NCBI GenBank assembly: GCA_963704755.1
Contig: OY969938.1
Span: forward strand, 1,950,001-1,982,000
DNA: 32,000 bases
Reading direction: 5' to 3'
Source of the DNA: an uncultured Chloroflexia bacterium
GTDB taxonomy: Bacteria; Chloroflexota; Anaerolineae; Anaerolineales; Anaerolineaceae
Position numbers and translations under genes: made by a program. The notes beneath the pieces are model-generated. The model saw only the letters and a list, made by a program, of their open reading frames with translations. It had not been told where the DNA came from and ran no database searches. This document shows positions 1-32,000 of the stretch, piece by piece. Positions within the stretch are counted from its first letter, which is position 1. The number at the start of each line of letters is the position of its first letter.

Positions 1-1
1 C

Positions 2-685
2 CAGCGCCACACCCCCATCATTGCGATGACTGCCCATGCTCTGAAAGGTGACCAGGAGCGCTGTCTGCAAGCCGGTATGGACGATTACGTCTCCAAACCG
101 CTCGACCGCCCGGGGTTGATGAGAACCCTGGAGCGCTGGACCCAGCCAAAAGCTGAAAACGCCGCCCTGAGCGAAGAAACCGGGCCGGCCGAGGTTGAAG
201 ATTACTCCAGTGCAACCGAATCATTTGACTTCATCGAAAACGCCTTCGAAAGCGAAGGTGGCTTTTTCGGCGAAGAGGCCCCCGAGCAAACGAACGAACC
301 GGCAGAGATACCGAGTGAAGATCTCGACCTCACGGCTGAAGACCTGCCCATCGACCTGACCTCCGCTCTGGCTCGCTTCGACAATGACCGGACCTTCTTC
401 CTTGAAATGTGCCAGAGCTTTATCGACAATATCCCTGAGCGGATCAGCGACATCAAGAAAGCACTGGAAGCCGGGGACGCGAACACCTTCAGCCGACATG
501 CCCACAACCTCAAGGGCATGTCGGCCAACTTCAGTGCCGATGCCGTTACCCACCTGGCCCGCCGGTTGGAAGAATTGGGCCGCGAGGATAACCTGGCGAA
601 GGCTCCCCTGCTGATCGAACACCTGGAAAGCGAGGTCGTGCGATTGCGCGAGGCTTTCGTAGAAATCAAAACCCTTACCGATTAA
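2..685 (+). CDS. C-terminal part of a hybrid two-component protein: end of a receiver domain plus an Hpt phosphotransfer domain (5' end lies outside the window)
   Basis: The frame is open from nt 2 ([33 protein letters not shown] is a typical REC C-terminal signature). [15 protein letters not shown] matches the Hpt H-x-x-K-G phospho-His motif. Stop TAA at 683-685. Confidence 0.8.
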
Positions 686-706
686 TCTCACTATAAAGGA
701 GTTTCA

Positions 707-1927
707 ATGGCCCCTAGAATTCTCACAATCGATGACGAGCCCATGTACCACACCATGATCGCACGGGCGCTGGAACCCCTGAACTGTCAGATCAGCACTG
801 CCGAAGATGGCACCCAGGGTCTGGCCATGGCAAGGAACCTCAAGCCGGACGTGATCATCACCGATGTCGTCATGCCGGATATCACCGGTTACGAGGTGAC
901 CCGCCTGCTGCGCCGCGACCCCGAGTTCGCTCACGTGCCCATCCTGGTGCTCACCGCCCAAACCGGCTTGCAGGACAAGCTCAAGGCTTTCGAAGTCGGC
1001 GCGGACGATCACCTGACCAAACCTTTCGAGCCGGCCGAACTGGCCGCGCGGGTCACTGCCCTTATCCGCCGGGCCGAGGTCAATAAAGCCGCCGAGCCCT
1101 CCGCCGTGACAAAAGAAAAAGCCCGCCTGATCGCCCTGCACAGCTTGCGCGGAGGCACCGGCTGCTCCAGCATGGCGGTCAACCTGTCGGTGGCGCTGGC
1201 CAGTTTGTGGAAGAGCCCCACCATCCTGCTGGACCTGACCATGGTCGCCGGCCAGGTAGCCCTGATGCTCAACGCCACCCTGAAGCGCACCTGGGCGGAC
1301 CTGGCCCGCTTCAAGCAAAGCGATCTGGACATGCAGGTACTTTCCTCAATCGTTTTCCAGCACGAAAGCGGGTTGTCATTCATCGCCGCGCCGACCTTCC
1401 CAAGCGAAGCCGAGACTATCGATACCGAGACCCTGGCGACGGCGGTGCGTATTTTGCAGCAGCGCTACGATTACATCGTGGCCGATCTGCCGCACGACTT
1501 CAGCGAGATCAGCCTGCAGACTCTCGATCTGGCCGACATTGTCCTGCTGGTCGCCTCGCCCGACCTGGCCTCGCTGCGCGCCGTGGTTGCAGCCATGGAT
1601 ACCTATAAAAAATTAGGCTATCCCACCCAGCAGATCAAACTGATGCTGAACGCGACCTTCCCTAAATCCGGGCTGTCGAAGGACAAGATCGAATCCGCGG
1701 TCAAGATGCCCATCACCGTCACTGTGCCCTACACCCAGGAACTGTTCGTGGAAGCAATCAACCTGGGCATGCCGCTGGTTTTCGATAAACCGGAGGAGGC
1801 CGTCTCGGGTCTGCTGGAAGATTTTGCGTTTTATTTGAGCAAGGAAAGCCACAAAAAATCCAGGCCGCAAAACCCCAGTGACGCCTGGACGCGGGTCTAT
1901 AAACGCTATAACAGCCGCAAAAAATAA
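707..1927 (+). CDS. Response regulator receiver domain fused to a CpaE/TadZ/ParA-like (MinD superfamily) domain with a degenerate P-loop
   Basis: AAGGAG lies 5 nt upstream of the ATG. REC motifs are present (DDEP, ITDVVMPDITG, LTAQ, KPF). The C-terminal half resembles CpaE-like ATPases, but the Walker A position reads SLRGGTGCSS (nt 1142-1171) instead of KGGxGK[ST]. Confidence 0.8.
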   Translation: MAPRILTIDDEPMYHTMIARALEPLNCQISTAEDGTQGLAMARNLKPDVIITDVVMPDITGYEVTRLLRRDPEFAHVPILVLTAQTGLQDKLKAFEVGADDHLTKPFEPAELAARVTALIRRAEVNKAAEPSAVTKEKARLIALHSLRGGTGCSSMAVNLSVALASLWKSPTILLDLTMVAGQVALMLNATLKRTWADLARFKQSDLDMQVLSSIVFQHESGLSFIAAPTFPSEAETIDTETLATAVRILQQRYDYIVADLPHDFSEISLQTLDLADIVLLVASPDLASLRAVVAAMDTYKKLGYPTQQIKLMLNATFPKSGLSKDKIESAVKMPITVTVPYTQELFVEAINLGMPLVFDKPEEAVSGLLEDFAFYLSKESHKKSRPQNPSDAWTRVYKRYNSRKK

Positions 1928-1931
1928 AAAA

Positions 1932-1984
1932 ACGAATTTGATGTGGTTGCCGGGGCAAAGCCCCGGCAACCACATCAAATTCGT
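1932..1984 (-). terminator. 25-bp perfect stem, 3-nt loop; likely Rho-independent terminator for the minus-strand DUF362 gene; member of the CGAATTTGA hairpin family
   Basis: ACGAATTTGATGTGGTTGCCGGGGC-AAA-GCCCCGGCAACCACATCAAATTCGT. The plus strand has an A-rich run at 1916-1931, which is a T-run after the hairpin on the minus strand. Confidence 0.6.
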
Positions 1985-2003
1985 GAACTCCGCGAAGTTA
2001 CAA

Positions 2004-2044
2004 GAGGTATAGATTTTTGGGCGTTGCCCAAAAATCTATACCTC
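2004..2044. repeat. 19-bp perfect stem hairpin, 3-nt loop, between convergent genes
   Basis: GAGGTATAGATTTTTGGGC-GTT-GCCCAAAAATCTATACCTC. No flanking T-run on either strand. Confidence 0.7.
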
Positions 2045-2064
2045 AAACTGTAAAGGCAAACCAG

Positions 2065-3228
2065 CTATTTGGCCGGAATATAGTCCATCGACATGCGCTC
2101 GATTTTTTCGACCGGCAGCACATCCACCAGCTCGTAATCCCGCGAGCCCAATCCCAGGCCCTCGGCGTACTCGACCACTTTATAGGGGTCCTTCATCTGG
2201 CCATGCAGCCAGCTCAGCGGATGGCCTTCGCGCGAGTTGATTTCCATGCCGGTTGGCACGTTTTCCTCGATGATCGCGTGCTCGGCCAGCTTGTCCAGCA
2301 CGGCCTGGTCGATGGCCACGATATCATCCGAGCCGAAGATACCGACATCCGGCAGGATGGACATGCCGGTGAAACCGAAGCAGTCGCACAGCGGGGTGAC
2401 CATGGTGGCCAGCACCAGGTTGGTGACTTTGCCGGGCTCGAAGGTGGAAAGGCTCACGCTGGTGCTGATTGCGCAGGCTTCCTGGAACGAGTGGAAGTTG
2501 ACCGGGTCGATCTTCAGGCTGCCGGCCGGGGCGACCTGCAGGCAGCGGCCGCACTGGTTGCACTGCTCGAAATGCAGGTGCAGGTTGCCCGGGTTTTCCT
2601 TGTCCTCGACGATAGCCTCGAACGGGCAGACTTCCATGATCCGTTTCAAGGTCTCTTTATCGGTGCACTTTTCCGGGAACCAGTAGGGATCGTAGTGCAT
2701 GGTGTCGTGCATCTGGCCGCGCGTGCGGCCCGACATGCAGCCCAAGGCCAGGTTCTTGAAAGCGCCGCCGTAAGAGCAGGAGGGGTGGCCCTTGGCGTGG
2801 GCGAAATTGATCAGGAAGGTCGCGTCCTCGACAAACCCGCCGACTTCCCAATCCTGGATACCCTTGTAAGGTTTGTGGTGCTTGTACACGTAGCGGTTGG
2901 TCGGACCGGCCATGGGATAAACCGGGCAGCCCAGGGTTTCCTGGCTGTACCCGCGCGCTTCTGAGGCGGCCACATCCCATTCCACATCGATAATATAAGG
3001 TTTGCCGCCGCCATCCTTGACCGCCTGGATCACTTTACGCAGGAAAACCGGATGGATGGTGGAATAGCTCAAATTATTGCCCAGGTGCATTTTCAGCGCC
3101 ACGATCTCGTCCTTGACCCGCTCGCGAATGTGGAGTTGGTCGATAATCAGATCAAGCTTCGCCGGCAGCGTCTCTTTCGCGTCCCAGCGTGCCTGACGGG
3201 GTGAACCATAGAAAACTTTACTTGCCAT
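2065..3228 (-). CDS. DUF362 domain protein with an inserted ferredoxin-type 4Fe-4S motif
   Basis: 387-aa ORF. FAHAKGHPSCSYGGAFKNLALGCM resembles the DUF362 core. Cys motifs EVCPFEAI and CNQCGRCLQVAP are present. ATG at 3228 with an AAGGA upstream. Confidence 0.75.
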   Translation of the reverse strand: MASKVFYGSPRQARWDAKETLPAKLDLIIDQLHIRERVKDEIVALKMHLGNNLSYSTIHPVFLRKVIQAVKDGGGKPYIIDVEWDVAASEARGYSQETLGCPVYPMAGPTNRYVYKHHKPYKGIQDWEVGGFVEDATFLINFAHAKGHPSCSYGGAFKNLALGCMSGRTRGQMHDTMHYDPYWFPEKCTDKETLKRIMEVCPFEAIVEDKENPGNLHLHFEQCNQCGRCLQVAPAGSLKIDPVNFHSFQEACAISTSVSLSTFEPGKVTNLVLATMVTPLCDCFGFTGMSILPDVGIFGSDDIVAIDQAVLDKLAEHAIIEENVPTGMEINSREGHPLSWLHGQMKDPYKVVEYAEGLGLGSRDYELVDVLPVEKIERMSMDYIPAK

Positions 3229-3261
3229 AGGTAGATCCTTTCAAATATTCAGATAATTGTT

Positions 3262-3371
3262 GTTACTACTCAAGCCGGTTCGGAAATTAGGGGTGTTTTA
3301 TTATTTTTCGTGTGCTTCACACACGAAAAATAATAAAACACCCCGCTTTTTTGCGATAGCTGAGTAATTTC
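3262..3371. repeat. Composite palindromic element: degenerate outer box pair bracketing a 25-bp perfect hairpin (3290-3344)
   Basis: Inner hairpin GGGGTGTTTTATTATTTTTCGTGTG-CTTCA-CACACGAAAAATAATAAAACACCCC, followed by GCTTTTTTGCG. Outer arms GTTACTACTCAAG (3262-3274) and CTGAGTAATTTC (3360-3371) are degenerate copies of the CTGAGYAGTTAC box. Confidence 0.65.
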
Positions 3372-3664
3372 TAATTGTTCGTGATTCTCTCTAAAAAGTA
3401 ATCCGGCTTGTGGTATAGGCCTCCAACACTTCGAATTTGGGCCATTTTTTGGATTTAATCCAGGCAGAAAGGATTCCGGCCGGCCCAAACAGGCGGCATT
3501 GGGCCACAGAATGGGGAAAAACTATTTTATTGATCAGCACAAATAAGGAAGACAGCCGACCCTGTCCGGCTATAGGACGATTCTATCCCATCCGGCGTAG
3601 GTGTCAATCGGCCGGGCAGCTAAAAGGCGGCCTGGCGGATTTATTTAACCTGTTGATAATAGAA

Positions 3665-4381
3665 TTAAATCCGAGCCGCAATATCCAGCCAGGTCTCTTT
3701 GGTCAAAAAGCTCTCTTCAACCTGCTCTTCCAATTCCAGAAATCGTTTGTAGGGAAGGCTGAATGAAAGAATATCTTTATCGATATATTTTCGAGCCGAA
3801 GGATCGGTTAATCCGATAATACATTTGGGATTTTCGGCTTCCACCTGTTCAAGTGCATATAAGACAGATTGCTGGCAACCGGAGGCAAAGTCAACTTTAA
3901 CGTTGTCCTGGGTGGACCGGTCGTAATTGGCAAACCACATGAGCGCGGAAAGTTGATCGGCATTGGCCAAAAATATAATGATTTCCGGTACCTCATCTTC
4001 GCCTAATTCGGATATGGGCATAAAAACAATAAATTCTTTGCTGGAAACTTGCGGTAAGCTATTTACAAATTGCGCAGCCAGCTCGGGACTCTTTTTGTAG
4101 AACTCACCTTGCCTTCCTCCTATACCCCCGGTCGACAAAAAATACTCGATAAAACCCAATTCGAAACGTTTAAAACCCAATCCAACTTTACCGCCGGAAC
4201 AAGTCGTCGTCTTTTCGTCAAAAACAGCAATTCGCCCTTTGGCCGCGGCATTCAGTAATGAGATAACGCAGCCCCGTTTTCCTTCTTGAAACTGCAAAGC
4301 TCCCTCGGGTTTGGCCTCCGAACGGAAAACAGCTACAGGTTGATTTTTCAGTTTGATAGCATTCGCAAGCTTACTCTTCAT
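3665..4381 (-). CDS. DUF169 domain protein
   Basis: The ORF is 3665-4396. I prefer the internal ATG at 4381 (MKSKLAN...) because GGGAGA lies 7 nt upstream. Sequence style ([25 protein letters not shown]) is DUF169-like. Visibly lower GC than its neighbours. Confidence 0.7.
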
Positions 4382-4432
4382 ACTTATATCTCCCATTCCA
4401 GAATATCACGGTACGTCACATCTTACCGGTCA

Positions 4433-4596
4433 ACATTAGCCTCAGGGCGATTGCAGCCTGCCTGCATTTCGAGGGCAATTCCCCAAAGAGTGGGTTTTTG
4501 AGGGTTATTGTGGGGCGTAGCCCCACAATAACCCTCAAAAATATCTCTTTGTTGGGACTAAATTGGCATGATGCGATTGCCCTGACATTAGCCTCA
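4433..4596 (+). mobile_element. MITE-like non-autonomous element, copy A (140-bp core 4445-4584 plus 12-bp direct repeats)
   Basis: Flanking direct repeat ACATTAGCCTCA at 4433-4444 and 4585-4596. Imperfect terminal inverted repeat GGGCGATTGC...GCGATTGCCC. Central 22-bp perfect hairpin 4495-4541. 133/140 identical to copy B at 24629-24768. Confidence 0.7.
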
Positions 4597-4826
4597 TCCA
4601 TATCGATGAAGCAACTCCTGCCCTAATTATAATGAGATTTGCAGGACCGCTTTGACTGGAAACCGGCGGCCTCATTCCAAGGCAGTGGATTTACATCCCG
4701 GTGCTCACCAGATGAATCAGGCGCTTGACGCCACGGCCGTCAATGAATTAGAACCTCCTGGCTTAGCGTCCCTCTGACGAAGGTATGCCTTTAGTCAATA
4801 ATGTTTGCCTGGTTTGATCCGCACTC

Positions 4827-4866
4827 GCCCTCACCCCAACCCCTCTCCCAGAAGCGGGAGAGGGGC
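4827..4866 (+). repeat. GC-rich CCCTCACCCC...CCCCTCTCCC/GGGAGAGGGG hairpin repeat, copy 1
   Basis: 10-bp stem CCCCTCTCCC (4840-4849) / GGGAGAGGGG (4856-4865). Related copies lie at 5099-5137 (inverted) and 15181-15230. Confidence 0.7.
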
Positions 4867-5040
4867 AGGAAAAGCCTGCTGCGCCGGGTTGGGGGCTATT
4901 TTGGGCCCGGATTCGGTATACCCGGACGGCGGTTACCCCTATCCCCACGCTTCGCGGAGGGAGAAGGCGCTTAATTCTGCTCGCCGGCGAGGCATGCATG
5001 AAAGAGATTCAGGTTGATCTGGTTGTTTTGGGAATGTCCA

Positions 5041-5233
5041 GTGCGGATTTTAGGAGAGGAATCTGGCCCTTCGCTCCAAATCTGTTTTTGATTTCATTCC
5101 CCTCTCCCGTTCTGGGAGAGGGGCCAGGGGTGAGGGCCGGCGCTGGCCGAGAAGTTCCTTAGCCTGCCGGAGACTGCGCCTCCTCCTAACCTCCCCCAAA
5201 ATCCAAAGTGCGGATTTTAGGGGAGGAATCTGG
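5041..5233 (+). repeat. 26-nt direct repeat pair (5041-5066, 5208-5233) bracketing GC-rich hairpin repeat copy 2 (5099-5137, inverted)
   Basis: GTGCGGATTTTAGGAGAGGAATCTGG versus GTGCGGATTTTAGGGGAGGAATCTGG (24/26). Inner hairpin CCCCTCTCCC-GTTCT-GGGAGAGGGG followed by CCAGGGGTGAGGGC. Confidence 0.7.
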
Positions 5234-5310
5234 TCTGCTCGCAAGTAGTGTGGGATGAGACCTCGAAAGATAGACAGTCCAAATCCAGCATCCATAGTAA
5301 AATTTCCTCT

Positions 5311-5949
5311 ATGAAATTACTACTTACCGGCTTCGAGCCCTTTGGCGAAGATACTGTCAACCCCTCAGAACAAATTGTCCGGCGGTTGGCCAGCGCTTCA
5401 ATCGATGGCGTCAGCCTGGCTACCGCTATCCTGCCGGTTGAAAATTCCCGCGGACCGGCGGAACTGATCCGGGCCTTGCGGCAAACCCAGCCGGACGCGG
5501 TGCTGTGCCTGGGTGTCGCGGTCGGGCGGGCAGCGATTACCGTGGAAAAGGTGGCTATCAACCTGCTGGACTACCGCATCGCCGACAACGGCGGCAACCA
5601 GATCGCTGACCAGCCGGTCGTCCCCGGTGGGCCGGCGGCCTATTTCACCAGCCTGCCGCTGCGTGAAATTATTGCTGCCATGCAGGCGGTTGGCGTACCG
5701 GCCGAACTGTCCTTGAGCGCAGGCAGCTACCTTTGCAACCAGGTCATCTACAGCCTGCTGCACTACCTGGCCGAGAACCGCCTGGCCATCCCGGCCGGGT
5801 TCGTTCACCTGCCGGCTTTGCCCGAACAGGTACTGCAATCCGGCGGGAAGGTACCCTCGATGAGCCTGGAAACGATGACCGGCGGCATATCCGCAGCGAT
5901 ACAGGCGATCAGGCAAGCTGCATTTGCGCCAGCACTTCCCGCAAAATAA
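5311..5949 (+). CDS. pcp: Pyroglutamyl-peptidase I (pyrrolidone-carboxylate peptidase)
   Basis: MKLLLTGFEPFG N-terminus, LSLSAGSYLCNQV (catalytic Cys context) and GFVHLP (His). I chose the internal ATG at 5311 within ORF 5248-5949. Confidence 0.85.
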   Translation: MKLLLTGFEPFGEDTVNPSEQIVRRLASASIDGVSLATAILPVENSRGPAELIRALRQTQPDAVLCLGVAVGRAAITVEKVAINLLDYRIADNGGNQIADQPVVPGGPAAYFTSLPLREIIAAMQAVGVPAELSLSAGSYLCNQVIYSLLHYLAENRLAIPAGFVHLPALPEQVLQSGGKVPSMSLETMTGGISAAIQAIRQAAFAPALPAK

Positions 5950-7108
5950 CAATTTCTTCGTCGGTGGGGACGACCCAGATTTGGGTGCGCGATTCCGGCC
6001 GGCTTATCCGTGAGGCCCGGTCGACGGCCGCGCTGCGATTGGCTGCGCTATCCAAAACGACGCCCAGGGCTTCGACCCCGCTGCAGACGGCCTCGCGCAG
6101 TTGCCAGGATTTCAAGCCGATGTCATCGGTGAACACGATCGCATCTGCGCCGCCCAGCAGCCAGGTATACGCGCCCAGGTAGCTTTTCAGCCGGCGCGCA
6201 TATACCTTGAAGGCAGTTTCGCAGTCGGCGTTCCCCTTTTCCGCCTCGGCGATGATTTCGGCCAGATTCGAAGAGAAATCGGAGAGGCCCACCAGCCCGG
6301 ATTGGTTGTTCAGGATCGTGTCGATCTCCTCGACCGAGCGTCCCTGGCGGACCAGCTCGAGCACAATCTCGGGGTCCAGATCACCGCAGCGGGTGGACAT
6401 GACCAGCCCCGCCAGGGGGGAATAGCCCATCGAGGTATCGACGCTGTGGCCATCCTGCAGGGCGGCCACGCTGGAGCCGCCGGTGCCCAGGTGACAGAGG
6501 ATCAATTTTAGGCTCTCCAACGGCCGCTCCAACAGTTGCGCCGCGCGGGCCGAAACATACTGGTAAGAAAGCCCGTGGAAACCATATTTGCGGAAGCCGT
6601 ATTCGTCGGCCAGGTCACGTGGGATGGCATAGCGGGTGGCGTCCACAGGCATCTGGCAGTGGAAAGCCGTGTCGAAGACCGCGTATTGGGGCACGCCCGG
6701 CAGTTCTTCCCGGCAGACTTCGATCACGCTGTAGGAATTGGGGTTATGGATTGGCGCCAGGTGGAAACACTTTTGCAGCTCGGCCAGGGCCGGGGTGTCG
6801 ATTTTGGCTGTCTGCCGGAAGATTTCCCCGCCATGGACAAAGCGGTGCCCGACTGCATCGACCGGCACCCGGTTTTCGCGCAGCAGGGCCAGGTTGGCCT
6901 GGGCGGCCAGGCGATGGCTGGAGAGCGGCGTTTTTTTCGTTCCGGCTCTGCCGTTGATCTTCCAGTCGATCAGCGGTTCCGCCTGAGTCTGGGTGGCCAC
7001 GTTGCGGGCCTTCCCGGAGGCAATCACCTTTGGCTCACCATTTGCTTCTACCTGGTAAACTTTGAACCCTTGTGAGGAACTGCCACAGTTAAAGATGAGA
7101 ATGTTCAC
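5909..7108 (-). CDS. ackA: Acetate/propionate kinase family
   Basis: ILIFNCGSSSQGFKVY, GHRFVHGG, FDTAFH, YGFHGLSY, CHLGTGGS and VFTDDIG are classic ASKHA acetate-kinase motifs. GTG start at 7108 with AGGAG 6 nt upstream. Confidence 0.85.
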   Translation of the reverse strand: MNILIFNCGSSSQGFKVYQVEANGEPKVIASGKARNVATQTQAEPLIDWKINGRAGTKKTPLSSHRLAAQANLALLRENRVPVDAVGHRFVHGGEIFRQTAKIDTPALAELQKCFHLAPIHNPNSYSVIEVCREELPGVPQYAVFDTAFHCQMPVDATRYAIPRDLADEYGFRKYGFHGLSYQYVSARAAQLLERPLESLKLILCHLGTGGSSVAALQDGHSVDTSMGYSPLAGLVMSTRCGDLDPEIVLELVRQGRSVEEIDTILNNQSGLVGLSDFSSNLAEIIAEAEKGNADCETAFKVYARRLKSYLGAYTWLLGGADAIVFTDDIGLKSWQLREAVCSGVEALGVVLDSAANRSAAVDRASRISRPESRTQIWVVPTDEEIVILREVLAQMQLA

Positions 7109-7135
7109 AAGATGCTCCTGTTGAATCAGAATTCG

Positions 7136-7264
7136 GTAATGCTCAGCCTCACGGCTTAGAGCCTAGAATTAGAGGACTCATTAAAATGTGTCTGAGCAGT
7201 TACCCAGATTTTGAACCATACAAATATCGTAACTACTCATCCTCTACAGTGGCTGAGTAGTTAC
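7136..7264. repeat. Cluster of four CTGAGYAGTTAC boxes forming two small inverted-repeat units
   Basis: GTAATGCTCAGCC (7136-7148) pairs with CTGAGCAGTTAC (7192-7203). GTAACTACTCA (7229-7239) pairs with TGAGTAGTTAC (7254-7264) across a 14-nt spacer. Confidence 0.7.
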
Positions 7265-7464
7265 CAAATATCTTAGATTTTAACCCTGATTGTGACGGTC
7301 TGGCCTTCTCAGGAAAAATATTGTCTAGTTGCCAGGAGAAAGCCATGTAACAAGAACTGGCGCAGCTAAAAGAACCTAAAACTTTCAATGTTAAATATTT
7401 CATTTATAATATTTCAGATAGAGATTATAGTTAATAGAAACCGTTCCATCAAAGGGGTAAGAAA

Positions 7465-7516
7465 CCGAATTTGAGGTGTGTGGTGGGCACAGCCTACGCA
7501 TCCACCTCAAATTTGG
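7465..7516. repeat. Decayed member of the CGAATTTGAG hairpin family
   Basis: AATTTGAGGTG (7468-7478) pairs with CACCTCAAATT (7503-7513). The inner part is no longer palindromic. The left flank GGGTAAGAAACCGAATTTGAG resembles the reverse complement of the right flank of the 28562 copy. Confidence 0.6.
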
Positions 7517-7553
7517 GCCCCCTTTAGCCAATGAAACTGCAACGAGGTGAAAA

Positions 7554-7979
7554 ATGCAAAACATGACCCCTGAGGAAATCAAAGACTTCCTGACCCGGCA
7601 GTTGCACACCGGGAAACTGGCCTCTGTCCGCAAAGATGGCCGGCCGCACGTTGCGCCGGTCTGGTTCGTCTTGGACGGCGACGACCTGCTCTTCACCACC
7701 TGGCACACCACAGTTAAATCCGCCGACCTGCACCGCGACCCGCGTGTGGCCATCTGCGTAGACGACGAAAAGCCGCCCTACACCTATGTTCTGATCGAGG
7801 GTACGGCCACCATCACCGAAAAAGCCCCGGATTTGCTTTATTGGGCTACCCGTATCGCCCAAAAATATATGGGTGAAGAGCTGGGCCAGTCCTATGGCAA
7901 ACGCAACGCCGTCGATGGAGAGCTGCTCGTGCGCGTCACCCCCACCAGAATCATCGCTCAGAAAGAGATCGCTGCATAA
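7554..7979 (+). CDS. PPOX-class (pyridoxamine 5'-phosphate oxidase-like) probable F420-dependent oxidoreductase
   Basis: LASVRKDGRPHVAPVWFVLDGDDLLFTT...RDPRVAICVDDE is the typical PPOX split-barrel pattern. Confidence 0.7.
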   Translation: MQNMTPEEIKDFLTRQLHTGKLASVRKDGRPHVAPVWFVLDGDDLLFTTWHTTVKSADLHRDPRVAICVDDEKPPYTYVLIEGTATITEKAPDLLYWATRIAQKYMGEELGQSYGKRNAVDGELLVRVTPTRIIAQKEIAA

Positions 7980-8935
7980 GGCACGTCGTCCAGGATTTTT
8001 TCGCGCCGGCCATGCATGTAGGACGTACACCAGGCGTCCAGGTTGTCGATATCCATGCTGCGGTGGATGGCGATATACATATCGATCTCGCGCAGCTTGA
8101 GGAAGCGCGGAATTTCCTGCAGCCAGGCCGGGTCGAGCGAATTTTCCAGGGAATAGCCTTCCATCAGCTCATGGTAAGTGCGCTGGGCAAAGGCCAGGTT
8201 TTCAGCGCCCACGCAGTCCAGCGGCAAGACGTACATCAGGGCCATGGCCAGGTCGTAGGCGAACCAGCCATACAGGCAGTCGTCGAAATCGAAAAGGGTA
8301 ATCCGCCCGTCCAGCACGTGAAAATTGCCCCCGTGCACGTCCTGGTGGATCATGCCATACAAATCGCAGTCCGTAGGCAGCGTGAACAGCCCGGCCAAGA
8401 TCTGGCGGAACTTTTCGGCCACCACCTGCTCGCCTACCGGTAAAAAGCGCTCGAAATCCTGCAAGTCCTCGATGACCTGCGGCCGCCGTGCCAGCGGATC
8501 AACCGGCTGGTACGTTTTAGCCAGGCAGTGCATGCGACCCAGTAAACGCCCCACGCGGACCATCAATCCATTCTGCCAGTCTTCACGCCGGGGCGGGCTG
8601 CCGGGTGCATAGATAAACGAGGTCGCCTCAAAATATTCGGGCCCATCGCCCAGTACTTCGACCAGCTCGCCGGCCAGTGACGGCAATGGATAGGCCACCG
8701 AGACGCCATTCTCGGCCAGGTAGCGTAACCAATCTATCTCACCGCGGATCGCGTAAACGTCGCGGTGCAGGCTGTGGCCAATACGTAAAATCCGCCGGGC
8801 CCCATCATGGCGGTATTCATACATGAAGCTTTCGAACCCATCCAGCAGGCTGATTTCTCCCGGCTGGATGCCATATCGGCGCATGGCCTCGTTCAATATG
8901 GCGTCAGTATAACTTTCGCGGATTCGCTTTTCCAT
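7958..8935 (-). CDS. Phosphotransferase enzyme family (APH/choline-kinase-like) protein
   Basis: MIHQDVHGGNFHV (catalytic loop HxDxxxxN) and LFDFDD (DFD metal-binding motif). Confidence 0.75.
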   Translation of the reverse strand: MEKRIRESYTDAILNEAMRRYGIQPGEISLLDGFESFMYEYRHDGARRILRIGHSLHRDVYAIRGEIDWLRYLAENGVSVAYPLPSLAGELVEVLGDGPEYFEATSFIYAPGSPPRREDWQNGLMVRVGRLLGRMHCLAKTYQPVDPLARRPQVIEDLQDFERFLPVGEQVVAEKFRQILAGLFTLPTDCDLYGMIHQDVHGGNFHVLDGRITLFDFDDCLYGWFAYDLAMALMYVLPLDCVGAENLAFAQRTYHELMEGYSLENSLDPAWLQEIPRFLKLREIDMYIAIHRSMDIDNLDAWCTSYMHGRREKILDDVPYAAISF

Positions 8936-9246
8936 AAGAAATTTGCTGCCCCACCTGGATTAAAGATTTATTGGTAAAAGTATTGTAACCCGAGTTTGAT
9001 TTTGCAACACCCGCCGGCCGGCCAGTAGTGCATATCGGGGCGCAGCCTCTCCTTTCCCGATTCCCGTCCAAAGCAAAAACCACTTTGGCGGGAAGAGCCA
9101 ATCGCCCCACCTAAAACCCGTATTTTGGATTTTAGCGGAATCAAAATTCTAATCTTTTGTGATAAACAATACGAAATTAGTTATAATACCTTGGATCGAT
9201 CCAATTCGATGATCCAATCCCATATTATTTGCCCAGGAGGAAAGTG

Positions 9247-9582
9247 ATGGCAGCAAAATTCGAGTTAAAACCAGCCAGCGGCGGAAAGTTCATGTTCAAC
9301 CTCAAGGCCGGCAACGGCCAGGTGATCCTCACCAGCGAAACCTACCAGGCCAAAGCCGGCGCGGAAAATGGGATCGAGTCGGTCAAGAAAAACGCGCCCA
9401 ACGATAGCAACTACGAACGTAAGTCGTCCAGTAAAGGCTCCCCATATTTCGTGCTCAAAGCCGGCAACGGGCAGATCATCGGCATGAGCGAAATGTATTC
9501 TTCCAATTCGGCAATGGAAGGCGGAATCGCCTCGGTCAAGCAAAACGCACCCACAGCCGAAGTCGTCGACCTGACGGAATAA
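9247..9582 (+). CDS. YegP/DUF1508 family protein (two tandem repeats)
   Basis: Two internal repeats (FNLKAGNGQVILTSETY...GIESVKKNAP and FVLKAGNGQIIGMSEMY...GIASVKQNAP). AGGAGG lies 6 nt upstream of the ATG at 9247. Confidence 0.8.
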   Translation: MAAKFELKPASGGKFMFNLKAGNGQVILTSETYQAKAGAENGIESVKKNAPNDSNYERKSSSKGSPYFVLKAGNGQIIGMSEMYSSNSAMEGGIASVKQNAPTAEVVDLTE

Positions 9583-9781
9583 TCCATTCAATCCAGTCCT
9601 CTCTTTATAACCGGGCTATAAATCAATTTAAGGACGCGAATGCGCGCTCCGCGCCATTTATAATATAGGGACGTCACGACCCAGCCTTCGCCAGGCGAGT
9701 AGCCAGCCCTTGCACCTGCTGGCCACTCACCTGGGAGGCGGTCGGGACTAACCTCAAGAGGAATGGAAATATAGACATCCA

Positions 9782-10441
9782 ATGAATTCCAATCACCACC
9801 AACACCCGGCCGTCGTGTTCGATTTTGGCGGCGTCTTGCTCGATTGGAGCGCGTATTACCTTTACGGAAAGCATTTTGGCGGCGACCTGGCAGCCGTGGA
9901 CAGGTTCCTGGACGAGATAGGGTTTGCCGAGTGGAACCACCGGCAGGACGCGGGCCGGCCCTTTGCCGAGGCGGTCGCCGAGATGAGCGCACGCTTTCCA
10001 CAGTACATCGACCTGATCCGTATGTACGACGAAAATTGGGAGGATTCGATGGGTGGGGCCATTCAACCAACGGTGGACGTGCTGGCAGCGTTAAAACAGG
10101 CCGGCTTTCCACTGTATGGCCTGAGCAACTGGTCGGCCGAAAAATTCCGTCTGGTACGCCCCCAATATGAATTCTTAAACTGGCTCGATGACATTGTCAT
10201 CTCGGGCGAGGTCAAACTGGCCAAACCCGACCCGCAGTTCTACGCTGCCTTCCTCAAGCGCACCGGCCGGCCGGCCGGTGATTGCCTGTACATCGACGAT
10301 ACACTGCGCAACATCGAAGTCGCCAACGAACTGGGCTTCCAGACCATCTTGTTCGTATCCGGCGGCCAACTGGCTAAAGAGTTGCAACAGCGCGGATTGT
10401 TATCCGCGCAGGTCGTGGACCGGCTGATTGAAAAGGAATAG
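9782..10441 (+). CDS. HAD-superfamily hydrolase (subfamily IA-like)
   Basis: Motif I VVFDFGGVL, motif II LSN, and KPDP plus YIDD (motifs III/IV). Confidence 0.8.
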   Translation: MNSNHHQHPAVVFDFGGVLLDWSAYYLYGKHFGGDLAAVDRFLDEIGFAEWNHRQDAGRPFAEAVAEMSARFPQYIDLIRMYDENWEDSMGGAIQPTVDVLAALKQAGFPLYGLSNWSAEKFRLVRPQYEFLNWLDDIVISGEVKLAKPDPQFYAAFLKRTGRPAGDCLYIDDTLRNIEVANELGFQTILFVSGGQLAKELQQRGLLSAQVVDRLIEKE

Positions 10442-10443
10442 GT

Positions 10444-11118
10444 ATGAACATCCCTGAGGAAAACAAACCCAACATATCTCGAGACTTGATTCGCATCCAT
10501 ATGATTATCTCCCGCGGCCTGGCGGTCGCGTTGGACTGCGGGCAGGACTTTTTGAACGGCGGCTTTCCGGACAGCCGCACCCGCCAGGGTTACCACGATT
10601 TTGTGGGCTGCCTGGTCTCCGTCATCGATGCGCACCACCTGGCCGAGGATGAGGTGGCTTTCCCGCGCCTGGGGGTCAAGATACCGGCCGCGCCTTACCA
10701 AATGCTGGCAGCCGAGCACCATAAGATGATTACCATTCTGGAGGAAATCAAAGCCGCGGTGGAGGATTTGCTGGGGGAAAACAGCGCACAGGCTTTGATA
10801 GTCTGCACAAATGCGCTAAAACGGCTGCGCTATATGTGGTTCCCGCACATCAAAATCGAGGAAACCCATTTTTCAGAGGACAAAGTCGCCGCAGCCATGG
10901 CCGGCGACGAGCAGAGTGCCCTCTCGGCCCAGATGGGCAAGTTCAGCCAGGAGCACACCAGCCCGGACTACCTGATTATTCCGTTTATCCTCTTCAACCT
11001 GCCCCCCGACGAGCGGGCCAAATTCTCGCAGGCCATTCCCCCGGTGGTGACCGAGCAGCTCGTACCCCACGTGTGGAAGGAACAGTGGCAGCCCATGGAA
11101 CCGTTTCTGCTGGAATGA
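10444..11118 (+). CDS. Hemerythrin/HHE cation-binding-like domain protein (tentative)
   Basis: Starts 2 nt after the HAD stop, so probably an operon. Spaced His/Glu pairs (HHLAEDE, AEHHKM, HIKIEETHF) resemble hemerythrin-like metal ligands. The assignment is weak. Confidence 0.5.
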   Translation: MNIPEENKPNISRDLIRIHMIISRGLAVALDCGQDFLNGGFPDSRTRQGYHDFVGCLVSVIDAHHLAEDEVAFPRLGVKIPAAPYQMLAAEHHKMITILEEIKAAVEDLLGENSAQALIVCTNALKRLRYMWFPHIKIEETHFSEDKVAAAMAGDEQSALSAQMGKFSQEHTSPDYLIIPFILFNLPPDERAKFSQAIPPVVTEQLVPHVWKEQWQPMEPFLLE

Positions 11119-11566
11119 GGGAAGACGCCGGCCGAAAAGATGCATTGGCTATTTGGCCATTGCTATAAACGGCTGGCCGCGCCCCTCACCTGGCCTGTCC
11201 CCGTCGTTTTGTATTGACCGGGTAAGAACACGTTCGTGGCAGCATATACAAGGTCTGAGTAGCTTCTCGCATATCCTATCAGTACTATTAGGTGGGATAA
11301 GCGCTCATCGATCATGAAAAACCTATCAGCAGACAAACTGGCGGAATTTGCGCGAATCAGATTTAGGATACGTTGGCAACGCACCAAAAGCATCGGCTTT
11401 TCATATAATTTAGTTACGAATGAATCGGGTTGGGGTACGATGGGAACACGAAAGTAAGCCAAACCAATAACAATTCCATGACCAGCCCGTGCCCAGGGTT
11501 GTTTGCTGTCCAAGCTCTATGGAACTTATTATCCCCTGCAATTGTGTTTTGTCGGAGTTAAAAGAA

Positions 11567-12277
11567 ATGGAAGATCAACGTTATTCAATAACCATAAACA
11601 ATATTCGATCGCCTGAAATTAAAGATTTCTTGGAAAATGCTTCTAATATCATGGCAGAAAATGAAAACTTCTTGTACTTCAAGGCACAAAATACTTACGA
11701 TGAAATTGTTGGGTTAGCTAATGACTATATTCAATACATCAGAAATCTTTTTAAAAGCGGGGCTACAACAAATGATTTTACACGTTTAGCTCTGCTCTAT
11801 TATCTTAATCATATTTTGCAACCTGGTTATGGATCAATTTATGTCAATTTCTTGCTGGGGAATGTTCCCTCTTGTTTCATGAATCTTAGGTTACAGACAG
11901 AATCTCTTTGTACGTGTTATCTCGCAGATAAAGATAATAAATCCATGGACTTCTTTCAAGACAGAATAAACACTTTTAAAGAGAAGTCAAACAACTACAA
12001 TATTACTCAATTAGTTAAAAGATTTGATAAGGAAATAGGTTCAACTGATGCAGCAACAACTCTTTGGAAAGAATTATCAGAATGGCTGCATACAAAAGGG
12101 GTTATGAATGAAATGGTCGAAGGTTTAATAGAGAGTTCAAATATTTCTGCCTGGAATTTGATTATCCCTATAAATTATTGTGAAAGCGATTTGTTTTCAT
12201 TGCAGGAATTGGGAGAAAAAATCCACAAATTTAGAGAATTACTCAATATGGCAATGAAACAATCCTCTCCGGAGTAA
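11567..12277 (+). CDS. Orphan hypothetical protein in a strongly AT-rich islet
   Basis: Long ORF in AT-rich DNA, where stop codons are frequent by chance. GGAG lies 9 nt upstream of the ATG at 11567 (the ORF track starts at 11489). Helix-rich, Asn/Lys/Ile-rich composition. I recognise no family. Confidence 0.6.
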   Translation: MEDQRYSITINNIRSPEIKDFLENASNIMAENENFLYFKAQNTYDEIVGLANDYIQYIRNLFKSGATTNDFTRLALLYYLNHILQPGYGSIYVNFLLGNVPSCFMNLRLQTESLCTCYLADKDNKSMDFFQDRINTFKEKSNNYNITQLVKRFDKEIGSTDAATTLWKELSEWLHTKGVMNEMVEGLIESSNISAWNLIIPINYCESDLFSLQELGEKIHKFRELLNMAMKQSSPE

Positions 12278-12515
12278 AATTTTTAAGAGAAATTATCAAC
12301 AAGATAATTTGCTTAACAAAATTTCTTTTTCGTTTTATATAAAATCGTTTATAAAAACGTCTCATCTCTACCAGAAGAAATAAATACGAATACTCCTGAT
12401 GCGTTACCAACGCACTCTACTTATCAGTAATCAGCGCATAATCCTTCTGCAGAAAATAACAGTAATTTTCAGTGGGTGTAGAGAAAGTGGAGGTGGTGAT
12501 TAACACTCGCCCAGG

Positions 12516-12579
12516 ATTGAACTAGCGGAATTTGTATAAATTCCGCTAGTTCAATTGGATGAATTTATACAAATTCCGC
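12516..12579. repeat. 18-bp perfect hairpin plus a third arm able to form an alternative 19-bp helix
   Basis: ATTGAACTAGCGGAATTT-GTAT-AAATTCCGCTAGTTCAAT (12516-12555). 12561-12579 (GAATTTATACAAATTCCGC) is the exact reverse complement of 12525-12543. Confidence 0.7.
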
Positions 12580-12622
12580 CAATACACTATAATTGACTTG
12601 AATCCAAAGCGAGGGGAACCTC

Positions 12623-13294
12623 ATGGAGCTCAATCGAAAATTCTGGAATGAACGGCAGCAGGCCCTGCGTCTGGCGCTGCGCGACCCGGCGGACCACCCG
12701 CAGGCGGTCGCGTTGTTCCTCGACCAGCACGCCATGGTCCACACGGCCGGTATGGCACAGTCCGGGTTGTGGTCCTTCGAGGACGAAGTCTGGCAGGGGC
12801 TGGACGAAGCCGCCGCACGCCAGGTACCGCCTAAACTGGAGCATTCCGTCGCCTGGACTACCTTCCACCTGGCCCGCATCGAGGATGTAACCATGAACCT
12901 GCTGCTGGTCGGCAGCCCACAGGTTTTCCGGCAGAGCGGCTGGATGGATCGATTGGGGATCCGCCTGGCGCATACCGGCAACGGCATGGACGAGCCGGCG
13001 GTCAGCGACTTTAGCGAGCAGGTGCATCTGGCTGCCCTGCGCGCCTACCGCCTGGCGGTAGGGCAGCGCACCCGCGAGATTGTCGGCCAAATCGACGCGC
13101 AAGCGCTGCGCCAAAAAGTTCAGCCGGCCCGCCTGCAACGGGTCCTGGACGAAGGGGCACTGGTCGAGGAAGCCCGCGGCCTGCTGGATTACTGGGGCGG
13201 GCTGACCGGCGCCGGCTTGCTGCTGATGCCGCCCACACGCCACAATTTCGTCCACCTCAACGAGGCATTGCGGATCTTAAAAAAGATGAAATAA
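12623..13294 (+). CDS. DinB-family (DinB_2-like) protein
   Basis: HSVAWTTFHLARIEDV is a typical DinB-fold helix with a His ligand. GAGGGG lies 6 nt upstream of the ATG. Confidence 0.7.
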   Translation: MELNRKFWNERQQALRLALRDPADHPQAVALFLDQHAMVHTAGMAQSGLWSFEDEVWQGLDEAAARQVPPKLEHSVAWTTFHLARIEDVTMNLLLVGSPQVFRQSGWMDRLGIRLAHTGNGMDEPAVSDFSEQVHLAALRAYRLAVGQRTREIVGQIDAQALRQKVQPARLQRVLDEGALVEEARGLLDYWGGLTGAGLLLMPPTRHNFVHLNEALRILKKMK

Positions 13295-13336
13295 ACGTTT
13301 TGGTGCGACATAGGCGCACCAAAACGTTTATTTCAT
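13286..13336 (+). repeat. 22-bp perfect stem hairpin overlapping the DinB stop codon
   Basis: ATGAAATAAACGTTTTGGTGCG-ACATAGG-CGCACCAAAACGTTTATTTCAT. No T-run follows, so terminator function is uncertain. Confidence 0.6.
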
Positions 13337-13357
13337 CCGGTTGGTGCTTGACTCCAA

Positions 13358-13403
13358 TAAATAAACAGTGTATATTTATATATAAATATACACTGTTTAT
13401 TTA
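13358..13403. repeat. 46-bp perfect loop-less AT-rich palindrome
   Basis: TAAATAAACAGTGTATATTTATA|TATAAATATACACTGTTTATTTA; the 23-bp arms were checked base by base. Confidence 0.85.
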
Positions 13404-13430
13404 AAAACCGCATAACCCAACGGAATAGAA

Positions 13431-13487
13431 TCTCGAAATTGAGGTGTTTGCAGGGACTTCGTCCCTGCAAACACCTCAATTTCGAGA
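13431..13487. repeat. 27-bp perfect stem, TTC loop: CGAAATTGAG hairpin family member
   Basis: TCTCGAAATTGAGGTGTTTGCAGGGAC-TTC-GTCCCTGCAAACACCTCAATTTCGAGA. Ends 49 nt upstream of the TetR start. Confidence 0.85.
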
Positions 13488-13535
13488 ACTTCTTAAAATA
13501 CGCCTGAGTTGGCGCGTTTATTGATTGGAGTAACC

Positions 13536-14234
13536 ATGTCCCGACCGAAACGCTCACAGCAAATCCCAAACCTGCCGGAGGTCATCAAAGAGACCGCCTG
13601 GAAGCAGATCGCCGAATACGGCGCGCCGTCGCTGTCTTTACGCGCCATCGCCCGCGAGCTGGGCCTTACGGCCCCCTCCATCTACCGCTACTATCCCAGC
13701 CGGGATGACCTCGTCACGGCCATGATCGTGGACGCTTACCACGCATTGGGCGAAACGCAGCGCGCGGCCGCGGCCAGCCTGCCTGCCGATGCGCTGGCCG
13801 AACGGTTCCGGAGGCTCGGCCTGGCCTACCGTGAATGGGCCATCGGTCACCCGCAGTGGTACCAGCTCATTTTCGGTACGCCCATTCCGGGCTACCAGGC
13901 CCCCGAAGACATAACTGTCCCGGCCGCGGCCTGGTCCCTGCAGCCGCTCATTGAAAACATCTCAGAACTGTCCGCTTCCGGCAAGCTGCGTTTGGAAGAT
14001 CTGGCCCCGCTCACCCCCCGGCTCGAAGGGATGCTGGCCGATTGGCTGGCCTTTACTGGCGATGCCGAGGTCGAGGTCCTTTACCTGGCCCTGGTCGTGT
14101 GGAGCCGGGTCCACGGGCTGGTCTCGCTCGAAATTGGCCAGCAAATGCCTTCTTTTATTAACGATCCCGCCGAGGTTTATCTGCGGGAAATTAACCACAT
14201 GTCCCGCCATTACCTGGCGGGGGAGAACGAATAA
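13536..14234 (+). CDS. TetR/AcrR family transcriptional regulator
   Basis: N-terminal HTH LSLRAIARELGLTAPSIYRYYPSRDDL. GGAG lies 5 nt upstream of the ATG at 13536. Confidence 0.85.
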   Translation: MSRPKRSQQIPNLPEVIKETAWKQIAEYGAPSLSLRAIARELGLTAPSIYRYYPSRDDLVTAMIVDAYHALGETQRAAAASLPADALAERFRRLGLAYREWAIGHPQWYQLIFGTPIPGYQAPEDITVPAAAWSLQPLIENISELSASGKLRLEDLAPLTPRLEGMLADWLAFTGDAEVEVLYLALVVWSRVHGLVSLEIGQQMPSFINDPAEVYLREINHMSRHYLAGENE

Positions 14235-15155
14235 ATGAACGAATTCCACCTGATTTTTGGAACCGGCCCGTTGGGCAAATCTACTGCCCGTGAATTGGTC
14301 CGCCTGGGCAAGCAGGTACGCATGGTCAACCGCTCCGGCCAGGCCAGCGGACTGCCCGAAAGCGTACAGATCCTGGCCGCGGATGCCTACAACACGGCCA
14401 ACAACATTATCCTGACCCAGGGTGCGGCGGCGGTCTATCAATGCGCCCAACCGGCTTACTACGATTGGGCCGAGAAATTCCCCTCTTTGCAAAGCGCCAT
14501 CCTGGAAGCGGCCGCGGCCAACGGCGCCAAGCTGATCGTCGGCGACAACCTGTACATGTACGGCGCCTTCCGCGGCGCGCTGCGCGAGGACTCTCCGCTG
14601 AACCCCAACACGCGTAAAGGCAAGGTCCGCGCGGAAATGGCCGGCCAGGTCATGGACGCTCACCAACAAGGCCGGCTGCGCGCGGCCGTCGGGCGGGCGT
14701 CGGACTTCTTCGGCCCGGACGATCATGGCCTGACCGGTTACCTGATCCGCCCGGCCGTGTCCGGCAAGCCGGCCAGCCTGCTCGGGCGGCTCGACCAGCC
14801 CCATACCTACACCTACGTCAACGACTTTGGCCGGCTGTTAGCCACCCTGGGCACTCACGACGAAGCCCTGGGCCAGATCTGGTTTACGCCCAGCAGCCCG
14901 GCCGTGACCCAGGCTGAATTCATCCGCCTGCTGGAGGCAGAGCTGGGCCACCCGGTCAAGACCATGGTCGCCGGCCCGCTGATGGTGGGCCTGCTGGGCC
15001 TGTTCAACAAGGAGATCCGCGAGACCGCCGAAATGCTGTTCGAGTGGCAAATGCCCTACGTGGTGGATACCGGTAAGGCCGAGCAAGCCTTTGGGCTGCG
15101 GCCCACCCTGCTCGAAGAGGCCATCCACGAGACGGTGGCCTGGCTGAAGGCTTAG
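14235..15155 (+). CDS. NAD(P)-binding epimerase/dehydratase-like (atypical SDR) protein
   Basis: The ATG directly abuts the TetR stop. N-terminal Rossmann motif IFGTGPLGKSTAREL. Confidence 0.75.
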   Translation: MNEFHLIFGTGPLGKSTARELVRLGKQVRMVNRSGQASGLPESVQILAADAYNTANNIILTQGAAAVYQCAQPAYYDWAEKFPSLQSAILEAAAANGAKLIVGDNLYMYGAFRGALREDSPLNPNTRKGKVRAEMAGQVMDAHQQGRLRAAVGRASDFFGPDDHGLTGYLIRPAVSGKPASLLGRLDQPHTYTYVNDFGRLLATLGTHDEALGQIWFTPSSPAVTQAEFIRLLEAELGHPVKTMVAGPLMVGLLGLFNKEIRETAEMLFEWQMPYVVDTGKAEQAFGLRPTLLEEAIHETVAWLKA

Positions 15156-15180
15156 GAATTTGGCCACAGATGGACACCTT

Positions 15181-15230
15181 CCCTCATCCCTCCCAACCCT
15201 CCCTTCCCCCAGAAAGGGGGAAGGGAGGGC
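15181..15230 (+). terminator. GC-rich CCCTC/GAGGG hairpin repeat, copy 3; possible terminator after the SDR gene
   Basis: 14-bp stem CCCTCCCTTCCCCC (15197-15210) / GGGGGAAGGGAGGG (15216-15229), then CTTTCT. Same family as 4827-4866 and 5099-5137. Confidence 0.5.
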
Positions 15231-15281
15231 TTTCTAAGCCCTCGTTTATCTGTACCCTCTTTATTGGTAAAGGAGTTGATC

Positions 15282-15758
15282 ATGGCTAAAGTATTCAACG
15301 GCCGCTACACGGCTAAGACAGACCAACCGTTCGCCCTGTTTCTGATCGGTATGCGCATCAACAAGTGGTGGCGCTTCGGTAAATGGATCCCGGTGGCTAC
15401 GGCGATGGCGCCCATGCTCAAGGCGCTCTACACTTACCCGCAAAAGGGCTTTTTACACGCCGAGTATTACTTCAACTTCAGCGGACCGGTGCTGATCCAG
15501 TACTGGCGCTCCTTCGAGGACCTGGAAAACTTCGCCCGCAACCCGTCCGACCCGCACCTGGGCGCCTGGAAGCGCTTCAATAAGGCCATCGGCTCGAACG
15601 GCGTTGCCGGCATATGGCACGAGACTTACCTGATCCAGCCCAACCAGTTCGAGAGCGTGTACGGCAATATGCCCAAATTCGGCCTGGGGGCAGCCTTCGA
15701 GCACGTCGAAGCGACCGGCAACCGTGAGACCGCCCGCCTGCGCCTGGGGCGCGTGTAA
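15282..15758 (+). CDS. DUF4188 domain protein
   Basis: FLIGMRINKWW...IQYWRSFEDLENFAR...GIWHETY matches my memory of the DUF4188 pattern. AGGAG lies 6 nt upstream of the ATG at 15282. Confidence 0.65.
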   Translation: MAKVFNGRYTAKTDQPFALFLIGMRINKWWRFGKWIPVATAMAPMLKALYTYPQKGFLHAEYYFNFSGPVLIQYWRSFEDLENFARNPSDPHLGAWKRFNKAIGSNGVAGIWHETYLIQPNQFESVYGNMPKFGLGAAFEHVEATGNRETARLRLGRV

Positions 15759-15763
15759 AACGC

Positions 15764-17491
15764 CTATTTCAACCACATTACCTGGTAAGCCTCCAGGCGG
15801 ACTTTGCCCCCAACCGGCACATTGTCTCCGCCAAGCAGGTCCTGGCAAGGACAGCTCGCCCCATCGCCCGGCAAAGCAACCTCCTGCTCGAACGGGGTCA
15901 CATTGACCAGGCAGGTGATCTGCTCGCGGCCATCCAGCGACGTTCGCCGCAGGCCAAACACGGCCGGGCCCAGGGCCAAAACCGCCTGGCCTGCCCGCGG
16001 GTGAAAAGCCGGGTGCTGGCGGCGGATTTGCAGCAGCCGGCGATAGGCCTGAAAGACCCGCGTGTAATGGTGCTGGTCGTCCCGGATGCGGATTTCCAAT
16101 CGGCTCCGGTTGAATTTCTCGCGGTTGATCGAACGTTTCAGCCCGATCTCGTGGACACATTTCTGGCAGTTATGCGAGCCGATCAGGCTGTGAATATAAA
16201 TGCCGGGGATGCCGGCCAGTGAGAGCATGATCGCCTGGGTGGCGATAAACCGCTCCACGTCCAGGGCTTTGTCGGGGAAGAGCGGGTCGTTGAGGAAGTC
16301 GTACAGGGTGATATTCAGCTCGTACACGCTCTGGCTGCGGTCCGGGTTCTCGCGGTACGAGACCTCGCCGCCGTGAGCCAGGGTCTGGTCGATCAACGCC
16401 TGGATCTCGTTGGCTTGCAGCAGCCCGCGCGCCGGCAGAATGCCAATCCCGTCGTGCGAGGCGATGAAATTCACAAAGATGCCGGGAGCGTCCAGCTCGG
16501 CCGCCCAATGGCTGAGTTTTTCGGCGTCCCCGGTGCGGAAGGTATGCAGCACCAGCGGCGCTAAGGGAAACTGGTACACGATCTGGGCCTCATCGGTCTT
16601 GCCGCGACCATCCAGGGGCGCACCGAAATAGCTGATATTCTCGCGGTGGGGCACATTTGTCTCGGTGATCAGCAGCACCTGCGGGGCGACCTCGTCCAGC
16701 ACGGCGCGGATCAGGCGGATCACGGCGTGGGTCTGCGGCAGGTGGATACAGCCGCTGCCGATCTGCTTCCACAGGTAAGCGATCGCGTCCAGGCGCAGGA
16801 TGCGCACGCCCTTTTCCACATAGAAAAGCAGCACAGCCAGGATCTCCAGCAACACCTGGGGATTGGCGTAATTCAGGTCGATCTGGTCTTCACTGAAGGT
16901 GGTCCAGACCTTGCGTTCACCCTGGCGGGTGGCCACCGGGGTCAGCAGCGGCTGCGTCCGCGGTCGGACGACCTGCGACAGGTCTTCGCTCCCGTCCAGG
17001 GTCAGGAAATAATCCCGGTATGGGGCCTGAGCGCTTAAATAGCCCTTGAACCAGCCCGATTCACGCGAGACGTGGTTGATCACCGCATCGACCATCAAAG
17101 AAAACCGGCCTTCCAGCCGGTGGATATCCTCCCAGGAACCCAAATCTGGGTTCACCCGCAGATAATCGATGATCGCGAAGCCGTCGTCGGAAGAATAAGG
17201 AAAAAATGGCAGCACATGGATGATGGAAACCTGGCCAGAGAGATAATTTTCCAAAAATTCGGACAGGGATTGCAGCGGCGGCTTTTCCGGCTCGCTGATC
17301 TGGTCGCCGTAGGTGATCAAAATGGCGTCTTTTTCGCTGAGCGGTTCAAAACCAGGCTTGCCACCAGAGGGATGAGCCAAATGGATTTGATAACGGTTAA
17401 TGATTTTCTCGACATCTGGCATGATATTCCGGGCGGCCCGATCCCCATACAGGAACACCAGTTCCTCCCGGATACGGTCATGACTTGTCAT
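15764..17491 (-). CDS. GH13_18 sugar phosphorylase (sucrose-phosphorylase-like family; true substrate unknown)
   Basis: GH13 catalytic signatures are present: VDAVINHVS, ILRLDAIAYLWK (nucleophile Asp), LITETNVPHRENISYFG (acid/base Glu), FIASHDGIG. Confidence 0.85.
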   Translation of the reverse strand: MTSHDRIREELVFLYGDRAARNIMPDVEKIINRYQIHLAHPSGGKPGFEPLSEKDAILITYGDQISEPEKPPLQSLSEFLENYLSGQVSIIHVLPFFPYSSDDGFAIIDYLRVNPDLGSWEDIHRLEGRFSLMVDAVINHVSRESGWFKGYLSAQAPYRDYFLTLDGSEDLSQVVRPRTQPLLTPVATRQGERKVWTTFSEDQIDLNYANPQVLLEILAVLLFYVEKGVRILRLDAIAYLWKQIGSGCIHLPQTHAVIRLIRAVLDEVAPQVLLITETNVPHRENISYFGAPLDGRGKTDEAQIVYQFPLAPLVLHTFRTGDAEKLSHWAAELDAPGIFVNFIASHDGIGILPARGLLQANEIQALIDQTLAHGGEVSYRENPDRSQSVYELNITLYDFLNDPLFPDKALDVERFIATQAIMLSLAGIPGIYIHSLIGSHNCQKCVHEIGLKRSINREKFNRSRLEIRIRDDQHHYTRVFQAYRRLLQIRRQHPAFHPRAGQAVLALGPAVFGLRRTSLDGREQITCLVNVTPFEQEVALPGDGASCPCQDLLGGDNVPVGGKVRLEAYQVMWLK

Positions 17492-17555
17492 TATTCTGGG
17501 TTCCTCCTGAAGAAGGCCTGGGCCCGGGATTTTTTTTCACGTTTAGGGCATGCAT

Positions 17556-18821
17556 TCATGCCGCCGCCAGAATCATCTGGCGCAGCAGGGGGGTGACGGC
17601 TTCGTAGGAGAAATGCTCGCGGGCAATTTGGTAATTTTTCTCCACCATCCGGCTCCGGCGAACCAGGTCGCCCAATAGCGCCAGCACCGCTTCCGCCGTC
17701 TGTTGGGACACCGCGCCATCGATCTCGACCGTATCGAAGCCCAAGGGGGCAATATCGGCCTGGTAGACCGGGTAGCGGTTGACCATCACCGGCAGGCGGA
17801 AATAGACCGTTTCCAAAAACGCATTGCCAAAGCCCTCGTAAATGCTGGGATAGGTACACAGGTCGGCGTGCACATAGGCGTCCCACAAAGCATAAATTTT
17901 ACCATCCCCGTCCTGGCGAGCCGCTGGCGCGAATTTCTCCGCCGCGTAGCGCAGATCGATATGATCCCGGTGAGCCAGAGCGTGTAACTCGGCCAGGTAC
18001 TCGAAGCCCTCGTCGCCGGCTGCGTGGGTGATCACCAGCACCGGTTTGCGCCGGCCCAGCGCCTTCTGGGATTCGGCCGTAGCCAGCCGCCGCACCAGTT
18101 CGATCGAGCGCTCGATGCCCTTACGGCGGATCACCCGGGTGGGCTGCAGCACGAACAGATCCCGATCGCTCAGGCCGAGCGAGGCGCGCAAGTCGGTGTT
18201 GAAGGTGGTCACGCCCGGTGCAGGCCGGGCAAAGTCGAAGATATTGGGCACGATCACGCCGGACAGGCCCTTGCGCTTCAGCAGAGAGGCCTGCGCCAGC
18301 GAATTAATCACCACGTGCTGGACTGCGGGCAGGTCGGGCGGAAAGCAGCGCTCCAACAGGTCGGGGATGCAGGTGCCGCGGAAGCGCTCGCGTTCCCAGT
18401 AAAAGTCGTGGTGGTGGGCGATGGTCGCGATGCCGCTGTCGGCGATGAGGTTGGTCAGGGCCAACCCCAGGGGGATCTGCATGGGGATGGCCAGGGCGTT
18501 CTCCACAATCAGGCGGTCGATGCGGAAGTCCGCAATGAAGGCTTTGATCTCACGATAGAGTTCTTCCGCCGAGCGCCGGATGGATTCCACGAAACCGGGT
18601 GGGGGAGCCGCAGAACCAAACGCCGCCCGGCTGATTTCGAGCGCTTGCGGGTGGCTGAAGTGCATGGCCGGGATCACCCGGCCTTGCAGGCCGGGGTCCA
18701 GCTCGCCGGCGCAGTAGAACACCTGCTGCCCCAGGCGCTGTAAAATGGCTGCCCACTTGGCGATTTCCAGCGAAACCCCATCCGTTCCGGCCACCCGGGT
18801 TGCGATCACACCGATGCGCAT
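17556..18821 (-). CDS. GT-B fold, GT4-like glycosyltransferase
   Basis: 421-aa ORF. The C-terminal PSIYEGFGNAFLET resembles the GT4 E-x7-E region. The start lies 5 nt after the upstream permease stop. Confidence 0.7.
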   Translation of the reverse strand: MRIGVIATRVAGTDGVSLEIAKWAAILQRLGQQVFYCAGELDPGLQGRVIPAMHFSHPQALEISRAAFGSAAPPPGFVESIRRSAEELYREIKAFIADFRIDRLIVENALAIPMQIPLGLALTNLIADSGIATIAHHHDFYWERERFRGTCIPDLLERCFPPDLPAVQHVVINSLAQASLLKRKGLSGVIVPNIFDFARPAPGVTTFNTDLRASLGLSDRDLFVLQPTRVIRRKGIERSIELVRRLATAESQKALGRRKPVLVITHAAGDEGFEYLAELHALAHRDHIDLRYAAEKFAPAARQDGDGKIYALWDAYVHADLCTYPSIYEGFGNAFLETVYFRLPVMVNRYPVYQADIAPLGFDTVEIDGAVSQQTAEAVLALLGDLVRRSRMVEKNYQIAREHFSYEAVTPLLRQMILAAA

Positions 18822-18826
18822 GGGCC

Positions 18827-19747
18827 TTATCCCTTGACCCCGCCGGCCACCAGGCCCTGCTCGAGGAATTTTTCCAGGCCCAGGAACAGCAGCACCACCG
18901 GCAGGGTCATGATGGTGGATGCTGCCATGACCACGTGCGGCCGCGGGCTGGGGTCGTTGAAGATGGTGTTGACCTTGATCGGCATAGTGAACAGGCTGCG
19001 GCTGTTGAGGAACACGAAGGCGTATAAGAATTCGTTCCAGGCGATCATGAAGGTGTAAATGGCCACCGAGACCATGGCCGGGATGGACAGCGGCAGGGTG
19101 ATCCGCCAGATGACCCCCATGCGAGAACAGCCGTCGATCAGTCCGGCCTGCTCGATCTCGGTGGGAATGGTGCGAAAGTAGTTGGCCAGCATATACAGCG
19201 CCACCGGCAGCGTCTGTGCCAGGTAGGTGATAATCAGGACCACCAGGTTATCCTGGACCTCGAAGCCCAATTTGCTGCCAAGCTGCGAAAGCATGGCGAA
19301 CAGGGGGATGATCAACAATACCCCCGGGATCAAATAGACAATCAAAATGCTGTTGAGCATCAAATTCTTGCCGCGGAATTGCAGGCGGGCGATCGAATAA
19401 GCCCCCAGGGTCGAAAGGATAATGCCGATCAAGGTGGTGGGCAGCGAAACGATCAGGCTGTTGAAAATATTGCGTCCGAAATTCTGGAAACTGGCGTTGG
19501 ACGGGTCGAATAATTCTTTGTACGCATCCAGGCGTAAAGCCGAGGGGATGTACACCGGTGCGCGCCCGCCGATTTCAGCGTAGGTTTTGAAAGACGAGCT
19601 GACCATCCAGTAGAAGGGGAAAAGGATGCTGACCAGGAAAAAGGTTAACGTTACGGCAAAGATGAAGCGCGGCCAGGTGATCCAATCGGCCAGGTGGTCG
19701 ATGAAATTCTTTTGGCGCGCGTGGTTGAAAGAGATCGAATTTTGCAT
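18827..19747 (-). CDS. Carbohydrate ABC transporter permease (MalG-like)
   Basis: EAA loop IEQAGLIDGCSRMGVIWRITLP, multiple TM segments, and GGAGG 5 nt upstream of the ATG. Confidence 0.9.
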   Translation of the reverse strand: MQNSISFNHARQKNFIDHLADWITWPRFIFAVTLTFFLVSILFPFYWMVSSSFKTYAEIGGRAPVYIPSALRLDAYKELFDPSNASFQNFGRNIFNSLIVSLPTTLIGIILSTLGAYSIARLQFRGKNLMLNSILIVYLIPGVLLIIPLFAMLSQLGSKLGFEVQDNLVVLIITYLAQTLPVALYMLANYFRTIPTEIEQAGLIDGCSRMGVIWRITLPLSIPAMVSVAIYTFMIAWNEFLYAFVFLNSRSLFTMPIKVNTIFNDPSPRPHVVMAASTIMTLPVVLLFLGLEKFLEQGLVAGGVKG

Positions 19748-19759
19748 GGTAGCCTCCGT

Positions 19760-20716
19760 TTAATCACTTTCCTCATTGCGCATGACCACCCCAACGTAAA
19801 ATAACATGAACAAAATCAGGATCACTAAAAGGATCATCGACGCTGCCGACCCGCGCCCAAAATCGAACAGGCGGAAGCTGAACTGGTAGCTGAGCACCGG
19901 CAGCACGTTCGTCCCAAATCCTCCGCCGGTGAGCAGGAAAATATCGTCAAATTTATTGAAGGTCCACATCAAACGTAAAAGAAAAATTGCGCCTAAGACG
20001 TAACGCAGTTCAGGCAAGGTAATATAAAAGAATTTTTTGATCGTGTTGGCGCCGTCCACTTCGGCCGCCTCGTAAAGGGTGGTATCGATGGCCTGCAAGC
20101 GGGCCAGGATCATCAGCATGGCAAATGGAAAGTAACGCCAGGCCTCGAAGATAATCACCAGCAGCAGCGCCAGGCCGCGGGTGGCCAGGTAAGCCTTGGG
20201 CAGATCGATCAGGTTCAGGCGCATCAGGATGTCGTTGAGCACGCCGGACGGGCGCGGGTCCAAAATCCAGCGCCAGACGAACGCCACCGAGACGATTGGG
20301 GCCACGTATGGGATCAAGAAAATCGCCCGGGCCAGGCCGCGCCCCTTGAAAGGCCTATTCAAAAGCAGCGCTGCGATCAAGCCGATGACCACCGTCAAAA
20401 TCGTGGCCGTGAAGGAATAGACCAGCGAAGTGACGGCGGCGCCCATGTTTTGCAGGCCCTGGTATTTGAAGGCGAAATCCTGGAATACCCGCGTGTAGTT
20501 TTCCCAGCCCACGAAAGCGGAATGGAAAACGTCGTTCAGGTTGGCCAGGCTGACGTCGTGAAAGCTGATCCAGACGTTGTAAAAGGCCGGGAAAATAACC
20601 AGGCCAAACACAATCAACGCGGTTGGGAGAATCAAGAGCCACGCCAGGCGGGCTTCCCGCGAGCGTAAGGATCTCCCCGGCCTGGTCGCCGTCATTTGGC
20701 TTAGCGTACGATCCAT
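19760..20716 (-). CDS. Carbohydrate ABC transporter permease (MalF-like)
   Basis: EAA loop YEAAEVDGANTIKKFFYITLP. I prefer the ATG at 20716 (GGAGG 9 nt upstream). The track start at 20806 lies inside the 20785-20816 hairpin. Confidence 0.85.
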   Translation of the reverse strand: MDRTLSQMTATRPGRSLRSREARLAWLLILPTALIVFGLVIFPAFYNVWISFHDVSLANLNDVFHSAFVGWENYTRVFQDFAFKYQGLQNMGAAVTSLVYSFTATILTVVIGLIAALLLNRPFKGRGLARAIFLIPYVAPIVSVAFVWRWILDPRPSGVLNDILMRLNLIDLPKAYLATRGLALLLVIIFEAWRYFPFAMLMILARLQAIDTTLYEAAEVDGANTIKKFFYITLPELRYVLGAIFLLRLMWTFNKFDDIFLLTGGGFGTNVLPVLSYQFSFRLFDFGRGSAASMILLVILILFMLFYVGVVMRNEESD

Positions 20717-20784
20717 ACCTTTATTCCTCCAGACCAATTTGTGAAGCAGGTACTCACTGGGCTTTCCTTTATGGTTGAATTTGA

Positions 20785-20816
20785 CCTGTAAGGGGTGCCG
20801 TGACACCCCTTACAGG
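20785..20816 (-). promoter_or_regulatory. Intercistronic 13-bp stem-loop between the binding-protein and permease genes
   Basis: CCTGTAAGGGGTG-CCGTGA-CACCCCTTACAGG. No T-run follows on the minus strand, so it is not a canonical terminator. Confidence 0.5.
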
Positions 20817-20886
20817 TTTTCCGGTGAAGTTGCTGTGACCTGTTTCTTTCCTCGATCTTAGCAGAATTCACTCGAGATGGCAGATA

Positions 20887-22329
20887 TTATTGTTTCTGGC
20901 GGTCGGCTAACAATTGTTCGACCTGGTCTTGCAGCCAGGCAGCGCCGGTCTCGGGCGTCATGGTCCCTTCCAGGGCAATGTTGCTGATGACCTGCGGGAT
21001 CAACAGGCGGCCTTCGATATCGCCGATCACGGCCTGCTCGGTGGCATCATAACCCGGGCGGAACAGCCAACGGCTCATGGTGTCGTAACCATTCGCAATC
21101 TGGTCCAGGGTGTCGCTGCTGTAGTTGGCGAAGTACGGGCTGAGGGTCTTCCAGGTGTCCACAGCATCTTTGGTCACCGGGACTTTACCGAACGGGTCCA
21201 GGCCCAGGATGTCGCTGTAGCCTTGCTGCAGGAAGTACTCGACCACTTGCTGGGCTTCCGGGTCGGCGCCTTTCATGATGGCCAGGGTTACCAACTGGCC
21301 ATAAGTAGCCGAACCGTTCGGGCCTTTCATTTCAGGTGCAAAGCCGGATTTGCTGGCCAGGTCGGATACCGCGAGTTGAACCTTGCCGCCATCCGAGGTG
21401 CCGGAGCCTACCACCAGGTCGTCCATGATATAAGTGGAATAGAACATCATCCCGGACTGATCCAGCTCGTAGGCCTCACGTGAGCCCTGCCAGTATTGCG
21501 GGCCGGGAATGGCGCAGCGCTGCAAGTCGGTGTAGAACTTAAGGGCGGCGATCATCTCGGGGGTGTTCATGGTCACGTTGCCCTGATCGTCAAACGGCCA
21601 AGCATTGTTGGAAATGGCGACCTGCTCGAAGACCTGGTGGCCGTAGTTCTGGCCGGGATCAGTGCCCAACCCAAGGGCATACAGCAAATTCTCGCTGCCG
21701 GGCAGGGCGTCACAGGCGGCGTTGATGTCATCCCAGGTAATGGGCGGGTTCAGGCCGTCCTGCTCGAAGATGTCGCTGCGATACCAGAGCGCCTGGATCC
21801 AGCCGTCGTAGGGTACGGCATCGTACTTGCCGCTGGAAACGTCGGTGACCATTTTGAGCGGGGCTTCACGAAATGAATTTACGCCGATGTTGTTGATGAC
21901 GGCGGTGGAGGCATCTTCGTCTAATAAACCATCCGCAGCGAAGGCCGCCACCCGTTCGACGCCCATGCGGACGATATCGGGTAAGCGGTTGGCCGCCTGG
22001 GCGGTGGCGATCCGCTGCGAGACGCCGGCTTCTTCGATCGGGACGATGCGGACGTCCACGTCAGGATGGTCGGCCATAAAGCGGGCAGCGACGGCTTCGT
22101 AGGCGGTCACCCGGTCCTCTTCGTTGTCCGTCGTCCAGAACTCGACGACCTTCTTGTCCACCGGCGGCGCGGTCACCTGGACGACTTCGGTGACGGGTAC
22201 ATCGCGGGTAACGACCTCGGTAATCACCTCCGGAGCCTGCGTATTTTGAGGGGCGGCGGCTGAGGAGCATTGTGCCAGTACGAGAGAAGCTAGAATCAAC
22301 ACAGTGGTGAGAATCAAAGAGCGTTTCAT
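20887..22329 (-). CDS. ABC transporter extracellular solute-binding lipoprotein (family 1, sugar type)
   Basis: MKRSLILTTVLILASLVLAQC is a signal peptide with a lipobox Cys. AAGGAG lies upstream of the ATG at 22329 (the track start at 22434 is unlikely). Confidence 0.85.
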   Translation of the reverse strand: MKRSLILTTVLILASLVLAQCSSAAAPQNTQAPEVITEVVTRDVPVTEVVQVTAPPVDKKVVEFWTTDNEEDRVTAYEAVAARFMADHPDVDVRIVPIEEAGVSQRIATAQAANRLPDIVRMGVERVAAFAADGLLDEDASTAVINNIGVNSFREAPLKMVTDVSSGKYDAVPYDGWIQALWYRSDIFEQDGLNPPITWDDINAACDALPGSENLLYALGLGTDPGQNYGHQVFEQVAISNNAWPFDDQGNVTMNTPEMIAALKFYTDLQRCAIPGPQYWQGSREAYELDQSGMMFYSTYIMDDLVVGSGTSDGGKVQLAVSDLASKSGFAPEMKGPNGSATYGQLVTLAIMKGADPEAQQVVEYFLQQGYSDILGLDPFGKVPVTKDAVDTWKTLSPYFANYSSDTLDQIANGYDTMSRWLFRPGYDATEQAVIGDIEGRLLIPQVISNIALEGTMTPETGAAWLQDQVEQLLADRQKQ

Positions 22330-22462
22330 CTTTCTCCTTCCTGATCCGAAAGTATGGTTTTGATTAAGGAACATAAATACCACGGTGAGGCCGGTCGGCC
22401 TGCCGTAAAGGCCCGGTATATAGGGGGTGGACACCTCCTTTCGAAAAAAATCGGGTTCGAAG

Positions 22463-23481
22463 TTACTTTGGAGCTTGCCCGCTGGAATGGCGGACGATTA
22501 ACTCCGGTTTAAGAATGACTTGCTGCTCTTCCAGTTTTTCTGCGCGCAGAGTTCGAATGAGCATTTCACAAACACGACTGCCGATCTGGTAAACCGGCTG
22601 CTTCAAGGTCGTCAGGGGCGGGTGGGAATGTTCGGCCATGGGGATATCGTCGAAACCGGTAATGGATATCTCCTTCCCAACCGTCAGGCCCTGATCTTGG
22701 GCAGCGCTCATCGCCCCGAAAGCCATCAGGTCATTACAGCAAAGGATGGCGCTGGGAGGGTCAGACAAATTGAGCAGGTGGTTGGCCACTTCGTAGCCGC
22801 CCGCCTGGGTCAAATCGCCCTGGATGAACCATTCACCCCGGATGGGCAGGTTCAATTCCTCCATCCGCATACGTACCCCGGATAAGCGGTGGGGGAAAAA
22901 TTCAAGTCCGTCGGTGGATAGATGCAGGCAATGGCGCGGTGCCCCAGCTCGTGGAGGTGGTCCACTGCCAGGCGCATCCCGAACTCGGAATCCTCATCCA
23001 CAAAGGGGAAATCGAGCGGCCCTTCCGTGCGGCCGAAGGCCGCAAAAGGGAACCTGGCCGCGCGTAAATAGCTGATACGCGGGTCTTGCTTGCGCGTGCG
23101 CACGATGATAAACCCATCCACGCGTTGGCTTTGCACATTGTGCCGGTAAGCCTGTAATTCCCGCTCTCCTGGCGGATGGGTCGAAACGAGCATGTCGTAG
23201 CCAAACTGAGCGGCCTTGTTGCCCACACCGGCGATGAACTCGCTGAAAAACGGGTCCGAAAAACGCGGCCCAAAGGTGGGCAGGATCAGACCGAGCGTAT
23301 CGGTGTGCTGTTTTTGCAGGCGCTGGGCCATCGAGTTGGGGCTGTAGCCCATCTCCGCCGCCACTTTGCGGACCAATTCCTTCGTCTCCGGGCTGACGTC
23401 GTCGTAATCGGCCAGTGCCCTGGACACGGTAGTGATGGATTTTCCAACCTGGCGAGCAATATCCTTGATCGTCGGCGACAC
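22463..23481 (-). pseudogene. LacI-family transcriptional regulator interrupted by a frameshift, or affected by a homopolymer sequencing error
   Basis: The N-terminal HTH and first half are in ORF 22852-23481 (IKDIARQVGKSITTVSRAL). The C-terminal half is in ORF 22463-22870, in another frame that stays open upstream through 22917. The frames meet at the plus-strand run GGGGGAAAAA (22891-22900). GTG start with AGGAG 5 nt upstream. Confidence 0.8.
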
Positions 23482-23508
23482 GGCAGCTCCTGTAGTTTAG
23501 CGAAGAAG

Positions 23509-23540
23509 GGTGTACAGCCAAAACGTTTTGGCTGTACACC
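23509..23540. promoter_or_regulatory. 32-bp perfect palindrome with a LacI-type core CCAAAACGTTTTGG (candidate operator O1); second copy of the 14-mer at 23550-23563
   Basis: GGTGTACAGCCAAAACGTTTTGGCTGTACACC. The AAACGTTT centre fits the general LacI/GalR operator pattern (CG at the dyad). Confidence 0.55.
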
Positions 23541-23541
23541 T

Positions 23542-23570
23542 ATAATATACCAAAACGTTTTGGGAGTCAA
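23542..23570 (-). promoter_or_regulatory. Sigma-70-type promoter for the LacI gene and probably the sugar operon
   Basis: The minus strand reads TTGACT (23570-23565), a 17-nt spacer CCCAAAACGTTTTGGTA, then TATTAT (23547-23542). The spacer contains the 14-bp operator-like palindrome. Confidence 0.6.
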
Positions 23571-23664
23571 CTATTTTTGGGAGAAACCAGAAAATGCAAT
23601 TATTTTGTAACCGCTCAGACCGTTCTACAGGAACAGCATGTCAACTGCCGTCGCCTGACCCAAA

Positions 23665-24561
23665 CTACACTGTAATGTCGTAGGCCTGGCGGTGGTCCGC
23701 CAGCAGGGCCTGGGCCCGTTCCAGGACGGCCGGCATCAGTCTTCTGCCGCCGCTTTCCTCGGCCAGTTCGTCCACCGTGACCGGCGGCGCAAAGCTCAGG
23801 TCCGCCATGATTTGGACCGTCTGCGGCCAGAGCAACTGCTGGATAATTTGGGTAATTTCGGCGATCCGGCGCCGGTCGATCGGGCGGCGCCGCAAGAAAG
23901 TCAAGGGATTTCCGGCAAACTTTTTGAGCAGCACGCCGCTGGCTACCGCCAGCACCAGGCGTGTCTCCTCAGCCTTACGCAGCATAATTTCCAGGCTGGA
24001 AGACCATTCCTTCAGCGTCGATTCAGTGTGCGGGACGATGCTCGGGTCCGGCTCGATCGTGCCCGAGCCGAATTGCAGCAGGGCGCCGCCGTTCTGCAAA
24101 TGCTGGACTGCTTCGCGCAAGGCCACCATGCGGTCCCCAATTTCGCTATTGGCATACACGAACCATTTATTGGCGTTTTCCATGGCGTGGTAAAAAGGCG
24201 TTTCCCACACCAGGATTTTCAAGTCCTTGCGCGGGATAAATGAGCCCAGGCAGACCAAATCATACGCCCCAGGATGATTGGAGACGATCAACAGCGGCCC
24301 TTCGGCCGGGATGTTCTCGATCCCGCGCGCGTTGACCTGGATGCCGAAATCCTGGACCACACTCTTACAGCCCGAAGGCATACCGCCCACCCCGATCGCC
24401 TCGTCCGCTCGGGCAAAGATGCCGGCAAACCGGTTGGTCGGCGGATAAACCAGCCAGCCGAAGGTACGCCGGATAAAGCTGTCTCGCTTCAGCCCCAGGC
24501 CTAGAAAAATTTCATCGGTAATACGCTCACGTAACTGGTCAATTTGTAATTTTGCTGTCAT
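23665..24561 (-). CDS. Lysophospholipid/1-acylglycerol-3-phosphate acyltransferase family protein (PlsC-like)
   Basis: LLIVSNHPGAYD contains the H-x4-D acyltransferase motif. I chose the ATG at 24561 (MTAKLQ...) within ORF 23665-24588. Confidence 0.7.
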   Translation of the reverse strand: MTAKLQIDQLRERITDEIFLGLGLKRDSFIRRTFGWLVYPPTNRFAGIFARADEAIGVGGMPSGCKSVVQDFGIQVNARGIENIPAEGPLLIVSNHPGAYDLVCLGSFIPRKDLKILVWETPFYHAMENANKWFVYANSEIGDRMVALREAVQHLQNGGALLQFGSGTIEPDPSIVPHTESTLKEWSSSLEIMLRKAEETRLVLAVASGVLLKKFAGNPLTFLRRRPIDRRRIAEITQIIQQLLWPQTVQIMADLSFAPPVTVDELAEESGGRRLMPAVLERAQALLADHRQAYDITV

Positions 24562-24616
24562 ATCGAATCCACCCTTAATCAATAACATCCAAACAACTGA
24601 AAAGATACGTATTTCG

Positions 24617-24780
24617 CTGTTAACGCCAGGGCGATTGCAGCCTGCCTGCTTTTCGAGGGCAATTCCCCAAAGAATGGGTTTTTGAGTGTTATTGTGGGGC
24701 GTAGCCCCACAATAACACTCAAAATTATCTCTCTGTTGGGGCTAAATTGGCATGATGCGATTGCCCTGCTGTTAACGCCA
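24617..24780 (+). mobile_element. MITE-like element, copy B (140-bp core 24629-24768 plus 12-bp direct repeats)
   Basis: Direct repeat CTGTTAACGCCA at 24617-24628 and 24769-24780. Same termini and central hairpin (24680-24724) as copy A. Confidence 0.7.
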
Positions 24781-24781
24781 A

Positions 24782-24835
24782 CGGGTTATGCGGTATTTTT
24801 GGCCGGCGCGCCGGCCAAAAATACCGCATAACCCG
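24782..24835. repeat. 54-bp perfect loop-less palindrome (27-bp arms)
   Basis: CGGGTTATGCGGTATTTTTGGCCGGCG|CGCCGGCCAAAAATACCGCATAACCCG. A solo 12-mer ACCGCATAACCC also occurs at about 13407-13418. Confidence 0.85.
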
Positions 24836-24845
24836 AATTACCCGT

Positions 24846-26327
24846 TCACTTCTTGAATAAGAAAAAGGCCTGGTTATTGGGCGTCAAATTATCGGTCGAA
24901 TAATCTTTGTTGGTGGTAATGACGTATTCAGACAGGTCCAGCGGAGCCAGGTACTGGTTGCTCAAGTAAAAATACTGGGCATATGGCCCATAAGGAATAT
25001 TATCGGCCAGGTAGATATCGTTGCCTGTGCCGGGCAGCTCTTCCAGAATATGGACAAAATCGTAAGTGTACTTGCTGTCATCCCCCGCTATCAACTCGTG
25101 CAGGGACCTGGTTTGGGAAATAGCACCCACGTATAGGACCAGACCCATTATGGCCAGGTAGACGGCCGTCTCTTTAGAGGGCTTCAGCAAAATAATCACC
25201 GAAACGAAGAAAACCAGCGTGAGGCCGATGAAATACATGGTGGTATAGTCGTGGAAGGCGGTCAGGCTGCGCAAGGGGAAGAGCCAGACGAAACCGGACA
25301 AAATAAGGATTAAGTAGATGATCCTTTTTTCCAGCGTTTGCTTGCGTATTGCAAACCACATCACCCCGAACATGACCACCAGCAGGGCCAGGTTACCGAT
25401 GAAACCCAGGTTCACCCGGTTGACCGGGAAAGCCCATTGGATAATCCGGTTGACCTCTGTCTTGGTAAATTCACCCCAGTTGGTGATATTTTGGTATTCC
25501 TGGTTGAAATCTGCGTTCAGCGACAGCCTGCGATCGGCGCTGTCGATAATGCCGGTCTGCAGGATGGGCACGTTTGTTTTTTGCGCCTCGATCACAATAT
25601 TATAGGAAAGAAGGCCGGCCCCCCACACGACGCCAAGGATAGACACGATAAAGGCGGGATGCCTCAGGATACTGCGGACCTTTTGGCCAAAGACCAGCCC
25701 TTTCGACTTGAGGATCAAAATCCCTTCGATTGCCAGCCACACAATTAAAACCGCAAAGGACGAATACCCCCGTCCCAGGGCCACGGCGATAACAGTGGCA
25801 ATATAGACCGGCAGTTTATACCCATCGATCTTATAGAGGGCTATGGCGTAAATGAGCAGCAAGAATCCAAACAAAGCCGGCTGGTCGAAATGCACCATGT
25901 CCTTAAAGAAAAGCAGGAACGGGTTCGAGAAAGCGATCAAGACCGCTGTCAATGCCAGCGGCTTGTTCTTCAGCAATTTATCGACGATCAAAAAGGCCAC
26001 AATGAGCGTGGCCAGAAAGATCAGGTTCATCACCTGCTTGGCCAGGTAGATCTGGCCGGACAGGGTCGAGCGCAATTCCAGCACCCGGTTGAACAGGGCT
26101 GCAAAAAAGACCGGGTAACGGTCGAAATAGTCATAGACGATTTTGCCGGTCTCGTCCTTGTATTGCTCCGCGTAGCCAACGAAATGGTTTTCCGGCGTCG
26201 AGGTCGCGATGATAGCCAGTCCCTGAGAGGACACCCAACCATGGTGGCTGGGCTGGAGAATGTCATAGCCTGGCTGCCAGCCCACAATCGTGTCCTGGAG
26301 CTTGAAAGTTGTGACGACCACCACCAC
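24846..26327 (-). CDS. Polytopic membrane protein, GT-C-fold (ArnT/PMT-like) glycosyltransferase candidate; 5' end uncertain
   Basis: Many hydrophobic segments with a large soluble C-terminal region. The GTG start at 26327 falls inside a hydrophobic helix, and the frame stays open upstream to 26459 without ATG/GTG/TTG. Lower GC than its neighbours. Confidence 0.55.
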   Translation of the reverse strand: MVVVVTTFKLQDTIVGWQPGYDILQPSHHGWVSSQGLAIIATSTPENHFVGYAEQYKDETGKIVYDYFDRYPVFFAALFNRVLELRSTLSGQIYLAKQVMNLIFLATLIVAFLIVDKLLKNKPLALTAVLIAFSNPFLLFFKDMVHFDQPALFGFLLLIYAIALYKIDGYKLPVYIATVIAVALGRGYSSFAVLIVWLAIEGILILKSKGLVFGQKVRSILRHPAFIVSILGVVWGAGLLSYNIVIEAQKTNVPILQTGIIDSADRRLSLNADFNQEYQNITNWGEFTKTEVNRIIQWAFPVNRVNLGFIGNLALLVVMFGVMWFAIRKQTLEKRIIYLILILSGFVWLFPLRSLTAFHDYTTMYFIGLTLVFFVSVIILLKPSKETAVYLAIMGLVLYVGAISQTRSLHELIAGDDSKYTYDFVHILEELPGTGNDIYLADNIPYGPYAQYFYLSNQYLAPLDLSEYVITTNKDYSTDNLTPNNQAFFLFKK

Positions 26328-26723
26328 TAGGATGCCGTAGCACAGGATTGTGGAAAAATTATTCTTTAAAAAATTGAAAATTGGCTCAAAAAAGGGGATT
26401 GTCTTGTCTTTGATGCTTCTGAAAAAAAGAGGCAGTTCTGTTCTTGACCATTGGAATACTCAAGTTTCTCGGACTGGAAATTTATTTTGGAAAGGCTCGG
26501 CTTCTGGTAACAAGGGAATAAGAAGCAATTTGATGGCAGGTTCCCGCAAATAATGCCCATCTATCCCCAAAAGCCCTTGGAAAACATTCTATCACATCCT
26601 CGAAAGTGGGTTGTAATGAAAGAAAGGGGCTCAGTGGACCCTCACCACGGCAAATCCCCAAAACCCAAAAAAGGCGACTGCTCAGCCGTCGCAGCATCAG
26701 AACTTGCTTGAGCAGCTACAAAA

Positions 26724-26760
26724 GGAGGTCGAAGCGCCACGTTGCAGCGCTTCGACCTCC
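26724..26760 (-). terminator. Probable Rho-independent terminator of pdxST
   Basis: GGAGGTCGAAGCGC-9 nt-GCGCTTCGACCTCC (14-bp stem), followed on the minus strand by TTTTG. Confidence 0.55.
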
Positions 26761-26793
26761 AAAGGCCAGGGGAGTGGGTTTGTACAGGCCTTA

Positions 26794-27375
26794 TTAACCC
26801 CTGGCAAGCTTTACAAAATAGCGGTGAAAACGGTCATCGCCGGTCAGTTCCGGATGGAAAGAGGTCGCCAGCAGGCGGCCTTGCCGGGCCGCCACAATGC
26901 GCCCGTCCGGCAGGCTGGCCACCACGCTGGCCGCTCCGTATACCTTGCGAATAATCGGAGCGCGGATGAACACGGCCGGGAAAGGCTCATTTGCGTCACC
27001 GTTATTCGCCAGCCCGGGCACCTGCAGCGAGGCGATGAAACTATCCACCTGCCGGCCGAACGCGTTACGCTCCACCTCGATATCCATCAAACCCAACAGA
27101 GGCTGGGGCCGGTGGATTTCACGGGCCAGGAAGATCGCCCCGGCGCAGGTACCCCAGATGGCGTGCTCACGCCCAAAGGCGCGCAGCGGCTCCATCAGGC
27201 CATAAGCTTCGGCCAGCTTGCCGATCGTGGTCGATTCGCCGCCCGGGATGATCAACCCATCCAGGCCATCCAACTGGCCGGGCAGGCGCACTTCCAGGCT
27301 CTCCACGCCAATCCGCCGCAAGGTAGCCAGGTGCTCGCTAAAATCCCCTTGCAGGGCTAAAATTCCAATTTTCAT
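26794..27375 (-). CDS. pdxT: Pyridoxal 5'-phosphate synthase, glutaminase subunit
   Basis: KIGILALQGDF, IIPGGESTT, GTCAG (catalytic Cys) and FHPELT are all present. Confidence 0.9.
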   Translation of the reverse strand: MKIGILALQGDFSEHLATLRRIGVESLEVRLPGQLDGLDGLIIPGGESTTIGKLAEAYGLMEPLRAFGREHAIWGTCAGAIFLAREIHRPQPLLGLMDIEVERNAFGRQVDSFIASLQVPGLANNGDANEPFPAVFIRAPIIRKVYGAASVVASLPDGRIVAARQGRLLATSFHPELTGDDRFHRYFVKLARG

Positions 27376-27384
27376 CAACCCGCC

Positions 27385-28281
27385 TTACCAGCCGCGCCCG
27401 GCGATGAGCTCCCCTTCCGGTATCGCCGAAATCTGGCGGCCGACCATCGGCTCGCCCAGGTTGCGGCTGACTTCGGCCAGAATGGCCGGGTCGTTGTAGT
27501 GCGTGGTCGCCTTGACGATCGCCGCCGCGCGCTTGGCCGGATCGCCGGACTTGAAGATACCCGAGCCTACAAAAACGCCATCGACACCGAGCTGCATCAT
27601 CAAAGCTGCATCAGCCGGGGTGGCAATCCCACCGGCGGCGAAATTCACCACCGGCATCCGGCCTAACTGGCGGGTCTCGAGAATCACCTCATACGGTGCG
27701 CCGATTTCTTTGGCAAAAGACATCAGCTCTTCCTCGGGCAGCACCGTCAGCCGGCGGATTTCGTCCAGCACGGTGCGGGCGTGGCGGACTGCTTCGACCA
27801 CGTCGCCGGTGCCGGCCTCCCCCTTGGTGCGAATCATGGCCGCGCCTTCACCGATGCGGCGCAGGGCTTCGCCCAGGTTACGGCAGCCGCACACGAACGG
27901 CACTTTGAAGGTGTGTTTGAGGATGTGATGTGATTCATCTGCGGGGGTGAGCACTTCCGATTCGTCGATGTAATCGATGCCGATCGCCTCGAGGATCTGC
28001 GCCTCGACGAAGTGACCGATGCGGCATTTGGCCATCACCGGGATGGACACCGCGTCCATGATCTTGAGGATCAGCTCCGGATCGCTCATGCGGGCCACGC
28101 CGCCGTTAGCGCGGATATCGGCCGGGACGCGCTCCAGGGCCATCACTGCTGCTGCGCCGGCATCTTCCGCGATGCGGGCATGTTCGGGGGTAACCACATC
28201 CATAATCACCCCGCCTTTCAACATCTGGGCCAAACCCTTTTTCAGGGTAAAAGAATCGTTTTCTGTTGTTTGTTGGGTCAT
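27385..28281 (-). CDS. pdxS: Pyridoxal 5'-phosphate synthase, lyase subunit
   Basis: [29 protein letters not shown] and [10 protein letters not shown] are highly conserved PdxS motifs. GGAGAGG lies upstream of the ATG. Confidence 0.95.
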
Positions 28282-28494
28282 TTTCCTCTCCGGTTAGCTG
28301 TAATAAGAGTTTCGGGATACCTGCTCATGCTTGCGAATAATAGCATCGTTTGAGATATCCACGGGAACTTAACACCGCTAAACACCTCAAACGATGGTTT
28401 GTGATTAAGTCACTAAAATTCCATCCATACGACACTTCTAATTTTACCCTTTAACCTCTAAATTTGAATTGGATTCTTTTGAAAACCGCTCAAT

Positions 28495-28523
28495 TTGACG
28501 CAGCATCCCCGCTATGTTAAAAT
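28495..28523 (+). promoter_or_regulatory. Sigma-70-type promoter candidate for the histidine kinase/regulator pair
   Basis: TTGACG (28495-28500), a 17-nt spacer, then TAAAAT (28518-28523). Confidence 0.45.
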
Positions 28524-28534
28524 AAGTTAAGAAA

Positions 28535-28645
28535 TAACTACTCAGGCTCCTATCAAAGATTCCCCGAATTTGAGATGTTTGCGAGGGCTTCGCCCTCGCA
28601 AACATCTCAAATTCGGGGTTCTTACCCGTTTGGCTGAGCAGTTAC
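28535..28645. repeat. Composite element: CTGAGYAGTTAC box pair bracketing a 27-bp perfect hairpin (28562-28618) of the CGAATTTGAG family
   Basis: TAACTACTCAG (28535-28545) ... CCCCGAATTTGAGATGTTTGCGAGGGC-TTC-GCCCTCGCAAACATCTCAAATTCGGGG ... CTGAGCAGTTAC (28634-28645). Confidence 0.85.
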
Positions 28646-28680
28646 GTTAAGAGAAAATCAAACCGGGTTCCGCCATCGCA

Positions 28681-30306
28681 ATGAGTGTTTTCACCAAGGT
28701 TGAAATCGATCTGCCTGCCTTCTTGGACCAGCAGCTTAAAAATATCGTTTCATGCTGGGCTGAAAAGATTCGTATCCTTATTACGGCCAACCCGATGGAA
28801 AAAACTTCTCGAAATATACTGCGGCCAGAGGGACTCCTCGAAGAAGAGCGGTTCGTTCAATGGCTTAACTGCATCGTCCGCTCCATTGGGGAAAGTGCTT
28901 ACGAAGACCTGGACGCTTGCTTCAAAGAAATCAGCCAGGCATTTATGCGGTCAGGGGTGGATATCGGCCAGACGACTGAATCGCTGCTGTTATGCAAAGA
29001 AGCGATCATAGAAGTCCTGCTCACTTCGTATTCCTCGAAACCAGCTTCGATCTGGCCGGTTAGCAGCGCTCTGGATGCCTGGATGCGCGGGATGATCGGC
29101 CATTTTAACACGATTTATGCGGACGAGATGAACCGCAGTTTGCAGAATCAGCAAATACGCACTGCCATGATGCTGCAAGTTACCCAACAAGCGACCAGTT
29201 CCTTGAAGATGGAAGTGGTGCTGCAACAAATCGCCAAAGGCATCACCACCGCCCTGGGGGTACCTCACTGCAATTTTTACATCGTCAACGAAAGCCAGAC
29301 CCAATTGATCCCCATGCAGGGTCACGACGAAGTCCCGCTGCCTTCCGAAATAATGCACATATTCCTGAACCAACCCATCCCCTTAGACGACGATTTTGTT
29401 CTAGGGATCCTAAAAAAACGCGAGCCATTCGTCACGTATGATGCCCAGAATGATACGCGTGTGGATAAAGGGATCGTTGGCCCGGTCCACGTTAAATCCG
29501 TTCTGTCGATTCCAATGATCGTTCACGACCATTTTCTGGCCCTGGCCATGATCGGCACCTTCACCGATTACCACGTGTATACCAATGAGGAAATCGAACT
29601 GGCCACCGGTATCGCCAATGCAGCCGGCCTGGCCATAGAAAATGCCCGGCTGCACCGGCAAGTCCAATACCTGGCCGTGATGCAGGAGCGAGAGCGCCTG
29701 TCCCGCGAGATGCACGACAACCTGGCCCAGTCCTTGAGCGCTTTGAAGCTACACGCTTCCTATATAAGTGAGCTGCTATCCTCCGGCGAAGTGGGAAGAG
29801 CCCAGGAGACTCTGACGGACCTGACCACCATCCTTAGCGAAACCAATGCGGATGTACGTGACGTCATCTTTAGTTTGCGCAGCAGCGCCACTTCCGATTT
29901 GGAGTTCTTGCCCACCTTGCGGGCCTACCTGGACCGCTGCTGCAAGATTTTTGGTATGAATGTCCGCCTGACGATTCCCAAGGATGCGGTTGTACTGCTG
30001 CCGCCGGATATCGGCTTGCAGACGATCCGCATCGTCCAGGAAGCCATGACGAATGTGCGCAAGCACGCCAACGCCAGTATCGTCCACGTCAACCTGGATA
30101 TCCAGCCTGAAATGCTATCCATTACCCTGGAAGACGATGGGCGGGGTTTCGACCCCACCGAAATTCCCGAGAAAGCCTGCGGTGGAGTTGGGCTGCAGAT
30201 CATGCGCGAGCGGGCCGAGAGTGTGGCCGGCGCATTCCAGGTCCATTCCCAGCCTGGACAGGGCACGCGGGTTTCTTTACAAGTTCCGCTCATCTCCCCG
30301 AGGTAA
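28681..30306 (+). CDS. Soluble sensor histidine kinase: unassigned N-terminal domain, GAF, HisKA_3, HATPase_c
   Basis: H-box LSREMHDNLAQSL, N-box QEAMTNVRKHA, G-boxes DDGRGF and GGVGLQIMRERA. A GAF-like region lies in the middle. I saw no TM segments. No clear SD before the ATG at 28681, so the start is uncertain. Confidence 0.85.
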   Translation: MSVFTKVEIDLPAFLDQQLKNIVSCWAEKIRILITANPMEKTSRNILRPEGLLEEERFVQWLNCIVRSIGESAYEDLDACFKEISQAFMRSGVDIGQTTESLLLCKEAIIEVLLTSYSSKPASIWPVSSALDAWMRGMIGHFNTIYADEMNRSLQNQQIRTAMMLQVTQQATSSLKMEVVLQQIAKGITTALGVPHCNFYIVNESQTQLIPMQGHDEVPLPSEIMHIFLNQPIPLDDDFVLGILKKREPFVTYDAQNDTRVDKGIVGPVHVKSVLSIPMIVHDHFLALAMIGTFTDYHVYTNEEIELATGIANAAGLAIENARLHRQVQYLAVMQERERLSREMHDNLAQSLSALKLHASYISELLSSGEVGRAQETLTDLTTILSETNADVRDVIFSLRSSATSDLEFLPTLRAYLDRCCKIFGMNVRLTIPKDAVVLLPPDIGLQTIRIVQEAMTNVRKHANASIVHVNLDIQPEMLSITLEDDGRGFDPTEIPEKACGGVGLQIMRERAESVAGAFQVHSQPGQGTRVSLQVPLISPR

Positions 30307-30313
30307 ACAAACA

Positions 30314-31000
30314 ATGGAACCATTACGGGTTTTACTGGCCGACGATCATACCCTCTTCCGGCAGGGCGTCCAGGCATTATTGTCCAACCGGCCCGGCATC
30401 ACCGTGGTCGGGAGCGCCGCCAATGGCTGCGAAGCGATCCAGTTAGCGCACGAAACGATGCCCGACGTCATTTTAATGGATATCGAAATGCCGGGCTGCG
30501 ACGGCCTGGAAGCCACCCGCCAGATCAAGCGCGACCTGCCCCACATCAAAATTGTGGTTCTGACGGTGGTCGATAATGAAGACACCATTTTCGAAGCGAT
30601 CAAGTCCGGCGCGCAGGGCTACCTGCTCAAAGATCTGGAAGCTTACCAGCTCTACGATATGTTGGACGGCTTGCGCCGGGGAGAAGCCCCGCTTTCAGGC
30701 GGTGTGGCGGCCAAGATCCTGGACGAGTTCAATCACCCGCTGCGCAGTCCGAGCGAGCAGCACCAGATCAACGAAGAGCTCTCGCCCCGTGAACGCGACG
30801 TCCTGGAACTGCTGGTGACCGGTATGACCAACAAAGAGATCGCGGACGCGCTCGTCCTGACCGAAAATACGGTCAAAACTCACCTGGCCAATATTCTTGC
30901 CAAGCTGCACCAGCAAAACCGCATCCAGGCCGCGGTCTATGCGGTCCGTAAAGGCCTGGTGGACGAGAAAAAAGGCCGGTCTGGAAGCGGTCCGGTGTAG
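30314..31000 (+). CDS. NarL/LuxR-family response regulator
   Basis: VLLADDH and ILMDIEMPGCDG (REC), then the LuxR HTH LSPRERDVLELLVTGMTNKEIADALVLTENTVKTHL. The ATG at 30314 lies 7 nt after the kinase stop. Confidence 0.9.
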   Translation: MEPLRVLLADDHTLFRQGVQALLSNRPGITVVGSAANGCEAIQLAHETMPDVILMDIEMPGCDGLEATRQIKRDLPHIKIVVLTVVDNEDTIFEAIKSGAQGYLLKDLEAYQLYDMLDGLRRGEAPLSGGVAAKILDEFNHPLRSPSEQHQINEELSPRERDVLELLVTGMTNKEIADALVLTENTVKTHLANILAKLHQQNRIQAAVYAVRKGLVDEKKGRSGSGPV

Positions 31001-31456
31001 AAAGCCAGGTTTCATAATTTGCAGCGCCGGTCTGGAATATCCTTTAATCCATAACGGATTTTAGGGGGAAGAATCGATCCCCCGAGTGGTTCCTGCCTTA
31101 ACCCCAGGCTCCCCCAGGTGGGGGATGTCTTTGCCGGTATTCCTCCCCCGTTCTTTCTTGGGGGGAACCAAAAAGATCGCTCTCTTTTTCACAAATATCC
31201 GCTGACCAGGTGTTTTCTTCAGGGAACAGTTTGCCTATACTGTTAACGATCAGGCAAACTCGGAAAAGCAAAGCTTATCAAAATCAATCAAAAGGGTTTT
31301 TCTACGCGGGGCGATCAACAGAACCCCGATAGATTCGTGCATCAAATTTCCGGTCCCTGGGCCCATACCCGGTCAGGTAAACAGCGGCTGTTCAATTCCG
31401 GCTGCTGCCTCGCCGGGGCAATTTTCCCAGAACCAAAATTTCTCAGGAGAAGATTA

Positions 31457-32000
31457 ATGAGTACACCAGAAGAACCTAAAGGTATCAGCAGGCGAGATTT
31501 TCTTAAGGGTGCAGCAGTGGGCGCCGTTGCGGTCGCGGGCACCGGGATTATGGGCGCTTGCGCTCCCAAAGTCGCCGCCCCCACCCCAGAAGCAAGCACC
31601 CAGGCCCAGGCTTCTTTCGAAATCACCCCCGATCCCATTCCGGCCAGTGAGATCAAAACCACCGTCGATGCCGATGTCGTGATCGTCGGCGCTGGCGACA
31701 GCGGTTTGACGGCCGCATTGGCGGCCAGCGAAGCCGGGGCCAAGGTCGTGGTCATTGAAAAAAGCGAGACTTTTAACGGCCGTGGGTTTGGTAACGGGGC
31801 CATTGGCACCAAGTTTCACACCCAACAGGGCATCCAATTAGACAAGAAGAAAATTGTCAACGAATTGATGCGCTGGGCCGGAAATAAGGCCGAGCAGCCG
31901 CGCATCGAGATGTGGGCCAATCACAGCGGCGAGGTTTACGATCACATCATCGATCTGGCCACCGCCGCCGGCCTGGCAGTGACGCTATTCCCGGCCGCGG
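31457..32000 (+). CDS. Tat-signal (possibly lipoprotein) FAD-dependent oxidoreductase, fumarate-reductase/FAD_binding_2-like; 3' end outside the window
   Basis: Not on the ORF track because there is no stop in the window. AGGAGA lies 6 nt upstream of the ATG. My translation gives MSTPEEPKGISRRDFLKGAAVGAVAVAGTGIMGACAP (twin-Arg motif, then a Cys), then DVVIVGAGDSGLTAALAASEAGAKVVVIEK (a GxGxxG FAD fold). Confidence 0.7.
   Translation, partial: MSTPEEPKGISRRDFLKGAAVGAVAVAGTGIMGACAPKVAAPTPEASTQAQASFEITPDPIPASEIKTTVDADVVIVGAGDSGLTAALAASEAGAKVVVIEKSETFNGRGFGNGAIGTKFHTQQGIQLDKKKIVNELMRWAGNKAEQPRIEMWANHSGEVYDHIIDLATAAGLAVTLFPAA

Follow-up and report, generated by a model that had tools for sequence, protein, structure and literature searches.

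Genes and repeats at the two loci

The window, that is, the whole stretch of 32,000 nucleotides that was analysed, contains two minus-strand genes, one for a DUF169 protein and one for an acyltransferase, and close to the start of each of them lies one copy of a short repeat (Table 1). Repeat finding and pairwise alignment agree that the segments 4445-4584 (within copy A) and 24629-24768 (within copy B) align without gaps, in the same orientation, and are identical at 133 of 140 positions, as the earlier note on this DNA had described. The seven mismatches fall at copy-A positions 4466, 4490, 4503, 4533, 4541, 4549, and 4557. When the window was searched with the left end and with the central palindrome, allowing up to three mismatches, no third copy or fragment was found.

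Each copy is enclosed by a perfect direct repeat of its own. Around copy A this is the 12-mer ACATTAGCCTCA, at 4433-4444 and 4585-4596, and around copy B it is CTGTTAACGCCA, at 24617-24628 and 24769-24780. Both 12-mers finish in CA, and adding this CA to the element gives it symmetric tips, CAGGGC...GCCCTG. The two copies in the window fit equally an element of 140 bp that duplicates 12 bp of its target and one of 142 bp that duplicates 10 bp, and relatives were therefore sought.

Table 1. Coordinates of the two repeat copies, their parts, and the genes downstream of them.
Feature	Position	Strand	Remarks
DUF169 gene, downstream of copy A	3665..4381	-	Pfam PF02596; start as in the database protein P0001 (238 aa)
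Copy A, left 10-bp duplication ACATTAGCCT	4433..4442	.	10/10 identical to 4585-4594; abuts CAGGGC, as in 15 metagenome copies
Copy A, 142-bp MITE, very probably of ISAs1 type, CAGGGCGATTGC...GCGATTGCCCTG	4443..4584	+	
Copy A, left terminal inverted repeat CAGGGCGATTGCAG	4443..4456	+	Differs from ISAs1 CAGGGCAATCGCAT at positions 7, 10, and 14
Copy A, central perfect hairpin	4495..4541	.	22-bp stem, 3-nt loop
Copy A, right terminal inverted repeat ATGCGATTGCCCTG	4571..4584	+	Matches the right end of full-length elements of the ISAs1 family at 14/14
Copy A, right duplication ACATTAGCCT	4585..4594	.	Followed by a coincidental CA, 4595-4596
Acyltransferase gene, downstream of copy B	23665..24561	-	Pfam PF01553; start as in the database protein P0128 (298 aa)
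Copy B, left 10-bp duplication CTGTTAACGC	24617..24626	.	
Copy B, 142-bp MITE	24627..24768	+	135/142 identical to copy A
Copy B, central hairpin	24680..24724	.	21-bp perfect stem, 3-nt loop
Copy B, right duplication CTGTTAACGC	24769..24778	.	Followed by a coincidental CA, 24779-24780

Boundaries of the element and its target-site duplication

Metagenomes were scanned with a pattern made of the two termini, CAGGGCGATTGC-N(105-135)-GCGATTGCCCTG, in which the CA and the TG are required, so that copies without them are undetectable by it. The scan gave 31 further elements, 131-157 bp in length. In 15 of the 31, a perfect 10/10 duplication lies immediately at the ends (offset 0); the match is 9/10 in one and 8/10 in another, and in three or four more the duplication matches after a shift of 1-2 nt. 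As a control, the left flank was compared with shifted positions of the right flank, and the agreement never exceeded 7/10.

Since the flanks of these relatives show 10-bp repeats abutting CAGGGC, the element itself begins with the CA, which is conserved, and 10 bp are duplicated. The repeat appears to be of 12 bp since, at each of the two window loci, another CA happens to stand next to the right duplication, an occurrence, nominally 1 in 256, that we can only call chance; in the other copies with a perfect duplication, CA follows the right duplication in just 1 of 15. The corrected element is thus 142 bp long, and its locus-specific duplications are identical at all ten positions.

The description of the flanks given in the earlier note, as locus-specific direct repeats of 12 bp, was literally accurate, but the duplication is shorter by the two bases that belong to the element, and the view that it is unusually long does not survive the comparison with the metagenome copies. 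The same note had asked whether the 12-mers might be part of a longer conserved element; this is so for the CA, 2 of the 12 bases, and the other 10 are duplication. Likewise, the imperfect inverted repeat that it had recognized at the ends is present, but it is not confined to GGGCGATTGC / GCGATTGCCC: with the CA restored, it becomes CAGGGCGATTGC / CAGGGCAATCGC, the second of these being the right end read inward, with 10 of 12 positions paired.

Two copies in the window and a more distant one in the metagenome contig L042, a length below about 600 bp, the lack of coding sequence, terminal inverted repeats, and target-site duplications are what is generally expected of a MITE. These data support the view that the repeat is a short, non-coding, non-autonomous MITE with terminal inverted repeats and locus-specific target-site duplications.

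Metagenome relatives

The 33 elements (31 plus the two window copies) fall into 19 subfamilies whose cores are unrelated and which have in common only 12-22 nt at each end. In several of the other subfamilies the inverted repeat reaches about 22 nt, CAGGGCGATTGCATCTAAATTT. The working consensus of the termini is CAGGGCRATYGCAT; they can also be written in the degenerate form CAGGGCRATYGC...GCRATYGCCCTG. Among the 17 perfect duplications, no target-site consensus is apparent. Most subfamilies fold far better than shuffled sequence (mononucleotide shuffles), and the metagenome copies have no consistent position, distance, or orientation with respect to neighbouring genes, as judged from crude ORF calls.

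For the window subfamily itself, the sole relative found is the element in L042, with about 70% identity. A scan of 185,579 species-representative genomes with the subfamily-specific 20-mer GGGCGATTGCAGCCTGCCTG, taken from the left end, gave only four chance matches of 20-22 nt, in unrelated taxa. BLAST against plasmids, with the element and a concatenate of 12 subfamilies as queries, gave no match; viral contigs, when scanned, contained neither the two-termini pattern nor the extended inverted repeat; and a full-text search for the terminus string returned one unrelated primer only.

Relationship of the termini to the ISAs1 family

In some subgroups of IS4 the duplication measures about 10-13 bp, and the transposases of IS4 and ISAs1 are both DDE enzymes of the DDE_Tnp_1 (PF01609) superfamily. 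The ISAs1 family is defined by an inverted repeat of 14-22 bp that begins with CAGGG and by a direct repeat of 10 bp (PMC11946415). A member such as ISArsp11, 1306 bp in length, has the IRL CAGGGCTGATGCAAAGTCG and the 10-bp direct repeat GGAACAGCAC (PMC6305408, Table 3). The criterion for membership that we applied was a target-site duplication of 8-10 bp, typically 10. Both ends of the window element, CAGGGCGATTGCAG / CAGGGCAATCGCAT, start with CAGGG, and the duplication is of 10 bp, matching at 10/10 positions in both window copies and in the 15 metagenome copies mentioned above.

Full-length elements provide a closer comparison. The H-repeat transposase of E. coli K-12, YhhI, was used as a tblastn query against plasmids and gave 868 records, and the ends were determined for eight diverse matches. 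The ends of the YhhI element are CAGGGAAAGATC... / ...GATCTTGCCCTG. Plasmid pTH1 of Hydrogenophilus thermoluteolus carries a 1274-bp element, with a gene annotated "ISAs1 family transposase" and inverted repeats CAGGGCAATCGCATGAA; its IRL is CAGGGCAATCGCATGAATGCC, its IRR is CAGGGCAATCGCATGAACGGC, and it is flanked by the 10-bp duplication CAACGCTCGA. Over 14 nt, the right end of this element, ...TTCATGCGATTGCCCTG, and that of the window element are the same; with three metagenome elements (L012, L021, and L030) the identity extends over 17 nt. In fact, the 14 nt at the right end of the window MITE have exact matches at both ends of the Hydrogenophilus element.

The left end is a variant. The window sequence CAGGGCGATTGCAG agrees with the full-length CAGGGCAATCGCAT at 11 of 14 positions, and the differences at positions 7 and 10 are transitions. 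Position 14 is T in most other subfamilies, and the subfamilies with the left end CAGGGCGATTGCAT match the full-length elements at 12 of 14. A 214-bp MITE in contig L020 carries the variant core GCGATTGC at both of its ends and has a 9/10 duplication. Because it has this core at both ends, positions 7 and 10 of the inverted repeat tolerate R and Y, respectively.

The pTH1 transposase belongs to a very abundant and highly conserved lineage. At E <= 1e-40 its homologues number at least 7975, and among the 120 listed, all are at least 84% identical to it and all have the PF13808+PF01609 arrangement; one transposase protein of this lineage occurs in 1443 blocks of the collection. For four of these proteins, 40 metagenome or genome loci were taken, of which 39 have a 1270-1274-bp element with CAGGGCAATCGCA(T/C)GAA at both ends; the remaining locus, L085, is truncated short of the element's right end. 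About nine distinct insertion sites of these elements show perfect 10-bp duplications. Many short contigs have no duplications, which is expected because assemblies break or join at a multicopy repeat. No full-length element with the left terminus CAGGGCGATTGC was recovered among those sampled. Thus, the search for a full-length IS with the same termini, which the earlier note had suggested, gave an answer that differs between the two ends: the right one is found, 14/14, in ISAs1 elements of 1270-1274 bp, but the left one agrees at 11/14. By these alignments, the termini are common to the MITE and to full-length elements that encode an ISAs1-type transposase (PF13808 DDE_Tnp_1_assoc + PF01609 DDE_Tnp_1).

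The earlier note had attributed the element to the IS4 family. That suggestion was based on the 12-bp reading and is unsupported; CAGGG termini together with a 10-bp duplication are instead the signature of ISAs1, and the right end is identical at 14/14 to that of ISAs1 elements. In its full form, the IS4 explanation would have a 140-bp MITE, GGGCGATTGC...GCGATTGCCCTG, with a genuine 12-bp duplication. The direct repeat is literally 12/12 at both window loci, and a length of 12 bp would suit the range of those IS4 subgroups. On the other hand, 15 relatives have exactly 10 bp abutting CAGGGC, with CA following in just one of them; the tips of a 140-bp element would be asymmetric (GGGC... versus ...CCCTG), whereas those of the family are symmetric, CAGGGC/GCCCTG; and there is an exact 14-nt match between the termini and those of ISAs1 elements. 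An IS4 derivation was rejected on the corrected duplication length and on the match of the termini to ISAs1, the family with which they were compared rather than IS4, and we regard it as highly improbable.

The source of the transposase

Pfam scans of all substantial ORFs and tblastn with the ISAs1 transposase YhhI agree that there is no transposase gene in the window, as the earlier note had it; nor did the YhhI query detect a full-length element or a cognate transposase in the 7 kb or so surrounding any of the MITE copies. This might be taken to mean that the element has ISAs1-like termini but is mobilised by a different, uncharacterised transposase of its Chloroflexota-like host, or that it is a dead relic which nothing in the genome can still mobilise. 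Two further observations point the same way: the left terminus differs at two positions from all the full-length elements sampled, and the subfamily has a single distant relative, the L042 element, its 20-mer having no true match in the 185,579 genomes. However, the 10-bp duplication and the CAGGGC-R-AT-Y-GCAT termini are common to bona fide ISAs1 elements, and the variant core, since it stands at both ends of the L020 MITE with its 9/10 duplication, is evidently a functional end. A foreign transposase or a relic is thus, in our judgement, distinctly unlikely. We propose that what is repeated here is a 142-bp MITE whose ends place it in the ISAs1 family and which is mobilised by an ISAs1-type transposase, a reading that we consider very probably correct.

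The loci in related genomes

The nearest relatives come from metagenomes; in these contigs the flanking genes show about 80-84% nucleotide identity, and both copies are absent. In L005 and L006, the DUF362 gene is directly beside the pyroglutamyl-peptidase gene (Peptidase_C15), with a spacer of 427 nt, and there is neither a DUF169 gene nor the element. In the window, the DUF362 and pyroglutamyl-peptidase genes are about 2 kb apart, and copy A lies in this interval together with the DUF169 gene and additional repeats. The acyltransferase gene of L007 has upstream of it a spacer that is without the element and bears a different palindromic repeat. No base-precise empty site was recovered in L005, L006, or L007, the intergenic DNA being too diverged or rearranged to display one. 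Four more contigs (L008-L011), with 63% protein identity, are not syntenic. Those window proteins that were looked up in clusters are singletons at 90% identity, and the names attached to homologues, Levilinea for example, indicate Chloroflexota/Anaerolineae.

The DUF169 gene has 46% G+C, against about 57% for the window. Its best homologues, with 85-88% amino-acid identity, are from Firmicutes-like bacteria, and the contigs that carry them align within the coding region only. The block that holds copy A also carries this Firmicutes-like gene, which the nearest relatives lack, and copy A thus helps to delimit a recent acquisition.

Position relative to the downstream genes

The duplicated target starts 51 nt upstream of the DUF169 start codon (4381) and 55 nt upstream of that of the acyltransferase gene (24561); these measurements bear out the earlier observation that both copies, in the same orientation, lie some 50-70 bp from the starts of minus-strand genes. 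In both copies it is the variant left end that faces the gene. Because the insertions are in leader or promoter regions, the mRNAs of the two genes must either start inside the element or carry it, with its hairpin, in their 5′ region. At copy B, a perfect palindrome of 54 nt (24782-24835) follows the gene upstream of it and is separated by 3 nt from the right duplication and by 13 nt from the element. Given this palindrome, the acyltransferase promoter must be inside the element, in the 55-nt leader, or in read-through from upstream.

A consensus scan found nothing resembling a promoter in copy A and a single weak candidate, matching 9/12, inside copy B, and no convincing outward promoter was found by such scans in either copy. 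The terminator-like calls on the plus strand simply reflect the hairpin and the T-rich tail after it; an intrinsic terminator for the minus-strand genes was rejected, the hairpin having on the gene strand a T-run before it and an A-run after it. An effect of the copies on the expression of the DUF169 and acyltransferase genes is possible.

The hairpin

Taken with both 12-nt repeats, the element at copy A (4433-4596) is a near-palindrome, whose predicted single-stranded DNA fold has an energy of -48.4 kcal/mol, as compared with -21.4 +/- 2.9 for shuffled sequences (z = -9.2). Among the differences between the copies, the pair 4503/4533 of the stem is G-C in copy A and T-A in copy B, a compensated change that leaves the stem perfect. 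Seven random substitutions would give one or more compensated stem pairs with a probability of 0.015. In the outer stem, on the other hand, one pair is lost through the change at 4490 and another through that at 4549. A consensus fold of three sequences, with the L042 element added, has seven double-change pairs, but it comes from a noisy alignment and has an unfavourable covariation term, which makes it weak evidence. There is in this a mild hint that the palindrome is maintained, either by selection on DNA or RNA structure or by templated repair. One could go further and propose, from the compensated change between the copies and the double changes that set them apart from L042, that the hairpin is preserved by selection and not through recent common descent, the subfamily having been co-opted in a Chloroflexota-like lineage as a transcribed 5′-leader that sets mRNA stability or translation of the genes behind it; we think this unlikely.

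The same observations could be read as signs of a regulatory origin, in which a cis-regulatory or structured-RNA 5′-leader hairpin of the downstream genes was duplicated and was never mobile. The equal orientation of the copies at 51 and 55 nt from the start codons, the very stable predicted fold, and the compensated change that leaves the central stem perfect (P about 0.015) are what such an origin would give. Against it stand the locus-specific 10-bp duplications and the 31 further elements, which have unrelated cores within the same transposon termini. Moreover, the two downstream genes are unrelated (DUF169 and acyltransferase), the metagenome copies have no consistent relation to gene starts, and relatives are without the element at both loci. 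Nor does Rfam recognize the structure: the whole window has no match at gathering thresholds, and the hairpin has only sub-threshold matches to miRNA precursors, with 18-21 bits where gathering requires 55-110. A non-mobile, regulatory origin is accordingly so improbable that we give it almost no credence. A regulatory side-effect of the MITE is a separate matter from its origin, and is possible.

Proposed mechanism and comparison with known elements

For the reading that we prefer, an ISAs1-family MITE, the pathway would be an ordinary one. An ISAs1-family DDE transposase (DDE_Tnp_1_assoc + DDE_Tnp_1), from a gene at another place in the genome or from one since lost, would bind both termini and insert the element at a target cut with a 10-bp stagger, and repair of the gaps would yield the 10-bp direct repeats. 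That the element is mobilised in trans in this organism is what we infer from its ends and its footprint. Since the same termini enclose at least 19 unrelated cores in environmental metagenomes, one abundant transposase lineage appears to service many MITEs that were formed independently.

Compared with the ISAs1 family, which includes ISAs1, IS1358, the E. coli H-repeat ISEc1 with YhhI, ISKpn31, ISArsp11, and the pTH1 element, the window element has the same CAGGG starts and the same 10-bp duplication, and with the pTH1-type elements it shares an identical right terminus, ATGCGATTGCCCTG. It differs in being 142 bp long and without a transposase gene, whereas ISAs1 elements are 1200-1500 bp long and have one PF13808+PF01609 gene. 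Its left inverted repeat has GCGATTGC where the sampled full-length elements have GCAATCGC, and its core, a foldback hairpin, does not detectably resemble the interior of a full-length element. A possibility related to the co-option of the hairpin, and one that we likewise think unlikely, is that the core was captured from the host's abundant family of palindromic repeats, of the TTGAGGTGTTTGCAGGGGC type. If the core is derived from the host in this way, it would show an ISAs1 transposase recruiting host repeats into new MITEs.

Bacterial MITEs are well known as a category, with examples in Correia/NEMIS of Neisseria, ERIC/IRU of enterobacteria, and RUP of Streptococcus pneumoniae. The MaeMITEs of Microcystis are another (PMC2779907). 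Like bacterial MITEs in general, the window element is short and non-coding, has terminal inverted repeats and target duplications, is strongly self-complementary, belongs to one of multiple subfamilies, and, as is mostly the case, lies between genes; like them, it could alter the expression of an adjacent gene when transcribed. The transposase family differs from those of other bacterial MITEs because the termini and the length of the duplication differ. In the literature searched, whose coverage is limited, no description of ISAs1-derived MITEs was found. The mechanism is ordinary, and the element is an additional member of a known category.

What is gained is, in the first place, exact boundaries, a family, and a footprint for two repeats that gene callers would leave blank, and with them the correction of a tempting misreading, that of an "unusually long 12-bp duplication, IS4-like". 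The insertions also point to two leader regions in which transcription may have changed. For the family, the element illustrates usefully, if unsurprisingly, how a single transposase may serve many independently formed non-autonomous elements.

Possible Foreign DNA in the Window

The block at about 3620-5290 of the window, which holds MITE copy A together with further repeats, is missing in L005 and L006, two metagenome contigs of the nearest relatives, where the spacing between the DUF362 and Peptidase_C15 genes is 427 nt. The DUF169 gene of this block has a G+C content of 46%, and its best homologues, at 85-88% amino-acid and 81% nucleotide identity, come from Firmicutes-like bacteria. On these features, the block looks like an insertion gained by horizontal transfer. 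The AT-rich island farther along (Table) may also be foreign DNA; a 262-aa ORF inside it has no match in Pfam. The LacI-family regulator is split: one ORF encodes the HTH domain and the ligand-binding domain's N-terminal part, the other the C-terminal Peripla_BP_3 part; it is either a frameshifted pseudogene or the product of a sequencing error.

Palindromes and a Second Repeat Family

The window also carries a second family of palindromic elements, with units of roughly 95-110 nt, that is unrelated to the ISAs1-type MITE. Its central stem is perfect, of 25-27 bp with a 3-nt loop (consensus about CCCGAAATTGAGGTGTTTGCAGGGGC), and is enclosed on the outside by inverted repeats close to TAACTACTCAGGC / GCCTGAGYAGTTA. 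Short repeats on the flanks, GTTAAGA around 28520-28650 for one, are a hint of target duplications. In L007, another contig of the nearest relatives, the spacer matching the site of MITE copy B holds an element of this second family instead. In the pattern GGTGTT..TGC.GGGGC, the hairpin arm of the family resembles that of the ISAs1-type MITE at L042, the metagenome locus with the only relative found for the window's MITE subfamily.

Smaller repeats of other kinds lie on the right side of MITE copy A (Table): an inverted pair, a direct repeat and a hairpin-forming 35-mer. Several long perfect palindromes occur in intergenic DNA as well, and the one of 54 nt at 24782-24835 adjoins MITE copy B. 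In some of them, including this one, a T-run lies 5′ of a G+C-rich stem and an A-run 3′, which is the order of a canonical terminator reversed.

Table. Coordinates of repeats and other features (window positions unless a locus is named).
Feature	Position	Remarks
Second palindromic family, window members	1932-1984; 13431-13487; 28562-28618	
Same, wider units	about 28520-28650; 13428-13509	
Same, possible further member	3262-3360	
Same, related metagenome organism	L007 5184-5294; L005 about 900-1010	
Long perfect palindromes	24782-24835; 3290-3344; 13285-13337; 13358-13403	intergenic
Imperfect inverted pair	4827-4872 / 5092-5137	46 nt, GCCCTCACCCCAACCCCTCTCCC...
Direct repeat	5040-5066 / 5207-5233	27 nt, AGTGCGGATTTTAGGRGAGGAATCTGG, 96% identity, spacing 167 nt
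Hairpin-forming 35-mer	5192-5226; 9105-9139	two occurrences
Split LacI-family regulator	22463-22870; 22852-23481	minus strand; overlapping ORFs, different frames
AT-rich island	11489-12277	33% G+C vs about 57%
Tandem array	L025 1605-1753	period 66-67 nt
Larger MITE-family relative	L020 5240-5453	214 bp; each end with the inverted repeat in its GATT variant; duplication 9/10
Larger MITE-family relative	L032 129-514	386 bp; extra internal left end; duplication 9/10
pTH1-type ISAs1 element	L053 331-1604; also L057-L096	

MITE Relatives and the pTH1-Type ISAs1 Element

Among metagenome loci of the wider MITE family, the L025 array is not a normal MITE copy: every unit begins with CAGGGCGATTGCCCTG, in which both MITE termini are fused over a common GCGATTGC core, and the array is without a duplication.

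The full-length ISAs1 element of the pTH1 type is usually carried on contigs about 1.3 kb long, a size suggesting that assemblies collapsed at a multicopy repeat. At E ≤ 1e-40 its transposase has at least 7975 homologues; identity is 84% or more for each of the top 120, and a single exact protein (P0365) occurs in 1443 blocks of the searched collection. By these sequence matches, the element is widespread and conserved to an extraordinary degree.

Follow-up and report, generated by a model that had tools for sequence, protein, structure and literature searches.

Inverted pairs of a 12-bp box in intergenic DNA of an Anaerolineaceae bacterium are very probably miniature elements with ISBst12-group ends

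Why should the same 12 nucleotides recur, often as inverted pairs, between the genes of a single bacterium? The window analysed here is a stretch of 32,000 nucleotides from an uncultured member of the Anaerolineaceae. With up to two mismatches allowed, the box CTGAGYAGTTAC has 13 matches in it, against 1.79 ± 1.31 expected from 100 dinucleotide-preserving shuffles, none of which (0/100) reached 13. An earlier note on this DNA had listed 12 copies, all of which are present, with coordinates off by 2 nt at most, and had proposed the comparison with a shuffled background by which the box now proves to be enriched in the window. It had also placed the box only in intergenic DNA. This holds for 11 of the 13 matches, in a window whose intergenic share is about 19% on a gene map drawn from Pfam-supported ORFs; the two matches in coding DNA, at 14730 and 24531, are as many as chance would give. 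A twelfth copy, GTAATGCTCAG at 7136-7146, carries a 1-nt deletion. In these 32 kb there are five inverted pairs (3262-3371, 7136-7203, 7229-7264, 26674-26719 and 28534-28645), along with two unpaired ends and two or three copies that have decayed.

The first clue stands immediately outside the boxes, where the earlier reader had overlooked it. At three of the five pairs in the window an 8-bp sequence is directly repeated on either side (8/8, 8/8 and 7/8 identical), and such repeats at box pairs are a signature of transposition. It is because of them that the window pairs are read as MITEs of 36-112 bp, none of which has been assigned a strand. Element B, a 36-bp MITE at 7229-7264 made of GTAACTACTCAT, 12 nt and CTGAGTAGTTAC, sits between perfect copies of CAAATATC (7221-7228 and 7265-7272, 8/8), and as single-stranded DNA it is predicted to fold with an 11-bp stem (z = -4.5). 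Element C, a 110-bp long form at 3262-3371, consists of GTTACTACTCAA, 16 nt, a perfect hairpin with 25-bp arms (3290-3344), 15 nt and CTGAGTAATTTC; it lies between perfect copies of TAATTGTT (3254-3261 and 3372-3379, 8/8), with its left end 33 nt upstream of the start of a DUF362 gene (3228). Element D, a 112-bp long form at 28534-28645, has the same plan: ATAACTACTCAG, 16 nt, a perfect hairpin with 27-bp arms (28562-28618), 15 nt and CTGAGCAGTTAC. Its flanks, GTTAAGAA (28526-28533) and GTTAAGAG (28646-28653), agree at 7/8 (GTTAAGAa/g; GTAAAGAA-type), and its right end is 35 nt upstream of the ATG of a histidine kinase (28681). The hairpins at 3290-3344 and 28562-28618 are indeed unrelated in sequence, as the earlier note had said. 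Directly upstream of element D, at 28495-28523, lies a promoter-like TTGACG-17-TAAAAT with an extended TG; if this site is used, the histidine kinase mRNA would carry the whole 112-bp element in its 5′ leader.

The remaining two pairs have no clear duplication. Element A, a 68-bp MITE at 7136-7203, is made of the shortened box GTAATGCTCAG, 45 nt and CTGAGCAGTTAC; its flanking duplication is degenerate (cAGAATTcg against CCAGATTT), and its left end is 27 nt upstream of the start codon of the acetate kinase gene (7108). Element E, an eroded MITE of 46 bp at 26674-26719 (GCGACTGCTCAG, 22 nt, TTGAGCAGCTAC), lies within an A-tract that adjoins a terminator-like hairpin (26724-26760) downstream of pdxT, and its A-rich flanks are alike only loosely. 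Two boxes stand by themselves. One is a right end at 11255-11266 on the + strand (CTGAGTAGCTTC, two mismatches), for which no convincing partner box was found; the other is a left end at 23607-23618 on the - strand (GTAACCGCTCAG as written on the + strand, one mismatch), upstream of the promoter of a LacI-family gene, for which a partner box was likewise looked for and not found. Both are probably remnants of eroded elements. Since several of the window ends carry one or two mismatches, many of the insertions are probably old, and the activity itself may be ancient, because two of the five pairs have no clear duplication and several boxes have two mismatches.

To which transposon, then, do these ends belong? 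The IS66-family element ISDge4 of Deinococcus geothermalis, a member of the ISBst12 group, terminates in GTGACTACTCAGCA and GTAACTGCTCAGCA, is flanked by a direct repeat of 8 bp and encodes a transposase of 449 aa; its transposition has been observed, and its donor copies persist, a behaviour termed “copy-and-paste” (PMC12898284). The box itself forms the first 12 bp at both ends of two full-length elements, one on a Bacillus mycoides plasmid (L153; both ends GTAACTACTCAGCC, duplication AAAAATTT) and one in a Dethiobacteria MAG (L123; ends GTAACTGCTCAGCC and GTAACTACTCAGCT, duplication AAATATAT). It is 1-3 nt away from the ends of ISDge4 and of several others: the 1635-bp element of Geobacillus pHTA426 (L120; ends GTATCTATTCAGCCC and GTAACTATTCAGCCC, duplication GACGAGTT), two elements with variant ends (L122, duplication CTTTTGTT; L124, duplication ATAAAAAG), ISBst12 itself (L130; GTAACTATTCAGCC, with a duplication that is not identical at this copy) and four of six copies on viral contigs (L133 and L137-L139). 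All six viral-contig copies (L131-L133 and L137-L139) have variant ends and 8-bp duplications, and their transposases are 32-89% identical. A relative in Streptomyces has a more diverged end, GTAAGCATTCAG, and retains the 8-bp duplication, which is present in 11 cases among the parent ISs. Each full-length element has one ORF, with DUF6444, zf-IS66 and DDE_Tnp_IS66 domains; the pHTA426 transposase, which has all three, also matches the NCBIfam model transpos_IS66.

Because these full-length relatives end in the box or in a variant 1-3 nt away from it, we hold with high confidence that ISBst12-group ISs have the box as their 12-bp terminal inverted repeat (GTAACTRCTCAG, of which CTGAGYAGTTAC is the reverse complement) and that the pairs are non-autonomous MITEs of 36-112 bp. 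The group and the window elements have in common the termini GTAACT(A/G)CTCAG, with T at position 8 in some IS members, the 8-bp target-site duplication and the occurrence of A at one end of an element and G at the other. The window elements differ in their size of 36-112 bp, in having no transposase gene and in showing no similarity to the interior of a full-length IS. The earlier description, a modular element with conserved termini and a swappable palindromic cargo, was sound as to structure, the interior being freely variable and often palindromic. Where it fell short was in not recognising a described class: the ends and the 8-bp duplication make these elements MITEs of the ISBst12 group. 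MITEs derived from known IS groups are a familiar kind of object. None with these particular ends was found described in the open-access literature, and a full-text search for the box sequence brought up one relevant paper, that on ISDge4 (PMC12898284).

How widely are such pairs distributed? When one genome of each species was scanned for exact matches to GTAACTRCTCAG-N(8-38)-CTGAGYAGTTAC, the pair turned up at no fewer than 119 places, in at least a dozen phyla; by our own arithmetic, chance would give about 0.3. The matches listed come from Chloroflexota (many Anaerolineae, and Ktedonobacter), Verrucomicrobiota, Bacteroidota, Bacillota, Acidobacteriota, Planctomycetota, Alpha-, Gamma- and Zetaproteobacteria, Nitrospirota, Desulfobacterota, Elusimicrobiota and others. 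Among these listed matches, the flanks are at least 7/8 identical in 48 of 114 testable pairs, and in none of the 114 (0/114) when the next 8 nt outward are taken as a control; the duplicated target sites are about 70% A+T. Again among the matches listed, the interiors are lineage-specific, and those of the window match none of the other loci; the window copies also differ in their interiors from one another. Within single genomes, identical interiors of 49 bp and 61 bp lie at several sites with differing duplications, and therefore at least those sizes spread as units; one interior at different sites with different duplications is found in the Anaerolineae MAG RH-23may17-496 and in a Verrucomicrobiota MAG. 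Sequence conservation of the box ends exactly at position 12. At position 7, 62% of copies have A and 38% have G, so that the motif reads GTAG or GCAG. This position covaries between the two ends of a pair (91 symmetric against 28 mixed pairs, odds ratio 8.7, over the 119 loci listed, whose copies are not independent), and full-length ISs often have A at this position at one end and G at the other. The box pairs thus have the ends of an IS and 8-bp duplications, are non-coding and multi-copy, and are spread over phyla.

A Verrucomicrobiota MAG (L046, L076, L085 and L110) has several contigs that stop 3 nt past the element, each time with the same ‘gga’, which suggests assembly breaks at a multi-copy repeat containing the MITE. 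At the 119 loci listed, boxes paired at a distance of 0.7-4 kb and ORFs adjoining the boxes were looked for, and neither a full-length element nor a transposase gene next to any of these copies was found; the candidate ORFs beside the boxes are housekeeping genes, and the sole trace of a transposase is a fragment in one locus (L027). As for the host of the window, whose contig measures 4,871,623 bp, the nearest homologue of its acetate kinase is 74% identical, and the nearest named homologues belong to Anaerolineales, Longilinea and Leptolinea, at 66-70% identity.

The mechanism we propose is as follows. A DDE transposase of the ISBst12 type, encoded elsewhere in the genome or formerly present, would recognise both 12-bp ends and, acting in trans, would move the element into A+T-rich intergenic DNA, where repair of a staggered 8-bp cut in the target would leave the 8-bp direct repeat. 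Only the termini would be required, so that the interior could drift freely and come to differ between lineages. In Anaerolineae the long form, of about 111 bp, carries a central perfect hairpin; shorter forms would be produced from it by deletion, and single and mismatched boxes would be the eroded ends of old insertions. The window elements contain no ORF and show no transposase similarity, and a domain scan found no transposase gene among the window ORFs; mobilisation in trans is what we infer for this particular genome.

The relation between long and short forms is best followed in the other Anaerolineae loci, which fall into the same two size classes, here of 61 bp and 111-112 bp. The long form (L061, L074 twice, and L102) is laid out as in the window: a perfect hairpin of 25 bp, its loop 3 nt long, has 16-18 nt to its left and 15-18 nt to its right, with 12 bp at either end. 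In the short form of related Anaerolineae, 9-10 nt from the start of the left hairpin arm (cgcgaaaca) survive, and for this reason a passage from long to short by deletion of the hairpin is the simpler one: the shorter forms are most simply deletion derivatives of the long form of about 111 bp. In the window, the hairpin of element D has three further family members (1932, 7465 and 13431), which would be old long-form copies with decayed ends. The candidate at 13403-13515 is probably such a copy. It measures 113 bp, again with no strand assigned, and reads as 12 nt, 16 nt, a perfect 27-bp hairpin (13431-13487), 16 nt and the right end CTGAGTTGGCGC (13504-13515, 8/12); its left box is eroded beyond recognition, and GTTTATTT (13395-13402) and GTTTATTG (13516-13523), which agree at 7/8, stand at exactly the expected positions. 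The stretch at 1932-2001, also without strand, may be a truncated copy, with a hairpin (1932-1984, terminator-like on the - strand), 5 nt and the possible right-end remnant CCGCGAAGTTAC (1990-2001, 9/12). The last, at 7430-7550 (no strand), has an imperfect hairpin at about 7464-7516 and a left spacer resembling that of element D (TTCCATCAAAG against TCCTATCAAAG), a likeness that only faintly hints at a decayed long form.

The hairpins have a history of their own. Between members of these families (28562-28618, 13431-13487, 1932-1984 and 7464-7516 in the window; L061 at 4234, L074 at 1819 and L102 at 172 elsewhere) the arms differ at 4-7 of 25-27 positions, and all of the changes are mirrored on the opposite arm, so that each copy is a perfect palindrome with no G:T pair. 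Quasi-palindromes are known to mutate by template switching, which would explain the mirrored changes without anything new. That the hairpins remain perfect while the adjoining transposon ends decay suggests either arm-to-arm template switching or strong selection, for example through domestication as terminators.

Could the long perfect hairpins, in line with the hairpin recruitment of the earlier note, rather be a separate mobile or self-generating module that inserts into the middle of an already existing short MITE, the long forms being composites? Members of the 28562 family do occur outside intact pairs (1932, 7465 and 13431), an unrelated 149-nt MITE has a central perfect hairpin built alike, with an A+T-rich base and the tip GGGGC-NNN-GCCCC, and no flanks could be recognised at several further long perfect hairpins. 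We nevertheless consider this unlikely: insertion would need a coincidence to account for the 9-10 nt of left arm kept in the short form, the layout of 16 nt, hairpin and 15-16 nt is constant at 110-113 bp in six elements from four records, the hairpins outside pairs show box remnants (9/12 and 8/12) and, at 13431, a 7/8 duplication, at the distances expected, and the hairpins themselves have no duplication flanking them. Internal deletion of an IS is the accepted origin of MITEs, and each pair might accordingly be a full-length IS that lost its interior in place and was never mobile as a miniature. The mutually different interiors of the window copies would fit, as would the smallest forms, of 32-36 bp, which may be too short for transposition. 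Against it, two window elements and four others from Anaerolineae share one precise architecture and length, and the 49-bp and 61-bp interiors are identical at several sites with different duplications in single genomes. As a general account this is decidedly improbable; taken form by form, it is unlikely for the long and the 49-61-bp elements and possible for those of 32-36 bp, which are very short for a conventional paired-end complex and may have arisen by deletion in place instead of moving as units.

Two further readings concern regulation and REP/RAYT repeats. The box might be conserved to regulate the neighbouring genes, as an operator dyad bound by a transcription factor or as an RNA stem acting in cis: the box arms can pair, and three boxes (3262, 7136 and 28634) lie 27-35 nt upstream of starts, facing the gene. 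However, the arms are anything from 8 to 88 nt apart, the interior shows no conservation, the genes next to the boxes have no relation to one another, Rfam covariance models run over the whole window at gathering thresholds gave no match, and the identical 12-mer occurs with target duplications in a dozen or more phyla, all of which makes such a role very improbable. The spacing, the duplications, the unrelated genes and the many phyla equally tell against the suggestion in the earlier note of a protein-binding dyad that recruits hairpins. A promoter or 5′-UTR element was dismissed on the target duplications and the spread across phyla, and attC, dif, CRISPR and operator on anatomy. The same note had seen in the internal GTAG a reminder of the REP/RAYT head motif, and REP/REPIN repeats mobilised by RAYT, an IS200/IS605-like Y1 transposase for which GTAG is the recognition head, are indeed intergenic and come as palindromic pairs, with GTAG present in one variant of the box. 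This is scarcely credible here, even less so than regulation. About 38% of the copies read GCAG, the HUH/Y1 mechanism does not produce 8-bp target duplications, IS66-family elements have ends identical to the box, and no RAYT or Y1 gene, which the note had advised seeking in the genome, and no Y1_Tnp domain was found among the window ORFs scanned.

With the pairs read as MITEs of the ISBst12 group, their likeness to other bacterial repeats can be set out. Like Correia, RUP, ERIC, Nezha and Chunjie, they are non-coding, have terminal inverted repeats matching those of an IS and a flanking target duplication, prefer A+T-rich intergenic sites and form strong predicted hairpins (review PMC3184786). 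Most described MITEs measure 100-400 bp and are confined to a genus or family (PMC3184786), whereas the elements here go down to 32-36 bp, are conserved over 12 bp only and have termini found across many phyla. REP and REPIN sequences are also short intergenic palindromes, often in inverted pairs, but no duplication of the target accompanies them, and the transposase they go with is of the Y1 (HUH) type, in contrast to the 8-bp duplications and DDE-type IS ends seen here. In very small size there is a likeness to the small dispersed repeats (SDRs) of Nostoc punctiforme, which, as reported by Elhai and colleagues in 2008, are tens of bases long, can nest in other repeats and show compensatory changes in their stems; they are not known to have terminal inverted repeats matching an IS, in which they would differ from our elements, and were reportedly proposed to move through RNA.

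It is tempting to see in all this an undescribed pan-bacterial superfamily of ultra-small MITEs, reaching down to 32-36 bp and defined only by a 12-bp ISBst12-type terminus, and we regard the idea as rather doubtful. If the 32-36-bp forms do move as units, their length would not allow looping into either a paired-end complex or a circle of double-stranded DNA, which, if true, would constrain the still uncharacterised mechanism of the IS66 family towards a linear or hairpin intermediate. Such tiny copies, with their strict 12-bp conservation, would make simple substrates for studying the poorly understood IS66/ISBst12 transposase. For annotation, a rule combining the 12-mer with the 8-bp duplication accounts for many unexplained intergenic palindromes, here and in a dozen or more phyla. 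Three insertions lie 27-35 nt upstream of starts (DUF362, acetate kinase and histidine kinase), and leaders or promoters may consequently be reshaped. Of some interest are how widely the elements are distributed, how small they can be and how perfectly their hairpins are kept; nothing here should surprise a specialist in mobile elements.

The window holds other repeats as well. The second, unrelated MITE-like repeat, of 149 nt, is present at 4436-4584 and 24620-24768 with 93% identity between the copies; it has inverted ends (GGGCGATTGCA.../...GCGATTGCCC), 10-bp direct repeats at its flanks (ATTAGCCTCA at one site, GTTAACGCCA at the other) and central perfect hairpins (4495-4541 and 24680-24724) that differ by one mirrored substitution. 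More long perfect palindromes lie in intergenic DNA at 2004-2044, 12516-12586, 13285-13337, 13358-13403, 24782-24835 and 26724-26760, with arms of 17-27 bp, loops of 0-9 nt and no recognisable transposon ends, and some palindromes at gene ends are terminator-like (for example 26760-26724, after pdxT, and 13334-13288). The LacI-family regulator (22463-23481, - strand) is split into two overlapping ORFs, one at 22852-23481 with the HTH and the N-terminal sugar-binding part and one at 22463-22870 with the C-terminal part; the split is due to a frameshift, which reflects either a pseudogene or an error in sequencing. Upstream of this gene, operator-like palindromes CCAAAACGTTTTGG overlap a promoter-like TTGACT-17-TATTAT. 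Finally, in the region 4600-5250, where no Pfam-supported gene was found, a 27-nt direct repeat occurs at 5040-5066 and 5207-5233 (96% identical), with inverted repeats of the GGGAGAGGGG/CCCCTCTCCC type between the two copies, and further stretches are listed with it at 4830-4870 and 5098-5135.

Follow-up and report, generated by a model that had tools for sequence, protein, structure and literature searches.

Three perfect palindromes lie between the DinB_2-family gene and the TetR/AcrR-family gene of the window (the whole stretch of 32,000 nt that was analysed), and we consider this gap, with a probability of about 0.8, to be a composite of elements with separate origins: a terminator-like hairpin (H1), the promoter/operator of the TetR gene (P2) and the core of a MITE (H3). 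Every arm is 100 % complementary, and palindromic DNA accounts for 156 of the 241 bp from the DinB_2 stop codon (13294) to the TetR start codon (13536). The original prediction had placed three perfect palindromes here, filling most of the gap, and the coordinates that it gave for P2 and H3 are confirmed; H1, described as a 22-bp stem at 13286–13336, is present as a hairpin, but has a 23-bp stem and extends from 13285 to 13337. What was missed is that the three are not one phenomenon. The gap is the product of ordinary bacterial genome history, albeit one that can be neatly reconstructed from the following features:

12623–13294, plus strand: DinB_2-family gene, 223 aa (Pfam DinB_2, 1.6e-06; ORF list)
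13285–13337, plus strand: H1 hairpin, arms 13285–13307 and 13315–13337, stem 23 bp, loop 7 nt; overlaps the DinB_2 stop codon TAA (13292–13294)
13348–13376, plus strand: predicted sigma-70-type TetR promoter (promoter scan, 10/12 matches)
13351–13403: putative remnant of an ancestral promoter/operator palindrome of ~60 bp (inverted repeat 13351–13366 / 13516–13531)
13358–13403: P2, 46 bp, loop-less
13395–13402: left copy of the target duplication (TSD), GTTTATTT, which doubles as the terminal part of the right arm of P2
13403–13515: MITE-A copy, 113 nt, degenerate ends (nhmmer family profile 13406–13513, E = 6e-19; family alignment)
13431–13487: H3, central MITE hairpin, arms 13431–13457 and 13461–13487, stem 27 bp, loop TTC on the plus strand and GAA on the minus strand
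13516–13523: right TSD copy, GTTTATTG, differing by a single T>G substitution from the left copy and from the related metagenomic contig L169
13524–13531, plus strand: putative displaced right-arm end of the ancestral palindrome, ATTGGAGT (orthologue alignment, reconstruction)
13536–14234, plus strand: TetR/AcrR-family repressor gene, 232 aa (Pfam TetR_N 1.9e-11, TetR_C_33 4e-19)

Reality of the palindromes and the hairpin H1

Chance can be excluded as the origin of the palindromes: 16 perfect hairpins (stem ≥12, loop ≤10) are present in the window, compared with 0 in 30 dinucleotide-preserving shuffles, amongst which the longest stem is 11. With regard to the assembly, run ERR11571143 had also been assembled independently in Logan, and two of the resulting contigs were compared with the window. 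The first, L002, matches positions 8366–13387 at 99.92 % identity (4 of 5022 positions differ, none of them in the palindromes), whilst the second, L001, matches 13374–15209 at 100 %. Between them they contain all of H1, all of H3 and one half of P2 each, and they break exactly at the P2 centre with a 14-nt overlap, as expected of a de Bruijn graph. Such palindromes do disturb assembly, as the short-read contigs break both at the P2 centre and within another hairpin at 15197–15229, and one could therefore regard them, and P2 especially, as assembly fold-backs or as very recent, unstable structures. The probability of this is very small. H1, H3 and both P2 halves are present in the independent assembly, a 56-bp loop-less palindrome orthologous to P2 occurs in two further samples (contigs L169 and L170), and dozens of metagenomes hold similar palindromes; given the independent contigs and the orthologous palindrome of a different organism (L169), a fold-back artefact is excluded.

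Instability was also suggested on the grounds that SbcCD-type nucleases cleave long palindromes, with recent formation or active maintenance offered as explanations for their persistence. This argument is overstated, the palindromes in question being too short at 46–57 bp; in E. coli, as studied by Leach and co-workers, palindromes reportedly become strongly inviable or unstable from roughly 150–200 bp upwards. Moreover, the P2 orthologue has persisted across lineages with TetR proteins only 76 % identical. Recent formation is refuted for P2, as the palindrome is older than the split from L169. Active maintenance fares better, and holds in part for P2, since a loop-less palindrome has been kept, with compensated changes, over that same distance.

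H1 begins within the DinB_2 gene, the last codons of which (K-M-K-stop) sit in its left arm. The C-terminus of the protein reads ...NEALRILKKMK, compared with ...ALRIKNKLIG and ...ALRIKQKIR in homologues. As RNA, the hairpin folds with −35.4 kcal/mol (z = −9). A T-run follows H1 on the minus strand only; on the plus strand the U-rich GUUUAUUUCAUC ends the 3′ arm, and hence belongs to the stem. The hairpin is absent from the syntenic relative L169, and neither the rest of the window nor ~1.1 Mb of related loci contains a relative of it; on these comparisons, H1 is a lineage-specific hairpin at the DinB_2 3′ end. Orthologous loci carry hairpin-plus-T-run terminators directly upstream of the −35 box, i.e. 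the terminator of the upstream gene lies where H1 is found, and H1 would accordingly serve as a terminator or as a hairpin that stabilizes the 3′ end. Argued from position, it is probably of terminator type, and possibly bidirectional, this being the least certain part of the reconstruction. The same caution applies to its origin, which was probably an inverted duplication (template switch) of the DinB_2 3′ end.

The promoter/operator palindrome and its interruption

The TetR gene is followed by epimerase and monooxygenase genes, and the TetR–epimerase arrangement recurs in 51 related loci. Upstream, the predicted promoter comprises a −35 box TTGACT (13348–13353), a 17-nt spacer and a −10 box TATATT (13371–13376). 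P2 contains two operator-like 15-bp units, ATAAACAGTGTATAT at 13361–13375 and ATATACACTGTTTAT at 13386–13400, which flank or overlap the −10 box. The underlying dyad, ATA(A/T)ACA(C/G)TGT(A/T)TAT, is present upstream of 73 of 75 TetR orthologues (47–63 % identical), the loci of which display the order TTGACA, operator units, TATATT, AGGAG and ATG. BLAST matches to P2 likewise occur only upstream of TetR orthologues. This conservation of architecture is directly observed, and identifies P2, by comparative sequence analysis, as the conserved palindromic promoter/operator of this gene. The two units are predicted to be autoregulatory operators for two TetR dimers.

Long symmetry is variable amongst these loci. 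Some display perfect palindromes with arms of 15–30 bp. L171 has 23-bp arms, and covariation between operator arms in 33 orthologues is modest (82.7 % of cells paired, compared with 79.7 % in shuffles), suggesting that the operator has no need of long perfect symmetry. In the lineage of the window, the ancestral TetR gene would have had a loop-less palindrome of ~60 bp directly upstream, ACTCCAATAAATAAACAGTGTATATTTATA followed immediately by TATAAATATACACTGTTTATTTATTGGAGT, that spanned from the −35 box to the Shine–Dalgarno sequence, with the −10 box and both 15-bp units inside. Its left arm corresponds to 13351–13380, and its right arm to 13381–13402, resuming at 13524–13531. The Shine–Dalgarno GGAG of the TetR gene (13527–13530) falls within this displaced arm end, ATTGGAGT.

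The event that separated the two portions can be read from L169 and L170. The DinB_2–TetR arrangement is absent from 80 metagenomic TetR loci, and was found in these two contigs only; both have the same gene order as the window, with DinB_2 and TetR each ~76 % identical. Positions 4670–4725 of L169 form an uninterrupted 56-bp loop-less palindrome. Both contigs carry ...CTTGACTCCAATAAATAAACGGTGTATATTTAT directly followed by ATAAATATACACCGTTTATTTATTGGAGcgttcATG, without a MITE and with GTTTATTT present once; the counterpart of the displaced arm end reads ...GTTTATTTATTGGAGcgttcATG in L169. Removing 13403–13523 from the window yields a sequence that aligns with L169 and with the architecture of the orthologues. 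Comparison with relatives, which had been proposed as a check, thus provides the uninterrupted, MITE-free palindrome, and L169 is, by alignment, the empty site for the insertion. Accordingly reconstructed, MITE-A (113 nt, fully palindromic) would have jumped into the ancestral palindrome within its right arm, duplicating GTTTATTT, and P2 would be the surviving 46-bp perfect part, with a truncated right arm that includes the left TSD copy. The insertion appears to have shifted the Shine–Dalgarno sequence and ATG 121 bp from the promoter/operator, such that a transcript from the old promoter (start site predicted near 13383) would have to pass a hairpin of ~−59 kcal/mol within a leader of ~150 nt.

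A MITE family around H3

The inserted copy begins with AAAACCGCATAACC... and ends with ...GCCTGAGTTGGCGC. Its termini match the family consensus at only 8/14 and 9/14 positions, and for this reason its precise limits were placed by means of the TSD and the empty site. The degenerate left end includes the 12-mer ACCGCATAACCC (13407–13418), which recurs in both arms of a 54-bp palindrome at 24782–24835 (chance expectation ~0.09 matches). It had been described as a solo half-arm of that palindrome; whilst the sharing is real, its location in the end of a MITE was overlooked. No occurrence of the 12-mer GGGTTATGCGGT was found in the other loci.

Five MITE-A copies are present in the 32-kb window, and H3 has family members at 1932–1984 and 28562–28618. 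A wider search, using a pattern in which only the outer stem was constrained, returned more than 86 loci, mostly from Anaerolineaceae MAGs, with dozens of copies in a single MAG (DAIQPZ01). Full elements measure 108–112 nt, contain no ORF, and have the termini GTAACTGCTCAG and CTGAGCAGTTAC. Amongst 39 elements with both termini, 14 are flanked by perfect 8-bp direct repeats (8/8) and nine by repeats matching at 7/8, compared with ≤5/8 in offset controls; no other duplication length fits these 39 elements. The family hence combines terminal inverted repeats (TIRs), a fixed 8-bp TSD, small noncoding multicopy elements and an empty site. H3 is, on the basis of its demonstrated membership in this sequence family, the core of MITE-A, a non-autonomous transposon.

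As to the putative parent of the family, ISDge4 of Deinococcus geothermalis, a member of the ISBst12 group within the IS66 family, carries GTAACTGCTCAGCA as its TIR, together with a direct repeat of 8 bp (PMC12898284). A full-length IS is located at positions 5696–7257 of contig L104, encoding a single 490-aa ORF (DDE_Tnp_IS66, 5e-48; zf-IS66), with the end GTTACTGCTCAGGC... and the flanks CATTTTTC and CCTTTTTC. It is the only real IS amongst TIR pairs 0.2–4 kb apart in Anaerolineaceae loci, the remainder being mostly adjacent MITEs. By sequence, then, the MITE-A ends belong with those of the ISBst12 group of the IS66 family. A Pfam scan of the ORFs reveals no IS66-type transposase encoded in the window. 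The ORF at 24846–26327, beside the 54-bp palindrome, was considered as a transposase candidate and rejected, as it has no Pfam match; the remaining ORFs encode housekeeping proteins or regulators.

Alternatively, the H3 family might represent REP/REPINs mobilized by RAYT (HUH tyrosine transposase), or RNA hairpins selected by the host, for instance terminators or mRNA stabilizers, rather than MITEs of a DDE transposon. As with REPs, its members are palindromes scattered through intergenic DNA, with covarying stems and very short loops (PMC3733652); some copies directly follow stop codons, and on the minus strand a T-run comes after the copy at 1932–1984. Set against this, REPs measure 20–40 bp with stems of 5–13 bp (PMC3733652), compared with 112 nt and stems of 24–27 bp in MITE-A, which also lacks a GTAG or CGTC tag. 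Both the exact 8-bp duplications and the TIRs beginning GTAA... are what IS66-family DDE elements typically show. With tag, size and TSDs all against it, the REP/RAYT reading was dropped, and we regard this alternative as very improbable. For a selected RNA hairpin, one must further consider that the number of copies in divergent (promoter) spacers matches what the DNA there predicts, and that the stems show no G–U preference. Specifically, there are 16 copies in divergent, 28 in tandem and 10 in convergent spacers, proportional to the available DNA, and a terminator role for the family was rejected on account of this spread. The loop shows no significant bias in its orientation with respect to transcription (12 versus 4), and a scan of the whole window at Rfam gathering thresholds returned no match. 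The family is thus best viewed as MITEs with IS66-type ends.

Possible template switching and the perfection of the arms

Beyond their separate origins, P2 and the MITE stems display patterns that may reflect exchange between arms. For P2, the arms read ACAGTGT/ACACTGT in the window, ACGGTGT/ACACCGT in L169 and ACACTGT/ACAGTGT in L171; between the window and L169, one substitution is compensated on the opposite arm and the centre displays a symmetric 2-nt change. For the MITE stems (77 copies), 146 cells are changed on both sides, compared with 29.6 in shuffles. Mismatches comprise 16 G–U and 15 A–C, near-equal frequencies which indicate that these stems lack RNA-type wobble tolerance. When loop orientation is scored against the asymmetric outer arms, 15 copies have GAA and 15 have TTC, and both orientations exist amongst copies with identical stems in one genome. 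The combination of spacer inversion and arm homogenization is the signature of template switching described in PMC8604942 and PMC8794818, so that the compensated arm changes and loop flips hint at homogenization by this route.

From these patterns one might tentatively propose that, in Anaerolineae, copying at the DNA level actively keeps long hairpin-forming inverted repeats perfect, in the TetR operator and MITE core alike, although we consider this rather unlikely. Such copying could take the form of intramolecular template switching while DNA is replicated or repaired, or proceed via a hairpin intermediate of IS66/ISBst12-type transposition. If true, it would account for wobble-free compensated arm changes and symmetric centre indels, for the 50:50 flip-flop of the MITE loop, and for the creation of H1 from a coding 3′ end. 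An apparent perfection of the central stem in copies with decaying termini was rejected as proof of maintenance, as stem mismatches grow with decay of the TIRs (Spearman −0.37; from 0.19 to 1.73 mismatched pairs of 13); the argument for maintenance is also weakened in that sampled copies had to have intact outer stems.

One can take this further, and suppose that quasi-palindrome correction made, extended and perfected all three palindromes, which would then be neither functional nor mobile elements. The compensated P2 changes in three lineages with the symmetric centre difference, the excess of two-sided MITE stem changes without wobble tolerance, the 15:15 loop ratio with both orientations on identical stems, and an H1 second arm that copies coding sequence all speak for such a process. 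It leaves unexplained, however, the 8-bp TSDs, TIRs and dispersal of the H3 family, for which transposition is needed, and likewise the conserved operator units. In addition, MITE stems decay alongside their termini, many orthologues have imperfect operators, and the compensated cells may descend from few founder copies. We therefore view a single process as doubtful, and retain the composite of terminator-like hairpin, promoter/operator and MITE, upon which homogenization by template switching is possible as an overlay rather than a replacement.

Considered as a whole, the palindrome puzzle resolves into known mechanisms, and the window and L169 provide a clean before-and-after pair for a MITE insertion. 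One by-product is an abundant Anaerolineaceae MITE family with ends of the ISBst12-group, IS66 type, for which no description was found in the searchable literature; short-read assemblies will break at its copies, which can also be misread as structured RNAs or terminators, and, through its compensated arms and loop flip-flop, the family is a candidate natural system for the study of template-switch mutation in bacteria. A second is the conserved promoter/operator motif of a widespread Anaerolineales TetR–epimerase–monooxygenase cluster, which offers a testable, putative regulator–operator pair. For genome scans, the lesson is that a spacer crowded with perfect palindromes can consist of superposed mobile, regulatory and terminator elements rather than one exotic structure.

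Comparison with known systems

Within the TetR family, tetO is the operator of TetR, whilst the 28-bp IR1 of QacR is bound by two dimers. Similar to such autoregulatory operators, P2 is palindromic, overlaps the promoter of the repressor's own gene, has two dyad units of ~15 bp, and holds a position relative to the −35 box, −10 box and Shine–Dalgarno sequence that is conserved amongst orthologues. It differs in that symmetry in this sub-lineage is perfect for 46–60 bp, far beyond the predicted contacts of two dimers, and in that this type of palindrome takes in the complement of the Shine–Dalgarno sequence.

MITE-A resembles MITEs that derive from IS66-family, ISBst12-group elements such as ISDge4 in its terminal GTAACTGCTCAG(C/G)C, compared with GTAACTGCTCAGCA, in its 8-bp target duplication, in its ~112-nt size, lack of an ORF and many copies, and in the existence of a full-length DDE_Tnp_IS66 IS with matching ends in a related metagenomic contig. 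Unlike these, it is wholly one long palindrome rather than two TIRs around unrelated filler; it has a near-perfect central hairpin of 24–27 bp with a GAA/TTC triloop, and an inner stem that varies in a compensated way with the loop in both orientations. It shares with REP/REPINs only the form of dispersed extragenic palindromes with covarying stems, being tagless, much longer, and having 8-bp target duplications and DDE-type TIRs.

H1 is comparable to rho-independent (bidirectional) terminators in its location at a stop codon, its strong stem, and the pairing of an A-rich 5′ flank with a U-rich 3′ segment. It departs from them in having no free U-tract on the sense strand, and in a 23-bp perfect stem that takes in coding sequence and is not conserved in L169. 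Finally, the perfect arms, the compensated multi-site differences and the spacer inversion are all features of quasi-palindrome template-switch mutation (Ripley; Lovett; Loytynoja and Goldman; Monttinen and Loytynoja, PMC8794818), although the process is here deduced from comparative patterns.

Palindromes of the DinB_2–TetR gap

The gap between the DinB_2-family and TetR genes comprises a terminator-like hairpin (H1), a conserved palindrome that is the putative TetR operator (P2), and a MITE with ISBst12-type ends, centred on hairpin H3, inserted in that operator. A reading of positions 13100-13700, together with a repeat finder, identified these as three inverted repeats, each 100 % complementary, and thus the original prediction of three long perfect palindromes is borne out. 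Only the extent of H1 required adjustment, as a perfect hairpin is indeed present, but at 13285-13337 with a 23 bp stem, rather than at 13286-13336 with one of 22 bp.

Inverted repeats of the gap and their flanking features
12623-13294: DinB_2-family gene
13285-13307 and 13315-13337: arms of H1, stem 23 bp, loop 7 nt
13358-13380 and 13381-13403: arms of P2, a loop-less 46 bp palindrome
13431-13457 and 13461-13487: arms of H3, stem 27 bp, loop TTC
13527-13530: GGAG preceding the TetR start
13536: ATG start of the TetR/AcrR-family gene

Perfect hairpins with a stem of at least 12 and a loop of at most 10 number 16 across the window, whilst 30 dinucleotide-preserving shuffled windows contain none (longest stem, 11), confirming at window scale an excess over shuffled sequence. 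The suggestion of a fold-back assembly artefact is contradicted by an independent Logan assembly (run ERR11571143), in which two short contigs, L001 and L002, also carry the exact DinB_2 and TetR proteins. L002 matches window 8366-13387 with 99.92 % identity (4 mismatches) and L001 matches 13374-15209 with 100 % identity; together they contain H1 and H3 complete and P2 as separate halves, their ends meeting at the P2 centre with a 14 nt overlap, as expected of a de Bruijn graph at a perfect palindrome. The palindromes are not an assembly artefact. The other end of L001 lies inside a hairpin at 15197-15229, such that in this near-identical strain short-read contigs stop exactly at perfect palindromes (13374-13387 and 15197-15229), and such elements will break up short-read assemblies of these genomes.

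P2 as a putative, interrupted TetR operator

The repeat finder also revealed that 13351-13366 (ACTCCAATAAATAAAC) is the inverted complement of 13516-13531 (GTTTATTGATTGGAGT). Between them lies the gap copy of MITE-A, the MITE family of which H3 forms the core here, at 13403-13515, flanked by GTTTATTT (13395-13402) and GTTTATTG (13516-13523). Removal of 13403-13523 joins CTTGACTCCAATAAATAAACAGTGTATATTTATA to TATAAATATACACTGTTTATTTATTGGAGTAACCATG and restores a 60 bp palindrome spanning the -35 box (TTGACT, 13348-13353; -10 box TATATT, 13371-13376) to the Shine–Dalgarno sequence of the TetR gene. Searched against metagenomes, the TetR protein retrieved 80 loci of 47-63 % identity, 75 of which had enough upstream DNA for comparison; 73 of these 75 display, in order, TTGACA, between one and three ATA(A/T)ACA(C/G)TGT(A/T)TAT units around TATATT, AGGAG and ATG, an arrangement with which the reconstructed window sequence aligns. 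Many orthologous loci harbour perfect palindromes (arm/loop of, for example, 30/7, 23/1, 21/4, 19/0 and 18/0), and the position, symmetry and conservation of the repeated unit point to TetR operators.

The closest DinB_2 relative (76 % identity) resides on contigs L169 and L170, which retain the gene order of the window (DUF1508, HAD, hemerythrin, ..., DinB_2, TetR, epimerase, monooxygenase). Upstream of their TetR gene, 76 % identical to that of the window, is a loop-less 56 bp perfect palindrome, CTCCAATAAATAAACGGTGTATATTTAT abutting ATAAATATACACCGTTTATTTATTGGAG, then cgttcATG, with GTTTATTT in single copy and no MITE. This comparison of the same gap in relatives, advised in the original prediction, yields the empty site. 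The MITE inserted into the putative operator palindrome and duplicated an 8 bp target; P2 is the truncated survivor of that palindrome, and its right arm terminates in the left copy of the duplication.

As an orthologue of P2 has been kept since the split from lineages with a 76 %-identical TetR, P2 is neither recent nor unstable, contrary to recent formation, one of the two proposed reasons for the persistence of such palindromes; the other, active maintenance, is partly right for P2. The gap palindromes span 46-57 bp, and severe SbcCD-dependent problems in E. coli concern palindromes several times longer. The original observation is confirmed, and its interpretation is partly supported.

In a further lineage (TetR 67 % identical), a different element of ~110 nt with its own 13 bp-stem hairpin (CGTCCCGAAGGTT...AACCTTCGGGACG) lies at L171:1375-1490 (JGI Ga0119857_1000676), between an operator palindrome with 23 bp arms and the Shine–Dalgarno sequence, at nearly the same place as the window MITE, which suggests that insertions recur at the AT-rich end of the operator.

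Two other palindromes of the window resemble regulatory sites. At 12516-12586, upstream of DinB_2, a perfect palindrome of 40 bp (ATTGAACTAGCGGAATTTgtatAAATTCCGCTAGTTCAAT) is accompanied by a further, partial copy (GAATTTATACAAATTCCGCC) that overlaps a promoter-like site at 12564-12593, and is probably another operator. At 23509-23563, a perfect palindrome of 32 bp (GGTGTACAGCCAAAACGTTTTGGCTGTACACC) precedes TATAAT and another CCAAAACGTTTTGG; they lie upstream of a gene for a LacI-family regulator (22852-23481, minus strand) and look like LacI-type operators. The H1 arms include AAACGTTTTGG, which agrees with this motif at 11 of 14 bases, a resemblance that may be due to chance.

Origin of H1 and of perfect arms

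H1 covers the last codons and stop of DinB_2, the C-terminus of which reads ...NEALRILKKMK in the window and ...ALRIKNKLIG, ...ALRIKQKIR etc. in homologues. No hairpin occupies this position in L169, where the 491 bp spacer is unrelated up to the -35 box, and no relatives of H1 were found among the fetched loci. Its RNA fold energy is -35.4 kcal/mol; a T-run follows on the minus strand only, with the U-rich stretch of the plus strand (GUUUAUUUCAUC) forming the base of the stem itself. Many orthologous loci possess a hairpin and T-run directly upstream of the TetR -35 box, so that H1 occupies a terminator position, which points to a terminator or 3′-end hairpin of recent origin. Since one arm is coding, copying of that arm is the simplest origin, and the chances that H1 arose by its inverted duplication (template switch) appear roughly even.

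Across 77 MITE-A copies, 97 % of stem cells are paired, and 146 are changed on both sides, compared with 29.6 ± 4.4 upon shuffling (0 of 500 shuffles reach 146). G-U (16) and A-C (15) mismatches occur at similar frequency, which counts against an RNA helix being under selection. With the asymmetric outer arms used to orient the elements, 15 have GAA as the loop and 15 have TTC, and both orientations are found among identical-stem copies within one genome. Similarly, the unit centres of P2 differ among the window, L169 and L171, with every change compensated on the opposite arm, alongside an additional symmetric 2 nt difference at the centre. Template switching between inverted repeats has a published signature, arm homogenisation together with spacer inversion (PMC8604942; PMC8794818), and such DNA-level copying could keep the arms perfect. 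This explanation is nevertheless rather doubtful, as MITE stems gather mismatches with terminus decay (Spearman -0.37, from 0.19 to 1.73 mismatched pairs of 13, in a sample limited to elements with intact outer stems), and the operator pairing excess is small (82.7 % versus 79.7 %, 33 orthologues).

MITE-A and related elements

Perfect hairpins at 1932-1984 and 28562-28618 resemble H3, from which they differ on both arms, and a degenerate copy lies near 7465. A genome-collection scan with the outer stem alone fixed (CGAAWTTGANNTG-N15-35-CANNTCAAWTTCG) returned at least 86 loci; nearly all of the matches listed come from Anaerolineaceae/Anaerolinea MAGs, a single one of which contributes dozens of copies. 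Alignment of copies with their flanks gives a left half of GTAACTGCTCAG(G/C)C, ~18 nt, CGAATTTGAGGTG, a variable 11 nt and the GAA/TTC loop, followed by the complement, CACCTCAAATTCG, ~18 nt and G(C/G)CTGAGCAGTTAC, spanning 108-112 nt between termini. The commonest centre in Anaerolineaceae MAGs (L003-L088) is GCGAAGC/GCTTCGC; GCGAAGC is reportedly, from Hirao and co-workers, an exceptionally stable DNA mini-hairpin. A profile search detected one copy in L169 and five in the window.

MITE-A copies in the window (profile search)
1915-1990: copy
7439-7528: copy
13406-13513: gap copy, containing H3
28318-28391: weak copy
28534-28646: copy

Both termini are present in 39 elements, of which 14 have identical 8 nt flanks and nine have flanks that agree at 7/8; offset flanks reach at most 5/8, and no length other than 8 works. 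Targets are 73 % A+T. Divergent, tandem and convergent spacers hold 16, 28 and 10 copies, respectively, roughly as expected from how much intergenic DNA each spacer type provides, and hence the family lacks terminator-like behaviour. A REP identity does not fit, given the absent GTAG/CGTC tag, excess length and target duplications, and Rfam returned nothing. Both MITE-A and the operator motif appear undescribed, no description of either having been found in the searchable literature.

The copy at 1915-1990, the ends of which are decayed, extends into the 3′ end of a response-regulator/ParA-like gene (707-1927), the last codons and stop of which lie in the MITE flank, with the central hairpin beginning 5 nt past the stop. 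At 26674-26719, two MITE-A-like termini only ~20 nt apart (GCGACTGCTCAGCC...GCTTGAGCAGCTAC), followed by a 14 bp-stem hairpin (26724-26760), may represent an internally deleted copy.

A second family, MITE-B, has two 142 bp copies (4443-4584 and 24627-24768; 94.6 % identical) with terminal inverted repeats CAGGGCGATTGCAG/...GCGATTGCCCTG, a perfect hairpin at the centre (4495-4541 and 24680-24724; loop GTA) bearing a compensated change between copies, and perfect 10 bp direct repeats (ACATTAGCCT at 4433 and 4585; CTGTTAACGC at 24617 and 24769). Adjoining one copy is a loop-less 54 bp perfect palindrome (24782-24835), 10 nt past the stop of a minus-strand ORF (24846-26327) with no Pfam match. 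The 12-mer ACCGCATAACCC at 13407-13418 occurs in both its arms, as originally noted, and GGTTATGCGGT(A)TTTT, a sequence found in none of the other 170 loci, is common to this palindrome and to the degenerate left end of the MITE copy in the gap (13402-13417).

A full-length insertion sequence of the IS66 family (ISBst12-like, with a single ORF) is present at L104:5696-7257 (Ga0172370_10000213), on a contig that also carries a TetR orthologue. Its 490 aa ORF contains DDE_Tnp_IS66 (5e-48), zf-IS66 and DUF6444 domains, its ends (GTTACTGCTCAGGCATGAAAAGCCTGAATTGA... and ...CCTGCCTGAGCATTTGC) match those of MITE-A, and its flanks (CATTTTTC/CCTTTTTC) form an 8 bp repeat at 7/8. ISDge4, of the ISBst12 group of the IS66 family, possesses the terminal inverted repeat GTAACTGCTCAGCA and an 8 bp direct repeat (PMC12898284). 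The ends and duplications of these two elements identify MITE-A as a MITE with ISBst12-type ends, and H3 is the core of its gap copy.

Follow-up and report, generated by a model that had tools for sequence, protein, structure and literature searches.

Bacterial MITEs such as Correia/NEMIS of Neisseria, ERIC, MITEAba12, and the Coxiella MITEs are short, non-coding elements with terminal inverted repeats (TIRs) and a target-site duplication of fixed length. They reach high copy numbers, lie in intergenic DNA, can fold into a long hairpin, and occasionally lie in a UTR or serve as a terminator. The Anaerolineae repeat family described here resembles them in all these respects and differs in its center, a perfect palindrome of 25–27 bp that covaries between copies and flips its loop. 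We know of no report of such a covarying, loop-flipping perfect core in a bacterial MITE. Two reverse-complement configurations also occur in the ITRs of the parvovirus AAV, where flip and flop hairpins are found at about equal frequency through Rep-mediated hairpin transfer at the ends of a linear single-stranded DNA genome; the MITE hairpins, in contrast, are internal chromosomal palindromes. A parallel to the outcomes seen in the core is provided by quasipalindrome correction (Ripley model; E. coli hotspots; PMC8794818, PMC5453318), in which one arm serves as template for the other in a single event, with perfect stems, compensatory substitutions, mirrored multi-base changes and indels, and loop inversion as the products. 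That process has been deduced from individual reporter sites or from scarce events on rRNA and miRNA trees, whereas the Anaerolineae MITE offers hundreds of near-neutral replicates per genome, in which all of these outcomes appear at an apparently high rate and the mechanism is read from sequence. Chloroplast flip-flop inversions are similar in that a loop between short inverted repeats recurrently inverts among close relatives, homoplasiously and with unchanged fold energy (PMC6824564). They differ in that they occupy single-copy plastid spacers, with loops of at least 4 nt and stems of ~9–30 bp, while the present element is a bacterial, multi-copy transposon whose 3-nt loop is too short for ordinary arm recombination.

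The window (the whole stretch of DNA analyzed, 32 kb) had been annotated in a first pass as carrying three perfect hairpins of 25, 27, and 27 bp with two decayed relatives (Table 1, copies A to E). An inverted-repeat scan of the window located the same three hairpins, and direct comparison of their arms agreed with the reported homology: the left arms differed at 7 of 27 positions between copies B and C and at 6–7 of 25 between A and C (6 had been given), and all of these differences were mirrored in the opposite arm. The arm core CGAAWTTGAKRTGKTTGC had eight matches in the window at up to three mismatches, against 0.28 expected. Folded as DNA, the perfect hairpins had energies between −33.6 and −44.5 kcal/mol, and their z-scores relative to shuffled sequences lay between −13 and −16. 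A search of the window against Rfam 15 returned no match at gathering thresholds, and at E-value thresholds only generic long-hairpin miRNA-precursor models were hit (37.5 bits, with 200 needed).

Table 1. Copies of the repeat family and their derivatives in the 32-kb window.
Feature	Coordinates	Strand	Description
Copy A	1932..1984	.	Core only, outer arms decayed; nhmmer score 38.2
Copy A core hairpin	1932-1984, arms 1932-1956/1960-1984	.	25 bp, 100% complementary, loop AAA
Same-ends MITE with different core	3262..3371	.	Ends GTTACTACTCAA ... CTGAGTAATTTC
Core-less relative	7135-7203		69 bp
Core-less derivative	7229..7264	.	36 bp; both terminal repeats plus 12 nt
Copy D, decayed core	7465..7516	.	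nhmmer score 32.7; fold z = -4.1
Copy B, MITE insertion with degenerate ends	13404..13516	.	113 bp; nhmmer match, empty orthologous sites
Copy B 8-bp duplication	13396-13403 / 13517-13524		TTTATTTA / TTTATTGA
Copy B core hairpin	13431-13487, arms 13431-13457/13461-13487	.	27 bp, 100% complementary, loop TTC
Copy E, doubtful relative	28344..28396	.	11-bp basal stem CATCGTTTGAG/CTCAAACGATG, interior unrelated
Copy C, complete MITE	28534..28645	.	112 bp; nhmmer score 71.7, model positions 4-115
Copy C terminal inverted repeats	28534-28545, 28634-28645		ATAACTACTCAG, CTGAGCAGTTAC
Copy C 8-bp target-site duplication	28526-28533 / 28646-28653		GTTAAGAA / GTTAAGAG
Copy C core hairpin	28562-28618, arms 28562-28588/28592-28618	.	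27 bp, 100% complementary, loop TTC

Homology to copy C extended ~27 nt past the hairpin on both sides. In a 115-column profile alignment, the element reads GTAACTGCTCAG, X arm (GGCCCCTGTGAAAAAGACC), core arm, 3-nt loop, core arm, Y′ arm (GCAACTTTCTTTGCATGGC), and CTGAGCAGTTAC; the X and Y′ arms are related yet differ in a consistent way, so the element has a polarity. The whole unit is non-coding and ~111 bp long (108–112 bp between ends), with a core hairpin of 25–27 bp around the loop and conserved TIRs of 12–14 bp (GTAACTGCTCAG...CTGAGCAGTTAC), for which the window contained 14 matches against 3.2 expected. It is bordered by 8-bp direct repeats that differ at every locus (e.g., AGGGATTT, GACTCCTC, GCTGATGC, and CCTGGATC) and are perfect in at least 15 copies. 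Among 96 non-redundant full-length copies, the two repeats were identical in 43 and differed at one or two positions in 30 more; within the window, such duplications were present at copies B and C and at the elements at 3262–3371 and 7229–7264. Since each full copy carries TIRs and a locus-specific 8-bp duplication, the element qualifies as a MITE, and we are highly confident that the hairpins are the cores of this MITE rather than free-standing elements. The broader statement, that a DDE-type MITE carries a palindromic core kept perfect by fold-back template switching, is held with clearly less assurance, although we consider it probable.

The family was collected in two scans. The first covered 185,579 species-representative genomes with a pattern of 10 fixed bases per arm; no constraint was placed on three mid-stem positions or on the apex, loop, and outer stem. 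Among the matches listed, at least 82 loci were found, at least about 65 of them in the Anaerolineaceae MAG CTOTU25342 and the remainder in Anaerolinea and other Chloroflexota MAGs. Approximately 12 matches in unrelated taxa (Pseudomonas, Ruminococcus, and others) were without the element's arms and were rejected as chance palindromes. The second scan, of metagenomes, raised the collection to 283 copies in 1.34 Mb of DNA fetched from Anaerolineae genomes and metagenomes. The fetched loci came from genomes other than that of the window, which is a single contig of 4.87 Mb. No relative of the window genome at ≥90% protein identity was present in the protein collection. Our literature search found no paper combining Anaerolineae with MITEs and, as far as could be found, the family is undescribed.

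Comparison of related loci indicated that copy B is an insertion. It was missing from the syntenic DinB-TetR-epimerase loci L084 and L085, whose TetR is 77% identical, and also at the conserved operator palindrome before the TetR ortholog of L087 (67% identical; upstream gene different). At all three empty sites, the target TTTATTTA was present once, whereas the window has 113 extra bases (13404–13516). The sequence of copy B was identical in an independent Logan assembly, the sole other assembly of the TetR locus. The insertion separates a putative TetR operator/promoter palindrome from the TetR start codon at 13536 and lies downstream of a promoter-like site at 13348–13376. A palindrome with 23-bp arms was conserved directly before the TetR start in the TetR-ortholog loci, overlaps the promoter-like site, and is probably the TetR operator. 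The perfect palindrome at 13358–13403 was rejected as a further family member; it is conserved before TetR orthologs and probably serves as the operator.

The remaining copies in the window were in various states of preservation. Copy A is flanked by convergent genes (707–1927 on the plus strand and 2065–3228 on the minus strand), and AGTTAC at 1996–2001 is a possible remnant of its right end. The two relatives that had been described as decayed fared differently: the one at 7465–7516 (copy D) was matched by nhmmer and keeps a 14-bp basal stem, with apex pairing no longer clean, whereas the one at 28344–28396 (copy E) was not matched by the family profile and is doubtful. The element at 3262–3371 carries its own perfect 25-bp core hairpin (3290–3344, loop CTTCA) inside an 8-bp duplication, TAATTGTT, at 3254–3261 and 3372–3379. 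The 36-bp derivative at 7229–7264 is enclosed by a perfect 8-bp duplication, CAAATATC, at 7221–7228 and 7265–7272. Altogether, the window holds five canonical cores and four derivatives. The first-pass annotation had missed the MITE context with its TIRs and 8-bp duplications, as well as the further derivatives and a second MITE family in the window.

The anatomy of the element suggests that it would be mobilized in trans by a DDE-type transposase making 8-bp staggered cuts. IS66 insertion sequences likewise have GTAA-starting terminal repeats, with the consensus GTAAGCG, and an 8-bp target duplication (PMC11946415). The MITE TIR starts GTAACTG, with only GTAA in common with that consensus; the GTAA start and the 8-bp duplication would point to the IS66 family, as a partial match. 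A search of the 1.34 Mb of related DNA for a parent element gave no TIR pair 0.6–4 kb apart enclosing a gene. A wider search (TIR pairs 0.6–6 kb apart, and solo TIRs beside genes) returned only combinations of MITEs and core-less derivatives, and among 1.3 Mb of related DNA no IS66-type element or transposase with the MITE ends was detected. Derivatives that lack the core but have intact duplications suggest that the ends suffice for the transposase, so the core is probably cargo and not a requirement for transposition.

We also considered that the repeats are REP/REPIN-type elements spread by a RAYT, an HUH tyrosine transposase that recognizes a single-stranded hairpin. REPINs are similarly dispersed, intergenic hairpin palindromes in which compensatory changes are common, and they rely on a RAYT present in single copy (PMC3116915). 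The Anaerolineae element differs in its clear 8-bp duplications and TIRs, in the retention of duplications by derivatives that consist of TIRs without a core, and in that no RAYT gene was seen in the DNA examined, which is part of the genome. To our knowledge, neither REP/REPIN nor IS200-type elements have TIRs or make target-site duplications. The REP/RAYT interpretation was rejected because of the target-site duplications, and we regard it as hardly credible.

Compensation between the arms was evident across the family and exceeds what chance and shared ancestry would produce. In 110 distinct cores, all 25 stem pairs had changed on both sides. Cells changed on both sides numbered 183 (30.7±4.3 in shuffles) and further pair types 58 (34.5 in shuffles). 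None of 500 shuffles equaled the observed covariation on any of five measures. Paired cells made up 96% of the alignment and fell to 24–43% when the partner column was slid by one to three positions. The search pattern accounts for part of the conservation in mid-stem, and the 32 copies found solely by their proximity to a pattern match behaved alike, with 79 compensated cells. The homology of the copies and the reality of the compensation, as first proposed, were thus borne out. The proposed compensation of all arm substitutions held for the three perfect hairpins of the window, but in the family as a whole it is only a strong tendency: among 217 distinct copies, 112 were perfect over 25 pairs and the others had one to eight broken pairs, with 326 compensated cells against 229 broken ones. 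Transversion-type compensated pairs were frequent (G-C to T-A or C-G, and T-A to A-T), which excludes a route via G·U for these changes. Indels were mirrored as well, for example in L023:816 and in the TTTTGAGTG subfamily. Elements with the same TIRs had different yet perfect cores (the window element at 3262–3371, L187, and L202), and symmetric core deletions were found in L057:4686, L032:4438, and L008:695, showing that hairpin-associated rearrangement readily affects the DNA palindrome.

Two explanations had been offered for the perfect stems, namely selection on the helix and regeneration of one arm from the other. Under the first, a functional RNA or DNA helix (a terminator, a transcript stabilizer, or a 5′-UTR regulator) would evolve by two-step compensation, with mismatches purged. 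The great stability of the stems is in keeping with such a function, as is the conservation of the core consensus across species, and the consensus has TCTTTTTC right after the stem on one strand. Broken-pair counts were also over-dispersed, with the 112 perfect copies exceeding the 75.5 expected from a Poisson distribution. On its minus strand, copy A consists of a hairpin followed by TTCGTTTTTT and is terminator-like; by the criteria for an intrinsic terminator (a G+C-rich stem with an adjoining T-run at a gene 3′ end), copy A qualifies on that strand, whereas copies B and C do not. Copies B and C lie between promoter-like sites and start codons, and are probably in 5′ UTRs. Copies lie 38–63 nt from the start codons of PNPOx, TetR, histidine kinase, and pdxS, within the range of 38–115 nt given earlier.

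The family-wide distribution did not follow this pattern. Among 191 classifiable copies, 121 were in tandem, 37 in divergent, and 33 in convergent spacers, proportional to the availability of each spacer type; these copies showed no enrichment at 3′ ends. Element orientation was unbiased with respect to transcription (45:32, P = 0.17). Insertion is into intergenic DNA regardless of gene ends. A role in the 5′ leader, or an insertion preference for it, had been proposed in the first-pass annotation, which also named a random distribution relative to genes among the outcomes that would speak against its reading. That random distribution is what the tabulation of positions gave, with copy A between convergent genes as an example from the window, and the leader proposal is not upheld. 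Broken pairs were G·T or T·G in 64 cases and A·C or C·A in 66, which indicates no G·U tolerance and speaks against selection on a helix. Such selection would further require a fitness effect for each of more than 100 dispersed copies per genome in the face of neither strand nor gene-end bias, and the frequent transversion-type double changes and mirrored indels are poorly accommodated by it. The core-less derivatives with intact duplications argue that the core is dispensable for transposition, and loop inversion is not predicted. Helix selection therefore fits worse than arm regeneration, and we judge it unlikely.

The target-site duplication provides an internal clock for stem maintenance because, like the stem, it starts as a perfect sequence pair. 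In the same copies, mismatches were present at 7–19% of duplication positions but at only 3.5–3.9% of stem pairs, stem breakage being two to five times rarer. Copies with three to five mismatches in the duplication had merely 0.2–1.3 broken pairs, and the number of broken pairs per copy remained at ~1 over flank divergences from 0.13 to 0.32. In near-identical orthologs, the mutation rate of the arms (0.29%) was close to that of the flanks (0.39%), and arm changes mostly created mismatches. Given that mismatches arise at a normal rate and do not build up with age, they appear to be removed later.

Read in the frame from the X arm to the Y′ arm, the loop triplets included GAA (39) and TTC (31), GGA (16) and TCC (7), TTG (10) and CAA (6), CTG (7) and CAG (4), and TTT (5) and AAA (4). 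Each triplet is thus paired with its reverse complement at a comparable frequency relative to the asymmetric outer arms. The loop state was uncorrelated with relatedness, being shared by 40 of 68 nearest neighbors (33.8±4.6 by permutation), and the closest paralogs, L008 and L022, had opposite loops while differing at one of 108 other columns. Of 48 orthologous pairs that had diverged by 0.39%, at least five differed by a full 3-nt inversion, against 0.56 loop point differences expected; the orientations were read from short-read assemblies, which cannot resolve them where k is ~30 or less. In L014 and L037, which represent two species (89% identical) and come from independent studies using different assemblers, a GAA/TTC loop inversion was accompanied by one compensated pair, with the remaining stem identical; this was the sole pair recovered when orthologs below 97.5% identity were sought. 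A mismatch at the loop-closing pair often occurred alongside flips, and three flips had an extra base change there. A site-specific invertase was rejected as the agent of the flips, as a 3-nt segment between 27-bp arms would not be invertible by synapsis of the repeats.

The flip-flop by itself might be an artefact that arose when de Bruijn-graph assemblers traversed a perfect inverted repeat, as both loop orientations give the same canonical k-mers at k ~30 or less, most loci come from short-read metagenome assemblies, and the MAG may share its sample with the Ga0066793 contigs or come from a sibling sample. The final k, however, is usually at least 55, and contig names show k87 and k141. In all six flipped pairs, the 55-nt contexts adjacent to the loop were locus-specific, making a collapse of paralogs at k = 55 unlikely. 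An inversion introduced by an assembler cannot create base changes in the loop-closing pair such as those of the three flips, nor does it readily account for L014 and L037, with their differences in species, study, and assembler. Moreover, neither orientation could have been assembled unless the reads contained the loop in each orientation relative to the asymmetric arms. An assembly artefact is accordingly a slim prospect.

We propose that the core folds back in single-stranded DNA at the replication fork and that short template switches within the hairpin copy one arm from the other. Under such arm-from-arm copying, a new mutation in one arm would be either erased or mirrored, so that the stem would stay perfect while its sequence drifts. 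A switch spanning the tip would replace the loop by its reverse complement, giving the flip-flop, and the symmetric core deletions would be a destructive outcome of the same hairpin; effects on neighboring genes would be incidental. Template switching is known to yield compensatory changes and loop inversions (PMC8794818), and the footprint set out in that work was found here in compensated changes, mirrored indels, and loop inversion, orthologs included, from which the process itself is deduced. Arm regeneration is preferred because of the flip-flop, the mirrored indels, the absence of G·U tolerance and of strand bias, and the independence of stem perfection from age. As a mechanism for the perfect stems, template switching is in our estimate moderately likely.

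Concerted evolution by ectopic gene conversion could give a similar picture, as a palindromic donor can align either way and would then homogenize the arms and flip the loop. The copies are many and their cores nearly identical and better conserved than the flanks; compensated variants recur with different flanks (e.g., GATGTG/CACATC and GAGATG/CATCTC), and the loops occur as reverse-complement pairs, all of which such conversion would explain. The window copies, in contrast, are unique, with 6–7 differences per arm, and yet perfect, whereas conversion would have homogenized them, and elements with the same TIRs but unrelated cores are equally perfect. A homology of 50 bp is also short for RecA-dependent conversion. 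The first origin of any compensated variant would in addition need an inverted tract from arm to arm, which is the copying step of template switching itself. We consider gene conversion an improbable explanation of the stems.

Several observations constrain the template-switch mechanism. The X and Y′ arms are consistently asymmetric and never homogenized, so copying would have to halt where the perfect core ends, which counts against the mechanism. The core consensus was identical across species despite different outer arms (L012, L014, and L037), and the arms changed more slowly than the flanks when compared over flank divergence, suggesting a sequence-level constraint beyond template switching. 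The decayed copies (D, E, and the tail of copies with up to eight broken pairs) likewise count against it. The unhomogenized X and Y′ arms, the conserved core, and the closing-pair mismatches leave room for such a constraint, for conversion between copies, or for a process in the life cycle of the element.

In the last case, the flip-flop and perfect stems would be part of the life cycle and not a by-product of replication errors. The element could pass through a fold-back single-stranded or hairpin-ended intermediate, with the second arm re-synthesized at each transposition or repair. Alternatively, a dedicated enzyme could process the hairpin of the conserved core, much as hairpins are transferred in parvoviruses. 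The idea, to which we assign little probability, is compatible with the opposite loops of the near-identical paralogs L008 and L022, with a core sequence that is conserved between species, and with the occurrence of this core within differing outer arms.

It has long been asked whether stems that stay perfect while their sequence changes reflect selection acting through deleterious intermediates or templated mutation in one step. To this question the MITE family brings hundreds of replicate hairpins in each genome, which are largely neutral and have built-in controls: the duplications serve as an age clock, and the asymmetric outer arms mark orientation. Mismatches appear at the background rate without accumulating, and loop inversion is far faster than base substitution, such that template-switch rates would be directly measurable by population sequencing or a simple reporter. 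As a MITE the element is of an ordinary kind; the dynamics of its core appear to illustrate templated hairpin maintenance in nature with unusual clarity, the mechanism being deduced from the patterns described above. In repeats of this kind, covariation by itself should not be taken to indicate a functional RNA, and the elements are a hazard for short-read assembly and alignment-based phylogeny. Insertions in the intervals between promoter and start codon, as before the TetR and histidine kinase genes, may alter expression.

The core pair adjoining the loop (columns 27/31 of alignment A4) was the position most often mismatched, with 12 T·G mismatches and 10 of other kinds among 110 cores, and it was mismatched in three of the five orthologous flips (GTTTCGC, GTGAAGC, GATTCGC), in which the 3-nt loop is replaced by its reverse complement between orthologous loci. 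These loop-closing mismatches could be the signature of errors at the switch point of fold-back template switching, the proposed cause of the flips, or else could reflect a systematic error in sequencing the tip of the hairpin.

Mirrored change was also observed outside the MITE. The half-sites of a perfect palindrome upstream of TetR (table) differ between TetR orthologs in mirrored fashion (CAGTG/CACTG, CGGTG/CACCG, CACTG/CAGTG), which shows that the MITE cores are not alone in changing this way. Because a promoter-like TTGACT-17-TATATT overlaps this palindrome and its position directly upstream of TetR orthologs is conserved, it is probably the TetR operator.

Hairpins, palindromes and related elements (window coordinates unless a fetched locus, L, is named)
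Feature	Coordinates	Remarks
Palindrome at TetR	13358-13403; L084 2444-2488; L087 2329-2376 (both TetR-ortholog loci without the MITE insertion)	perfect, 23-bp arms; immediately 5' of TetR orthologs, conserved
Second MITE family	4444-4583; 24628-24767	140 bp each; ends AGGGCGATTGC.../...GCGATTGCCCT
Central hairpins of second family	4495-4541; 24680-24724	21-22 bp, loop GTA
Loop-less palindrome	24782-24835	54 nt, perfect
Other cores between terminal repeats like those of the studied MITE	L187 ~85; L202 2310-2415; L124 3087; L172 150; L156 ~1900	
41-nt core with different outer arms	L012 4651-4691; L014 4581-4621; L037 37-77	
Motif CCAAAACGTTTTGG or half	13285-13337; 23509-23540; 23550-23563	
Intergenic perfect hairpins	2004-2044; 12516-12555	19 bp; 18 bp
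Stretch between diverged terminal repeats	26674-26719	46 nt
Terminator-like hairpin	26724-26760	adjoins the 46-nt stretch

The window also carries a separate MITE family, unrelated to the studied ~111-bp element; its target-site duplications are 12 bp long (AACATTAGCCTC/GACATTAGCCTC and GCTGTTAACGCC). A perfect hairpin forms the centre here too, and the hairpins of the two copies are one compensated change apart (G-C to T-A). Directly beside one copy lies the loop-less palindrome (CGGGTTATGCGGTATTTTTGGCCGGCG followed by CGCCGGCC...).

Elements at five loci have the terminal repeats of the studied MITE but enclose alternative cores, including GGTGTGCATGTGGGGCG-CAC-..., tandem CACCCCCACACTTCGGGGGT units and GGGGTGCGGGGTGTTTGTGGGTG. 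GGTGT opens all of the cores, whose fastest-evolving part seems to be the apex. In other Anaerolineae species, the identical 41-nt core lies inside different outer arms (CCTAAAATTATTGGGGAGGTTTGC ... GCTTCCCTTTCGATTTTTAGG); it thus acts like a module that element types have in common.

About a dozen perfect stems of at least 18 bp occur in the window, making the intergenic DNA of this genome unusually rich in them. The 19-bp intergenic hairpin shares with the studied cores both the apex GGGC-NNN-GCCC and the TTTGAGGT base. Two other long perfect hairpins contain CCAAAACGTTTTGG, a palindromic motif, or half of it; the motif occurs once again 20 nt away and could represent a binding site or a further repeat family. 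The 46-nt stretch, beside the terminator-like hairpin, lies between diverged copies of the studied MITE's terminal repeats (GCGACTGCTCAG ... CTTGAGCAGCTAC); no clear target-site duplication surrounds it, and it is possibly another core-less remnant of this MITE.
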